Shown here: positions 1 through 64,000 of the stretch, in pieces
Position numbering within the stretch: the stretch's first letter is position 1
How the letters are laid out: each line of letters begins with the position of its first letter
DNA from: Mustelus asterias
Taxonomy: Eukaryota
Assembly: GCF_964213995.1 (NCBI RefSeq)
Contig: NC_135801.1
Span: 155,248,001 to 155,312,000, forward strand
DNA: 64,000 nt
Direction of reading: 5' to 3'
Notes under the pieces: generated by a model
Databases searched by the model: none
What the model was told of the DNA's origin: nothing
What the model saw: only the letters and a program-made list of their open reading frames with translations
Made by a program: the position numbers and the translations under genes

Positions 1-282
1 TCCTGCTCCTTGGCCAAGTTGGTTCATTTAATCCTGAGTTTATTAACAAGTTCTGAAAACAACAGACAAAGTGGTGCATTCATCATTAAAGAGCAGTCTG
101 GCTGCCCCAGTGAGCTGGCTGATGTTAGCTGGGACAGCATTCTGCGTGTGTTACAATTTGTCATTTCACCCCTGGGAAATGGAGAAAAAATTTAGCCAAG
201 GCTCCAACTCCTGATTATTAACCGCTCACCATTGCAGAAATGCTCATATCCAGGAAAGAGAGGCAGGAAGAATTTTTTTTTA

Positions 283-375
283 ATTATTCGTTTATGGGAC
301 ATGGGCATCGCTGGCTGGCCAGCATTTATTGCCCATTTCTAGTTGCCTTGGAGAGCAGTTGAGAGTCAACCACAT
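283..375 (-). mobile_element. 3' tail fragment of SINE family B / LINE-B
   Basis: Reverse complement of the tail GGGCAATAAATGCTGGCCAGCCAGCGATGCCCATGTCCC seen at 1230-1275 and 59730-59790. Confidence 0.65.
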
Positions 376-376
376 T

Positions 377-500
377 GAAACATAGAAACATAGAAACCCT
401 ACAGTGCAGAAGGAGGCCATTCGGCCCATCGACCACAATCCCACCCAGGCCCTACCCCCACATATTTTACCCGCTAATCCCTCTAACCTACGCATCCCAG
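377..500 (-). mobile_element. HE1-type SINE, 3' fragment
   Basis: (CATAGAAA)n tail plus CCCTACAGTGCAGAAGGAGGCCATTCGGCCCATCG shared with the other HE1 copies. Confidence 0.8.
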
Positions 501-827
501 GTGTTAAGAAAATGATCCAACCTTCCTCACAGACTTGTTTCGTTCCTCTGTCTCCAGGAAATGGCAAATCTGTTCACGACATGTTTCCAAAGCTGAGAGC
601 AGGTTTCCAGCACCACCACATGCAGTCATTTGTCATGTGTGAGTTTGGGGGCACTGCCACCAAGCCCAACCTTATATTTATTCAGTATCAACATGCATGC
701 AGTTCCAAAGGGCCATTGGATGGGGATTAGGTCAACTCATTTTGTCATCTGACCCCACTGGCATGTCTGTACATGTGTATGAGTAAGAAATTTCAGACAG
801 GGCCATGAGGCAGGGCTTAAAGAAGGA

Positions 828-1277
828 ACCTGTGTATTATCACTGGTCTAGCAATCCAGAGACCCAGGGTAATGCTCCGAGGGTTTGGGTTCAAATTCAA
901 TAGAATATCTGGAATTAAAAGTCTATCATGAATATCACGAAACTATTGTCGATTATTGTGAAAAAACCCATCTGGTTCACTAATGTCCTTTCGAGAAGGA
1001 AATCTGCCATCCTTTGGTCTGGCCTTAATGTGACAGTAAGAAGTCTCACAACACCAGGTTAAAGTCAAACAGGTTTACCTCAACCTGTTGGACTTTAACC
1101 TGGTGTTGTGAGACTTCTTACTGTGCTTACCCCAGTCCAACGCCGGCATCTCCACATCTTAATGTGACTCCAGACCCACAGTAATGTGGTTGACTCTCAA
1201 ATGCCCTCTGAAACGGAGGGCTGTTAGGTATGGGGAATAAATGCTGACCCAGCCAACAATGCCCACATCCTGTAAAA
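828..1277 (+). mobile_element. tRNA-derived SINE family B, interrupted by a Penelope-derived insert
   Basis: B-box-like GGGTTCAAAT, core CCCATCTGGTTCACTAATGTCCTT..GAAGGAAATCTGCC, and the same tail as 59432-59795. Confidence 0.75.
1035..1157. mobile_element. Penelope-like (pLTR-derived) foldback element, centrally deleted
   Basis: 43-bp inverted arms (1033-1075 / 1082-1124, one mismatch); flanking direct repeat CTTAATGTGAC (1024-1034, 1158-1168); same arms as 36833-37024. Confidence 0.7.
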
Positions 1278-1299
1278 ATGCTCTAAGTGCGTAATCCAG

Positions 1300-1530
1300 C
1301 AGATATCTGTGGAATTCCCTCCCCAGTGAAGCAGTTGAGGCTACCTCATTGAATGTTTTAAGGCAAGGATAGATATATATTTGAACAACAAAGGAATTAA
1401 GGGTTATGGTGAGCGGGCACCTAAGTGGAGCTGAATCCACGAAAAGATCAGCCATGAACTTATTGAATGGCGGAGCAGGCTCAAGGGGCCAGGTGGCCTC
1501 CTCCTGCCCCTAGTTCTTATGTTTTTATGT
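1300..1530 (+). mobile_element. CR1/HER1 LINE 3' end
   Basis: LWNSLP..AVEATSLNVFKARID C-terminal motif and CR1 3' UTR. Confidence 0.85.
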
Positions 1531-1594
1531 ATCTGAGGCCACATTATGAAGTGGAGATGAACCCGCATTGCAATGTTTAGAAGTCCAAAAGGCA

Positions 1595-1815
1595 TAAGAA
1601 AGAAAGATTTCAACTTATATATTGCCTTCTGTGACCTCAGGACATCCCAAAGGACTTTACAGCCAATGAAGTTTTTTTTTAAAGTGAGTCTCGTGCTGTA
1701 ATCTAGGATGTGTGGCAGGCAGCTATGCACCACAAGCTTCCACACATGGCAACATGAGAATGGCCAAATGGCCTGTTTTAGTGATGTGAGTCAGGGGCTA
1801 TGTGTTAGCCAGAGA
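1595..1815 (-). mobile_element. Old SINE with L2-like tail (DeuSINE/SacSINE1-like)
   Basis: Minus strand reads TGTAAAGTCCTTTGGGATGTCCTGAGGTCACAGAAGGCAATATATAAGTTG; related tails near 25370-25460 and 48460-48510. Confidence 0.5.
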
Positions 1816-2807
1816 AGACGAGGTGTAAGGCGGCTGTTTGAGGGATTGCTGTGAGTTGCTCACTGTGTGAGGGATTTACAGAACAAGTGGAGTGGGGCCG
1901 AAAGGTGTCAGAGGCAAGGAATTTGAGGCAAGGTTGGTGGATGAGAGTTCAAAACAAGAATGAGAGTGTGGAGTGAGAGGTGAGTTTGTGAGACTGGGGT
2001 GACGATTGGAACATAAAATGAGGCAGCGTTAAGGATGAACGACAGGACTGTGAGATCGATGGTGAAATGGAGTTTATGAGATGCATTATGAGTTGTACAT
2101 GAATATAAACTATTGTTAGGAATAGTGCAGCTGATTCATCAAGCCTGCCTCATACCGTCATGTTGCCAATAAACATGAACAAAGCAATGCCCTGGGAGAG
2201 GCAAAAAAAAGCCGGTAAAAAATAACTCCGCTGATTATGAGGAAAATAAAGAATTCCGAGAAATTCTTTCTTGATTCCTGAATGATTACCAAGAGAGCAC
2301 ATTACTTAATATCTCACCTATTTTTGACGCATAATGAGATCATTCTTAGCCAAGGATTCGTCCAGCTGCCCTTTGCATATTTGCAAACTATCTACTCACC
2401 GCATGAATCAACAATTTGTTCTCAAGGTTATCTTCTGTAAAAGGAAAGAAAAATCTCCTGATGTCTCTTGTAGTTCTTTACTTAAACAGGTTATATGCAC
2501 ATCCCCAGGTTCTCCTTGATTGATATTATTCACATGGATTCCCACATGCACACAGTTTAGATCCTTCCTTATTTTAAGTGTCTCCTCCTCTTGGTCTAAA
2601 CTCTTCTAGACTTAAAAAGATCCAAATACCTAAACCTATCATAACAACTAAAAGCTTTTATTTAAGTATCAATCTTCTCAGTCTTTCTCAGGGCCTTTAT
2701 ATCAACCAAGATGTGAGGGAACCAAAACTGGCAACAATAACAAATTAAGAGGGCACTCGGTACATCACCTACCTCCACTATGCTGTGTTACTCAACATTA
2801 TTACAAA

Positions 2808-3131
2808 CATAGCGTCATAGAATCCCTACAGTGCAAAGGAAGGCCATTTGGCTCATCGGGTCTGCACCGACCACAATCCCACCCAGGCCCTATTCTCATA
2901 ACCCCTCATATTTACCCTGCTAATCCCCCTTACATTAGGATCAATTTACCATGGCCAATCAACCTAACGTGCACATCTTTGGCCTGTGGGAGGAAACTGG
3001 AGCACCCGGAGGAAACCCATGCAGACATGGGGAGAATGTGCAAACTCCACACAGACAGTGACCCAAGGCCGGAATTGAACCTGGGTCCCTGGAGCTGTGA
3101 GGCAGCAGTGCTAGCCACTGTGACACCGTGC
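2808..3131 (-). mobile_element. HE1-type SINE, near full length
   Basis: tRNA-like head with A box (CAGTGGCTAGCACTGCTG) and B box (GGTTCAATTCC), V-SINE-like core, CR1-type CTATGA tail. Confidence 0.9.
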
Positions 3132-3429
3132 ATACACAACTCTTCCTTAAGGCTTTTCCCTGTCTAACTGATTATTTGTAAACACAAAGCTGAAAAAAAG
3201 AGATATTTTTATTCACAGCTTTAAACTCACTGGGGAATCTTCAGGCCGATCCACATCCAACAACCTGCTCTGAAAACTCTGCTCATATTTTGACAGCTGT
3301 GAGGAATTTCACCACAGCAGCTGAGCTACTCAGCATTCTCAAAGAATCAACGATGTTCTAAAAACTACGCAGAATATTCTTTAAATAAAAGTCAACTTTC
3401 CTGATCTTCCAGGAAAGATTAGGAAAATT

Positions 3430-3858
3430 GTTATGATCGATTGGAGAGGTTGGGATTATTCTACTTGGAGAGCAGAAGGCTAAGGGAAGATTTGATAGAG
3501 ATGTTCAAAATCATGAGGGGGCTGAACAGAGTTGACAGGAAGATACTGTTCCCGCTTGTAAAAGGATCAAGAACAACAGGGTAGATTTAAAGTGATTTGC
3601 ATACGAAGCAAATGAGAAAAAACTGTTTCACACAACAAGTGTTTTGGGACTGGAATGCACTGCCTGGAAGTGTGGTGGCAGCAGGTTTACTGAAGGAATT
3701 CAAGAGGATATTAGATGATTACTTGAATAGAAACAATGTGCATGAATATGGAGAAAAAGCAAGGGAATAGCACTCAGTCATGATGCTGATTTGGAGAGTC
3801 GGTGTAGACACAATGGTCCGAATGGCCTCCTTCTGCACCACCAAAATCTGTGATTCCA
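3430..3858 (+). mobile_element. CR1 LINE 3' fragment (degenerate)
   Basis: LERLGLFYLESRRLREDLIEMFKIMRG motif. Confidence 0.85.
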
Positions 3859-3944
3859 TAATTCTGTTCTTGGATCCTTCAAAAAAAAATCAAAGATCCA
3901 GACCTGCATCTTTGTCAAAAACTAATCAGTTCTTCTTTGACAGA

Positions 3945-5592
3945 ATAGCGAAGTATTATTTAAACGGTGATGAACTGGGAAGTGTTGATGTACGAAGGGA
4001 CATGGGTGCACCAGTTACTGAAAGTAAGCATGCAGATACAGCAAGCAGTAATGCAGGCAAATGGTATGCTCGAATTCATTGCAAGAGTACTTGAGGACTG
4101 GAGCAAGGATATCTTACTGCAACTGCACATGGGCCTTGGTGAGGTCACATCTGGAATGTGCAATTTTGGTCTCCTTATCAAAGAATGGGTATACTTGCCT
4201 CAGAGACAGTTCAGCAAAGGCGCACCAGACTGATTCCTGGAATGGCAGGTCTGTCGTATGAGGAGAGATTGAGTCATCTGGGCCTGTATTAACTGGAATT
4301 TAGAAGAATGAAAGGGGATCTAATTTTCACCCGCCTCCCCAGCGGGATATGTCACTGGCATGGTGTACCCCAAGAGTCAAAGGAAGCACCACTAACCTCC
4401 TCTGCAATAAGAGGCATCTTTCCCCTGGAGGTGACATGGGAGGAGGGGGGGCATGGAGGTTAAAGTGACCTGGCCACTTCAAAATTTGCACATCTGATAG
4501 GCAGGAATGCAGAAATTAATACAGGGCTGCCTGAAATCACGATGTCGGAGGTGATCTTCAGGTCTATCATGGCTAGAAGGGTCAAATCAACAATTGGGCC
4601 TACCTCCTCGAGCCCCCACGGGGTCCAAGGTGCCAGGCCAAGTGGCAGTGCCAGGGGTCTGTGGACTTTTGGTACTGCCATGGTACTTAGCCTGAAGGGA
4701 GGCTGAGGGGAGTTTGAGGGGTGAGGGGGCCTGAGTGGAGGGGGTGAGGGGGCCTGAGTGGAGGTCTGGGGGGGAGAGCTGTATGAAAAGTCTAAGCAGG
4801 GAGGGGGGTCAGGGCAGGAAGGGGCTGAGTGGGGATCTGGGGGGAGAGAGGGGCTGATGGAAAGTCTGAGTGGGGTCTGGGCAGGAGGGGGAGGCTGAAT
4901 GGAGAGCTGAGGGGGAAGAGGGCTGAGTGGAGGGAGGGTTAGGTCTCCGTCATGCCTGCATGTGCGGTGGGGGGGGCGGGGGGCGGTGGGGGGGGGGGTG
5001 GTGGGGGATGTGGTTACCTGTTATTTGTGGGCGGGGAGGAAGATGCTCCTCTTTGGGGAGGGGTTGGTGATGCTCCCTTGGTCAGTGTGGGAGCACCATT
5101 TATGTTATTGTAGGAGGGGTCCTATCTCTGAGCACGGGGATTGGGTCGCCCTTTAAAAATGCCAGCCCAGTCTCAGAACAGTGGGGCTGTTGGGCAGTTG
5201 CTGATATGAATAAATTAGCATCTATCAAGTGTGAGAATCCTGGAGTGTTTCCTGCTGGTGTGTGTACTTAGACCCAATTCGGGAGAACTGCAGACAAGGT
5301 AGTCCATTTAGAACTGAGATGAGGAGAAACCTCTGAGATGAGAAGAAACCTCTTCACTAAAAGGGCAGCGAACCTGTGGAAATCTGTACCACAGAAAGCT
5401 GTGAAGGCCAAGTCACTGAATATATTTAAGAAGGAAATATATGTACTTTTAGCTCTAAAAGTGTCAAGGTTATGGGGGAGAGTGCTGGAGTATGGTGTTG
5501 AGATAGAGGATCAGCCATGGTCATATTAAATGAAGGAGCAGACATGAAAGGCCGATTGGCCTACTCCTGCTCCTATTTAATATGCTTTCTAT
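3945..5592 (+). mobile_element. CR1 LINE ORF2 3' part, split by an insertion at about 4322-5295
   Basis: YYLNG..LGSVD..RDMG, QIQQAVMQANGML, ALVRSHLECA; resumes at about 5296 with FRTEMRRNLFTKR. Confidence 0.85.
4322..5295. mobile_element. GC-rich non-autonomous PIF/Harbinger-like element with G-rich tandem repeats
   Basis: Interrupts CR1; AATTTTCACCCGCC terminus like other MITEs here; imperfect GGGGGCCTGAGTGGAGG repeats at 4700-4935; possible Myb-like remnant IAEEVSGAS on the minus strand. Confidence 0.45.
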
Positions 5593-5611
5593 GGGCCTAT
5601 CTGTGTACCCT

Positions 5612-6272
5612 CGGCATGGTGGCACAGTGGTTAGCACTGCTGCCTCACAGCGCCAGGGACCCGGGTTCAATTCCAGCCTTGGATCACTGTCTGTGTGGAG
5701 GTTGCACATTCTCCCCGTGTCTGTGTGGGTTTCCTTCGGGTGCTCTGGTTTCCTCCCACACTCCAAAGATGTGCAGGCTAGGTTGATTGGCCATGCTAAA
5801 TTACCCCTTAGTGTCAAGGGGATTAGCAGGGTAAATAGAACATAGAACATAGAAAGCCACAGCACAAACAGGCCCTTCGGCCCACAAGTTGCGCTGATCA
5901 TATCCCTACCTCTAGGCCTATCTATAGCCCTCAATCCCATTAAATCCCATGTACTCATCCAGAAGTCTCTTAAAAGACCCCAACGAGTTTGCCTCCACCA
6001 CCACCGACGTCAGCCGATTCCACTCACCCACCACCCTCTGAGTGAAAAACTTACCCCTGACATCTCCTCTGTACCTACCCCCCAGCACCTTAAACCTGTG
6101 TCCTCTCGTAGCAACCATTTCAGCCCTTGGAAATAGCCTCTGAGAGTCTACCCTATCCAGACCTCTCAACATCTTGTAAATAGGTGGGGTTATGGGGATA
6201 GGGCCCAGGTGGGATTGTTGTGGATGCAGACTTGATGGGTCGAATGGCCTCCTTCTGCACTGTAGATTCTAT
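5612..6272 (+). mobile_element. HE1-type SINE split by a CR1 insertion
   Basis: Head and core at 5612-5838; tail resumes at 6176-6272. Confidence 0.9.
5839..6175 (-). mobile_element. Young CR1 3' fragment
   Basis: Open frame MLRGLDRVDSQRLFPR...FFTQRVVGEWN; TSD GTAAATAG at 5831-5838 and 6176-6183. Confidence 0.92.
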
Positions 6273-6541
6273 AGCTAGTTTCATTTAAATCTGTTCATTA
6301 GCTTTTGAGATGTAAAAGAGCAAAAAGACAAACAGTGCAAAACCATTACCAAGGTTTTGCACATACTCTGTGGCAGTGGTTGTTTATATTGGTTCATCCC
6401 AGCAATACATCCAAAAATTCTATTTACCTTTGCTGCAGCCTCACTGCACTGTCATGCTGTTTTAGAGACTCATGCACTCTATAAGGCCTAGGTCTCTTTC
6501 CTTCTCAATGGACCTTCCTTCTCAGAATCTTGAATGACGGT

Positions 6542-6824
6542 GGGCGGGATTTTCCAGCGGCGCTCGCCCAAAACTGGAAAATCCCACCCGAGGTCAATGG
6601 ACCTTTGCATGATCCGCATCCCCCCTCCTCCCCCCCCCCTCCGCCTCCCCAGTCCAGTACGATTCCCATGGCGGGCGGGGTGGGAAAATTCCACCCACAC
6701 TCCGGAGTTTAATGCCCCGCCATCCACGGAATCGGAGTGGGCAAGGGGCGGACAATGGGAAGGCCTGTTGATCTTGTGTGGGATTTTCCAATCTCGGATC
6801 CAGCAAGGCCGTAAAATCCCACCC
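6542..6824. mobile_element. Two adjacent, oppositely oriented Harbinger-type MITEs
   Basis: Termini GGGCGGGATTTT / AAAATTCCACCC (6696) / AAAATCCCACCC (6824); body homologous to 36665-36798. Confidence 0.7.
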
Positions 6825-7811
6825 ATAATATCTCAACTTATACGCCATGACACTGTATATCCCTCTTGAAATAACTTGCAAACATCAGTGCCTTCATATG
6901 TTAGATTGAGATAGATACAAATCTCTTCTGTTGACCAGCATTAAATAGATTTCATAACTATCAGAAATAAAATCTGAGCAATATCCTCCATTATTGTAAA
7001 ACGGCTAAAAAAAAACGTTATCTGGTTTTGTTAAGAAAATTCAATTTTACTGTTGTGCTGTATTTTTCACTGTCATTGGAACATCTGGTTAATCATCACA
7101 GATTTGTTGATCGTGTCGCTATTCTTTAATTTCATAAAGTTGCTATGCCTGGGTACTGAAGAATATTATCATTTTAAATTTTATATTGTGTGCATGTATA
7201 CTTTTCCACATATTGTATTGAGTTTGCTGAGGCCATGGAAGGTTACAAGTGTGTGTATTCCTTATCGATATTTCTCGGGTCTGTGTAACCGAAATACAAT
7301 TAAATGTTCAGGCCTACATTACAGTCACTTTTTGTTCGTTTGCTTCCTTTTATCAAGAGGGAGAATGAAGTCGTTTTTAACAATGGCGTTGATAACAATA
7401 GTGCAAGTTTTATTGCCGTCAGTGTAAAATGGGCTAAAGATTCCTGTGAGAATTAGTCAGGAGCTGAACAGAATGATTAATGAAAGGTAGGACGTGAGCT
7501 TCCATTCATGTTGGTCATGGCTGATATATTAATAGAGTTGTAGGGTATTCAGTGAATAACGGATGCATACTGACCACAGAGGTCCCATGTGCGATTCCCA
7601 GTATGTATTAAATGAGTCAATCTTAACCAGGATAGTGCTAGGGCTGCCATACCTGACCTTGGTGCCACAGCAAAGGGAGGAGTACAAATCTGCTTGGATC
7701 CTCACTTCTGATCTGCATCAAGCCTGGCTGGAAGAAAATTTGTGTGCACATTGGAATTAGGCTAAAGCTTGTGGGGGTGATGCCATTCATGGGCAAATGG
7801 CCTGCAAGCAG

Positions 7812-8167
7812 TCTCACTTCCCGCTGCCTCAGCAAAATAGCCAGCATAATTAAGGACCCCACACACCCCGGACATTCTCTCTTCCACCTTCTTCCTTCGG
7901 GAAAAAGATACAAAAGTCTGAGGTCACGTACCAACCGACTCAAGAACAGCTTCTTCTCTGCTGCTGTCAGACTTTTGAATAGACTTACCTTGCATTAAGT
8001 TGATCTTTCTCTACACGCTAGCTATGACTGTAACACGACATTCTGTACTCTCTCGTTTCCTTCTCTATGAATGGTATGCTTTGTCTGTATAGCGCGCAAG
8101 AAACAATACTTTTCACTGCATGTCAATACATGTGACAATAATAAATCAAATCAAATCAAAATCAAAG
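7812..8167 (+). mobile_element. Rex1/Babar-type LINE 3' end
   Basis: SIIKDPTHPGHSLFHLLPSGKRYKSLRSRTNRLKNSFF motif; (AATCA)n tail. Confidence 0.85.
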
Positions 8168-8957
8168 TCATTGTCCAGGATATCTGAGGAATAAAACTCT
8201 TTTATCCAAGTTGTCCATTGAGAGTTTGCCTCGAGGAGAGAATATTAGTGGGACAAATTGGGAAGAAAAATGGTGCTTTCCAGAGATTGCATAGGGCAGG
8301 CCACTTAGATTTTAGGTGAAAGGAAGGAAAGGGGAAGGTGAGAAATTCAACACTTCAGAAGTGTTTGGAAGGAAGGAGCTAGGGAAGGAAAGAATACTTT
8401 CCTCTGTTATTTTCAGAAGCATTGCGAAGCAGCTTGTTTCCAAATACATTGATTAATCAGAAAAATATTGATGAGGCTTGATTCCAATGTAGCAAGAAGG
8501 CAGACTAGATTTTAAATAAAGAAAATGTTTCACAACAATATGCCAGCACAGATTGTATTCACTGGAAACCAACTAACGATGGTACTAACAAAATCTTTTG
8601 TGGACTTCGGAGCCTGGATGTAGAGGACATGTGCAAAGGATATTCAGAAGCCAGCAATGGATTCAAGGCAGTAACTACACTGGCCAACATTGCCAGTGAT
8701 GCCCACACCCTATAAACAAATTTTAAAAAACCTGAGCAAAGAACTTCATAACACGCATTGGGACACAAGAGCAAGACGAGGGAGAAGTTATTATTTCTTG
8801 AGTTGAATTCTCTTTCTTTATCACATACTTGTTCATTCAAATGTGCTCTACCTGAAGGCAGGTCCTTTGGCTCATTGTCTGCTGATTCTTCCTCTTGAGC
8901 TGCTTTCTTGGCAGTATTTTGCCATTGCCTTTCACTCTCAGGGATAGATGGAGGAGA

Positions 8958-9172
8958 CATAGAAACCATAGAAACCCTACAGTGCAGAAAGAGGCCATTC
9001 GGCCCATCGAGTCTGCACCGACAACAATCCCACCCGGGCCCTATCCCCGTATCCCTACATATTTTACCTGCTAATCCCTCTAACCCTAATATTTACCCAC
9101 TAATCCCTCTAATCTACGCATCCCGCGACACTAAGGGGCAATTTAGCTTGGCCAATCAACCTAACCCGCACA
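8958..9172 (-). mobile_element. HE1-type SINE 3' half
   Basis: Tail and core homologous to the other copies; short internal duplication. Confidence 0.8.
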
Positions 9173-9199
9173 GGTCCCAAGACTCTGCTGGTCAACAGA

Positions 9200-9630
9200 A
9201 GTTCTCTCCGTGTATTCGTGGGTTTCCCCTATGTGTTCTGGTTTCCTCCCACAGTGCAAAGATGTGCAGGTTAGGTGGATTGGCCATGCTAAATTTCCTC
9301 TTGGTGTCCCAATATGTGTAGGTTTGTTTCAATTTGATTTGATTTGATTTATTATTGTCACATGTATTAACATATAGTGAAAAGTATTGTTCCTTGCACA
9401 CTATACAGACAAAGCATACCGTTCATAAAGAAGGAAACGAGAGAGTGCAGGATGTAGTGTTACAGTCACAGCTAGGGTGTAGAGAAAGAGGTTCGGGGGA
9501 TTAGCCATCATAGATGCTTGAGGTTACAGGGCTAAGTCGGGTGGACAAAGGTAAGATAAACGTTTGGAGTGTCGGTACAAACCTGATGGGCTGAATGGCC
9601 TCCTTCTCGCTGTAGGGACTCTAAGACTAA
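9200..9630 (+). mobile_element. HE1-type SINE (headless) split by an antisense Rex1 tail at 9330-9489
   Basis: SINE core 9200-9322 and tail 9490-9630; insert is the reverse complement of the 8000-8160 Rex1 UTR with (TGATT)n. Confidence 0.75.
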
Positions 9631-9907
9631 TTCAGGTAGAGCAGCGACTGAACCAACAATGTTGGCATTATTCTGAACCACACACTAGCCAAATGAGCTA
9701 AGCAGCCTCCTCATCACATATTCACTTGTGAATTGTATTGAAACTAGTGTGATAGAGTTGTAGCAGCTGAGCTGTTCAGAATCCAAACACATGACTTTGA
9801 GAAAGTGCCAGCCAAAAGAACCATATTTCAGAGGCAACAATTTGGGTAGCAGTTGGGGGAGGGGGAGAGACCTTATTTGACTTTAAATGTTTTGTTGGGT
9901 TTGGCCC

Positions 9908-10117
9908 AATTTTTTAAAAATACTTTTCCAATTCAGTCAAATCAAGTCCAATTCAGAGTCTCAACAAGTTGAGACATTTCCGATCCAAGCTGACAAGACA
10001 GGGCCTCCACTCCTGTCTTGGGCCTGATCCACATGAGCCAAGCTGATTGGAGTAGGTGCAGACTCACCTCCTCCAAGGCCTGATCTCATCCGCATCTTAG
10101 CCAAAAGGCCGAGACGC
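9908..10117 (-). mobile_element. U2 snRNA-headed short structured retroelement (copy 1)
   Basis: 10094-10114 reverse complement = TCTCGGCCTTTTGGCTAAGAT (U2 nt 7-27); two hairpin modules; body homologous to 42671-42886; A-rich end. Confidence 0.65.
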
Positions 10118-10118
10118 T

Positions 10119-10214
10119 GCTTTTTAAAAATTGCTTCAAATGAAGCTTAAATGTAACCCAATGACCTCAACCAAGTGCAGCCTGTCCACACCACACTTGA
10201 TCTTAGCCAAAGGG
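10119..10214 (-). mobile_element. U2 snRNA-headed short element (copy 2, different body)
   Basis: 10193-10211 reverse complement = TTTGGCTAAGATCAAGTGT (U2 nt 16-34), then about 70 nt of non-U2 body ending TTTTTAAAAA. Confidence 0.55.
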
Positions 10215-10689
10215 GGTTTGACCCAATTGCTCGTCCTACATGTCCAACACTCACAGGGCCAGATTTTCAATGCAGGGTCAAGAATGTGACACCTGTATTC
10301 TGGGTCCCAACCCTTTGCCGGAGCTGTGTCGTTCTCATAATACTAATTTTAAGTTTCTTTTTTTCTTTGATGGGATATGGACATTGGTGACAAGGAGGCT
10401 AGCATTTGTTGCCCATCCCTAATTCCCCATTAAATTTCCTAATTGGGCAGGAGGCCAGTTCAATGCTCAGTTAGTGGCATGAGCACCTCCAGAAAGCTGG
10501 AGCTGCCTGCCTTGCACCTGTGGCAAAGACAGGTGGCGGCTAGGTTGGGGCTTACTACTGTCATGTGAGATAGAGCAGGCAGGTCCTCAGAGGATCAGCA
10601 ACATAAAGGCATGAGAGGAAGTGTGGATGGGCAAAACTAAGATACTGCGCGTGTTCCAGTGTATGAGGCCCCATGATTTTATACATTGA

Positions 10690-11137
10690 AACATCCAGTG
10701 CATTGCAGTGAAGTTAACAGTTGTGCACTAACATGCAAAGGTAGTGGACAAAGCCCAGTCCATCATGCAAATCAGCCTCTCATCCATTGACTCTGTCTAC
10801 ACTTCCCACTACCTTGGAAAAGCAGCCAGCATGATCAATGACCCCCACGCACCCCGGACATTCTCTCTTCCACCTCCATCAGGAAAAAGATACAAAAGTC
10901 TGAGGTCACGTATGAACTAACTCAAGAACAGTTTCTTTCCTGCTGTCATCAGACTTTTGAATAGACCTACCTCATGTTAAGTTGATCTTTCTCTACACCC
11001 TAGTGATGACTGTAACATTATATCCTGCACCCTCTCCTTTCCTTCACTATGAATGGTATGCTTTGTCTGTCTAGCGTGCAAGAAACGATACTTTTCACTG
11101 TACATTAATATGTGACAACAAATCAAATCAATCAAAA
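10690..11137 (+). mobile_element. Rex1/Babar-type LINE 3' end
   Basis: Homologous to 7812-8167; (AATCA)n tail. Confidence 0.8.
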
Positions 11138-13586
11138 CCAGGCTGTTCAGATTTGCCAAAATCGCCATCAAAAAGTACTGTGTTGACTCCCTGGCCCATT
11201 AATAAGCTTCTAAGAGAGTTAAATAAGCTGTGATTTGGAGGCAAGCGGGTTTCCTACCCCCTCCCACCCTCCAGCTTTTTGAAAATTGGAGACTGTCCCG
11301 GAGGTATCAGGATCCAGAGCCCAACTCTGGGACTATAATTTTGAAATCGTGCCCACACCAGGTCCTGACCCCTCTGGCATCTAAAAATGCAACCCCTCAG
11401 TGTCTCTGCGTGAAATGGATAAGTAAATAATTCCTGTAGTGTTTAGACTCTTAACAGTGTGTGCTGAATATGCCCTAGGCATTTCATTGACAGCGTCCTT
11501 GCACTGTCTGAGAGCTACAGACTGTACAAAACAGAAAGCCATTGTTTAAAGTGCCATATTATGTGACAGGCAATGTGCGTGACATCAACATATTTAATGT
11601 TCCAACTTTATCTGTATAGAATAGATAAATTAGAGTTAAGTTATGACTTTGTATTTGCAAGATCCACTGGATCAAGCTGCTTCAAGAGGCACATGACCTT
11701 TTCACATCCCATGCTTACGTTCTTGCAGTTTATTATAAGAATCAAATGAAATATTTTGCTTCATGCAATGAGTCACCACAAGTATTTTATGTATATATTT
11801 TAAATCATCAATATATAGTTAAGCATGATGGCATTCACAAAACATCAATGACTTGCATAGTTTTCCTGGGAAAGAGGGAGTTAGAGCAGCAGTATTCTTG
11901 AATGTAGAAGAACTTAATATTGCATTCTCGGAGCTCAACATGGGGAAAGATTATGTGAGCAGTGAACCATAGTAATATCAATAGAGAGGGAAAAATATGA
12001 TTGTAATGGAAGAGGGAGAATGAGAAGCACATTGATTGATGGCACAATAGGTAACTATCCTAAAATTATGCCCTTTACATAATCATCTATTTCAGATCCT
12101 ATAACTCTTCATATAAAAGAGTTCAAATTATTTACTTTTGTCAGAGCAGTTTAATTTTCTTGTCTGAATTTCTTGTGTTGAATTAGACTGTGTTCATGAA
12201 CTGCAGCTGCTGAAGGAACATGAGAACAAGGCATTATTTTATAATATCAGATATCAAAGTTGTTCACTGTATGTGCACAGGGGCTGGGAGGAAAAGGACT
12301 ACAAGAGATGCTTAGCGTTGGACTGTGGATATTTGAGTGCATCAGCATACTTCAATGTTCTTTTGAAGGGGGTTTAAGGAATTCTATCTTATATAAGCAG
12401 AGGCTTTATATGACAATATGAGTTGTTATCATCATGATATTTGTGTGACAGACAGGCATGCACATAGTAACCCCCTTTAATCCCCTTCTTGAGGATTTGC
12501 AAGCACCAAAGCCGGTTTAATAATATTCATGGGTTTTAGGTAAATATTCTCTAAGTCTGGCTGTCAGACACTTATCCACATTTTTCTTCCTACGACCGTT
12601 TACAATTGCGAAAGAGCAAATAGCTTCGGAAGATGTGGATCAGTGCCTGCGACATGAATTAAACCGTTTGGAACAGTTCTCGGTGCAGTATTGTGTTATT
12701 TTGCCACATAACAGCTTCAGAAATGATCCTTTAGAAAACCTAAATGATATGGATTTCGGATGCTCATTAAGATGAAGGATGACAGTACTGTCAGTCCAAT
12801 CATCAGCCACTTCGTGTCCACTTTATTGCCATGACAATGCAAGCCCCCACCCAACCCCCACTCCTCGGAATGGATTCAAAAAGCGACCACTAGCCATTTT
12901 TAAAAAGGGATAAATCTCAATAGTATAATCACTAACTAAATCCCTTACAAAGAGTTCTGAATCATGGGTTGCTGTGTTATGAAGAAATATAGTTTATTAA
13001 TATTCAATGTTTCCACTCTTCAAGGAAGGGGAGGATTAACATTGATTCTGCTCTCCAGAGGATATCCTGGGGAGGGTGACAACACTGTGTCCTTCAGTTA
13101 CGTTATACAATTCTTCACAAGAGTTCTACTTTATTTATGACAAAACAATAGTATTATGTGCAGGAATAGTAAAGGCTGAAAACAGACCACCCTCTCACTT
13201 ACATAACTAAAAAAAAAGCTAGAATGTCTCATACTTGTCGGATTTCTTTGTCTATGAGTATAGCCAGGAAAGTAAAGAACCAAAGTCCTTTTTTGGTTAA
13301 TCATAACAGTCCACTCTGAGATAATAAACTTGAATATCACGTGAAATTATACCTGCCTCTGCCGCTTCTGCTTTGGTTTAATCAGCATCACAGACTAACA
13401 TCCATATTCCGCCAACATTTATATGTTTAACTCTAGCTAAACCAGATATGACCTGACAAGATATTTTCCTGATAATGAAAAGGTTATAAATGGAAATAAT
13501 CTAGAGATGGGTCTTGAAGAACACCTCTGAAATATTTTAATGGAGTGAAGAGTAGGAGAATGGCAGCAATTGCAGAATAAGAACCA

Positions 13587-13850
13587 TAAGACATAGGGGC
13601 ATTCATTACCATCATGACTAATTTTCTCCTTCAATTCTACTTTCCTGTCCACTCCCCATAACCTTTGATTTCCCCAAGAGACCAAAAATCTGTCCATCTC
13701 AGCCTTAAGTATGTTCAGCATTGGGGTAGAAAATTCTAAAGATTCACAACCCTTTGATGGAGAAATTTCTCCTCACCTCAGTTCAAATTGCTTAATCTCA
13801 TGCCCTGAGACTGTGTCCCAAAGTTGTAAATTCACAGCCAAGGGAAACAA
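13587..13850 (-). mobile_element. CR1 3' fragment (degenerate)
   Basis: LNILKAEMDRFL motif on the minus strand; CATAAGA tail. Confidence 0.7.
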
Positions 13851-13851
13851 T

Positions 13852-13955
13852 GACCATAATTCTCCAGGAGGAGAATTTGCCGCACAGCCAGATCTCCATT
13901 CACTTGAGTGGGACTGGCGAATCCCAGTTGCCGGCGAGGTCGGAGAATCCGGCTT
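13852..13955. mobile_element. Harbinger-type MITE
   Basis: Degenerate TIRs GACCATAATTCTCC / GGAGAATCCGGCTT; 3-bp TSD AAT. Confidence 0.6.
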
Positions 13956-13999
13956 AATCTCTCTGTGTGTACCTTGTCAAGCCACTGCAAAATTATGAA

Positions 14000-14520
14000 G
14001 TCATAGGATCCCTACACACAGAAAGAGGCCATTCACCCCATCGAGCTTGCACTGACAACAATCCCACCTAATTCCCGTAACCCCACATATTTACCCTGCT
14101 AATCCCCCCCGAAACTAGGGTCAATTTAACATGACCAATCAACCTAACCACATCTTTGGAAGGTGTGTGGCACGATGGTACAGTGGTTAGCACTGCTGCC
14201 TCACAGCGCCAGGGATCCAGGTTCAATTCCAGCCTCGGGTGACTGTGTGGAGTTTGCACATTCTCCCCATGTCTGCGTGGGTTTCCTCCAGGTGCTCTGG
14301 TTTCCTCCCACATTCCAAAGATGTGCAGGTTAGGTGGCTTGGCCAATTGGTCATGCTAAATTGCCCCTTAGTATCCCAAGATGTGTAGGTTAGATGGGAT
14401 TAGCCATGGCAAATGTGGGAGAGTACAGGGATAGGGTGGGGGAGAGGGCCTGTGTAAAATACTCTGTCAAAGAGTTGGTACTGATTTGATGGGCCGAATG
14501 GCCTCTTCTGCACTGTAGTG
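14000..14520. mobile_element. Two HE1-type SINEs: minus-strand 3' half (14000-14160) and plus-strand full copy (14165-14520)
   Basis: A/B boxes and core; CR1-type tail. Confidence 0.85.
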
Positions 14521-14759
14521 ATACTAAGGAATCTTGTGTACTGCAATGAGACCATCTCTCATTCCAGTAAACTCCAGAGAGTATAGGCCCAGTTTACTCA
14601 GTCTCCCATCATAGGACAATCTTCTCAACCCAAGAACTAAGTCAGCGATCAACATTGCAGCCAATGTCAGGAGATCCAACATGATGTGTTGTCTTCCTGG
14701 TGCAAGGGTAAAATATATGATGCTACAGGTGGAAATATTCCCAGAAAGGGGGAGAGAAC

Positions 14760-15056
14760 CCAGAGCTGAAATGGTTGTCACGAGAGGCCACAGGTTTAGG
14801 GTGCTGGGGAGTAGGGATAGAGGAGATGTTAGGGGTAAGCTTTTCACTCAGAGGGTGGTGGGTGCGTGGAATTGGCTGCCGGTAGTGGTGGTGGAAGCGG
14901 ATTCGATTGAGTCTTTTAAGAGACTTTTGGATAGGTTCATAGAGGTTAGTAAGATAGAGGGTTATAGATGAGCCTAGAAGGTAAGGAAATTGTTCGGCGC
15001 AACTTGTGAGCCGAAGGGCCTGTTTGTGCTGTAGCTTTTCTATGTTCTATGTTCTA
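14760..15056 (+). mobile_element. CR1 3' fragment
   Basis: PRAEMVVTRGHRFRV...LFTQRVVGAWNWLP; (TTCTATG)n tail; same subfamily as 5839-6175. Confidence 0.9.
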
Positions 15057-15199
15057 TAACAATCCAAAGTCATGATTCAAATTAGAACCAATAACCTGGA
15101 TAGGAAGTTGTTCTTATCTTCAATCATTCATAGGATGAAGGCATCGCTGCCTGTGCCAGTATTTGTTGTCCATCCCTAATTTTCCTTGGGAGGTGGTTT

Positions 15200-16380
15200 A
15201 AGCAGTTAGGTACTGGACTAAAAATAACGGCTCCTGGATGGTAATCCCTAGACTGTTTCCTTTGCCGGGGACTGAATAGGCCAAGAGAAGGAAGGTGGGG
15301 ATATTAGAAAGGTCAGGCTATGCCTGCAGAGCTGGTGCAGAAGGGAGGTCATAACCTTCGGTAATCAGATCAATTTCTGGAACTAGGAAAGTTTTTTCCC
15401 AAAAGAATGGCTTTCACCTGAATTAAAAAGAATGCCCATGTCCTTACGGAATGAGTAAATAGAGGATTGGAGAATAATTTAAATTAATGTGACATTGAAT
15501 GGTCGGAAAGTCAAGGTTTGGGACTAGACGGGGTGAGTATAATTAATCCAGCTTTAAAGTGGAACGCAAAGGCTTAGCTCTAATAAAGAGCGAGAAAATG
15601 CATGGCTGGACAGTTAGTACGAGGCAGTGAGAAATAAAAAAGGACTTGTAGGAGGTGGAAGAGATATCAAAAGATTAAATACAAAATCAGAAAAGGAATT
15701 AGGTTGAAGCTTGCAAGAGTATGACTATGAATGCAGGGAGAATTGACAAAAAAACAATATTGAAGAGTTCGAAACATGAATAATTATGGAGGAATCTTAC
15801 AATAGCTATAGGCAGAATTTAAGTTTGAAATGGGTTGAGAATGTAATATTGCTGGTTAAAATTTAAGAGAGACTGGGAAGCAAAATGGAGGTGGGTTGAC
15901 AGTATGAGTAAAGGAATTTATCACAGCATATTGCCTGTCCAACAACACCCTTAAGATAGAATCTATCTGAACAGAGCTGAGATAAAGGGAAAATGATGGT
16001 ACAATTGACAGAGAATTACTGTTAAAAAAATTCATGTCGGTGGGTTGGGGATCACTTTACGGAATGCATCCGGAACAAATTCCGAGATCAGTAAGAATGC
16101 AAGACGCACTGCTTGATTTAGATTGTGGAAATAAATCAGAGCAAGTAACTGAAGTGAGTGTAAAACATTGTAAACAGTCAGCTGGATTAAGCGTAAGGGC
16201 AGAAAATCATAATAACGTGTCAAATAAGGGTGTTCGGATGGAAAAATGCTAAGTTTGACAAAGTAAAAACGTATCGCATCTAAGCAAACTTGGCACAAAG
16301 ATTAGCAAGCTGGTTGACAGATCAACAGTGGGAACTGTTCAATCAAGGGATACAGAGGATTTTGATGTGGGGCAATATTG
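15200..16380 (+). mobile_element. Highly degenerate CR1 5' part (ORF1 esterase end plus ORF2 endonuclease region)
   Basis: Purine-rich; remnants such as WLQ.WC.REG, G.HLN..G...L and YMNA..I; many stops. Confidence 0.5.
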
Positions 16381-16539
16381 GAAAAGAGGTGACATGGAAT
16401 CAGCTGTCCGGATACATCTTCCCTGATTTTCACAACAAAATGCACGACCCTCAGACGAACTGTTAGATATCAGGCAATGACCATCTCCACCATCTTTTAG
16501 ATGTCACCAGGACCAAGATTGGAGATGGGTGAAGGTAAA

Positions 16540-17125
16540 AAAAATAACCTAGCTGACCAGAGTGCCCAGTCTTCGGCCGCTTCCTACCCCGGCCCATTTT
16601 CTGTTTAAAGTGATTAGGGACCACACCCGACTAAAGGGGAGCAAGTGGAAATTTGCAGTTGACCTTCAGCTGAACTCTCTATCCCAGCAGCTGATCGATG
16701 GGGGGGGGGGCCCGGTGGCAAGGCGCCAGGCAGGTCTCCAGGTCTTCCCTGCTCACCTGAATGCTGCAGCAGCCACAGGCATCCTTGTAGAGATGGTTCC
16801 TCCATCCTCCACAATGTTGGGTTGGCTGCCAATTCTGTTGTCTAGTTAAATTTAAAAATAGGTGCAGAGGGGCTGCCTCCATTTTGAAATGCTCTCTCCC
16901 TTACATACGCTGTGGCCTGCTGCTTCTTTCAAACTGGAAATCCTCTGATTGTCCCTCCAGTTTCAAGTGCCTGTCCATCATCCTTAATTGGACGCAAGCT
17001 GCCTGTTAATTAGCCGCCCCAGGGAAAATCACAATGAGTGACTATTTGCCGCATGGTATGGTTTTCTGACCCGCATTTCAGCCTGATGGCGTGGTTCAGA
17101 AACCCACAGGGAAGCCCATAGCCTG
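16540..17125. mobile_element. Old GC-rich non-autonomous DNA element (Harbinger-like)
   Basis: Motifs (CCTTAATTGG, AAGTGGAAA/AAGTCC) shared with 21390-22092 and 27831-28562. Confidence 0.4.
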
Positions 17126-17379
17126 TATTACACAGATTGTTTAGCTTTCAGTATTGCTAACTTGTGGCTTTGCCTTTTATAAATATCAGATCAGCCCACA
17201 TATTGGATACATATCATTGTACTGCTTCTGTTCATGTCTCTGTTTTTATAGGAGAACACTTTGTCAGAAGTTCAGAGCTTGCGGGTAGTTGTAACATTTG
17301 GTGATGGTGTAAATGGCTGAGATTGGATCGACCTTCCATTTCCAGCTTTATTTCCATTTAATTGCTTATGTTAAATTAA

Positions 17380-19060
17380 TTTTTTTATGGGATAAAGATG
17401 TCGCTGACTAGGCCAGCGACATCTCCCATGACTTGCCTATCCGTAGTTGCCCTACAGAAGATTGTGGGGAGGTGCCTTCTTGAACCTGAGGCGGAGGTAC
17501 ACTTACAGTGCTAATAGGGAGGGAATTCCAATATTTTGACCCAATGACAGCAATATATTTTCAAGTCAGGATGATAAGTGACTTCAAGGGGAACCTCCAG
17601 GTGGTAGTGTTCCCAGGCATCTGCTGCTCTTGTTCTTCTAGATGGTAGTGGTCCTGGGTTTGAAAGGTGCTGTCTAAGGAACCATGGTGAGTTCCAGCAG
17701 TGCATCTTGTAGATGGTACACACGGCTGCCACTGTTCATCAGTGGTGGAGGGATTGAATGTTTTAGAAAGCAATCAAGCAGGCTGCTTTGTCCTGGATGG
17801 TGTCGAGCTTCTTGAGTGTTGTTGAAGCTGAATTCATCCAAGCAAGTGAGGAGTATTCCCATTACACTCCTGACTTGTGCCTTGTAGATAGTGGACAGGC
17901 TTTGAGGGGAGTCAGGAGATGAGTTACTCGCCAGAGGATTCCTAGCCTTTGAGGCCCACTCTGGTAGCCAAAGTATTTGTACGACTAGTAAAGATCATTT
18001 CCGGTCAATGGTAACTCCAAGGATGTTCATAGTGAAGGATTTAGTGATGGCAATGTCATTGAATGTCAAGGGCGATGGTTAGATCCTCACTTGGTGGAGA
18101 TGGTCATTGCCTGGCACTTGTGTGGCACAAATATTACTTGCCACTTGTCAGCCCAAGCCTGGAATTGGTCCAGGTTTTGCTGCATTTGGACATGAACTGC
18201 TTCAGTAGCTGAGAAGTTGCGAATGGTGCTGAACATTGTGCAGTCATCTGTGAACACCTCCACTTCTAACCTTCTGATAGAAGGGAGGTTATTGATGAAG
18301 CAGCTGAAGATAGTTGGGTTAATCTTAGATACCTTTTATCATAGAATCCCTACAGTGCAGAAGGAGGCCATTTGGCCCATCGAGTCTGCACTGACTACAA
18401 TCCCACCCAGGCCCTATTCCCATAACCCCACACATTTACCCTGCTAATCTCCTGACACTAGGGTCAATTTGGCATGGCCAGTCAACATACCCTGCATACC
18501 TTTGGACTGTGGGAGGAAACCAGAGCACCCAAAGGAAACCCACGCAGACACGGGGAGAATGTGCAAACTCCACACAGACTGACAGTTGAGGACAAATCCT
18601 AAGGAACTCCTGCAGTGATGTCCTGGAGCTGAGATGATTGACCTCCAATCACCTCAACCAGATATTACTTCAACCAGTGACAAGTTTTCTTCATGATTCC
18701 ATTGATTCCAGTTTTGCTGGGGCTCCTTGATGCCATACTTAGTCAAATGCTGTCTTGATGTCAAAAGCAGTCACTCTCACATCAGCTCTGGCATTCAGCT
18801 CTTCTGCCCATGTTTGAACCAAGGCTGTAATGAGGTCAGCTAAATAACCCATGGTGGGAACCAAACTGAGTGTCCAAGAGCAGGTTATTCTGAGTAAGTG
18901 TCGCTTGATAGGAGTGTTGGAGACCCCTTCCATCGCTTTGTTGATGCTCGAGAGTAGACCAATGAGGTGGTAATTGGTCAGGTTGGATTTGTTCTGTTAC
19001 TTGTGTATAGGACATATCTGGGCAATTTGCCACATTGCCCGGTAAATGCCAGTGATGTAA
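17380..19060 (-). mobile_element. CR1-group LINE family B, RT and 3' end, interrupted by an HE1 SINE
   Basis: DLITALVQTWAEELNARADVRVTAFDIKTAFD RT motif; 3' tail matches SINE family B. Confidence 0.85.
18338..18582 (-). mobile_element. HE1-type SINE (5' truncated)
   Basis: Core and tail homology. Confidence 0.85.
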
Positions 19061-20664
19061 CTCATTGCCTTAAATGGCCACCTTATCAAAACTTACTGGC
19101 TGGGGAATTGCTTGTCCACTTTGGTAGTCAACTTTGTTCATATTTTCCATACTACATCAAGCCTGTCCTTCAGTTACCCACTCTCCCCAGGAACATTTCA
19201 TTTCATTCATTTTCATGCACATGCACCGTTCCTGACAATAGCCTCACAGTTCACGTGAAGTACCCTTCAGTCCTTCTCTCCCATTGTTCAAGGATGACTG
19301 GTGTGGGAAAAGGAGCCTTCACCAAGATCGGTTGCCTTCCTTGCGGTGTCTATTTTAACTCAACCCTTGAGATATCTGTACTTGACACACTGTCTAGAAC
19401 GTACTCCATGCGACTTCTGACCACTCTCACATGTAATGTCAGATTTGCCCAAACTGCCCCCCAATGTTTACCCCCCCCCGCCCCCCCCCCCCACCCCCAC
19501 CCAGCAGCACTGAGAAACAGCAGCCTAAATTGACAGGGCATGGGGTGATCTTAACTTTTGGATTTATTTTTCAACTGTCCTACCCTTCCCATACTACTCT
19601 CGGCTCCAAGTAAATATGAATGCCTTGTAGTCAAAATTCTGAGAATATTTCATTGCCCAGCATCAATATTTGTTGTGGTGAAGAGTATTTTCCCTAAAAA
19701 TCAGCAAAGCAAAATAAATTTGATGTAAAAAATTCATTAACACAAGAACACATAGATACAGCGATCCAAAGAAAATGAACAGTTTGACAATCATTGAGTG
19801 GAACAAAGACTTAGCACAACAGTAAGTATTCCACTTTCTGCTTCAAGTAATGATGCACAAGCAGGATATATTTTCAAATTAGAAAGCACAGGACAACAGC
19901 AGTGCTTGCATTTATTTTGCTAGTTATTTATTCATGGCCAGACTGAGCATTAGTATCCTGCTTGAAAACGAAAGCTTTGAACATTTCCGCGCGTGTGACA
20001 TTTTAAAAGTAAAATTGACCTTATGAAATCTAGAAGCCTTGTATGGACAAGCTTAAATTGTGTTTCTGGAGAGTGGCAAGGAATTGTGGGAATTGACTTT
20101 CTACATTAGCCTCTTGCCGCTCAAGTTGCACAACTAGATTAAGCCACATCTCATTCAAGTGCTGCGTCAGACCAGAGCAAAAGGTGGAATTAATTTAATG
20201 TTTGTCCCATTTTCCAATCTCCTCTGTATGCATGGTGTGAATTACCAACCGTGTTCATCCCCTGCAGTTCAGCATGACATGGGATTAGTTCCTCTATGAA
20301 GATGTTCACTTGCCCTTTCTTTGCAGTCAGCCTTTCTCCAATAAGCAGTGACAAAATAGGGATCATGATCCAGAGAAGGGACGTCAGCTTTAACCCTGAG
20401 TGATCGTCCCATTGTCTTGCAAATACACGGAGCATTGTACCTTCATTCAAGCCACTTAGAACTATGCAAGAATTCAAAGAACAGGACTATCAATATATAC
20501 CCTTTGTGCTGTTCAGTATTGTTCTATTTCATTTTAACTTTGGTATTACACTATAACTAAAATGTCTTATTTAATATATACAACATCGTTTGATGGTGGA
20601 AGGAAACATAAGATCAAATTTAAACTGATCGAGGAAGTAGCTTGGGAAGATATTATGGCATATT

Positions 20665-20985
20665 TCATAGAATTTCACAGAATCCCTACGGTGCAGAAAA
20701 GTCCATTCAGCCCATCAGCTCTGTACCGACAACAATTCCAACCGGGTCCTATCCCTGTAACATAATGTATTTACCCTGCCAATCCCCCTAACCTACACAT
20801 CTTGGGGCAATCTAGCATGGTCAATCCAACTATCCTACACATCTTTGGCCAGTGGGAGGAAACCAGAGCACCCGGGGGAAACCCACACAGACATGGGGCG
20901 AATGTGCAAACTCCACAGGCCCAAAGCCGGAATTGAAACCAGGTCCCTGGCACTGTAAGGTAGCAGTGCTAAGCACTGTGCCAGG
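20665..20985 (-). mobile_element. HE1-type SINE
   Basis: Head, core and tail homology. Confidence 0.85.
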
Positions 20986-20989
20986 ACAT

Positions 20990-21370
20990 TGAGTAAACTT
21001 AAGGAGGAGATAGACATTTTTAATTAGTGACGGGTTGAATGGATATGGAAAATGGGCAGGAAAGTGGAGTTGAGGCTGAGATGAGAGCCGCCATGATCAT
21101 GTTGAATGGCAGAGCAGGTTCGAGGGGCTGAATTGCCTACTCCTGCCCCTGCTTTTAGTTCTTATGTTGTTATGAACTCTCTTCCTGAAAAGGTGGTGGA
21201 AGCAGAGTTTTCAAATATTTTTAAGGTGGAGATGGAGAGATTCTTGGTAAGTCAAGGGGTGATAGGTTATTGTGGGTATGAGGATGCAGATTTGGGGATA
21301 CTATCAGATCAGGCAGAGCAGGTTTGAGGGGCTGAATGGCCTGCTCATGCTCCTTGTTATAGGTTTGTAT
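20990..21370 (+). mobile_element. Two tandem CR1 3' tails
   Basis: LSKLKEEID and NSLPEKVVEAE..IFKVEMERFL motifs with 3' UTRs. Confidence 0.8.
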
Positions 21371-21389
21371 ATTCACATGTCTTTAACAT

Positions 21390-22092
21390 TTTAATTAGCT
21401 GCCTGCCTCAGGCATTCGACCCTGTTCCCAGCCTTTTGCTGGGAAAACTCCCCAGCATTGACTCCGATGCAGCTCGCCTGATTTTCTTGGCTATCCACTA
21501 GGGGGCAGATGGGCATTCATAATATAAAGCAGATGGCCTCCCCACCACCTTCCTGCCCACCCTTGGGCCTATTGTGATCCTGAAGTGGCCAATTAATGGC
21601 CACCTAAAGGTCTCATTCAGTCTCTGCCTCAATTTTACGTGTGACCGGGGGAAGGTGGATATCCACGGGGTACCTCCTTTGGGGTGGGGGGGTCCCCGTG
21701 TCCGCTGAAGGTGTCCCCTCCAAGATACTACCCTGCATTAACTCTGCCACTCTCTAAAACCTAACCGCCCCCACCCCTCTCCACCTTTCTCCACCCCTCC
21801 CACTCAATGGGGTCTTCCAGACAGGCCAGGCCAGAATCGCTGACTCACCTGCTCTGGTATGCAGCACGCCTTCACTAATTTGTAGTCCTGGTAATGGCCA
21901 TGATTCAAATCAGATTGATCAGCATCTCTCTGGTGCATGACTTCATACCAGATGCGGGTGAAAGTCCCACTCTGACCCAATTAAGGCTGGCCTTAGCATC
22001 TTATTGTTGTACTACAGATGGCTTTCTGGCATTGAGTGATTTTTTTTTGGTGAGTGGGGTGGGTAATGTATCCTCCAATAAAATCCACCCCC
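21390..22092. mobile_element. Old Harbinger-like non-autonomous element
   Basis: Ends in AATAAAATCCACCCC; GGCCAATTAATGGCC motif; related to 27831-28562. Confidence 0.45.
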
Positions 22093-22099
22093 ATATTTT

Positions 22100-22208
22100 A
22101 TTTGGGTTCTGAAGAAGAGTCATATTGGGATTCAAAACCTTGACTCTATTTCTCTCTGTGCATACACTGTAAGACCTGCTGCGTTTCCTCAGCAGTTTTT
22201 GTTTCTGT
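22100..22208 (+). mobile_element. Degenerate Penelope-type pLTR with decayed hammerhead motif
   Basis: CTGAAGA-agagtcatattgggatt-CAAAACC (GAAAC decayed) followed by AGACCTGCTG..TTTCCTCAGCA. Confidence 0.45.
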
Positions 22209-22739
22209 CACATATTTTAAAGTTCTGGCTTACTGTGCGATCACACTGCCTGGATTGGGACAGATCCATACAAAGCAAAAACATGCCAAATTCATCTCCA
22301 GTCTCTACCGCAGGACTCAACGAGGCCTGAATTAGGGATGCTTAAGTTTGCATCAACACCTCGAGAGCAAGGACAAGGAAAGAAAAATAATTCATAACCA
22401 GGCTGCCACTCCTTATTGCTGTCAGTCGATACACACAGGAAATGGCACATATGTGAGCATTGTGTTAGGATCAGACTAGATTTGACTATGAGGCTGATTT
22501 TTGAAGTTCAGTTATTTGGGTGGGGTACCGGAGAACTGACAGTATCCATGGAACCACTGCCCAACATGAAGTGGCACTTCCAAGACAGAAAGGGAGGAAA
22601 TTGGGAGAAAAGATTACAGTGTGAAATGTAGTTTAAATATCAATTATACTTGAATCCAACTTTGACTTCATAATTGATCTCGTAAATGGAACACTTAAAA
22701 AGTGTTCCCACCCTTGGGTCTATTGAGATCCTTAATTTT

Positions 22740-23800
22740 CTCAATGTTCTACTATTACATCCTTAATAATGGATTCTAGCATTTCCCTATGACTGATGTT
22801 GGGCTAACTGTCTTATAGTTTTCTGCTGTCTGTGTCCCTCCTTTCTTGAACAGAGGTGTTGCAATTGTCATTTTCCAATCCACTGAGACTTTTACCGGAA
22901 ACTAGGGAATTTTGAAGGATCACAACCAATGAATCTATTATCTCCGTCGCCACAAGTGTAAAGACATTAAGGGACTTGTCAGCCTTTTGTTCTAATAGTT
23001 TTCCCAATACCTTTCCCCAGTGATTATGATTGCGAAAGTTCCTCCCATTCTTTTACCTCTTGATTTTCAGGTACACCTGGGATGCTTTTTGCATCTCCTA
23101 CAGTGAAGACAGACAAAACTATTCCTGTTCTATACTTCTGACATTTCCTCGTTTCCCATTATTAATTCCCCAGTCTCACCTTCTAAGGGACTATTGCTCA
23201 CTTTAGCTATTCTTTTCCTTTTTAAATACTTTTCATAGAAATCATAGAATCCCTACAGTGCAGAAAGATGCCATTCAGCCCAAAGAGTCTGCACCAGCAA
23301 CATTCCCAGCCAGGCCCTATCCCTATCCCTGTAACCCCACGTATTTGCCCTGCTAATTTCCCTGACACTAAGAGGCAATTGAGCATGGCCAATCCACCTA
23401 ACCCACACATCATTGGACTGTGGGAGGTAACCAGATTAAAATCACCCATGATTATTGCAGTACCTTAGTTACTGTTGGGTAGCCTATAAACTACATCAAT
23501 AATGACTTCTTAACTTTGCTATTTCTTATCTCTTCCCAGAGTGACTGTACATATTGATCTTTTAAATTAATTTCATCGCTAATCACTGTACTAATGTTAT
23601 CCTTAATAAACAAAGATACCCAACCACCTTTTCCTAGCTCCTGTCCTTTCGAAATATAGGTCCCAGCCTTGATCATCTTGGAGCCACATCTCTAAAATGG
23701 CTATCAAGTTATATATATTTATTTCTATTTGTGCTATCAATTCAGCCATTTTGTTACAAATGCGGTGTGCATTTAAATACAGAACCTTTAATTCTAGCTT
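22740..23800 (-). mobile_element. CR1 ORF2 N-terminal (endonuclease) fragment, with an HE1 SINE inserted at 23236-23428
   Basis: LKVLYLNAHRICNKMAEL..LIAILEMWL, GKGGWVSLFIK, IIMGDFNL motifs. Confidence 0.85.
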
Positions 23801-23936
23801 TTCATTATTCTTGCAAACACTGGCAAATATATTGGTGCCAAAGACCAGGGGAAAATTCTGTCCCATATTAACTCTAACCAAATAAGTATAGTTGGATAGA
23901 TTTATTTAAATATAGCTTTTCCTGGCAGAATTTGTT

Positions 23937-24908
23937 GTTTGGAGCATATATAAATGATCTGGAGGAAAATGTGGGTGGCTTGATTAGTAAGTTTGTGGAT
24001 AACACGAAGATTAGCGGAGTTGCTGATTGTGCTGGGGATTATCAAAGGATACAACAGGTTATAGATAGATTGGAGACTTGGGCACAGAAATGGCAGATGG
24101 AGTTTAATCTGGACAAATGCAAGGTGATGCATTTTGGAGGATCAAATGTAGATGTAAATTATACTGTAAATAGCAGAACCCTTTGGAACATTAACATACC
24201 GAGGGATCTGGGCGTACAGGTCCACAGTTCCCTAAAAGTGGCAACACAAGTGGCCAAAGTGATTAAGAAGAAAAATGGTATGCTTGTCTTCATCAGCCAG
24301 GGCATTGAGTACAGAAGTTGGGAAATTATGTTGCAGCTATATAAAACCTTGGTTTGGCCGCATTTGAAGTATTGCATGCAGTTCTGGTCGCCACACTACC
24401 AGAAGGACGTGGAAGTATTGGGGAGAATGCAAAAAAGGTTCACCGAGATGTTGCCTGGTCTTGAGGGTGTTGACTATGAGGAGAGGTTGAATAAACTAGG
24501 GTTGTTTTCACTGGAATAATGGATGCTGAGGGGAGACCTGATAGAGATCTACAAATTCTGAGATGCATAACATGGGGGATAGTCAGAGGCTTTTTCCTAG
24601 AGCGGAACTGCCAATTACAAGGGAGCACAGGTTCAAGGAGAAAAGTTTAAGAGATGTGCGGGGAATGTTTTTCACCCAGAGAATGGTGGGTGCCTGGAAC
24701 GTGCTGCCAAAGGAGGTGGTGGAAGCAGGCACATTAGCAACATTTAAGAGGCATCTGGATGGGTATAAAAATAGGAAGGGAACAGAGGGATAGATATGAA
24801 CTGAGTAAGGGCAGAGGGTTTTTTTTAGTTAAGTTAGGACATCATGATTGATAAAGGCTTGGAGGGCCAAAGGGCCTGCTCCTGTGCTGTACTTCTCTTT
24901 GTTCTTTA
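23937..24908 (+). mobile_element. CR1 ORF2 RT C-terminal part and 3' UTR
   Basis: YINDLEENVGGLISKFVDNTKI..WQMEFNLDKCKVMHFG..LYKTLVWPHLKYC. Confidence 0.93.
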
Positions 24909-26214
24909 CAGAATTTGGCAGACTCTAAGAATACGCACATCAGTTTGAGGATATTGCAGACTTTCTTTGATGCCAATATTTGCTTTAAAACTTTGTCTTT
25001 CTGGAATTTGTTTCATGTTTGCTTTATTTGATGAAATTTGTGCTGAACAAGGTGAAAGATCTTGATGTTAGGCAATGGAACATTTTTCTACTTTTATCCA
25101 GTGTCAATACTGAGTGTCCCACGTCAAGGTCAGTGGTAGGATGAAATTGTTATACTGTGGTAGCACCGTTTCAAACTCAATCTCAGAAGACTGCAACAAA
25201 GGGAATTTCTCATGCCAGCTCTCTTCAATTGTGCATTTGGTTTTGTGAATTGTGGGCACTTTTGTGCTGTGGTCCAGTCATTATCAGGTTGATACCATCA
25301 AAACTTATTCCACCAAATGTCCTTAACACAGTTAAGAGAAAATAAATCCTCAATTTGTCAGTCTGAAAGGAAAGAACTTGCATTTAAATGTTGCATTATC
25401 ACATCTCTCATACACTCTCAAAGCACTTTGCATGCACTGAATTATTTTTGAAGTGTTCTATAGACAAAAGCCTAAGCTGGAATCAACTCAAAACCTTTGT
25501 GGTAACACGACAGTATGCTAACTTGCCTCACTATCTAACCACCACCCATCCCCACCAACACCCCCCCACTCCGCCCAGTATAAAAGCTGATTTATAATTC
25601 TTTGTTATTATAATGTCCTGACTGTTTGGTGACTACCAGCATCACATTTAAAAAGTATTTTAATTGAATTTGTGAATATGAGGAACATTTGATAAATAAA
25701 TGACCTTTTGGTGTCATAACTACCAGAGCTTTAATTACAGATTCCAAAGACATCAGGTCGTAATGAGAGGTTTGATTGAGATAAAGGCATAGGGACTCAA
25801 TGCCCTGAGGAGCTCGGGGGAGTATTAGAATAGATGTTAATGTTGATGGAGTACTTGAACGCTCCTTTAAACACCACACTCCTTTTGTCGGTGATGGTAT
25901 TATATATTTCAGATGAAAACTTTAGGAGTTATATTGGGTAAAAATATTCACACTGAATCAAGGAGAACAGAAATAAAATATGGAACAAAAACGAAGAATT
26001 CTATTATTAACCCCTTTGAAGAATGCCATGGCATTTCTTTGCTGTAATAGAAAAGGTTTGAACATTTGATTGTTCAAAGAATAGAATTTTGCTGAGATGT
26101 TCAATTTGACCACAGCTGAGTAAAAGTGGACAATTCAGACACGATTCAAGATTAATCGATAGAAACTGTGATGAGCAGAGCAGACTGATTTCAGCGGTTC
26201 ACTTTTTTTTTCAG

Positions 26215-26235
26215 AACATCATTAGAGATTTTTAG
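26215..26235 (+). other. Candidate 21-nt microexon
   Basis: CTGAT..T10CAG acceptor and AG|GTAAGC donor; one open frame (TSLEIF). Confidence 0.2.
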
Positions 26236-26549
26236 GTAAGCTCCTTTGATGGTCGAGTGGATAAAAGCATCACTGGCTATAATACTGTGCAGTAAAAGGC
26301 AGATGAAACTACGTTCATTTCCTTCTTTGTGCTTGAACTGATCTCAGACGGTGGCAGTTAAGTGGGAAAAGTCGCAGGGTGGAGGGAGAGGCAGATGGGG
26401 TAGGTGTCAGCAGGAATCCGTCTCCTCAATACTATCAAGTGATTGTTGCTCCTTCACTATGTCCTCCAACTACTTCTTCCTCCAAAAAAACCCTAACTGT
26501 ACCTTGAACCAATATATTTTGAGGTGGGGGGCGGGGGGGGGGGTGGTGT

Positions 26550-26857
26550 TGGCATGGTGATACATTTATTAGCACTGCTGCCTCACAGTGCTAGCGACCC
26601 AGATTCGATTCCCGGCTTGAGTCACTGCCTGTGTGAAGTTTGCACATTCTCCCATGTCTGGGTTAGGTTTCCTCCCAGTGCCCCAGGTTCCTCCCACAGC
26701 CTGGAAGACCTGCTGGTTAGGTGAATTGGCCTCCTAAATTCTCCCTCAGTGTACCCGAACAGGAGCTGGAGTGTGGTGACTAGGGGAATTTCACAATCAC
26801 GTCATTGCAGTGTTAATAAAAACCTACTTGTGACGCGAATAAATAAACTAAAACTTT
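26550..26857 (+). mobile_element. HE1-headed SINE, alternative-tail subfamily
   Basis: Same head and core but tail CATTGCAGTGTTAAT..CTACTTGTGAC..AATAAATAAAC. Confidence 0.8.
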
Positions 26858-27830
26858 ATGCTGTCATTATCAATGTCCATTCACAACACCAATATCCTTT
26901 GACTGGAAAACTTCCATCTGACATTGCCTCTTGTTCCCAACTTGCTAATATTTAACATGAGTCCCTGATATTAGACCGTTTGTATATTGTCAAACCTTAT
27001 TATAATTAAAAATTTCAATGAATTCAGCTTGAAATCTTCTCTTTAACCACACAAAATTTGCCTAATTTCTTTAATTTTTCCTCATGATTTAAATCCTTAA
27101 TACCATTGGTAATTACAAACCATTTCAGGCCAAAGAAATTTGGACTCCAAGGCATCCTCTTCTCTGCACTCATGATAGAAATAATGTTGTCCTCCATTGG
27201 AGAGGGAGAAAATAATTTTCAAAGTCCAAGAAGATCACAGCTGCGCAAATGTGAAACCTGGAGCATGCCCAGTTGCAGTATTTTTGTTTGAAAAGCTTCA
27301 GGAAATGAAATTTGCTTTTCAAAAACGCAGCTCTTGTTTAAAAGGGACTTTGAATAAAATCCCGAGGAAATCCATTCCAAAGCTGGCAAAGTTTGAATTT
27401 CATCCAGTTTCTTTGAACTCATGAAATTCAGGCCTGACCTTGGATTTCAGCTCTGGCTTGATACTTATCCTTAGATGCAATTGAAAGCACTCTCTCGGGA
27501 CGACATCACATCTATTGTCCTCGATGCCTATAGCAACCCAAAGTGCCGAAGAATGCTCTGCATTTTTTTTATTGGACAGTAGTATAAAATGGCTGTCCAA
27601 TGTGGAACACACTTTTTTATTTTCATCACAATGGTCATTGCCAATTGAGATTTCACATTTTTCTTAAATTGCAGGTTGTAAACATTATTCTTATGTTCTA
27701 ATCAAAATGTTTTGCTGAATAGATTCAACTCCAATGCACTCAGAAAAGAATGATAGGTATCAAAATATGGATAAATTCAGTTAATAAAAATAGGTGCCAT
27801 AATAGTTTTATGTTGCTCCCTGAAACGTGT

Positions 27831-28562
27831 GGCCAGATTTTTCTGATCGCAAGTTGGCAAGGAATGCAACCCCGCTGACGTTGGCAGTCCAACAGCTGTT
27901 TAACACACTGTGGGATGCTTAATTGACTGGAGGTGGGACTTGCGCCTTCACTTGGGAGGAAGTCCTACCTGAGAGAGTTGTCCACTTTGCCGACTGGCCG
28001 GCAGCTCTCTAGTGTAGTCTCTCTCATTCCATCAGCGTCACTAGGATCGATGGCCAGTGCTGAGACTATGCTTAGTCCCACAAGCCCAGGTGCTGGGAGT
28101 TCAGGACAAAGGTAAGTGTGGGGTTTTCACAACAGGGGCAGAAGAGGAGAGAACTGGGATGTGGGGTGCGAAGGAGAGGGGGATTTTGTAGGAAATGCCA
28201 GTGGGGAGGGAGCATCTGGGAGGGACAGATATTGAAGGTTGTTCCTCAATCAGAAAAGGAAGCGATAGAGGAGCCTCTCCCGCACCACCCACCCCATCAT
28301 TTCCACTCAAGGCCTGAGCAGGCTGACCTGCCAGGCTTCCTCCCCATCCCTGACCAATCCTGCCAGCTTCAAAATTTCAACCTGGACGGAAGTGGCCCTC
28401 ATTGGGATGAGAGCAGATAGCAGGCCCTGGACTTTGCCCGTCCCCTACTTAAAATTTCTGACAGAGCGGAAGCAGACGGGTAGGTTACGGGAAAGCCACC
28501 CAGAGAATTTTACAGCTCCCCAGCTGGCAAACCTGCCAGCAGAGCCTCGTAATGTTCTGCCC
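27831..28562. mobile_element. Harbinger-like non-autonomous element (older)
   Basis: Termini GGCCAGATTTT / AATGTTCTGCCC; GC-rich body. Confidence 0.55.
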
Positions 28563-29014
28563 ATTGATGCAACTATATCCACCTCAAAACACTGGTCCAG
28601 GATTCGAACTGCAAAGGCTGTCAGTTGAAGCAAATATTTGAAGCCCACTAGTCATTTCCTTTTCGGCGATATGCTTGTTTATTTCATCCTTCTGCATACA
28701 CAGAAAGCACAGACAGATTTGTGTTAGCTGGTTGACTACTCTGGCTGTTGAGGTTGACCGACTCCTTTCTGCTTGTATATATTTGACTGCATCAGTAGGC
28801 ATCAATGAAGGCCTCCAGCTGGCTTTAGTCATCAGAATTCTGGATACCCTTCCTGGGAACTTGGCTTTGATTTGAAATGAGCTTTCACTCTTTCTTGGAA
28901 GATGGAGTATCTGACTGTCACGGAACATGGCAACTTGTGTGGGAGAAAGTAAAGGTTAGCAGGAAGATCTATCCTTTCCCTGCTTAGAATCTCTCCTGTT
29001 AGAAACCACATTTA

Positions 29015-29320
29015 AAGCTTATTTATTAGTGTCACAAGTAGGCTTATATTAATACTGCAATGAAGTTACTGTGAAAATCCCCTAGTTGCCACATTCCAGC
29101 GCCTGTTCGGGTACACTGAGGGAGAATTTAGCAAGGCCAATGCACCTAACCAGCACATCTTTCGGACCATGGGAGGAAACCGAAGCACCCGGAGGAAACC
29201 CATACAGACACAGGGAGAACATGCAGACTCCACACAGACAGTGACCCAAGCCGGGAATTGAACCCAGGTCCCTGGCGCTGTGCGGCAGCAGTGCTAACCA
29301 CTGTGCCACCGTGCTGCCCC
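29015..29320 (-). mobile_element. HE1-headed SINE, alternative tail, full length
   Basis: GGGGCAGCACGGTGGCACAGTGGTTAGCACTGCTG head and GGGTTCAATTCC B box. Confidence 0.9.
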
Positions 29321-29537
29321 CTAGAGGAGGGCATTGATGCTAGCTTCAAAATTCACAAACAAAGCAGTAGCAGGGATTGGAATATAAAATAATAATATAG
29401 GAATGAGAGGAAAAGAACAGATCCCTTCTCCTATTCAATCTGAACAGCCAGAAAGAACTAATAAATTCTAGATCTCTGTTACCTTTTCACAAGTGGGCAC
29501 CTCTCAATCATCAGTCAGTTGTACAGTATGAGCCTCT

Positions 29538-30542
29538 GGGGGGAATTTTACCATTTCGAGTCTAAGTGCCGGATCTGGGCGTCAAATAGATCCGCGCCTG
29601 GAATCCTCTTTCCAGCGCGCCCATACGCGTTTTGCCGGCTCCGGTCCGATCCGCGCTGTGGGCGGGGCTTAGTGCTGGTGGACCGATCGAAGCTCTGAAC
29701 TGCACATGCGCAGTTTGAAAAAAATCTGACAGCGCGCCCGGGCGCGAAAAAAAAAGCAGAAAGCGGAGAGAGCGGCTCTCTGACGTTCATCCTCTGGTCG
29801 AGGGGGTTCCGCTGCCTGTCTGCGGCCGATCCCTCCTGGCACCATCACTGGTACACTACCAGCCACAGCCATCTCTCCCGCTCTCTCGCACCTGCAGGGA
29901 AGAGTAATCTGTTTCTGGTAGTGTACCAGTGATGGTGCCAGGAGGGATCAGCCGCAGACAGGCAGTGGAACCCCCCCAACCAGAGGATGAGACGTCACAC
30001 CCCCTCTCCTCCACCCCCCCCCCAGAGGGTGATATGTCACACCCCCTCCCCTCCCACCCCACCCCCCCCAGGGTATGATCGGTCACACCCCCTCTCCACC
30101 CCCCACCCCCACCCCGCAGGGGATGAGATGTCACACCCCCTCTCCTCCTCCCACCCCCCTCCCGCCCCGACCAGAGGATGACCTGGGTCAGAGAGCCGTT
30201 GCAGTCTCTGACCCCGCTCTTCGGAGGCTGCAACGGCGACTTCAGACTTTTATTTTGCAGTTCGGTAACAGCGCGGACGCGGATTGGGCCAGAAGACGGT
30301 AAAGTGGGATTTGGCGGTAGAGTTCGGCGCGCGGTTCATTAAGTTGATTTAAATGCATGCAAATGCATTTAAATCGTCGGGCCGCCCAATTCGGGCGCGC
30401 GCCGGACCCGTGCCCGAATTGGGTGTCGGTAAAGCCACGATCTGCTCGGAATCGGGTGCAGATCACGTTAAAGGCCCAACGCCCAACTTTACCACGATTT
30501 CGCGCCCGAAAACGGGCACGAAGATTTGGTAAAATCAGGCCC
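29538..30542. mobile_element. Young CpG-rich non-autonomous PIF/Harbinger-type transposon (about 1 kb)
   Basis: TIRs GGGGGGAATTTTACCA / TGGTAAAATCAGGCCC; 3-bp TSD TCT; internal long inverted repeat and minisatellite. Confidence 0.8.
29981..30182. repeat. About 45-bp C-rich minisatellite (about 4 units)
   Basis: Units CAGRGGRTGA...GTCACACCCCCTC(C-tracts). Confidence 0.8.
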
Positions 30543-31165
30543 TCTGTTTCTTCAAGATCAGAAGAATGTTATTGTTATATTATCATGGTGGTGAAATTTA
30601 AAATTGTCGATGCAGAGAACATGATGCACCAGGTCTACCACTGAGGTATCCTACCGCTGTCACCATGATATATTCTGTTGTCACTATGCTTGTAGGATAC
30701 TGCCTGGACACCATGAAACAGTCTTGTATTAGTTGTAAGGAAATCTTTATTAACTATACTGAAGTATGTGCATGTTTACAGTAGTTATGGAGTGGACTTC
30801 ATACTAGTTCCTTCCACATCGCCACTCATCTCTAGACTGGCCCTTGCCCTAGGTCATGTGCCTTCTTGTATCACCGTGTGGGTGGTGCTGTATTCTTTCT
30901 TTGTTAACCCTTTCAATACAAATCATTTGACTACAATTGCGACTGCAATGAAAGTTCTTGAATAGTTGCAGTCTGTGATGGGTTTCAGTGCAGATGGATC
31001 GAGTGCAATTGTCAGGGGTGGGTTGCTTTCAATTCTGCAACAGCATGATCTCGAAGCAACATTTGAGAAAAGAACAAGGCAACTGCCAGATTACACATTG
31101 GAAGAGATTTTTAACTGATTCCTATCTATTTTTTTTAAAGTTTGTGGTACATTTTGAAAGATAAT

Positions 31166-31320
31166 GGCCAGAATTCCCCAACCTCGCCTGCAGCTGGGAT
31201 TTTCCGGTCCCACTACATTGAACGGAGATTTAGATGAGTGCCAAAATTTCTGTTCTCTCTGGCAGGGGGAGCAGGGGGGGAGGGGCGGGGGGTGCGGTGT
31301 GAGACCGGAGAATTCCAGCC
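31166..31320. mobile_element. Harbinger-type MITE
   Basis: TIRs GGCCAGAATTC / GAATTCCAGCC; TSD AAT. Confidence 0.75.
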
Positions 31321-32961
31321 AATACATTCACACTTTGAAGTGGTTGTGGGTTGGGGAAAGGAAAGAATTTCCTTGAGGAATATTCCATGATAGAAGGTAT
31401 TGAAGACAAATCAGCAAAATGGCGTTCTAATCATGTCATGATTAGAACGTTGCACTTCCTTGCTAAACCGAACAGAAATCGAGGTTTTGTGCATGTCAAT
31501 TAAAATTGCATAAACAATTGTCATCCACATAGATATTAAGTTGTGTACTTTTTTGACTGGAGATACATTGAGGTCGAGATGGCTTTGATCACCTTCACTA
31601 AAAAACTAATTGACTTAATTTCTGAATGTTGAAGCTAACAGAGCTCACTGCAGTCCCAACAAAGGCAACCATCCACTCAGTTTTGAGCTGGTTGTCTTCC
31701 TCTTTGAGGTTTCTCAATCAACACCCCTTACACCTCCAACCTACGCAGATTTGGTTAGATGAATATCATTGCAGACATCAGGTATACACTTCTTCATTAC
31801 TAATTTAAGTGTCTCCTTAGTGGGGTGAATAGCAGCTTTCTTAAAACCCACACCCATGCTTACGCACATTCATGGCATGTCCCCTTATAACCAGTTCAGT
31901 GATGGCAGAGCGGCTCAATCTTTTACTCTTTGCCTTTCTTAGCCGGAGCCGTTCTGTCAGGGCAGTATGGTATTTTAATGATATGGAATGACCTAGTGAT
32001 CCTTTTCCGTCTACTTTGCACAATTAATTGCCCATTAAAGCCTCAATAATAGGCACAGCATGTGTGAGAATGACTGGATGTGATCTTACACAGATGCTTA
32101 AGCCCGAGATCCTCCTGATGAGGTGTCAAATGAGTTTGAAATTAACTGTCCAATAAATTTTGTCTTGCCTTTTAACGGGGCCTCATTTTAATTAGCAGAA
32201 GGGGACCCTTTCCTCTGAGAAATTGCATGTGTAATGATGCAATCGATAAACCACTGGTCTGACTTACCTTTTTTAAGTGTTGATAATTAAGAAAAATAAG
32301 GAAAATAACCTGGGGACCACAGTGCTGTAAGACCCTCCTTGCTCATCAAAATGCCGATCATACTAATTCCCTATTTTTGCTCTTTTGTGAATGTTGAGTG
32401 GCGTAACATAAGGGATGTTGGCCACTTTCTACTTCAGCAATCCCAGATCAGGTAGAGAACAAAAGCTCCCTCCACTCTGTCACACAGGAGCACGTTTTCC
32501 TGCAATTTGTTCTTATTCTTGACATTTCTCGACTGGAGATTGACAGTTTGTGTCGAACTTGGGGCCAGTATTGTGCTGTGGACTCAAGTCCATGCGAAAA
32601 TGGACCGAGACTGACAAAACATTTTTCACGTACAATCCTTGCAGCCAGTAGACAGAAGACATATGACCATGCATGGGTTGATATGAGATTTGTTTTGGCA
32701 ACATTCAAGGACATGCTGGATTTTGTGTATGCAAGTCGAGAGAGGAATGCAAATCTTGTGCAGAGTGGGCAATGGCGCTGCCGTCATCTATAAACGGTCA
32801 ATCATGTACATCCATGATGGTCAGTTTAGTTTTGGCACGGAGGCAACTGAGGTTAAAGAGTTTTCCACCTAGACTGTGTTGAATACTGACACCAGAGGGC
32901 ATGTTAATTTTCGATGAGCTGAATAGCCACTGCTAGGTAGATTGTTAATAGCCTTGCTTTT

Positions 32962-33093
32962 TAGTTGATTTATTCGTGTCACCAGTAGGCTTACATTAAC
33001 ACTGCAATGAAGTTACTGTGAAAATCCCCCAGTCGCCACACTCTGGCACCTGTTTGGGTACGCTGAGGGAGAATTTAACATGGTCAATGTACC
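32962..33093 (-). mobile_element. Alternative-tail SINE 3' fragment
   Basis: GGCTTACATTAACACTGCAATGAAGTTACTGTGAAAATCCCC; another fragment at 34000-34072. Confidence 0.8.
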
Positions 33094-33792
33094 TGTTTTG
33101 AGGAAATGTGAAGGTGGCCAATTGTGTCTTAACTAAGACAATTCAAAACTCGCAAGCCAAATATCTCTGTGCAAAAACGTTAACAAAATTTATTTAACAA
33201 ATAAGACAGAACCAACAAACAAACGTAGAGCTTAAAAACTGAGACTTATGAAGGGTTAAATAGCTCTGGGAATAGAGCGACAGAACCTCTCTGAAAGATC
33301 TGATGGACTGAGTTAAATACAGATCAATTATAGATTTTTTATCAATAATTCTGCCTTTTGCTAGCTTAAAATTAATTTCATTTAACAGTCATGCATCAAT
33401 ACAAATCTCTGTCAAGTACCACAGCCAACCATATGATACTTAATAGCATGGTGATATCTTATTTGTCCAATTATTCCGGATGCTGTTTCCATTCTTGGCT
33501 CTGAATATTTCTCTGAATGTTGCCTGGTAATGGCAAATGGCTCTGTAAGGTGGGCGTTCCCATCAGCTCACTGCCAAATTGAATAGACATGTGTTCCTGT
33601 ATCCAAGGGCACATCTATCCTTGTGTCTGGGCAGTGAATGCACTGATTGACTAATGTTGCAATATACGTTCCCTTATAGGAATCCTCCTGATAAGACTAT
33701 TGCTGACTAACTGGTTCCCAGGCCTTTGGCTTTAAACTATTGGCATTTACCACCATGCCTTTCGGTAACTTTGCTTGGCTAAAGTGAAAACA
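33094..33792 (-). mobile_element. Possible solo LTR
   Basis: TGTTTT...AAAACA termini; truncates the adjacent SINE; TSD only partial (GTACC/ATACA). Confidence 0.3.
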
Positions 33793-34194
33793 ATACATTT
33801 GAGATGCATTAAAATACCATAAAATATCAGCATATATGTTTTGAAATCATAAGTACTTGTTTTGATTGTCTTACTGCATTCACATATGTGTAAACCTGTT
33901 TGTGTTAGCTTGTCTTAAGAATCATTTAACTCCTTATTGATCTCTTGTCCTCTGAAAGACTGCATTCTGTCAGGTAGTTTGTAAATAGCAAACAGCCTTT
34001 AAGTTTATTTATTCGTGTCGCAAGTAGGCTTATATTAACACAGCAATGAAGTTACTGTGAAAATCCCCTAGTCGCCACACTCCAGTGCCTGTCAGCAATT
34101 TAAGGTGTGCTGTTTAAATGGAATATTTGGAAATTGTGACTTCACTCCTTGGGTCTGGGTGATAGTCTTGAAATCCCTTTTTTAAAATGTATTT

Positions 34195-34495
34195 ATTCAT
34201 ATTATTATTAATTTATTATTTACAAGTAGGCTTCTGCAATGAAGTTACTGTGAAAATCCCTGAGTTGCCACACTCCGGTGTTTGGGTACACCGAGGGAGA
34301 ATTTAGCCAATGCATCTCACCAGCACGTCTTTTGGACTGTGGGAGGAAACCCGGAGGAAACCCATAGACACGGGGAGAACATGCACAGATAGTGACCTAA
34401 GACAGGAATCGGACCCAAATCCCTGGCGCTGTGAAGCAGCAGTGCTAACCACTCTGCCACTGTGCCGCCCTGCCTCTGTGCCACCATGCTGCCCC
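34195..34495 (-). mobile_element. Alternative-tail SINE
   Basis: Head (locally duplicated), core and tail. Confidence 0.85.
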
Positions 34496-35444
34496 AAGCC
34501 TTTGGTGCAAAGTTTAAAGCATGAAATCTTCAAAAGCAATTATTCGTTAATAATAGATGCAAATAAGATCCTAGTTCCACTCATTAAAAGTTTGATCACC
34601 CTCGTTCTTTGTTGGTGAATTTTAAAGCAAAGTAATTCAGTCGAAAACACAAGATGTGCTTTACTCCACTGTGCCACCTTGTGGTGTCCTCCATTTCGTT
34701 TCAAACAACATTCAAGCATTCTTTTCACAGAACATAATTTTTATCATGTTTAATTGAATATTGTGCTCATCGAACCTTGGCAGAAATGCAACAAATAATT
34801 TCTGATAATCTTAGAAGGCATGATTGTGTAATTATTATATAGAATGTGTCATAACATACGTTTTCAAAATAAAAAATGCAAATGGTGGCAAAAATTTACA
34901 AGGAACTTAAAAACATTTTAATTTCCAAGTACAGAGCGATTGGCAAAGCGCTTGAAGTTAACTATATGGAAGAAAAACTGTTTTAATTAACATACATACA
35001 ATTGTTTTGCCAAGTGTGAGAACCTTCCTTTAATTCAGTCCTTGGACAGATGAGTTTGAAGTGTCGTGAGTGCTGCTTTGTTGACATATTATGCGATTAC
35101 CATTCAAGCTTCTACACAATACGGTTCAGAATAATTTGTTCAATCCAATAAATAGGTTTATGTCAGCAAAGAATTCAAAGAGTTTTAGTAGAACTAAAAA
35201 GAAACAAAAATGTGGAAAACATGAAAAAAAAGTACAGAGAAGATCAATCGGTTTTCCGCGCCATACTCAGCCGACCTCCACCTATGGGGCTGATGTCTTC
35301 ATCATTGGGGTCGTGCATATTGAAATGAGGCTTGGGCCTTGTGTTCTTGAGTCGCAACAAGTCTGATTTTCGGCCCAGTGGTCTCATAACTTTCCCTCTA
35401 TTAAAATCATTGCTTGGGCTCTCTGAGTGCTAAAAGTGAAGTAA

Positions 35445-35738
35445 AGATTATTTATTAGTCACAAGTAGTCATACATTAACACTGCAATGAAGTTACTGTG
35501 AAAATCCCCCAGTTGCCACACGCCGGCACTTGGTGGGGTACAATGAAGGAGAATTTAGCATGGCCAGTACACCTAACCAGCACATTTTTCAGATTGTGGG
35601 AGGAAACTGGAGCACCCAGAGGAAACCCATGCAGACACAGGGAGAATGTGCAGACTCCGCACAGACAGTGACCCAAGCCGGGAATCGAACCTAGGTCCCT
35701 GGCGCTGTGAGGCAGCAATGCTAACCACTGTGCCACCT
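35445..35738 (-). mobile_element. Alternative-tail SINE
   Basis: Full head, core and tail. Confidence 0.88.
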
Positions 35739-35743
35739 ATAAA

Positions 35744-36085
35744 GGCACGGTAGCACAGTGGTTAGCACTGCTGCTTCACAGCTCCAGGGACCTGGGTTCG
35801 GTTCCTGGCTTGGGTCACTGTCTGTGTGGAGTTTGCACATTCTCCTCGTGTCTGCGTGGGTTTCCTCCGGGTGCTCCGGTTTCCTCCCACAGTCCAAAGA
35901 TGTGCGGATTAGGTTGATTGGCTGTGCTAAAATTGCCCCTTAGTGTCTTGAGATGCGTAGGTTAGAGGGATTAGTGGGTAAATATGTAGGGATATGGGGG
36001 TAGGGCCTGGGTGGGATTGTGGTCGGCGTAGACTCGATGGGCCGAATGGCCTCTTTCTACACTGTAGGGATTCTATGATTCTATG
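35744..36085 (+). mobile_element. HE1-type SINE, full length, young
   Basis: A/B boxes, CpGs retained, (TTCTATGA)n tail. Confidence 0.92.
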
Positions 36086-36664
36086 AGATCAGGCCATAAT
36101 AGCAATTCACAGAGGAGTTTTGTTTTAGCTGACTTTCTAGCATTTTAATTCAATTATGCATTAGTGTCTCTTCAAGTCCAAACTAAAGGCTGCTTTAAAC
36201 AAGGACACTGTAGGTATAGGTTGCACAGCTCATTCAATGTTTTTGAAAAATGTTTATTGTTCTCTAGAAGAAATAACATTTTTCACCCTTATTTCCACTT
36301 GCCCTAACATAGCGTGTGCTGCCATCTCCTTCATCTATTAACAAATTAAGAAATGCTTAAAATTTATTTTACAGTAGGAGGAGGGTTCTCATGACAGAAA
36401 TCTTGGGATAGAAAACATACGTTTAAAATTTGGGTGCAGTTAGCAATTGTAGTACAAATTTGATTTGATTTGATCTATTATTGTCAAATGTATTAGTATA
36501 CAGTGAAAAGTACTGTTTCTTGTGCGCTATTGTGCCAATTGCTTCATTTTGACATGAGTTTCTCCCCAAGTATCTGCTCAAACTCATTTACTTAGTGCCA
36601 AACTCAAAATCTGTCATAAACCATTGAAATCGAACAGTGGTTTAAACTGTTATTTGAAAGAAAT

Positions 36665-36798
36665 GGGTGTGATATTCTAGCCATGCTGGCCCCAAAGTCG
36701 TAAGACCCCGCCCAAGGTCAACGGACCTTAGCATCGTCCGTCCCCCCCACCAGCCTGCAATGAATCCCATGGCAGATGGGATGGGAAAATTCCTGCCC
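36665..36798. mobile_element. Harbinger-type MITE
   Basis: Homologous to 6542-6696; ends GGAAAATTCCTGCCC. Confidence 0.65.
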
Positions 36799-36832
36799 AA
36801 ATATCTTTAAAAAGTATTCTTTGATATATTTA

Positions 36833-37024
36833 CAGTAAGTAGTCTCACAACATCAGGTTAAAGTCCAACAGGTTTATTTGGTACCAAAAGCTTTCGGAGC
36901 GCTGCCCCTTCATCAGGTGAGTCTCCGAAAGCTCGTGCTAACAAATAAACCTGTTGGACTTTAACCTGGTGTTGTGAGACTACTTGCTGCGCCCACCCCA
37001 GTCCAACACCGGCAACTCCCATCA
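36833..37024. mobile_element. Penelope-like foldback (inverted pLTR) element
   Basis: About 65-bp inverted arms; TSD TTGATATATTTA (36821-36832, 37025-37036). Confidence 0.78.
36885..36919 (-). ncRNA. Minimal type I hammerhead ribozyme motif
   Basis: Minus strand CAC-CUGAUGA-A-GGGGC-AGC-GCUCC-GAAA-GCUU; stem I partly mismatched in this copy. Confidence 0.6.
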
Positions 37025-38289
37025 TTGATATATTTAAGAGTGCTAATTGGTAAGTTAGATTAATGAAAATGGATTTATTATAAAAATCAGTATCAAACTG
37101 TGAGTAACTGCTGTCCTTACTTGGTCTGGCCTACATGTGACTCCAGAGCTACAGCAATGTGGTTGACTCTTAAATTCCCAAATAAATGCTGGCCCCGCCA
37201 GTGATGCCCACATTTCAAGAGCAAATAACTTTTTCATATTCTCCAAAGAGCTGTAAGATTATTTTGATAAACATATTTATTTGTTCAATGTACCTGGTAC
37301 TTTTTTTGCCCACTGAATTGATTTATGTTTTCTGTTTCCCAGGACAATGATGTCCCATACTGGGCAAGAATTCTTTAATATTTTGGTGTCCAATTTGAGT
37401 AACAAGCTCTTCCAGGTTGGGTTTAACCCAGGCCAGCTGCAGAAAAAAGTGTCTCGTTTTTTGAACTCTTACAATGTATCTTGAGCTCAGGCTCAGAACA
37501 GTACACGCGCTGAACCAGTACGGAAGGCTGTTGAGTGAAAGCACCAATTTGCTGATGATTTATACCAGATTCCGGACAGTTTTGTGTCACAGTCCTGTGA
37601 CCCTAGGATCAATACTGGGCAGTGCCTGCGGTATCAATGTGGCACACTTCCATGGTCACTGCTGAGTGCCGAGCCCTCTGATTTGTCTGATGTCAAGTCT
37701 GTCTTCAGGATTGGTGAAAGCAAGATTTTCATCTGAGACTGTTCAAATTTATTTCTGGTAGGTTCGTAGCAACTAGAAGCAGTAAATGAGACTGTCAGTT
37801 AGGGCCAAACTCAAACCCTGAGTGCTTCTGTTAAGTAAATAGAAATCAAAAGTCCTAAACTATATTTTCTACCTTTGCCACTGTATTTACTGCGGATTTT
37901 TTTTTCTGTAAGTTCTCTAGGTAATGCTGTTTTATTTTCTTGATCAGAATACCATATCTGGTGGCAGTTTCTATTGAATTCCAGATATTCTGGTTGAAAA
38001 GTCCCGTCCCGAGCCCTGAATAACAGGATTAAAATACTTCAACTCACTTCAGCTGGTTGAGAGAGGATTCTGTCAGTAGTTTGGGCTGAGTCTGGAACTT
38101 AAAGGACAAATGATGTAATCCACCATGCCATCCATTCCCCAGCCAACGATAATGAATGTTGAAAGAATGTTTATGCTAAGAGGGGTTAAAATGAAATTAT
38201 AAAACTTTTGATGCAGCAAGACAACGCCTCTTATTAAGAAAGGGCTGCCTGATAATACTTGCTGATTAAGATCTGCCTCACTTGACTGA

Positions 38290-39385
38290 GACCCAGACTC
38301 TCATCCCCGGGTCGTACGAAGAGTCAGGAGATTTCCCAGCTTGGAGAACACAATTATTAAAAATGTCGATGGTGAAGGGGGGCTGAAACAGGGCCAGGGC
38401 AGGCAACCCCAGAATGAATGTGTGCGCTGCCAGGTGTGGTAACGGGCTGGATGCAAGGCCTGCCTCTGTACCCCAGCATTGTGTTTAAATAACAGTAATA
38501 GAACAAAAAACACTTCCCCAGCCCTCACCTTGCAACCACCCACTGCCACATCCAAGCCAACCCATGCACCTTCATCTACCCTCCATGATGCCCACACTTC
38601 CTGTGCCAACTCAGTACCCCTTTTCATACCCTCATGGCCTCTGTGCCAGCTTAGAACAAAATGATGCCAATCCATGCCCCCCCCCACCCTTTGCCCTACC
38701 TCCTGCATGCCAAACAAACCTCGTATCATTGGATAGTTCCTTAACAGTTTTGACGCTTCCTGGATAGCTTTGACATATTTGACAGCTGGACAGTGCCTTA
38801 ACAGTTCATTGACAGCTGGACAATTTTTGACAGCTGGACAGCTGTTTAACATTTCCTGAACAGCTGGAAAATTCCTGAACAACTGATAGCCCCTTGAGAG
38901 CTGGACAGTTCATTGTCAGCTGGACAGCTCTTTGATAGCTTGACAATTTCAATGACTTTATGTGTAAAAGTTATATAATTATGTTCACTATTAACGATCT
39001 AAAAGGGTGCCTTACCTCTCTAAATGGTGTCTCAGGATCCTATCCAAAGGGCGAGCTTCCATCTCCAAAGGGTTATTATTATAATACTATATAATTATTA
39101 TGATAACCAAGATTGTTATAATAACCAGGGTTATTACCCTAGTTATCCAAACACATCCACCAAGTTCAGACCCCTTCTTACCTATTCCATTGTGCATATT
39201 CCAGAATACACACTCCTGTTTCCAAAATCTCACCTCACCGGAAGCAGCTGGTGATTTAAATAGTCAGCTGCCTCTGTGAATCCCACATGCACATACACCG
39301 GTCCGACTCCTGTCCCACCCCTCGGTGGGAAGATGGGAAGTGCCTGATTTGGGGACAGTGCTTAGAATTGTCAGCCATTTCTGGG
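38290..39385. mobile_element. Old non-autonomous DNA element with internal tandem array
   Basis: GC-rich ends resembling the other Harbinger-like elements; internal repeat 38740-38945. Confidence 0.4.
38740..38945. repeat. Degenerate tandem array of TTGACAGCTGGACAG-like units
   Basis: Three TGACAGCTG and six CAGCTG within about 150 bp. Confidence 0.75.
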
Positions 39386-39396
39386 ATTTTTATAAG

Positions 39397-39696
39397 GTTT
39401 TAAGTTTATTTATTAGTGTCACAAGTAAGCTTACATTAACACTGCAATGAAGTCATTGTGAAAATCCCCAAATCCCACACTCCGGCACCTGTTCGGGTAC
39501 ACTAAGGAGAATTTAGCAGGGCCAATTCACCTAACCAGCACACCTTTCAGACTGTGGGAAGAAAGTGGATCACCTGGAGGAAATCCACGGAGACGCGGGG
39601 AGAACATGCAGACTCCGCACAGACTGTGCCCCAAACCGGGAATCGAATCCGGGTCCCTGGCTTTGTAAGGCAGCTGTGCTAACCACTGTGCCACCC
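39397..39696 (-). mobile_element. Alternative-tail SINE
   Basis: Head, core and tail. Confidence 0.85.
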
Positions 39697-40954
39697 CAAC
39701 AGATCCAGGCCTTAGTGTTTTCTAAAGTCCTCGATCTAAAGGTAGAAGTCATTTAGTCTCTGTGGATGCCTGAAAGCAAATTGAAGTGCTCCTGCCGAGG
39801 AAAGTAAATCCAGAAGATTTTTATTAGACTAAGAGGTTGTAATGGTGACATTGTCTTCTGAATAATTTGGAAGGAAGTGTAGGACTAATCTAAATAGTGC
39901 AATTTCTGTATTTAAAGATGTGATTTGGTAACATTTTCAGTGGCCCTACATTGTCGGCATCCTCTAAACACAGCTATTTGCAAATTCTCATATTCTCCAT
40001 GTTGACACAATTACCTTTGTTATAAACTAACAAACCATTTACTATTGACATAAATATATTTCAGCCCATTATGCTCATCCCCAAGAACAGATCTCATATT
40101 TACTAATCACTTCAAAATATAAAAGGCATGGATTTCCCATCAGGACTTTTATTTGCATATTTTATTGTACATTAACCATCTGAAATTTGTCTGGGTTTCC
40201 TGAAACATAAACACAGCTAATTAAAAAAAAGATTAATTCTGGAGAATCATGCCATTAGAATCATTCCGAAACCAAATTATCTTATTTGATGCTATACCGA
40301 ACCCATAGAGACATAACTTAAACAATTGAATTCCCAGCAACCAACTTTTAATGCAACCCAAAATCCCACGTCACAGTTATAGATGATGCTTTCCCTTAAG
40401 TGTACACTTTATTGTCCAGTGATCAGTCCAAATTTAAACTCAGCATCTGGGAGCTTGCTTTCTTTCTCCTTTCTCATCTAGTTAACTGTTAATTCTCAAA
40501 CTGACTCTCAGGGTTATATTGGTATTTCCTTCACTCTAATCCAAGCTAGGCAAATCTTCCAGCCTCATGAAATCACTCTGTTCAATATTAGCATTCACAC
40601 ATGCTCTGTATGTTCACCAATTGAGTCAGCATTCCCTCTTCTTAAGGTGCAGGAAGATCTGCGTTTATCTCCTGCTCTCTACCTTCCAGGTGGTTGCAGA
40701 CTGTGAGTTTCAGGGATATCTCAGATAATCCTGAACCTGATACTACAGTGGTTTAAATGAACTTTTCCCCTCTCAAAGCTTATCTACATTGCAATGTGAA
40801 TCACATTGGCCTTGTATCCAGATATGTCAAATCGCTATCCTCTGGACGCATAATTATACAGATGCTCCCAATAAGCCCCACCCCACTGGAAGAAACAGCT
40901 TAGTAGGGAAGGGTTTCTGCTACATTCCTGATCCCACCATCTTAAACTTTTTTC

Positions 40955-41355
40955 TTTGATCTTTCATGAGAGCTGGGCATCGCTGGCAAGGCTATAATTT
41001 TTTTTCCCATCCCTAATTGCCGTTGAACTGGATGGTTAGTTAGGTAATTTCAGAGAGAAATTAAGAGTCAACCACCTTGCTGTGGATCTGGAGTCACATG
41101 TAAGCCAGACCAGGTAAGGATGACAGATTTCTTTCCCTGAACGGCATTAGGGAACCAGACTGGTTTTGACAAAAATTGATGATAGTTTTATGGTCACCAT
41201 TACTAAGACTAGTTTTCAATTCCAGATTTATTAACTAATTAAATTTAAATTCCAACCAGCTGCCATGGTGTGACCTGATCCCATGTTCTCAGAGTATTAG
41301 CCTGAGCCTTTGGGTTACTAGTTCAGTGACATTACCACTACACTACCATTTCCCG
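40955..41355 (-). mobile_element. SINE family B
   Basis: Reverse complement of the 828-1277 / 59432-59795 family. Confidence 0.75.
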
Positions 41356-42670
41356 TGAACTAAATTAGCAGCAATCAGACATATGTCATCCTTGGGACGA
41401 GCACGCCATTTTAAGCTGTGGGTTGATTAAGAGGAGCATAGTCCCTGAGCAGTTAACAGGGGCAACATGGCAGGCAGTGTCATGGCCACAAGAGGCCCAA
41501 GTTTTTTTTTACATGTGCCTTTTGGGGCCAGGAAGAAGTAATATTCTCTTTCCAGCTGAATGAGGATACTTTGGGGTTTCCTTGGGATTGCCCACATTAT
41601 TCTCCATTCCAATTTTTCCCATCACAAACCTTGCCAATTCCCACCTTTCTTCACTTTGCTGGGAACATCTCCATCAATCCCTGTCAGCAGCTTCATCATC
41701 TGAGATTTCCACCCCTGGCAATTGGTAATGAGGTCTTTCTCAGCAGCTTTTCCTGTGCAAGTGAGGCTTGGGGATTGAAGACTTCTGGGGGCCCCCAAAA
41801 GGTTTTTTCCCAGGAAGGAGCTAGAAAGAACTCTCGGAGTGAAGGGGATTAAAGCATACATGGGGAAGGCTGATCAGGCTGTTGAGTTGGATGATCAGCC
41901 ATAATTATAATGAATGGTGGCAAAGGCTCAAAGGGCCAAATGGCCTTCTCCTGCTCCTATTTCTATGTTTCTGTGTTTGGTCCTCATTCTAGAACAGAGC
42001 ACAACCTGTTTCAGCCCCATGATTCACGGCACAATTTAGCATTAGACCATATAGCTTTGCACAATTGGTCTCAGAGAGTTTGATTGTGATTCTAGTACAA
42101 AGGTAAAAAGCACTTAATTCACCAGCAATAACAACACTGGCTCTCAAGGGCACAGTTAGAAAACTTGTATTATTTGTATTCAACTTTGTTGAATTTTAAA
42201 CTTGTTAATGTCGGAATTGCTGAACAAAAATTGATAATGTCCATCAAGTTTGCTTTCTACTATTCTTAGTCTTAAGATACAATGGAGAGTGATGTAGTCT
42301 ATTAATTAGTCTACTATTGTAATTAGTCTACTAATTAATTAGTCTACAATAGACCCAGACGTGAAACAAAGGATGGTGGCAGAGAGATTTGGGAACCATA
42401 GGTTCAAAGTCAACTTGTTCCTCACAACTGTGTCACATTTATATGTTCTATATCTAACTGAGCATACACTGTATCCAAAACATGCTATTTCTGAAAGAAA
42501 TCTATCTAGTTTGCATTTGAATGAATCATTTCAACTGTTTTCATCAGCTCCCTTAGGATTTTGTTGCGTGAATTGACCACTCCATTGAGGCACCGTTTTG
42601 AATTTGAACTTGTCTTCCTTTAACCACAGGCCATGTCTTCTGGTTCTGGTGTTCAGGACAAGGCATCATA

Positions 42671-42886
42671 GTTTTTTTTAAATTTATTCCATTCTTAGAC
42701 ACAGAGCCAATGAGCAGAGTGGATGGGGCAAGCCCAAATCCATCTCCTTGCTTGCTCCAAAAACCAATTCAAATTGAATCCAATTCATGGTCCCCACAAA
42801 AGAGACAAACAAGATCCAAGCTGACAAGATAAGGCATTGCACCCCATCTTTGGCTTGATCTGACACTTGATCTTAGCCAAAAGGCC
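42671..42886 (-). mobile_element. U2 snRNA-headed short structured retroelement (copy 3)
   Basis: 42863-42886 reverse complement = GGCCTTTTGGCTAAGATCAAGTGT (U2 nt 11-34); hairpin module 42813-42860; ends AATAAATTT-A8 on the minus strand. Confidence 0.7.
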
Positions 42887-43231
42887 AGTAATCTACGTTA
42901 CTGAGTCAATTTAGAATTTAAAAAAGCAGCAGTGATGATCTTAATGCTGGAACAAACACATTTCAATATCACATTAAAGTGATATGTCCTGTAAAATGAT
43001 ATATCACAATTGCAGAATAATACGTGTGTCTGAAACATTCTCCTGACCATTGCGGGAATGTAAAGCAGAAATTTGTATTTACAAGTAGAACGTCTGAACT
43101 GGAGAACAAAAGATGTAGCAGAAATGCAGAATTGTCAGCATTTAGATGATCGAAGATGTGTTTTAAAGCAGCTATTGTGTAAGTCATATCTTCACATGTG
43201 TTTTTATGTACAAAATATCCGAGGGTGCAGC

Positions 43232-43491
43232 TTGTAAGGGAGATTGTGTGGAGGAAGCTTTTCATGTAGAGAATGGTGTGTGGCTGGAACATGCTGCCAG
43301 AGGAGGTGGTGGAAGCAGGCACATTAGCAACATTTAAGAGGCATCTGGATGGGTACATGAATAGGGAGAGAATAGAGGGATACGGTCTGAGTAAAGGCAG
43401 AGGTTTTCTTTTTAGTTTAGTTCGGGCGTCATGATCGGCACAGGCTTGGAGGCTGAAGGACCTGTTCCTGTGCTGTTCTTTTCTTTGTTCT
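43232..43491 (+). mobile_element. CR1 3' tail
   Basis: Closely similar to 24650-24908. Confidence 0.88.
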
Positions 43492-45492
43492 TTATAACGT
43501 TTGGAACTTCTCTGAAAGAAGGAGCAACTTGTAAAATTCTCATCATATCCCCATGAAGCACACCACATTTGATGGAAGGATTCTATGGAACAGCCTTCAA
43601 TTTGAAAGAGTTTTTTGGGAAAATAACCCACCAAGTTCTTTGGAACAATATCACATAATACGTAGGTATCTTTGCACAGAATGTGATACAGTTGTTCTGT
43701 GAAGAGCTTAAGAGCCAACACAATGAGTCACACTGAGTCAGCAGAGCACTTTCTGGGTGTACTGAAAACTTGCAATCTTCTTGCAGTAAATACGTTTGCG
43801 CTTAGGTCCAGCTTTGAGAGAAATCTGAGCATGATGAGACTGCTGGTGCGTGTTTGTTTCACATTCATGAAATTGACTCGAAATTGCTGAGCAGACCAAT
43901 GTAGGAAGAGACTTGTATTGAAGCAAACCATCTCCGCCTATATACTTCAAATATCTGCAGAGATATAATTCCCATATTCCTCCAGCAGAATGGATTCAGA
44001 AAAAAACATTTCTGCAATCGAGTAGATGACTTGGCTTTAGGGCTGACGTTTGTCATCATTATAGTAATATCTTTGGAGTCATCTGCTCAGGCACTAGCAA
44101 AGAAAGTCAAGGTTTAATTCAGTCAGTGCTTTATGAATCAGAACAGCAAGAAATGATTCATGATTGAAATCAATGCAATGATAATACTTTATGCTTGTAA
44201 AGTAGCTCCTTCACCCGGGAAAAGCAATGAGCGATGTAACCTTATAACTACAAAACGATTGGTTACAGTCTCAAAGGACGAGCTGGAAGGGAGGCCCCAT
44301 CAGTCCCCGTACATCTGTCGCTGTCATTTTTGTCAAGATTGCAATCATGTTATTCTGAAATTAGTTGTCCTCCAGTTGAGTATAATAATCAAACTCCTCC
44401 TTTTTCCCAAACATGCCTTCTCCTGCTTAGATCATGAAGGGCAAAGAGCTTTTATTTTGTGATCAGCCCATGCAGCCTAACAGAAGGCCATGTTCAATGT
44501 CTAGTTGGCCAATGTGGAGGCCAGCATAGTCCTAAATTACTAAAAGTAGCAAATGCCATGTTGGATTCTCACTCTCAGGAATCAGTTGACTTCAGTGATG
44601 TGGGCTCAGGGACTAAAAATCTACCACATTTCCAATTAATCTCACTTTGGATGAAAGGCTAAAGGGATGCCTGTGGAGACTTGGTTCAGAGTATGATGGA
44701 AAAGCCCAGCACATCAGTGCAAAAGATAAGACTGAAGCATTCGCAATAATCTTCAGCCAGAAGTGCCGAGCAGATGATCCTTCTCAGTCTCCACCGGAGG
44801 TCCGAAGCATCACAGATTTTAGTCTTCAGTCAATTCGTTTCACACCACATGATAGCAAGAAATGGTTGAAGGCACTGGATACTGCAAAGAGTATGTGTAG
44901 GCCCTGATAATATTCTGGCAATAATAGTGAAGACTTGTGCTCGAGGACTTGCAGTGCCCCGAGCTAAGCTGTTTCAATGCAACTACAAACTGACATATAC
45001 CTGGCAATGTGGAAAACTACAGGTATATCCTGTACACAGAAAGGAGGACAAATCCAACCTGGTTAATTACCGCCCCTTCAGTCTACGCTCGATCATCAGT
45101 GAAGTGATAGAAGAGGGTATCAAGCTATCAAGCGGCACTTGCTTAGCAATAACCTACTCATTGATGCTCAGTTTGGGTTCTGCAAGGGCTACTCAGCTCC
45201 TGACCTCATTACAGCCTTGGTTCAAACATGGACAAAAGAGCTGAATGCCAGAAGTGAGGTGAGAGTGACTGCTCTTGACATCAAGTCAGCATTTGACCAG
45301 TTATAACCCGAACAAAACTTGAGTCAATGGGAATCAGGGAGAAATGTTTCTACTGATTGCAATCATACCTGGCATGAAGGAAGATGGTTGTGATTGTTGG
45401 AGGTCAATCATCTTAGCTTCAGGACATCGCTGCAGGATATTCCTCAAGGCAGTGTCCTAGACCCAACCATCTTCAGCTGCTTCATAAGTGAA

Positions 45493-46120
45493 CCATAAAA
45501 ATCATAAGAACTAAGGAGTAGGCAATTTAGCCCTTGAGCCTGCTCCACCATTTAATACAATCATGGCTGATCTGATCTCAGCCTCAACTCCACTTTCCTG
45601 CCCATTCACCATAGCCCTTTAGACCCTTACTAATTAAAAATCTGTCCACCTCTTAAATTTACTCAAAGTCCCAGCATCCACCACACTCTGGGATCGTGAA
45701 TTCCACAGTCTCTCGACCCCTTGAGAGAAGTAATTTCTCCTCATCTTTGTTTTAAATCTGCTACGGCTTATGCTAAAATGATGACCTCTTGTTCTAGATT
45801 GCCCTTCCAAGAGGAAACATCTTCTCCATGTCTTCTTTGTCAATCTCCCTCATCTTCCTGTACACATCAATTAGATCTCCTCTCATTCTTCAGGAAGTAT
45901 AGGCCTAAACTGCCCAATCTCTCTTCATAAGACAAACCCCTCATCTCTGGAGTCAATCTAGTGAACCTCCTCTGAACTGCCTCCAATGCAATTACATCCC
46001 TCCTCAAGTAAGGGGACCGAAACTGTACACGATATTGCAAGTGCTTTGTACAGTTGTAGCAATACTACTTTTATGTTCTATTCCTTCAGCAATAAATGCC
46101 AAGATTCCATTTGCATTCCT
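45493..46120 (-). mobile_element. CR1 3' fragment
   Basis: RTRGHHF..RFKTKMRRNYFSQGVERLWNS. Confidence 0.88.
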
Positions 46121-46474
46121 TCCACCATAAGGTCAGAAATGGAGATGTTTGCTGAAGATTGAACAATGTTCAGCACCATTCGTGACTTCTCAGATAGAGC
46201 AACAAGATCCAGGTTTGAGCTGACAAGTGGCAAATAAAATTTGTGCCTCACAAGTGTCAGACAATGACCATCTCTAACAAGAGAGAAACTAACCATCTCC
46301 CCTTGATAGCATGACCATTGTTGAATTCCCCACTATCAGCATCCAGGGGGTTGACCAGGAACGGAATTGGATTAGCCATATGGACACTGTGGCTACAAGA
46401 GCAGGTCAGAGACTAGGAATCCTGTGCCGAGTAACTCATGTCCTGACTTCCCAAAGCCTATCCACCATCTACAA

Positions 46475-47584
46475 AGAGCAAAACAAAGAACAAAGAAAAT
46501 TGCAGCACAGGAACAGGCCCTTCGGCCCTCCAAGCCTGCACAGACCATGCTTCCCATCTGAACTACACCCCCTATCCTTCTGGGGACCATATCCCTCTAT
46601 TCCCATCCTATTCATGTATTTGTCCAGAAGCCCCTTAAAAGCTACTACCGTGTCTGTTTCCACTACCTCCCCCGGCAACGAGTTCCAGGCACCCACCACC
46701 CTCTGTGTAAAAAACTTCCCTCGTACATCTCCTTTAAACCTTGTCCCTCGCACCTTAAACCTGTGCCCCCTAGTAATTGACTCTTCCACGCTGGGGAAAA
46801 GCTTCTGACTATCCACTCTGTCCATGCCTCTCATAATCTTGTAGGCTTCTATCAGGTCGCCCCTCAACCTCCATCGTCCCAGTGAAAACAAACCAAGTTT
46901 CTCCAACCTTTCCTCATAGCTAATGCCTTCCATACCAGGCAACATCCTGGTAAATCTTTTCTGTACCCTCTCCAAATCCTTCACATCCTTCTGGTGGTGT
47001 GGCGACCAGAATTGAACATTATACTCCAAGTGCGACCTAATAAAGTTCTATAAAGCTGCCATGACTTGCCAATTTTTAAACTCAGTGCCCCGGCCAATGA
47101 AGGCAAGCATGCTGTATGCCTTCTTGACTACCTTCTCCACCTGTGTTGCCACTTTCAGTGACCTGTGTACCTGTACACCCAGATCCCTTGGCCTATCAAT
47201 ACTCTTAAGAGTTCTGCCATTCACTGTATACTTCCCATCTGTATTAGATGGGAAATATACGGTAAAATGGCAGAAATGTATAACCTTACATTTGTCCAGA
47301 TTATACTCCATCTGCCATCTCTCCGCCCTAGTCTCCAACCGATCTATATCCTGCTGTATCCTCTGATAGTCTTCATCGCTATCCGCAATTCCACCAACCT
47401 TTGTGTCATCCGCAAACTTACTAATCGAACCAGTTACATTTTCCTCCAAATCATTTATATATATTACAAACAGCAAAGGTCCCAGCACTGATCCCTGAGG
47501 AATGCCACTAGTCATGGCCCTCCATTCAGAAAGACACCCTTCCACTGCTACCCTCTGTCTTCTATGACTGAGCCAGTTCTGTAT
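46475..47584 (-). mobile_element. Young CR1, 1.1-kb 3' part with RT
   Basis: SGIPQGSVLGPLLFVIYINDL..SKFADDTK; TSD CCATCTACAA (46465-46474, 47585-47594). Confidence 0.95.
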
Positions 47585-47849
47585 CCATCTACAAGGCGCA
47601 AGTCAGGAGGATGATGGAATACTCTCCCTTTTCCTGGATGAGTATAGCAATCATGTGACTTTATTATCTGGGCAAAAATGGCAGCTAATAAAATCCACCA
47701 CACCCCACAATGCTGGGACGGATGGTTGGTTAGTTTGTCCTTAGGTGGCACTGGCTAGAGAGAGAATTTACCAATGTGTTTCCACTCGCCTGGGAATCAC
47801 ATTCAACGCTTCAACATTTGACAGCAATGTAGCGAAAACAGACCTGAGA

Positions 47850-48168
47850 CACAGTATCACAGTGGTCAGCACTGCTCCCTCACAGCGCCAGGGACCCGGG
47901 TCCAAATATGACCTTGGGGGACTGTGTGGAGTTTGCACATTCTCCCCGTGTCTGGGTGGGTTTCCTCTGGGTGCTCCGGTTTCCTCCCACACTCCAAAGG
48001 TGTGCAGGTTAGGTTGATTGGCCATGCTACATTGCCCCTTAGTGTTAGGGGAATTAGCAGGGTAAATGTGTGAGGTTACAGGAATGGGGCCTGGGTGGGA
48101 TTGTTGTCAGTGCAGGCTCAATGGGCCAAATCGCCTCCTTCGGCACTGTACAGATTCTATGATTCTAT
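47850..48168 (+). mobile_element. HE1-type SINE
   Basis: Head, core and tail. Confidence 0.88.
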
Positions 48169-49057
48169 AAATGAGAAATCTGGTTTTAGATAAGTGGATC
48201 AGACAGAGGAGCTGTTGAAAAGGAAAAGTTGTTCAATGATATTTAAATTCCCCACTCCTCTTTCAATTCATTACAATCAGCAATTTAAGATAAAAGCCTT
48301 CTTCTGCAAACAACAGCCGCTTATTTAAAAGCTCTCTGTAAATGATTAATTTGAGATGTTGCAAGTGAGAAACAAGGGATGGAAGATCTGTATCAGGTTT
48401 GTAAGTCCATGTGATTCTGTTTTGTTTTAAATGAGAAGTCTGGATGAAAGTCAACAACAGCTTGCACTTATATAAGCACCTTCATTGCAATAAAATTTCC
48501 CAAAACGTTTTGTGAACTGAGTGATTGTAGCTCATAGTGCAGGACACCATGAAGCTTGAAAAGAGTAGAAAACATAAATCAAGTATTCTCGCTGACTACT
48601 AGCCTGAAGTTAGTTAAGTGTAGAACTTCAGGCAGATTGTACATTTCACTATAATTAAGATCAATATCCAGTCTGCACACATACAATTAGGATTTCTATC
48701 CTTCATACGACAATCCCCCACATTACGGCATTCAACCAACAGATTTGCTGGCTTTAGGCAAAAATTTATATTACTTTCCATGCACATGGCCACAAGGCTG
48801 ACTGCATAAGTCCGAATGCTTTACATTGTGTTTTTATTATCTTTCTCGGGCTAAGCGATTAATAAATTTGCTCTTTCTTTGACTCAAGACAACCTTGTTT
48901 TATTGACCCCCTCATTGCTTAAATAGCTGAATACATTCTGATTTGGAAAAGGCATTGCCTTGTGAAAAATAAACTTTTAAACGTTGGTTGTGACCAACCA
49001 AGGAGGTTGAAAAGAGAGCAGTCGGTTCACCCCCTTCTCACCTGATCATCGGAAAAT

Positions 49058-49075
49058 TGGGGCCTTGTCCATGAT
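49058..49075 (+). promoter_or_regulatory. Primer-binding site complementary to the tRNA-Pro 3' end
   Basis: TGGGGCCTTGTCCATGAT matches TGGGGGCTCGTCCGGGAT at 14/18 positions and lies just upstream of gag. Confidence 0.6.
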
Positions 49076-49560
49076 TGTTCCCACGGTGTGGAAAAAGAAT
49101 TGGAATGGGGCAAGTAAATTGTTCCTTTAAAAACAATTTAAAAACTGCAAAAGATTTTCTTGAATCTGGAATACTAAAGTGCCAAAATGTCCACATTCAA
49201 TATCAATGCCCTTGGCATTGGGAGGGAGTAGCTCGGAACTTTGATGTGAGGTTCTGCCTGAAAGTCAGATAAATTGAGGTCACTGAAACAGAGAAATTAA
49301 GATTGGAGCAGGGGAAATTGGAGCTGGAATTTGAACAAAGGGAGAGAGGGAGATAAAGGAGAGGGAGAGAGAGAGAGAGGCAGGAAAATGTAAAAGGGAG
49401 AGAGAGGTAGCAATGAAAGGAGGAGAAAGTAAAGGGAAAGAGCAAAGGAAAGGAAGTTTAAGTTAAAGCAGCTCAAGCTGAGGAGAAAGGATCTCATTGT
49501 GCCCATTGAAGACAGGCTGGTGCGGGAACTACCACCACCTCATCCGTCAGGGCTGAGGTT

Positions 49561-49875
49561 TAGAATCATAGAATCCTACAGTGCAGAAGGAAGCCATTCG
49601 GCCCATCAAGTCTGCACCGACCACAATCCCACCCAGCCCCTATCCCCATAACCCCATGCATTTACCCCAGCTAGTACCCCTGACACTAATGGGCAATTTA
49701 GCATGGCCGATCTAAACGTAATAACCCGCGCATCTTTGGACTGTGGAAGTGAACCAGAGCACCCGGAGGAAACCCACGCAGACATGGGGACACACACAGT
49801 GTCCCAAGCTGGGAATCGAACCCAGGTCCCTGGAGCTGTGACGCAACAGTGCTAACCACTGTGCCACTGTGCCAC
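49561..49875 (-). mobile_element. HE1-type SINE inserted in gag
   Basis: Head, core and tail. Confidence 0.88.
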
Positions 49876-49879
49876 ACCT

Positions 49880-50205
49880 CTTCATTTTGCCTCAAGTTTG
49901 CCCATTTAATCTATAAATTTGGTGAAGGAGAGGTGGACATCTCCTTTATCTCTTCCAAAATGTTAGTGCAGCAGTTAATGTGCTCAGTCCAACACTGGTC
50001 TCTGTTGCTGCAGAGTAAGCTGACAGGAAAAGCTCATGAGGTTTACGCTCTCTTGCCTGAGGAAAGTGCTACAAGCTATCAGGCAGCAAAAAGGACTGTT
50101 TTAAATGTGTACCAGTTAGTGTTGGAAGCGTACTGTCAGAAATCCCATACCCTCAGGAAATGGCCTGATCAGATGTACCTGGAATTTGAATGGCTTAAGC
50201 AGCTC
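49880..50205 (+). pseudogene. Gypsy gag (SCAN-related capsid) remnant
   Basis: HWSLLLQSKLTGKAHEVYALLPEESATSYQAAKRTVLNVYQLVLEAYCQK. Confidence 0.75.
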
Positions 50206-50289
50206 GTTCAAGGGCAACTAGGGATGGGCAGTAAATGTTGGCCAGCCAGAGATGCCCATGTCCCATAAATGAATGAAAAAACTTCTCAC

Positions 50290-51235
50290 AAAATTGGACA
50301 CTATATTCACACATCTAAATACAGAAAAGTGAGGAGACATGACTAGGTTGATGTATTTAAAAGCTTCGGTAGAGAAACCGGGCTGCACCACTTCAGCTGT
50401 ACATGAGGTGATGGACATGGGAGAGGCCTCTGCCATAAGGCAACATCTCCACCGTCTCGGTCCAGAAAAGCTGGCCCAGCTTCAGGAGGAGATGAGCCAC
50501 ATGCTGGGGTACCAACTGATGTAGTTTAGGAGCAGCAGCTGGAGTTCGCCAGTTGTGCTTGTGCCCAAGCTGGACAGCTGCACAAGGTTCTACACTGACT
50601 CGCAAAAGATTAATGCAGTGGCCAGAGCCACTTTCTACCTGATTCCCTGCCTGGAAGATTTAATTGATAGGGTTGGTAATGCATCCAACATGACAAAGAT
50701 AGATTTACTCCAGGGATATCATACTGGCAGGTTCCCTTGACTGGCCGCACAAAGGAAATCTCCACCTTTGTGACTCTGGGTGGGTTATACCAGTGTTGAA
50801 TCATTCCATTTGGAATCTTAAATGCCCCCACCACATTTTAAAAGGCAGGTAGTGGTGGGCTTATCCAATTGTGTCATGTACCTCGATGACCTCCTATGTG
50901 GACAGTGACTCCAGGGAAACTCACTTAGAGGGACAGGAAGCCCTCTTCCAGAAATTACAATCAGCTGACCTAGCGGTCAATCTTGTAAAGAGTAGGTGCG
51001 CTAAGGCTCAGGTGAGCAACCAGGGACATATGATAGGTCAAGGACAATTACTGCTCAGAGCTGCAAGGGTACAAGGAGTAATACAACTTCCCATTCTCAC
51101 TGCAAAATGGCAAATCCGGAGATTTTTAGGGATGTGTGTTCTCCTACAAGTCCTTCTCGACTACGAAAACAAGCAAAAGGAGTATGGACTGAGAAATGCC
51201 AGATAGCTTTCAAGAAGCTGAAAGCCATTTTAATA
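50290..51235 (+). pseudogene. Gypsy pol reverse transcriptase remnant
   Basis: SSWSSPVVLVPK..RFYTD.QKINAV..LEDLIDRVG..TKIDLLQGY, PFGILNAP, YLDD, IRRFLGM; frameshifted. Confidence 0.88.
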
Positions 51236-51327
51236 AATGAAGCATAGAACTTGGAATAGTACAGCACAGGAACAGGCCCTTCGGCCCACAATGTTGTGCC
51301 AAACATGACGCGAAATTAAACTAATCT

Positions 51328-51649
51328 GGGGCGGCAGGTGGCACAGTGTATGCTGCCTCACAACACCAGGGACCTGGGTTCGATTCCCGGCTTGGGTCAC
51401 TGTCTGTGTGGAGTTTGCACATTCTGTGTCTGCGTGGGTTTCCTCCGGGTGCTCCGGTTTCCTCCCACAGTCCAAAGATGTGCGGGTTAGGTACATTGGC
51501 CATGCTAAATTGCCCCTTAGTGTCAGGGGGACTAGCTAGGGTAAATGCATGGGGTTATGGGGATAGGGCCTGGGTGGGATTGTGGATGGTGCAGACTCGA
51601 TGGGCCAAATGGCCTCCTTCTGCACTGTAGGGATTCTATGATTCTATGA
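51328..51649 (+). mobile_element. HE1-type SINE inside an antisense CR1 tail (51243-51730)
   Basis: Head, core and tail; CR1 3' UTR on both sides. Confidence 0.88.
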
Positions 51650-52204
51650 TTCCAATCCCTTCTGCCTGCCCTTTGTTCATATCCCTCCATTCCTTGCATA
51701 TTCATGCGCTTATCTAAAAGCCCTTGAACACTAGCAGCTGCAGATTTTAACCATATATTTAAAATAGCCATTGATGCCAGTGACCTCAGGGTGAGGGCTG
51801 TCCTCCTCCAGGAGGTTGAATTAGGGATGGAGTGACCAACTGGGTACAGTAATGTCCCGCCACTCACAACATCCTTGTTTGTGTAATTGCTTACCCGCGC
51901 TAAAGCCTCTGTACGCCAGATCACCCACTGTGAGCCTAATTGTTTGCTTATCTGTGGATTTAAACATTAAAAAAGAAATCAACTTTGGAAAATGCTGAAA
52001 AAAGGAAAAGCCGTCTCAATAAACTTAAAGAAAGTCATCACGTTGCCTGTGATGAGATTCCTGCTGTAGAAAGTGTCCTGTGCATACATCCAAGCCTTTG
52101 TTTGCATGTAGGTGTTCCTTGTTGCTGCACCTGCATTGTTTGCACATTTACACATTCAAGTAAAGTGCAGTATTTTAATTCTCTCATAAATTTACTAAAA
52201 ACAT

Positions 52205-52398
52205 GGGCCGCAATTTTCCAGGAACCTGCAATGTGTTGTCTTCGGAAGAGGCGGCTAGCCGTTGGCCACCGATGAGATCTTCTGGTCCCACCGAAGTCAA
52301 TGGCAATTTGCGTGGCTCACCACCAGGGAACCCCTGGTGGAGATAGACTTTGGCGGGACTGGAAGATCCTGCCAGTGGGAAGGGCCTGAAAATCCTTC
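52205..52398. mobile_element. Harbinger-type MITE
   Basis: GGGCCGCAATTTTCC / GAAAATCCTTC termini; TSD CAT; internal inverted repeat. Confidence 0.6.
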
Positions 52399-52504
52399 CA
52401 TAGTTTTCATTGCCTTTGTACATGGGGAATGTTTTAACACTGGAACCTATTTCATTGACTCTCATTGTCAAACACATTCGTCACTCATGATGTTGCTGTT
52501 TGTG

Positions 52505-53392
52505 GGGTTGCGCTGGAACTGACCTCCTCAAAAGATGGGATCCAAAAGACTGAGCAAACATTAGAAATCATATTCCACAGTAGAAAAAGAAACCTTAGCT
52601 TCATTGCTGGTTCTCAAACACTTTGAGATAGATATGGATGGAATGGATGAAGAGAGACAATAGTTTACAGCAACCACAATCCTTAATAAGAACATAAGAA
52701 ATAGGAGCAGGAGTAGGCCCATCTAGCCCCTCAAGCCTGCTCCGCCATTCAATAAGATCATGGCTGATCTGATAGTGGGTTCAGTTCCACTTATCCGCCT
52801 GCTCCCCATAACCCTTAATTCCCTTAATGGTTAAAAATCTATCTATCTGTGACTTAAACACATTTAACGAGGTAGCCTCTACTGCTTCATTGGGCAGAGA
52901 ATCCCAAAGATTCACTACCCTCTGGGAGAAAAAGTTCCTCCTCAACTCTGTTCTAAATTGACTCCCCCGTATTTTGAGGCTATGCCCCCTAGTTCTTGTA
53001 AAGTTAAAGTTTATTTATTAGTCACAACTAAGGCTTACATTAACACTGCAATGAAGTTACCATGAAATACCCCTAGTCGCCACAGTCCAGCACCTGATAG
53101 GATCAATGCACTTAACCAGGCTGTGGGAGGAAACCGGAGCACCCGGAGGAAACCCACGCAGACACAGGGAGAACATGCAAACTCCACACAGTGACTCAAG
53201 CCAGGAATCGAACCCAGGTCTGTAGCACTGTGAGGCAGCAGTGCTAACCACTGGGCCACTGTGCCACCCTTTGAGCTTTGTGGAGAAATTTGAAACTCAG
53301 AATTATGTTTGTTTCTCTAACCATATTACCTGAAAATCATGCATATTCCGAGGAAATCAAATGTGATTGGAGAGTCCCTGTCCAGAGCTTAA
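52505..53392 (+). pseudogene. Gypsy RNase H remnant, interrupted by CR1 (52686-53000, -) and a SINE (53000-53268, -)
   Basis: YSTVEKETLASLLVLKHFE, VYSNHNP, then LSFVEKF..HIPRKSNVIGESLSRA*. Confidence 0.8.
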
Positions 53393-54214
53393 GGAGACCC
53401 AGTTAGAATTGATGGGATAATCAGACCAAGGCTAAGACAGCGAATGGGAGTGAATGTAGCTTTTCTTTTGTTTTATGTGTTTATATCTTGAAATGAAATG
53501 AGAGTGAATCTCATTTCATTTATTGGTGAAAGAGAGGTGGCATGACGCTGTGCCCCTTAATTTTTAAAATATGTTTTTTCAACTGACTGACACTTTTGCA
53601 ATTTGAACTGAGACAGAGCAAATTGCTTAAAAATAGAAGGCCACATTCCAAGGTGAAGGTGAGAAACAAAGAAATCACTCTCATGGTTAGAGAGAGATAT
53701 TTCCTATAATCCTTCAAAACTCATGAATGCCTAAGGAAGGAATGTTAAAAATGCAAAGTTCTGGACATTGAAATAATGGCTGCCACAGACAGACACATTC
53801 AGAACCTTTTAGAAATAACACAACAGGTGAAGAATATCAAGGCATAGCTGCCCAACCACTTGAGAGAGGAATGCAAAGAAAGCAGAGGAAACAGGCTGAA
53901 GGCTGCTCTCTCTCTCTCTCCCTCTCTGTTTTTTGGAATAAGTATGTCACCTGGTTTGAAGAGAGAGCTATACTAGAATCCTACCAGCGAACTGAGATCT
54001 CATAATAATTGCAAGATCTTCTGCATGTCACCACATCCAGGAAACCAGATTACTTAGAAACTTACAAAATTCTAACAGGGTAAGACAGGGTGGATTCAGA
54101 AAGAATCGCCCGAATTCTACCGCCCCGCCCGCCACGGAATCAGGCAGGCAAATTCCACCTGCTGAAAGAGCTAAGTGACACGAATTGGATGCTAAGCTCG
54201 ACTCCTGTCCAATT

Positions 54215-54735
54215 AGAACATAAGAACATAAGAAATAGGAGCAGGAGTAGGCCATCTAGCCCCTCGAGCCTGCCCCGCCATTCAATAAAATCATGGCTGA
54301 TCTGACGTGGATCAGTACCACTTACCCGCCTGATCCCCATAACCCTTAATTCCCTTACCGCTCAGGAATCCATCCATCCGCGCTTTAAACATATTCAGCG
54401 AGGTAGCCTCCACCACCTCAGTGGGCAGAGAATTCCAGAGATTCACCACCCTCTGGGAGAAGAAGTTCCTCCTCAACTCTGTCTTAAACCGACCCCCCTT
54501 TATTTTGAGGCTGTGTCCTCTAGTTTTAACTTCCTTACTAAGTGGAAAGAATCTCTCCGCCTCCACCCTATCCAGCCCCCGCATTATCTTATAAGTCTCC
54601 ATAAGATCCCCCCTCATCCTTCTAAACTCCAACGAGTACAAACCCAATCTCCTCAGCCTCTCCTCATAATCCAAACCCCTCATCTCCGGTATCAACCTGG
54701 TGAACCTTCTCTGCACTCCCTCCAATGCCAATATA
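54215..54735 (-). mobile_element. Young CR1 3' fragment
   Basis: Open frame DILALEGVQRRFTRLIPEM...NFFSQRVVNLWNSLP; TSD TCCAATT. Confidence 0.93.
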
Positions 54736-54739
54736 TCCA

Positions 54740-54942
54740 ATTCACGACCACAGAATGTAGTTGAGGCCAAAACGTTGCTAATTTTAAGAAGAAATTAGGT
54801 ATAACTCTTGGAGTTAAAGGGACTAAGGGATATGGGAGGGAAGGGGGGTCAGGATATTGAATTTGATGATCAGTCATGATCAGAATGAATGGCAGGCCTG
54901 AAGGGCCAAATGGCCTACTCCTTTTTCTAGTTTCTATGTTTT
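54740..54942 (+). mobile_element. CR1 3' tail
   Basis: PQNVVEAKT..FKKKL and 3' UTR. Confidence 0.8.
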
Positions 54943-55692
54943 TGTGTAACAAAAGACAGATGTACAGGATAATGTAAGAACAGGGAGCATATAGAGGCAA
55001 CTGTAACAAGGCCAAACGTCTCATGAATTTGAAGGTGGAGTTTGTCAGGAATACTGAAAGACTTGAAGAAATTGTATTGAAATTAGAATAGGCAAGCCAC
55101 AAGTATCCCAAAATGCAGTGAGCCCACAACAGCACACAATGGCACAGAACATCTGTAAACCTTTACAGGCAAGGTGCAGAGTTCGAGAGCATGTTGCCCC
55201 CTGGGAGAGTTCTAAGGCTAGGAGGAGTGATGAGTGAGGTTTCTGATGTTTGATGGGCTGTTCTAATCAATCCCCACCAATAATGCATACATCCTATTCT
55301 GTGGAAAGGTAAATAGTTTGGACAATTGAAGGATGAAGCTGAAGATTATGTTTTTTGATCTGTTCAGCATTCTAGAGTGTATGAATGCGAATCAATTGTC
55401 ATTTCTAATCTGTTTTCCTAAATGTCCTTGTCTATTTAAATACCATGCTGGAAGAATATCACCGCGCCTACCCCAACCTCTTTATATTTTTATGGACAAA
55501 CCTAGGTGATGGGCCACGGCCTATAATGCAAGACATTATCAAGGTTGAAAAGAGTCAGAGACAAATTGAGATCAGTCGAGTAGTAGTGAGAAGGCATCAC
55601 CAAGGTTGAGTTTTTAAGGTCACACTGATCTTCTGAAATTATCACAAACTCAAGAACCTCGAAGTTATCAGCATTTCATTATTGGTGATTTA

Positions 55693-56025
55693 GAAACATA
55701 GAAACTAGAAGCAGGAGTGGGCCATTTGGCCCTTTGAGCCTGCTCCACTCTTCATTTTGATCGCAGCTCGTCATCAAATTCAATATCCTGATTCCCCCTT
55801 TCTCCCATATCCCTTGATCCCTTTAGCTCCTCGAGCTGTATCTAATTTCTTCTTGTTTTGGCCTCAACTACATTCTGTGGTAGTGAATTCCACACATTCA
55901 CCACCCTCTGGGTGAAGAAATTTCTCCTCACAACAGTTCTAAAAGGTTTACCCCTTATCCTCAAACAATGACCCCTAATTCTGGACTCCCCCACCATTGG
56001 GAACATTCTTTCTGAATCTACCCTG
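55693..56025 (-). mobile_element. CR1 3' fragment
   Basis: RVDSERMFPMVGESRIRGH..RRNFFTQRVVNVWNSLP. Confidence 0.88.
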
Positions 56026-56778
56026 TATTTGAATTTGATCTCATCAACATACATAGAATTTTATCTCTTCTTCAGTGTAAGTTAAGCATGCGAAATTTCA
56101 ATGCAGATGCGTATTGCATTTCAGAGGAATTGTCTCCATGTTTGGGGGTAGTCAACAATATCTGTGGCATTTCACACAAACATACCAGGGGATTGTAACA
56201 ACACTGGTGAGGCTTGTGCTCAATAGAGTTCCAAACCTAATTAGCACTTAATGATCTGGGCAACTGCGGGTGTCTATCATCCTATCTTGGCCTCCTATTC
56301 GCTCTCGAATCTTAATTAACCTTTAGGAATCGGATCCACTGACAAGATTCCTCAGAGAGATCATTGATTTTAAATAGTATCTTGCAAAAAGAAATTGCAA
56401 TTCTGCATACCGCTGATCAATTTTATTAATGAAACCATCTTTGAAAATCACTAATTGATAGGGATGCTGTCTCTTGTGCAGAGGGAATACACTTATTCAT
56501 CATTTAGTCTTTAAAGATCCAAAATCTGTGTTAATTAACAGAGGTGGACTGGGCTATTTTGTGGACTCATTTCAGATGGTTAAGCAAACAGTGAGCTTAT
56601 TGCACCACAGAACTGGAGTTTGAAGTATAAATGTGGTAATAACTGTAGAACATGTCTTATAGCTGCTTTCATGTTGCAGTTTTTACTTCTGTGAATAAGG
56701 TTGATAAACTTATAAGTAAATCATAGCCTCAGTGTTGAGCTTATAGTCACCATATAAATGGAGCGATGAAGTACTTAC

Positions 56779-56871
56779 ATTTCTGTTCGTGGTGGTATAA
56801 TAAGTATTGTTCATTGCTATGAACCGAGGTGTATACTCTTTTATCCTTCCAGCAACATGTATTTTGCATCT
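56779..56871 (-). other. Candidate 93-nt exon of an unidentified transcript
   Basis: Acceptor GTCTCTGTGTTTCAG and donor GTAAGTA on the minus strand; length a multiple of 3; two frames open; lies in repeat-free sequence. Confidence 0.3.
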
Positions 56872-57863
56872 CTGAAACACAGAGACTACACCATATTTTA
56901 AATTCATGTTGATTATTTTACAGGCTTCCTTTAACCTAACAAGCTCAGAGAAGACTACCCGTGTCAACATTACTGTTCATTATGTTGAAACATAGAAAGC
57001 CTATCAAGCTCTAACCTTCCACCTGACCCTATAGAATACAAAATGTAATTGTACTTCAACTTAATTTCTAGAGGGACATAAATAATCACAGTTAAAATTT
57101 TCAAAAAGGTTAAAGTCTGTGTAATGTCTCCCCGACGCCCAAAGCTAATCACAAAACTCCAGAATATCTACCACGTGTGACACTCTACACTACTCTATGG
57201 TGGCAGAAAGCTGGGACCACATTCTTTCATGCAATATATGAACGTCCATGTCAAAGCTTACCCTTGTTACCATTAATTCTGTTCTTGGCTTGGTATTCAT
57301 CCAGTTGCTCTCTGAAGGAGTTAATCGATATAACATTTACTGGTTAACCTTCTATGTGAGTGACCTGAATTTCATTTTCCAGCCTTTGAGTTCACATTGC
57401 ATTTTTGATGGAACATCTACAAAACCTACAGCACTAATGTGTTTTAGCCCTTTTAAACTTCAATCATGTTTTTAAATATAATTGAGCCTTTCTCTGATAA
57501 TGTGTGCAATCACTGTTAATTATTTCTGTCCCAATGTAGCATCCACTGAATATTAATGTAGCTGGATTTTCAGAACCCAGCTGTATTGAATAGATACATA
57601 CATCATGGCCAGCTATAAGATGTGATAACTTTTATTTTTAAGTAAGACAAACTGAATAAACTAAGTGGTAAAACCATAGGATGGCAACATCACTTCTATG
57701 AGGCATTCTGTTTTCTTTCCTATTTTCTTCCCTCTTCTATTAAAGTTGCTAACACAGCTATGGCAGTAGGGTGGCCTTGGTGTTGAACTATTATTATGGA
57801 GGCTTGGACAAATAATCTAAAGAACGTACGATAAAATCTCACCGTAGAGCTGGAGAAAAATCC

Positions 57864-58140
57864 TACTGTACAGTGTGGAAGGCCATTCATCCATTGTGCC
57901 TGTGCCAGCTCTTTGAAAGCGTTCTGAAGTATGTCCTTCTCCCCTGCTCTTTCCCCAGGGCTCTGAAACTCTTTCCTTTTCAAGTGTGCATCTAATTTTG
58001 TTTTGACAGTCACTACTGAATCTGCTTCCACCATCCTTTCAGGCAGCACATTCCAGAGAGGGTGGCACAGTGGTTAGCCCTGCTGCCTCACAGTTCCAGA
58101 GACCTGGGTTTGATTCTGGCCTTGGGTCACTGTCTGTGTG
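57864..58140. mobile_element. CR1 tail (-, 57864-58058) abutting an HE1 head (+, 58060-58140)
   Basis: MLPERMVEADSVVTVKTKLD; GGTGGCACAGTGGTTAGC. Confidence 0.75.
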
Positions 58141-58979
58141 TAACAGGAAGGGGGCACCTGATAGCACCTGGAATGTGGATCATAGCTATTTTTCATCTTC
58201 TTACCCATGGCCAACTAAAGTGCCGCTTAAATCTCCATTGTTCAAGTCAACCACAACACAGATCAGGGGAGCACAGATATATTTCATTCATAACGTGCCT
58301 GAATTTGCTGCAATGCCCATTCTGGCAGTGAGTTAGAACTTTGTCAAACTCCATCCTCCAGTGTTTAGTTAGACCATTGTCATTCTCCACACTTCAGTGA
58401 TGAGCATGATGAGAGATGCAGCTAATGTCTGATAAACAGACAAGGTACTGCAGCCTGTCACAGAGTGGAACAACAGGTTATTTAACAGTGACACCCTTAG
58501 GATTAATGGTTCCAACCGGATATAGTGTGGATGTCGATAGAATATCCAAGCCAGGTTAAATTTGATTGATGAGTTTACACGGGAACAGTATAAATATAGA
58601 AAGCGGGGTTAAGAAGGGACCTGTATGCATAGGATTGTCTCCTGAACTGAGTGCGATCTCTTGCCATTTTTCATTTCCAGTTGCAATCAATGCTTAACGC
58701 ACAAGCACAATAAATATTAATATAAAAATAATATCAGTCAGGGGAAAATCAGAACATGCCAGGCTGTCAAAACACTTATTCCGTTACTTAAATTGCAGTT
58801 CAAGATTTCAATAAAGTTCTGAAAAGAAGTCAGTGAAAATGTTAGCCTCAGGCAACCTGCTGAGAGATTGAATGTTGCTGGTTCTGACCCATTTGGTGTC
58901 ATTGTGTAATGGTCTAAGAGGTTATGGTGACCACAATGCGGTTAGTTCAACTAACTCAATCTTATCATTGATTTTAATC

Positions 58980-59001
58980 GGGGGGGGGGGGGGGGGGGGG
59001 G
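58980..59001. repeat. G22 homopolymer
   Basis: Direct reading. Confidence 0.9.
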
Positions 59002-59431
59002 CGGTGAACCAAGACAATTAGTCCAACAGCTAGCAAAGTTAACCTAGAATGTCTACACAATGTATGACGCAGGTGCATCGTAACTATGGAGCACATTTTC
59101 AGGAAATTCAGGCCTGATACGTATCTCAATAAAGTGTGCTATTTGCTTATACTGTGCAGTAAAATACATAGGATATACATTTTACTCCTCCCTTTCCAAG
59201 TTGCTCTCTAGCTGTCGTGAGATAGCCCCTACCTTGATGCTGGGATTTATGTTGGCTGCAGAGGAAACTATCTATTCCACGTTTTATAAGATTTCCTATT
59301 GCTATCACATTTTTATTCTGTCCCACCCTAGGCAGCCTTCTGAGCCACATTGGTCTATATTGTGGCTGCCCTCCCTGCAGTCTTTCCCCTTCGTTCACAG
59401 ATAGTGAGTACATTGTACATTGTACTCACTA

Positions 59432-59795
59432 GGGGAGGCGGTGGCTTAGTGTTTTATCGCTGGACTATTAATCCAGAAACTCAGCCAATGTCCTGGGAAT
59501 CTGGGTTTAAATCCAGCCACGGCAGGTGATGGAATTTGAATTCAATAAAAAATACCTGGAATTAAAAATCTACTGATGATGATGAAGCCAGTGTCGATTG
59601 TCGGAAAAATCCATCCGGTTCACTAATGTCCTTTGGGGAGGGAAATCTGCTGACCTTACCCTGCCTGGCCTACATGTGACTCCAGAGCCACAGCAATGTG
59701 GTTGACTGTCAACTGCATTTGGGCAACTGAGGATGGGCAAGAAATGTTGACCAGCCAGTGATGCCCATGTTCAATGAATGAATAAAAAAAATAAA
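59432..59795 (+). mobile_element. SINE family B, full length
   Basis: GGGGAGGCGGTGGCTTAGTG A box, GGGTTTAAATCC B box, core, and (TGAA)n/A tail. Confidence 0.8.
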
Positions 59796-59874
59796 TCCTA
59801 TCATTGCTACATTTCAGATGTTCAGCTTGGTGATAGTACTTTCATCTTTGGGCAGAATGTTATGAGTAAGACTT

Positions 59875-60610
59875 TTTTTATTTGTTCATAAGGTGTGGGC
59901 GTTATTGGAAAAGCTAACATTTATCACATTCTCTAATTGCCCTCGACTAAGTCACCTTCTTGAACCACTGCAGTCCATGAGCATGCACCAACAGTGTTTT
60001 TAGAGAAGGAGCTTCAGGACTTAGCGACAATGGAGGAACAATTATATATTTACAAATCAGAATGATCTGTGACTTAGAGCAGTATTTGCAGATGTCTTCC
60101 CATGCGTCTTGTCTCTTGTTCCTGTAGACACAGAAGTCGTGAGTTTGGAAGTGTTGTTGAGGCTAATTGTCGAGTTGCTGCAGTACATTTTGTAGATTGT
60201 AGCCACTGCTGTTGTCCTCTTTACAGCAGAGAAGATTGAGGGGCAGCCTGATCGGGGTGTATAAGATTATGAGGGGCATGGACAAAGTGAATAACGAGAA
60301 GCTATTCCCCTTGGTTAAAGGGTCAGTCACGAATGAGCACAAGTTCAAGATGAGGAGCAGGAGCTTTAGGAGGATGTGAGGAATAATGTTTTTACCCAGA
60401 GGGTGGTGACAATCTGGAGTGGGAGGATGGTGGAGGCAAGTTGTCTCAGATACTTTAAAAAGTACCTGGATAAGCACTTGACACGTCATAACATTCAAGG
60501 CTGTGGGCCAAATGCTGATAAATGGGATTAGGTAGGTAGGTCAGGTGCTTCTCACGTGTCGATGCAGACTCAATGCGCCAAAGAGCCTCTTTTGCACTGT
60601 GTGATTCTGT
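59875..60610. mobile_element. LINE-B tail (-, 59875-60215) followed by a CR1 tail (+, 60225-60610)
   Basis: Homology to 17380-17720; LRGSLIGVYKIMRGMD. Confidence 0.75.
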
Positions 60611-62005
60611 GTTCATTCAGCAACCATCAAGAGAAAATTGTGAACTCAGCATAAATAATTAATTGTGAAGAATATTTCTTATAACACCAAGAGTCTTTAA
60701 AAATTACTTTGTGATGTTGCTTGCACTCTTGAGAAAAATTACTATTGCCTTCAAAACCTGTCACTGCTATAGAGGTGACCAGTGACAGATTGGGATCTGA
60801 TGTGTTGGGTCTTTCATACAGGAAGAGGAGAAAGCTGAAGTGGACAGTTATTTATCTGGTCTTTAAAATGTACTTAGCAGATTAGAGCTGGGACTGGTGG
60901 AATTACAAGGTCAACAGATTTCCACTTCCGCCTCAGTTACCCCCAACGTACTGGGTAACTTTACTGACTAGAAACAAAATACTGTAAGTGGATGGGAAAT
61001 GAGAAAGGCTTTGATTTCTTTGTAGAAGCCAGTCCAGGAATAGTTGCCCATTTGCAATCAATTTGTTATTTTCCAGCCAAAATTGCTGGCGCTTCCTTTA
61101 GGCCAATACTGCCATTTCTGTCCTTCCCCCAATAAGTGGGCACCCTTCGCTTCGCTGACACAGGCTACCCACCACATTCACATAAATAGTCTGATTCTGG
61201 GGATTCTGACAGGGGAGATGTGTAATTGTAAAGTTTAACAGAAATCAAACTCAACCATTGTTACAGTGGTGGAGCAAGATTGTGGAGCCTTTAGGTTTGG
61301 TTCTGCTCCAGTTGCTTTCGTGCTTGGTGCATTGTCTGGGGATGAACTATTATATACAGACACATGCTTGATCCTTGTGATAGGCTTGTTAAATGTTCAA
61401 ATATTCCAGGCTCATATTTAAAGATAGCCATTTGGGTAAGACTACTAATGCATATAGAACTGTACTCAACTGGGAAATGGTGACTTCAGCAGAAGGGGAA
61501 TTCAAAAGAAAATGAGACTGATATCTCTGGTGGACATTAAAGAATAAATTAGAGTTGCCTGTGATAGCAGGAAAGACTTCATAATGGTTCACATTAAACG
61601 GTATGTTTAATATCCTCCTTACATTGCTATATTTGTAGTGAAGCAGATGATGGAATTGCCAGTGAATGAATATTTTGAAGAGGTGGTAAGAAGGGTCATT
61701 GAAGGCGGTGTGCTTGATGTAGTCGACATGAACATTTGACAAGCTCCCTCATGGAAGTCTGGTCAGAAAAGTAAAAGCCCATGGGATCCAAGGGAAAATG
61801 GCAAGTTGGATCCAAAGTTGGCTGAGCGACAGGAAGCAAAGGTCAACAGGTGACCTTGTGACTGGAATGTTGTTTCCAATGGGGTTCTGTGGGCATTAGT
61901 ACTTGTTTTTCATAGTATATAAGTCAATGATTAATGTCGCACATAGGCAGCATTTCCGCATCAGACGCTTTCCACCCCCAATTTAATTGGGGACGGACAA
62001 TTTTC

Positions 62006-62069
62006 CTGACACCAGGAATCCACACAAATACTTCCATCTGACACCAGGAATCCACTCAAATAGTTCTAT
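62006..62069. repeat. 32-bp tandem duplication
   Basis: CTGACACCAGGAATCCACWCAAATA x2. Confidence 0.85.
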
Positions 62070-62244
62070 CCAATTCTCACCCCCACCTCCCATCATCATG
62101 CCTGTTCCAGCAGGTTGAATTAAATTCTACCTTTTATTCAAAAGTTGCAAATGGAACTCAATCTGGAAAAGTGTCGTTGGGAAGGAAAATTAGGTAAGGG
62201 AATGCACAGCAAATGGTAAAAGTATTGACACGTATCCTTGTCTG

Positions 62245-62680
62245 GCTGGATAGACTTTTTTCTCTGGAGCGTAGAAGGTTGAGGCATGATCTTATAGAGG
62301 TCTATAAAATATTGAGGGGCATAGATCAGCTAGATAGTCAATATCTTTTCCCAAAGATAGGGGAGTCTAAAAATAGAGGGCATAGGTTTAAGGTGAGAGG
62401 GAAGTGATACAAAAGTGTCCAGAGGGGCAATTTTTTTCACACAGAGGGTGGTGAGTGTCTGGAACAAGCTGCCAGAGGTAGTAGTAGAGGCGGGTACAAT
62501 TTTGTCTTTTAAAAAGCGCTTAGACAGTTACATGTGTAAGATGGGTATAGAGGGATATGGGCCAACATGGGCAATTGGGACTAACTTAGGGGTTTAAAAA
62601 AAAGGGCGGCATGAGCAAGTTGGGCCGAAGGGCCTGTTTCCATGCTGTAAATCTCTATGACCCTATGACTCTCTATGATG
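62245..62680 (+). mobile_element. CR1 3' fragment
   Basis: LFSLERRRLRHDLIEVYKILRGID..FFTQRVVSVWNKLP; (CTATGA)n tail. Confidence 0.9.
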
Positions 62681-62790
62681 CTATAGAGCATTTTGACCCT
62701 TGTAATTCCACCAGTCCCAGCATGCCACAGATCCCTGAAGGTAACAGGACAGGTAGATAACGGGTGCAATTTTATGAAATTAAAGACAAG

Positions 62791-62926
62791 GGCCAGAATT
62801 TTCCAGCTGTTCATGCCCCACCTCCACTGCAAGGTAGGACGGAGAATTTGGCGCTCAGACAAATCTCCAATCACTGCAGCGGGATCACAGAATCGCACTG
62901 GCGTGAACGGCCAATAGATTCTGGCC
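62791..62926. mobile_element. Harbinger-type MITE
   Basis: TIRs GGCCAGAAT / ATTCTGGCC; TSD AAG. Confidence 0.75.
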
Positions 62927-63429
62927 AAGGTGTCAGGTTCTGACTGAAAACTAGCATGTTTCTCCCCAGAGAGACAGGCACGTTTTCTCCCCAGATCTTG
63001 TGACACTTTGCCACCTTAAAGCAGGGGGAAGATTTGCACTGTCATTGTGAGGGGCGGGGACTAATGCTGCCAGCAAAGCCCGCTCCACAGAGATTGGGAT
63101 GCCATTTTTAGAAGTTGGCAGTGCTCTGCCATGCCCCTGACCACCTGGGGGCTACACTGGCCTCCATGCCCCCGGCGTGGTCATCTCAACTGCTCGAGAG
63201 CAGTAGTGATTCCCATCGGTGTGACATCGGTGGCAGGGGGGGTGGGGGAGTGGAAGAAACCTCTGATGTGCCCAGAAGATACAACGAGCATGAACCTGAT
63301 TATGTCACCAGTGGTTGGTGGGGAAGGTCAGATTCTGAGATCTTCCTGGCACAAATTCCATAATGGCCCTCTCGCAAGAGTTAGCGGCCATAATGGGATT
63401 TGCACCCACCGCGAATGGGCCAGAAAGAT

Positions 63430-63900
63430 CACTGCCAAGGTGTTTAAGAAAGCATATGGAATACATTCCTGTGGCAGCTGAAGAATAAGTTATAAGAGCA
63501 GGAATGTCATGCCTAAAGGTTCCAGCTAGAGTACTGTGTATACTCAACCCATTATAGGAAGGCTGTGATTGCACTTGAGAGGATACAAAGGAGATTTACA
63601 AGGATGTAACCAGAAATAGAGAATTTTAGCTTTGATTTGATAAGCTGGGTTGGCTCTCTTTGAAACAAAGGTTTCAATGAGATTATGTCGGACCTGAAAT
63701 GAGCGAATGATTTCTCTGAGCAGAGTGGTCAGTGACAAGGGTTCATTGATTTAAAATAATTGGTAGAGGATTAAAGGGGAGTTTTGGAGAATAATTTTCA
63801 CCTGGAGAATTGTGGGGTCGGGAATTCGCTTCCTGAAGTCATCAGTCTAGTTAAAAAGTACTTCTACATGCACTTGAAGTGCCACAATGTACATTTGACC
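63430..63900 (+). mobile_element. Degenerate CR1 ORF2 3' part
   Basis: KVFKKAYG, YRKAVIALERIQRRFTRM. Confidence 0.7.
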
Positions 63901-64000
63901 TTTACAGAAGATACGGCTGGGCATGAACCCAGTTACGTCGCCAGCGGGTGGTGGAGAAGATCTCATTCTGAGATCTCCCTGGTGCAAGTCAGACCAAGAG

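What the first reader, a model, noticed from the sequence alone, without database searches (positions are those of the whole stretch)
9908..10214. U2 snRNA-headed short retroelements: candidate snRNA-derived SINE family in a shark
Seen: three places carry only the 5' part of U2 snRNA on the minus strand (10094-10114 = U2 nt 7-27; 10193-10211 = nt 16-34; 42863-42886 = nt 11-34). Each is followed by a non-U2 body and an A-rich end. Copies 1 and 3, 33 kb apart, share the body (TCTTGTCAGCTTGGATC..GTCTC..TGAATTGGA.T..ATTTGA), so these are not plain U2 pseudogenes. Two copies break off at U2 nt 34. Known: Keno (Tx1) and Utopia retrotransposons target U2 genes near this position, and U1/U2-headed SINEs (SINEU) are described from crocodilians. 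Inference: this is a dispersed non-autonomous family transcribed from a U2 promoter and mobilised by a Tx1/L1-type element. I cannot tell whether it is already catalogued for sharks.
Basis: partly seen in the sequence, partly recalled or inferred. Interest (0 to 1): 0.75.

Follow-up and report, generated by a model that had tools for sequence, protein, structure and literature searches.

The report
U2-built retroposons homing into U2 genes
The window holds two copies of a family of over 8,600 short jumping elements built from pieces of the splicing RNA U2; some copies sit inside real U2 genes at the very site where a U2-targeting retrotransposon inserts, so the family likely borrows the U2 gene's promoter and that retrotransposon's enzymes.

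Summary
'Copies 1 and 2' are one two-headed 302-bp element (family A, 9912-10213) inside a single 15-bp target-site duplication. Copy 3 (family B) has no foreign body: it aligns to U2 nt 40-170, with a ~30-nt insert replacing the branch-point-pairing region. Exact motif counts in the 3.7-Gb genome: 8,630 (shared hairpin), 3,948 (A), 1,245 (B); controls 0. The genome's U2 arrays hold Keno-type Tx1 LINEs inserted before U2 nt 39. Family A sits at the same site, and 6 of 30 Keno tails abut a family-A copy. A second, small U2 gene class (C21) recurs as 5'-transduced DNA in front of dispersed family-A copies of several subfamilies, and full-length copies start exactly at U2 +1. Best reading: a SINEU-like retroposon, likely mobilised by Keno and transcribed from U2 promoters, which addresses Kojima's (2015) open question. 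No RNA evidence; no master copy proven; Repbase/Dfam unchecked; 'shark' not confirmed by a call. The scan noted this family before, in this genome and in others.

The parts
10214..10228 (-). 5' copy of the 15-bp target-site duplication of the family-A element
   Evidence: sequence; score 13, one mismatch
10188..10213 (-). Family A head 1: U2 nt 13-39 (5'-truncated; nt 35-39 mutated here), containing the branch-point-pairing region
10157..10181 (-). Antisense arm predicted to pair with head 1 and mask U2 nt ~26-38; in the most diverged variant seen (L197) it holds an exact reverse complement of U2 26-36
10115..10156 (-). Rest of module 1: small hairpin, T5/A5 run and linker; weak likeness to U4 nt 20-53 in a diverged variant only
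   Evidence: (3 of 400 shuffles for the best of 7 variants tried)
10094..10114 (-). Family A head 2: U2 nt 7-27 (stem-loop I only, ends before the branch-point-pairing region)
10035..10087 (-). Hairpin H2, same frame as H3 (C opposite UCA internal loop); likely a duplicate of H3
9982..10029 (-). Hairpin H3, shared by families A and B; its 3' arm corresponds to U2 nt ~44-62
9958..9975 (-). Hairpin at the place of U2 stem IIb, with changed pairs
9912..9957 (-). Family A 3' end and A/T-rich tail; stops before the U2 Sm site
9897..9911 (-). 3' copy of the target-site duplication
42863..42886 (-). Family B head: U2 nt 11-34
42834..42862 (-). ~30-nt insert replacing U2 nt 35-39; 5' arm of H3; resembles the first bases of the Keno 5' UTR
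   Evidence: family-B majority vs Keno: score 30.5, 1 of 500 shuffles
42691..42833 (-). Diverged U2 nt 40-170: former stem IIa (now the 3' arm of H3), stem IIb, altered Sm site (42757-42765), stem-loop III, part of IV
   Evidence: 0 of 500 shuffles
42672..42690 (-). Family B A-rich tail; no convincing target duplication left at this copy
   Evidence: score 6

Best explanation
These are two related families of short non-autonomous retroposons built from U2 snRNA, with thousands of copies in this genome, likely copied by a Keno-type Tx1 LINE and likely transcribed from the upstream promoter of U2 genes into which source copies have inserted. SHOWN: family, copy numbers, target duplications, two-headed anatomy of A, U2 origin of B's body, Keno in U2 arrays before nt 39, family A at that same site, family A abutting Keno tails, DNA of a minor U2 gene class carried along 5' of dispersed copies, and full-length copies starting at U2 +1. 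INFERRED: (i) the Keno endonuclease/RT makes the insertions; here it is relaxed and mostly cuts A/T-rich sites, but homes to U2 nt 38|39 when it meets one. (ii) When a copy lands in a U2 gene, its own U2 1-39 head is identical to the DNA upstream of the cut, so the 5' junction heals into promoter + U2 1-39 + element, a new source gene transcribed by polymerase II from +1; scattered copies are promoterless and dead. (iii) The type-2 U2 array on C21 has been the main nursery. (iv) Every form neutralises the U2 branch-point-pairing sequence (masked in A head 1, cut off in A head 2, replaced in B), which would limit interference with splicing. (v) Family B began as a U2 gene with a Keno insertion that was deleted internally (Keno's 5' end joined to U2 40+); A arose from it by hairpin duplication, loss of the Sm end and addition of a new U2-headed module.
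For: Copy numbers: (controls 0); BLAST hits on many contigs. Target duplications: family A 14 of 30 loci with score >=10 vs 7.2% of 870 mismatched pairs (three of these include a tandem neighbour's tail). For full-head copies, 11 of 20 score >=8 directly at U2 +1 vs 2.6% of 380 (10 of 30 loci dropped because the 3' end was not located). Identity to majority: 98.4% (window's A subfamily) and 92.8% (B) in best-hit sets of 30. LINE in U2 arrays: ORF1 with RBD_ZCCHC3 + zf-CCHC, ORF2 with APE endonuclease, RT and zf-RVT, followed by U2 39-191; this is the site given for Keno/Utopia in PMC4640811 (passages). Family A tail followed by U2 39-47: 7 places, control 0; 3 of the 7 continue as full U2 39-191 (C14, C21, C24). 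A sits directly behind an intact type-1 U2 upstream region at C24:43060542 (1 locus genome-wide) and behind the type-2 upstream inside the C21 array. The end of the type-2 upstream joined to U2 +1 occurs at 16 places: on C21, 4 intact U2 genes and 2 Keno; elsewhere 7 family A and 3 Keno pieces, none an intact U2. Four of the dispersed loci (C1, C6, C7, C14) are bounded by one target duplication round spacer + element, and the C7 copy is of the window's subfamily. 10 of 638 full-head copies are preceded by the last 4 nt of the type-2 upstream (about 2 expected, my estimate). 6 of 30 Keno tails abut family A. Folding: A z = -6.5 and -7.9; U2 nt 33-38 paired with mean probability 0.77 in 68 A copies vs 0.20 and 0.26 in U2; 0 of 23 B copies keep the branch-point hexamer. 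H3 is 94.9% paired, with 3 of 18 pairs changed on both sides.
Against: No RNA data: neither transcription nor start site was observed. The in-array C21 copy has nearest dispersed relatives at 97-98%, none identical, and the C24 promoter-fused copy is internally deleted, so no present master is shown; arrays may be collapsed in the assembly. U2 pieces (nt ~6-46) were added 5' of truncated copies at C6, C7, C75, C118, C158 and in L039, so template jumping to U2 happens and could also give +1 starts. Several transduced copies begin in the previous U2 unit or in a Keno tail (C1, C8, C14), i.e. from read-through RNA, not from +1. Only 7 of roughly 4,000 A tails are at U2-like sites, and the base profile after the tails shows no U2 motif (4 of 77 start TCT; background 9 of 183). 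Adjacency to Keno tails could partly reflect any L1-clade enzyme cutting A-runs. The likeness of A's 3' end to Keno's 3' UTR is not significant (26 of 500 shuffles). The PSE-like box upstream of type-2 U2 is only a loose by-eye match to U1/U4/U2 upstream regions; MAFFT did not align them. No family-B copy was found behind a U2 upstream region; B has few duplications left (2 of 30) and one B copy did not fold better than shuffles (z -1.5). The H3 alignment was selected on an exact match in the 3' arm, and two of the five pair measures did not exceed shuffles.
Confidence: 0.7

Rival explanations
1. Read-through plus template switching: element RNA comes from longer transcripts (Keno mRNA or an upstream U2 unit reading through, or chance host promoters), and the U2 1-39 head and +1 start are regained during reverse transcription by jumping onto abundant U2 snRNA. 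U2 promoters directly in front of the element play a minor part. Mobilisation is still by Keno/Tx1.
For: Extra U2 6-46 pieces on truncated copies with short homology at the joint; transduced copies that begin in the previous unit or in a Keno tail; Kojima 2015 reports repeated U1 additions to SINEU-2.
Against: Head/body junctions are fixed within subfamilies (nt 39/40 + subfamily-specific arm), whereas the added pieces end at other positions (nt 34, 42, 46). The antisense arm has been kept complementary to the head across some 15 variants, which requires the head in the same RNA. Seamless promoter-head-body units exist in two U2 gene classes.
Confidence: 0.2
2. Classical polymerase III SINE: the U2 head fortuitously supplies an A box and the hairpin start a B box, so every copy can be transcribed.
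For: By eye, the head holds an A-box-like octamer and the start of H2/H3 a B-box-like nonamer (consensus from recall, not tested with a tool); the copy number is higher than SINEU's (7,700, 1,600 and 1,058).
Against: The two boxes start only 18-19 nt apart (about 45 in tRNA, from recall); T4 in each head and T5 runs inside both families would stop polymerase III (same argument in Kojima 2015); the 5'-transduced U2 upstream DNA points to external promoters.
Confidence: 0.05
3. Family B descends from a functional, lineage-specific U2 variant RNA gene, and the copies are merely its processed pseudogenes.
For: B keeps stem I, a IIb-like stem, an Sm-like site and stem III.
Against: The branch-point hexamer is absent in 23 of 23 copies, the Sm site is altered, stem IV is incomplete and followed by an A-tail; no near-identical multicopy gene among the best 40 hits (85-90%); none behind a U2 upstream region.
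Confidence: 0.05

Closest known systems
SINEU-1 of crocodilians (Kojima 2015, PMC4494074; main text parts 1-4 of 5 read; figures and supplements not available)
   Same: Short retroposon with U2-derived head(s), repeated 5' addition of snRNA pieces, dimeric forms, poly(A) end, ~10-bp duplications, internal T runs, Tx1-clade partner.
   Different: Family A homes into U2 genes at the Keno site, not into Mariner-N4; its body derives from U2 via family B; the head is folded back by an antisense arm; it is younger (98% to majority vs 83-92%). Sequence homology could not be tested; independent origin is likely (inference).
SINEU-3 (same paper)
   Same: A rearranged U2 gene: 5' 32 nt plus a middle U2 piece, lacking the part after nt ~32-34; tandem copies separated by a target duplication.
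   Different: SINEU-3 has a ~50-nt deletion; family B keeps U2 40-170 and instead has a ~30-nt insert that re-pairs stem IIa. There are several times more copies.
Keno (Tx1 clade, U2-targeting; known here from passages in PMC4640811 and PMC4494074; the original description was not read)
   Same: The LINE found here has an APE endonuclease and U2 39+ as its 3' flank; family A uses the same site and has a U2 head like this Keno (nt 5-34).
   Different: The elements are non-coding and mostly U2-derived, not simple internal deletions of Keno. This Keno is relaxed: 342 exact tails genome-wide, 0 of the first 30 followed by U2 39+.
R2 elements and their non-autonomous derivatives in 28S rRNA genes (R2 co-transcription cited in PMC4494074; the rest from recall)
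   Same: [quoted passage not shown]
   Different: Polymerase II snRNA promoter instead of polymerase I; thousands of dispersed dead copies; different endonuclease class.

Membership tests
SINEU (snRNA-headed retroposons, as a class) | 5' head derived from U1 or U2 snRNA | tested here: met
   (638 copies with an exact U2 1-10 start plus A junction)
SINEU (snRNA-headed retroposons, as a class) | Short (<500 bp), non-coding, A-rich 3' end, multicopy with shared internal structure | tested here: met
   A about 300-335 bp, B about 215 bp
SINEU (snRNA-headed retroposons, as a class) | Target-site duplications | tested here: met
   A: 14 of 30 vs 7.2%, 11 of 20 vs 2.6%; B weak, 2 of 30
SINEU (snRNA-headed retroposons, as a class) | Shared target preference with a Tx1-clade LINE | tested here: met
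   A at U2 38|39 like Keno; 6 of 30 Keno tails abut A. Not shown for B.
SINEU-1/-2/-3 (the named crocodilian families) | Sequence homology of the body to the SINEU consensus | not testable with these tools
   No supplement held, figures not held, no Repbase
SINEU-1/-2/-3 (the named crocodilian families) | Preference for Mariner-N4_AMi as target | tested here: inconclusive
   Flanks of about 90 A and 60 B loci look unrelated to one another by eye; Mariner-N4 itself was not available for comparison
Classical SINE (polymerase III, internal promoter) | tRNA/5S/7SL head with properly spaced A and B boxes and no internal T-run terminator | tested here: not met
   Only U2 is hit in Rfam; T4 and T5 runs inside both families; box-like motifs 18-19 nt apart (by eye)
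Keno (for the partner LINE) | APE endonuclease + RT, Tx1-type ORF1 | tested here: met
Keno (for the partner LINE) | Inserted in U2 genes with U2 nt 39+ as 3' flank | tested here: met
   compared with PMC4640811
Keno (for the partner LINE) | Strict U2 specificity | tested here: not met
   0 of the first 30 of 342 tails are followed by U2 39+
Keno (for the partner LINE) | RT tree placing it with KenoDr1/KenoFr1 | not tested
   No reference Keno sequences were at hand
Functional U2 snRNA gene | Intact, unpaired branch-point region, stem IIa, Sm site, PSE and 3' box | tested here: not met
   Window copies: 31.3 bits or less vs 190 for true genes; hexamer lost or paired; A-tails and duplications instead of promoter and 3' box

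The most novel reading that the evidence does not exclude
A self-renewing parasite of U2 genes, evolved independently of crocodilian SINEU. It was born from a Keno insertion in a U2 gene that collapsed internally. It uses its U2 head as a homology arm that rebuilds a promoter fusion each time Keno's enzyme homes it into a U2 gene. It breeds mainly in a minor, second U2 gene class that may be germ-line expressed, and its RNA is selected to keep snRNA-like hairpins while disarming the branch-point-pairing sequence. This would be the first located transcription source for snRNA-headed retroposons.
Probability: 0.4. Interest if true: 0.8.

Novelty: new variant of a known kind. Interest (0 to 1): 0.64.

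Why it matters
Kojima (2015) found snRNA-headed retroposons only in crocodilians and left open how elements with a promoterless U1/U2 head are transcribed. This genome shows a larger, younger family in a distant lineage, with candidate source configurations (element directly behind U2 upstream regions), 5' transductions that point to one small U2 array, and an identifiable partner LINE with long open frames (up to 1,144 aa). The question becomes testable by 5'-end mapping and a retrotransposition assay. It also suggests a general route from a target-specific LINE plus its target RNA gene to a new SINE-like class. In practice, thousands of such copies will be mis-annotated as U2 genes: two family-A copies scored above Rfam's gathering threshold (53.5 and 57.8 vs 46).

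Tried and rejected
Sequencing runs: one search was sent with the wrong stretch by my coordinate error (L154:1200-1522 is almost wholly the 3' flank, not the element). Its rows say nothing about the family's distribution or expression and are not used. No reads or contigs were laid on the element, so presence in other species and in RNA stays open. DNA search with promoter + head + body returned only the query locus and true U2 genes among the 40 scored of 1,095 candidates. No family-B copy behind either U2 upstream (one hit, family A; one hit, unrelated flank except 4 nt). Family A 3' end vs Keno 3' UTR: 26 and 125 of 500 shuffles reach the score; B 3' end vs Keno: 45 of 500; module 1 vs U2, Keno 5' or Keno 3': 339, 304 and 104 of 500; A module 2 vs U2 directly: 29 of 500, so its U2 origin rests on homology to B. 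U1 vs family A: 28 of 400, rejected; U4 vs module 1: 3, 31, 43, 94, 191, 257 and 301 of 400 for seven variants, a weak lead only. No U2-like target consensus after dispersed tails. The first-look candidate count of 135,653 for U2 is not a copy number (U4 gave 232,592). Look-up of earlier findings by sequence found nothing. Paper searches: (U2 snRNA+SINE+shark, 5 papers; SINEU, 23; Keno etc., 8) showed no description of this family in the titles and abstract starts listed; (U2 variants in zebrafish) gave nothing usable. Read: PMC4494074 parts 1-4 of 5; PMC4640811 and PMC5381603 passages only; PMC5499810 term search only (no 'snRNA', 'SINEU' or 'Tx1'). Supplements of PMC4494074 were not available and may hold the SINEU sequences needed for a homology test. 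Subscription papers, Repbase Reports and Dfam are outside these searches.

Full report
OBSERVATION. The window is G000:C1:155248001-155312000 in a 3.68-Gb assembly. U2 positions below come from this genome's own U2 gene. The pieces at 10193-10213 and 10094-10114 belong to one element: 28 of the 30 best loci carry both heads with the same module between them, and a single 15-bp duplication encloses 9912-10213. I call this family A. The element at 42672-42886 is family B. Profile searches found no third copy in the window.

COPY NUMBER AND AGE. Exact genome-wide counts: 8,630 for a 16-mer of the hairpin shared by A and B, 3,948 for A's 3' 19-mer, 1,245 for an 18-mer of B's 3' end; reversed patterns gave 0. 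These are lower bounds; correcting for divergence I estimate 10,000-17,000 copies in all (inference). Best-hit sets of 30 are 98.4% (A, window's subfamily) and 92.8% (B) identical to their majority line, so A is young and B older. A has many subfamilies that differ in hairpin loops and stems. Duplications are clear for A (14 of 30 vs 7.2%; 11 of 20 vs 2.6% directly at U2 +1, with 10 of 30 loci dropped) and mostly eroded for B (2 of 30). Tandem copies separated by the duplication are common.

ANATOMY. B is a remodelled U2: nt 1-34, a ~30-nt insert, then U2 40-170 (majority: score 100.5; window copy: 107.5; 0 of 500 shuffles each; closer to type-1 than to type-2 U2), then an A-tail. The insert pairs with former stem-IIa sequence to make hairpin H3 and resembles the first bases of the Keno 5' UTR, which itself follows a U2 5-34 head (1 of 500 shuffles). 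B may therefore be an internally collapsed Keno insertion in a U2 gene (inference, moderate). A consists of module 1 (U2 1-39/40, an antisense arm, a small hairpin, a T/A run) and module 2 (U2 7-27, hairpins H2 and H3, a IIb-like hairpin, a tail ending before the Sm site). A folds far better than shuffles (z -6.5 and -7.9); one B copy did not (z -1.5). In 24 sequences H3 is 94.9% paired, with 3 pairs changed on both sides; three of five measures beat all 500 shuffles and two did not, and the set was chosen on a fixed 3' arm. The branch-point-pairing region (nt 33-38) is predicted paired in A (mean 0.77 in 68 copies, 41 at 0.8 or more; U2 itself 0.20 and 0.26) and absent in 23 of 23 B copies. 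I took the masking idea from earlier notes of this scan and then tested it.

PARTNER LINE. The U2 arrays on C24 (1,833-bp and 8,035-bp units) and C21 contain a two-ORF element with RBD_ZCCHC3/zf-CCHC, APE endonuclease, RT and zf-RVT domains, followed by U2 39-191. PMC4640811 states that the 3' flanks of Keno and Utopia are identical, that the U2 flank starts at nt 39, and that Keno has an APE endonuclease (passages). I therefore call it Keno-type; no tree was built. It is relaxed here: 342 exact tails, and none of the first 30 is followed by U2 39+. Family A occupies the same U2 site: 7 tails are followed by U2 39-47 (control 0), three continuing as whole U2 3' parts. At C24:43063890 the order is Keno tail, U2 39-52, family A, U2 39-191. 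Six of 30 Keno tails abut a family-A copy, mostly sharing its duplication. Against: no significant tail homology between A and Keno, and A-runs could attract any L1-clade enzyme.

SOURCE LOCI. One family-A copy (internally deleted) stands seamlessly behind the type-1 U2 upstream region. A second U2 class (175.5 bits; about 447-bp unit; C21:28.05-28.08 Mb) has its own upstream region, with a loose PSE-like box and a 3'-box-like motif judged by eye; its array is riddled with Keno and holds one family-A copy at the Keno site. The end of this upstream region joined to U2 +1 occurs at 16 places: on C21, 4 intact genes and 2 Keno; elsewhere 7 family A and 3 Keno pieces. At C1, C6, C7 and C14 one target duplication encloses spacer plus element, so these are retrocopied 5' transductions. 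They belong to different subfamilies, the C7 copy to the window's own. Such copies are rare (10 of 638 full-head copies have even the last four upstream bases). In the sample inspected, most full-head copies start at U2 +1 with unrelated DNA, often the duplication, before it, as expected if the usual RNA starts at the snRNA start site. Against: no master is proven (nearest relatives of the in-array copy 97-98%); some transductions begin in the preceding unit; and U2 6-46 pieces were added to truncated copies by template jumping, which could also produce +1 starts.

MECHANISM. The most likely cycle (0.7): a copy inside a U2 gene is transcribed from that gene's upstream promoter from +1; the folded RNA, with its splicing-active sequence disarmed, is taken up by Keno proteins; most insertions go to A/T-rich sites and are dead; a few home to U2 nt 38|39, where the head's identity with the upstream target restores a promoter fusion and founds a new subfamily. 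By step, I put the family at about 0.99, Keno mobilisation at about 0.85 and U2-promoter transcription at about 0.7. Rivals: read-through plus template switching (0.2), internal pol III promoter (0.05), pseudogenes of a functional U2 variant (0.05).

COMPARISON AND NOVELTY. It works like crocodilian SINEU and meets the class features tested. Membership of the named SINEU families could not be tested and is unlikely given a different target and body. Kojima 2015 states that no SINEU was detected outside crocodilians and that transcription is an open question; a 2017 review mentions snRNA-headed SINEs only for crocodilians (passages). Seven searches showed no report for cartilaginous fishes among the listed papers; Repbase, Dfam and subscription papers were not searchable. 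Earlier AI notes of this scan describe the same family in this genome and similar ones in other genomes; they are not independent support. Points I did not see in those short notes: the type-2 U2 class as the recurrent donor, and the Keno-collapse origin of B. The host being a shark is not confirmed by a call; the window's commonest repeat is a tRNA-headed SINE that I recall as HE1-like. Verdict: new variant of a known kind, interest 0.64.

Noticed in passing
G000:C21:28051270-28081816 (L147, L237-L243): A second U2 snRNA class (about 88% identical to the main U2, changes mostly in the 3' half) in a ~447-bp unit with its own upstream region; only about 4-5 intact copies among many Keno insertions. 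Expression unknown.
   Followed up: partly
G000:C24:44.81-44.94 Mb (L091-L096): An 8,035-bp tandem unit (U2 gene + broken Keno with a short repeat inserted in ORF2 + U2 39-191) amplified about 16 times: a dead LINE spread by array homogenisation.
   Followed up: partly
L101:2125-2331, L102-L104: Type-1 U2 array units with tandem reiterations of U2 nt ~19-37 replacing part of the branch-point/stem IIa region, present in several units.
   Followed up: no
L236 (G000:C18:36.50 Mb), L197: Diverged forms: a module-1-like monomer behind a diverged type-2 upstream region, and an A variant whose arm holds an exact reverse complement of U2 26-36 and is weakly U4-like.
   Followed up: partly
L302:1520-1950: Keno tail followed by an inverted family-A copy and an inverted Keno tail, a head-to-head arrangement.
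   Followed up: no
window 29815-29962: ~150-bp near-perfect inverted repeat (MITE-like); Rfam miRNA hits below the gathering score.
   Followed up: no
window 1040-1117: Palindrome formed by two inverted copies of a common repeat end; chance miRNA hit.
   Followed up: no
window, e.g. 29011-29320 and about 15 other places: Dominant tRNA-headed SINE of ~310 bp (HE1/V-SINE-like from recall).
   Followed up: no
G000:C8:4.7-19 Mb and C3:116.9 Mb: Keno tails also cluster near the U1 (C8) and U4 (C3) gene loci in the listing; not examined.
   Followed up: no
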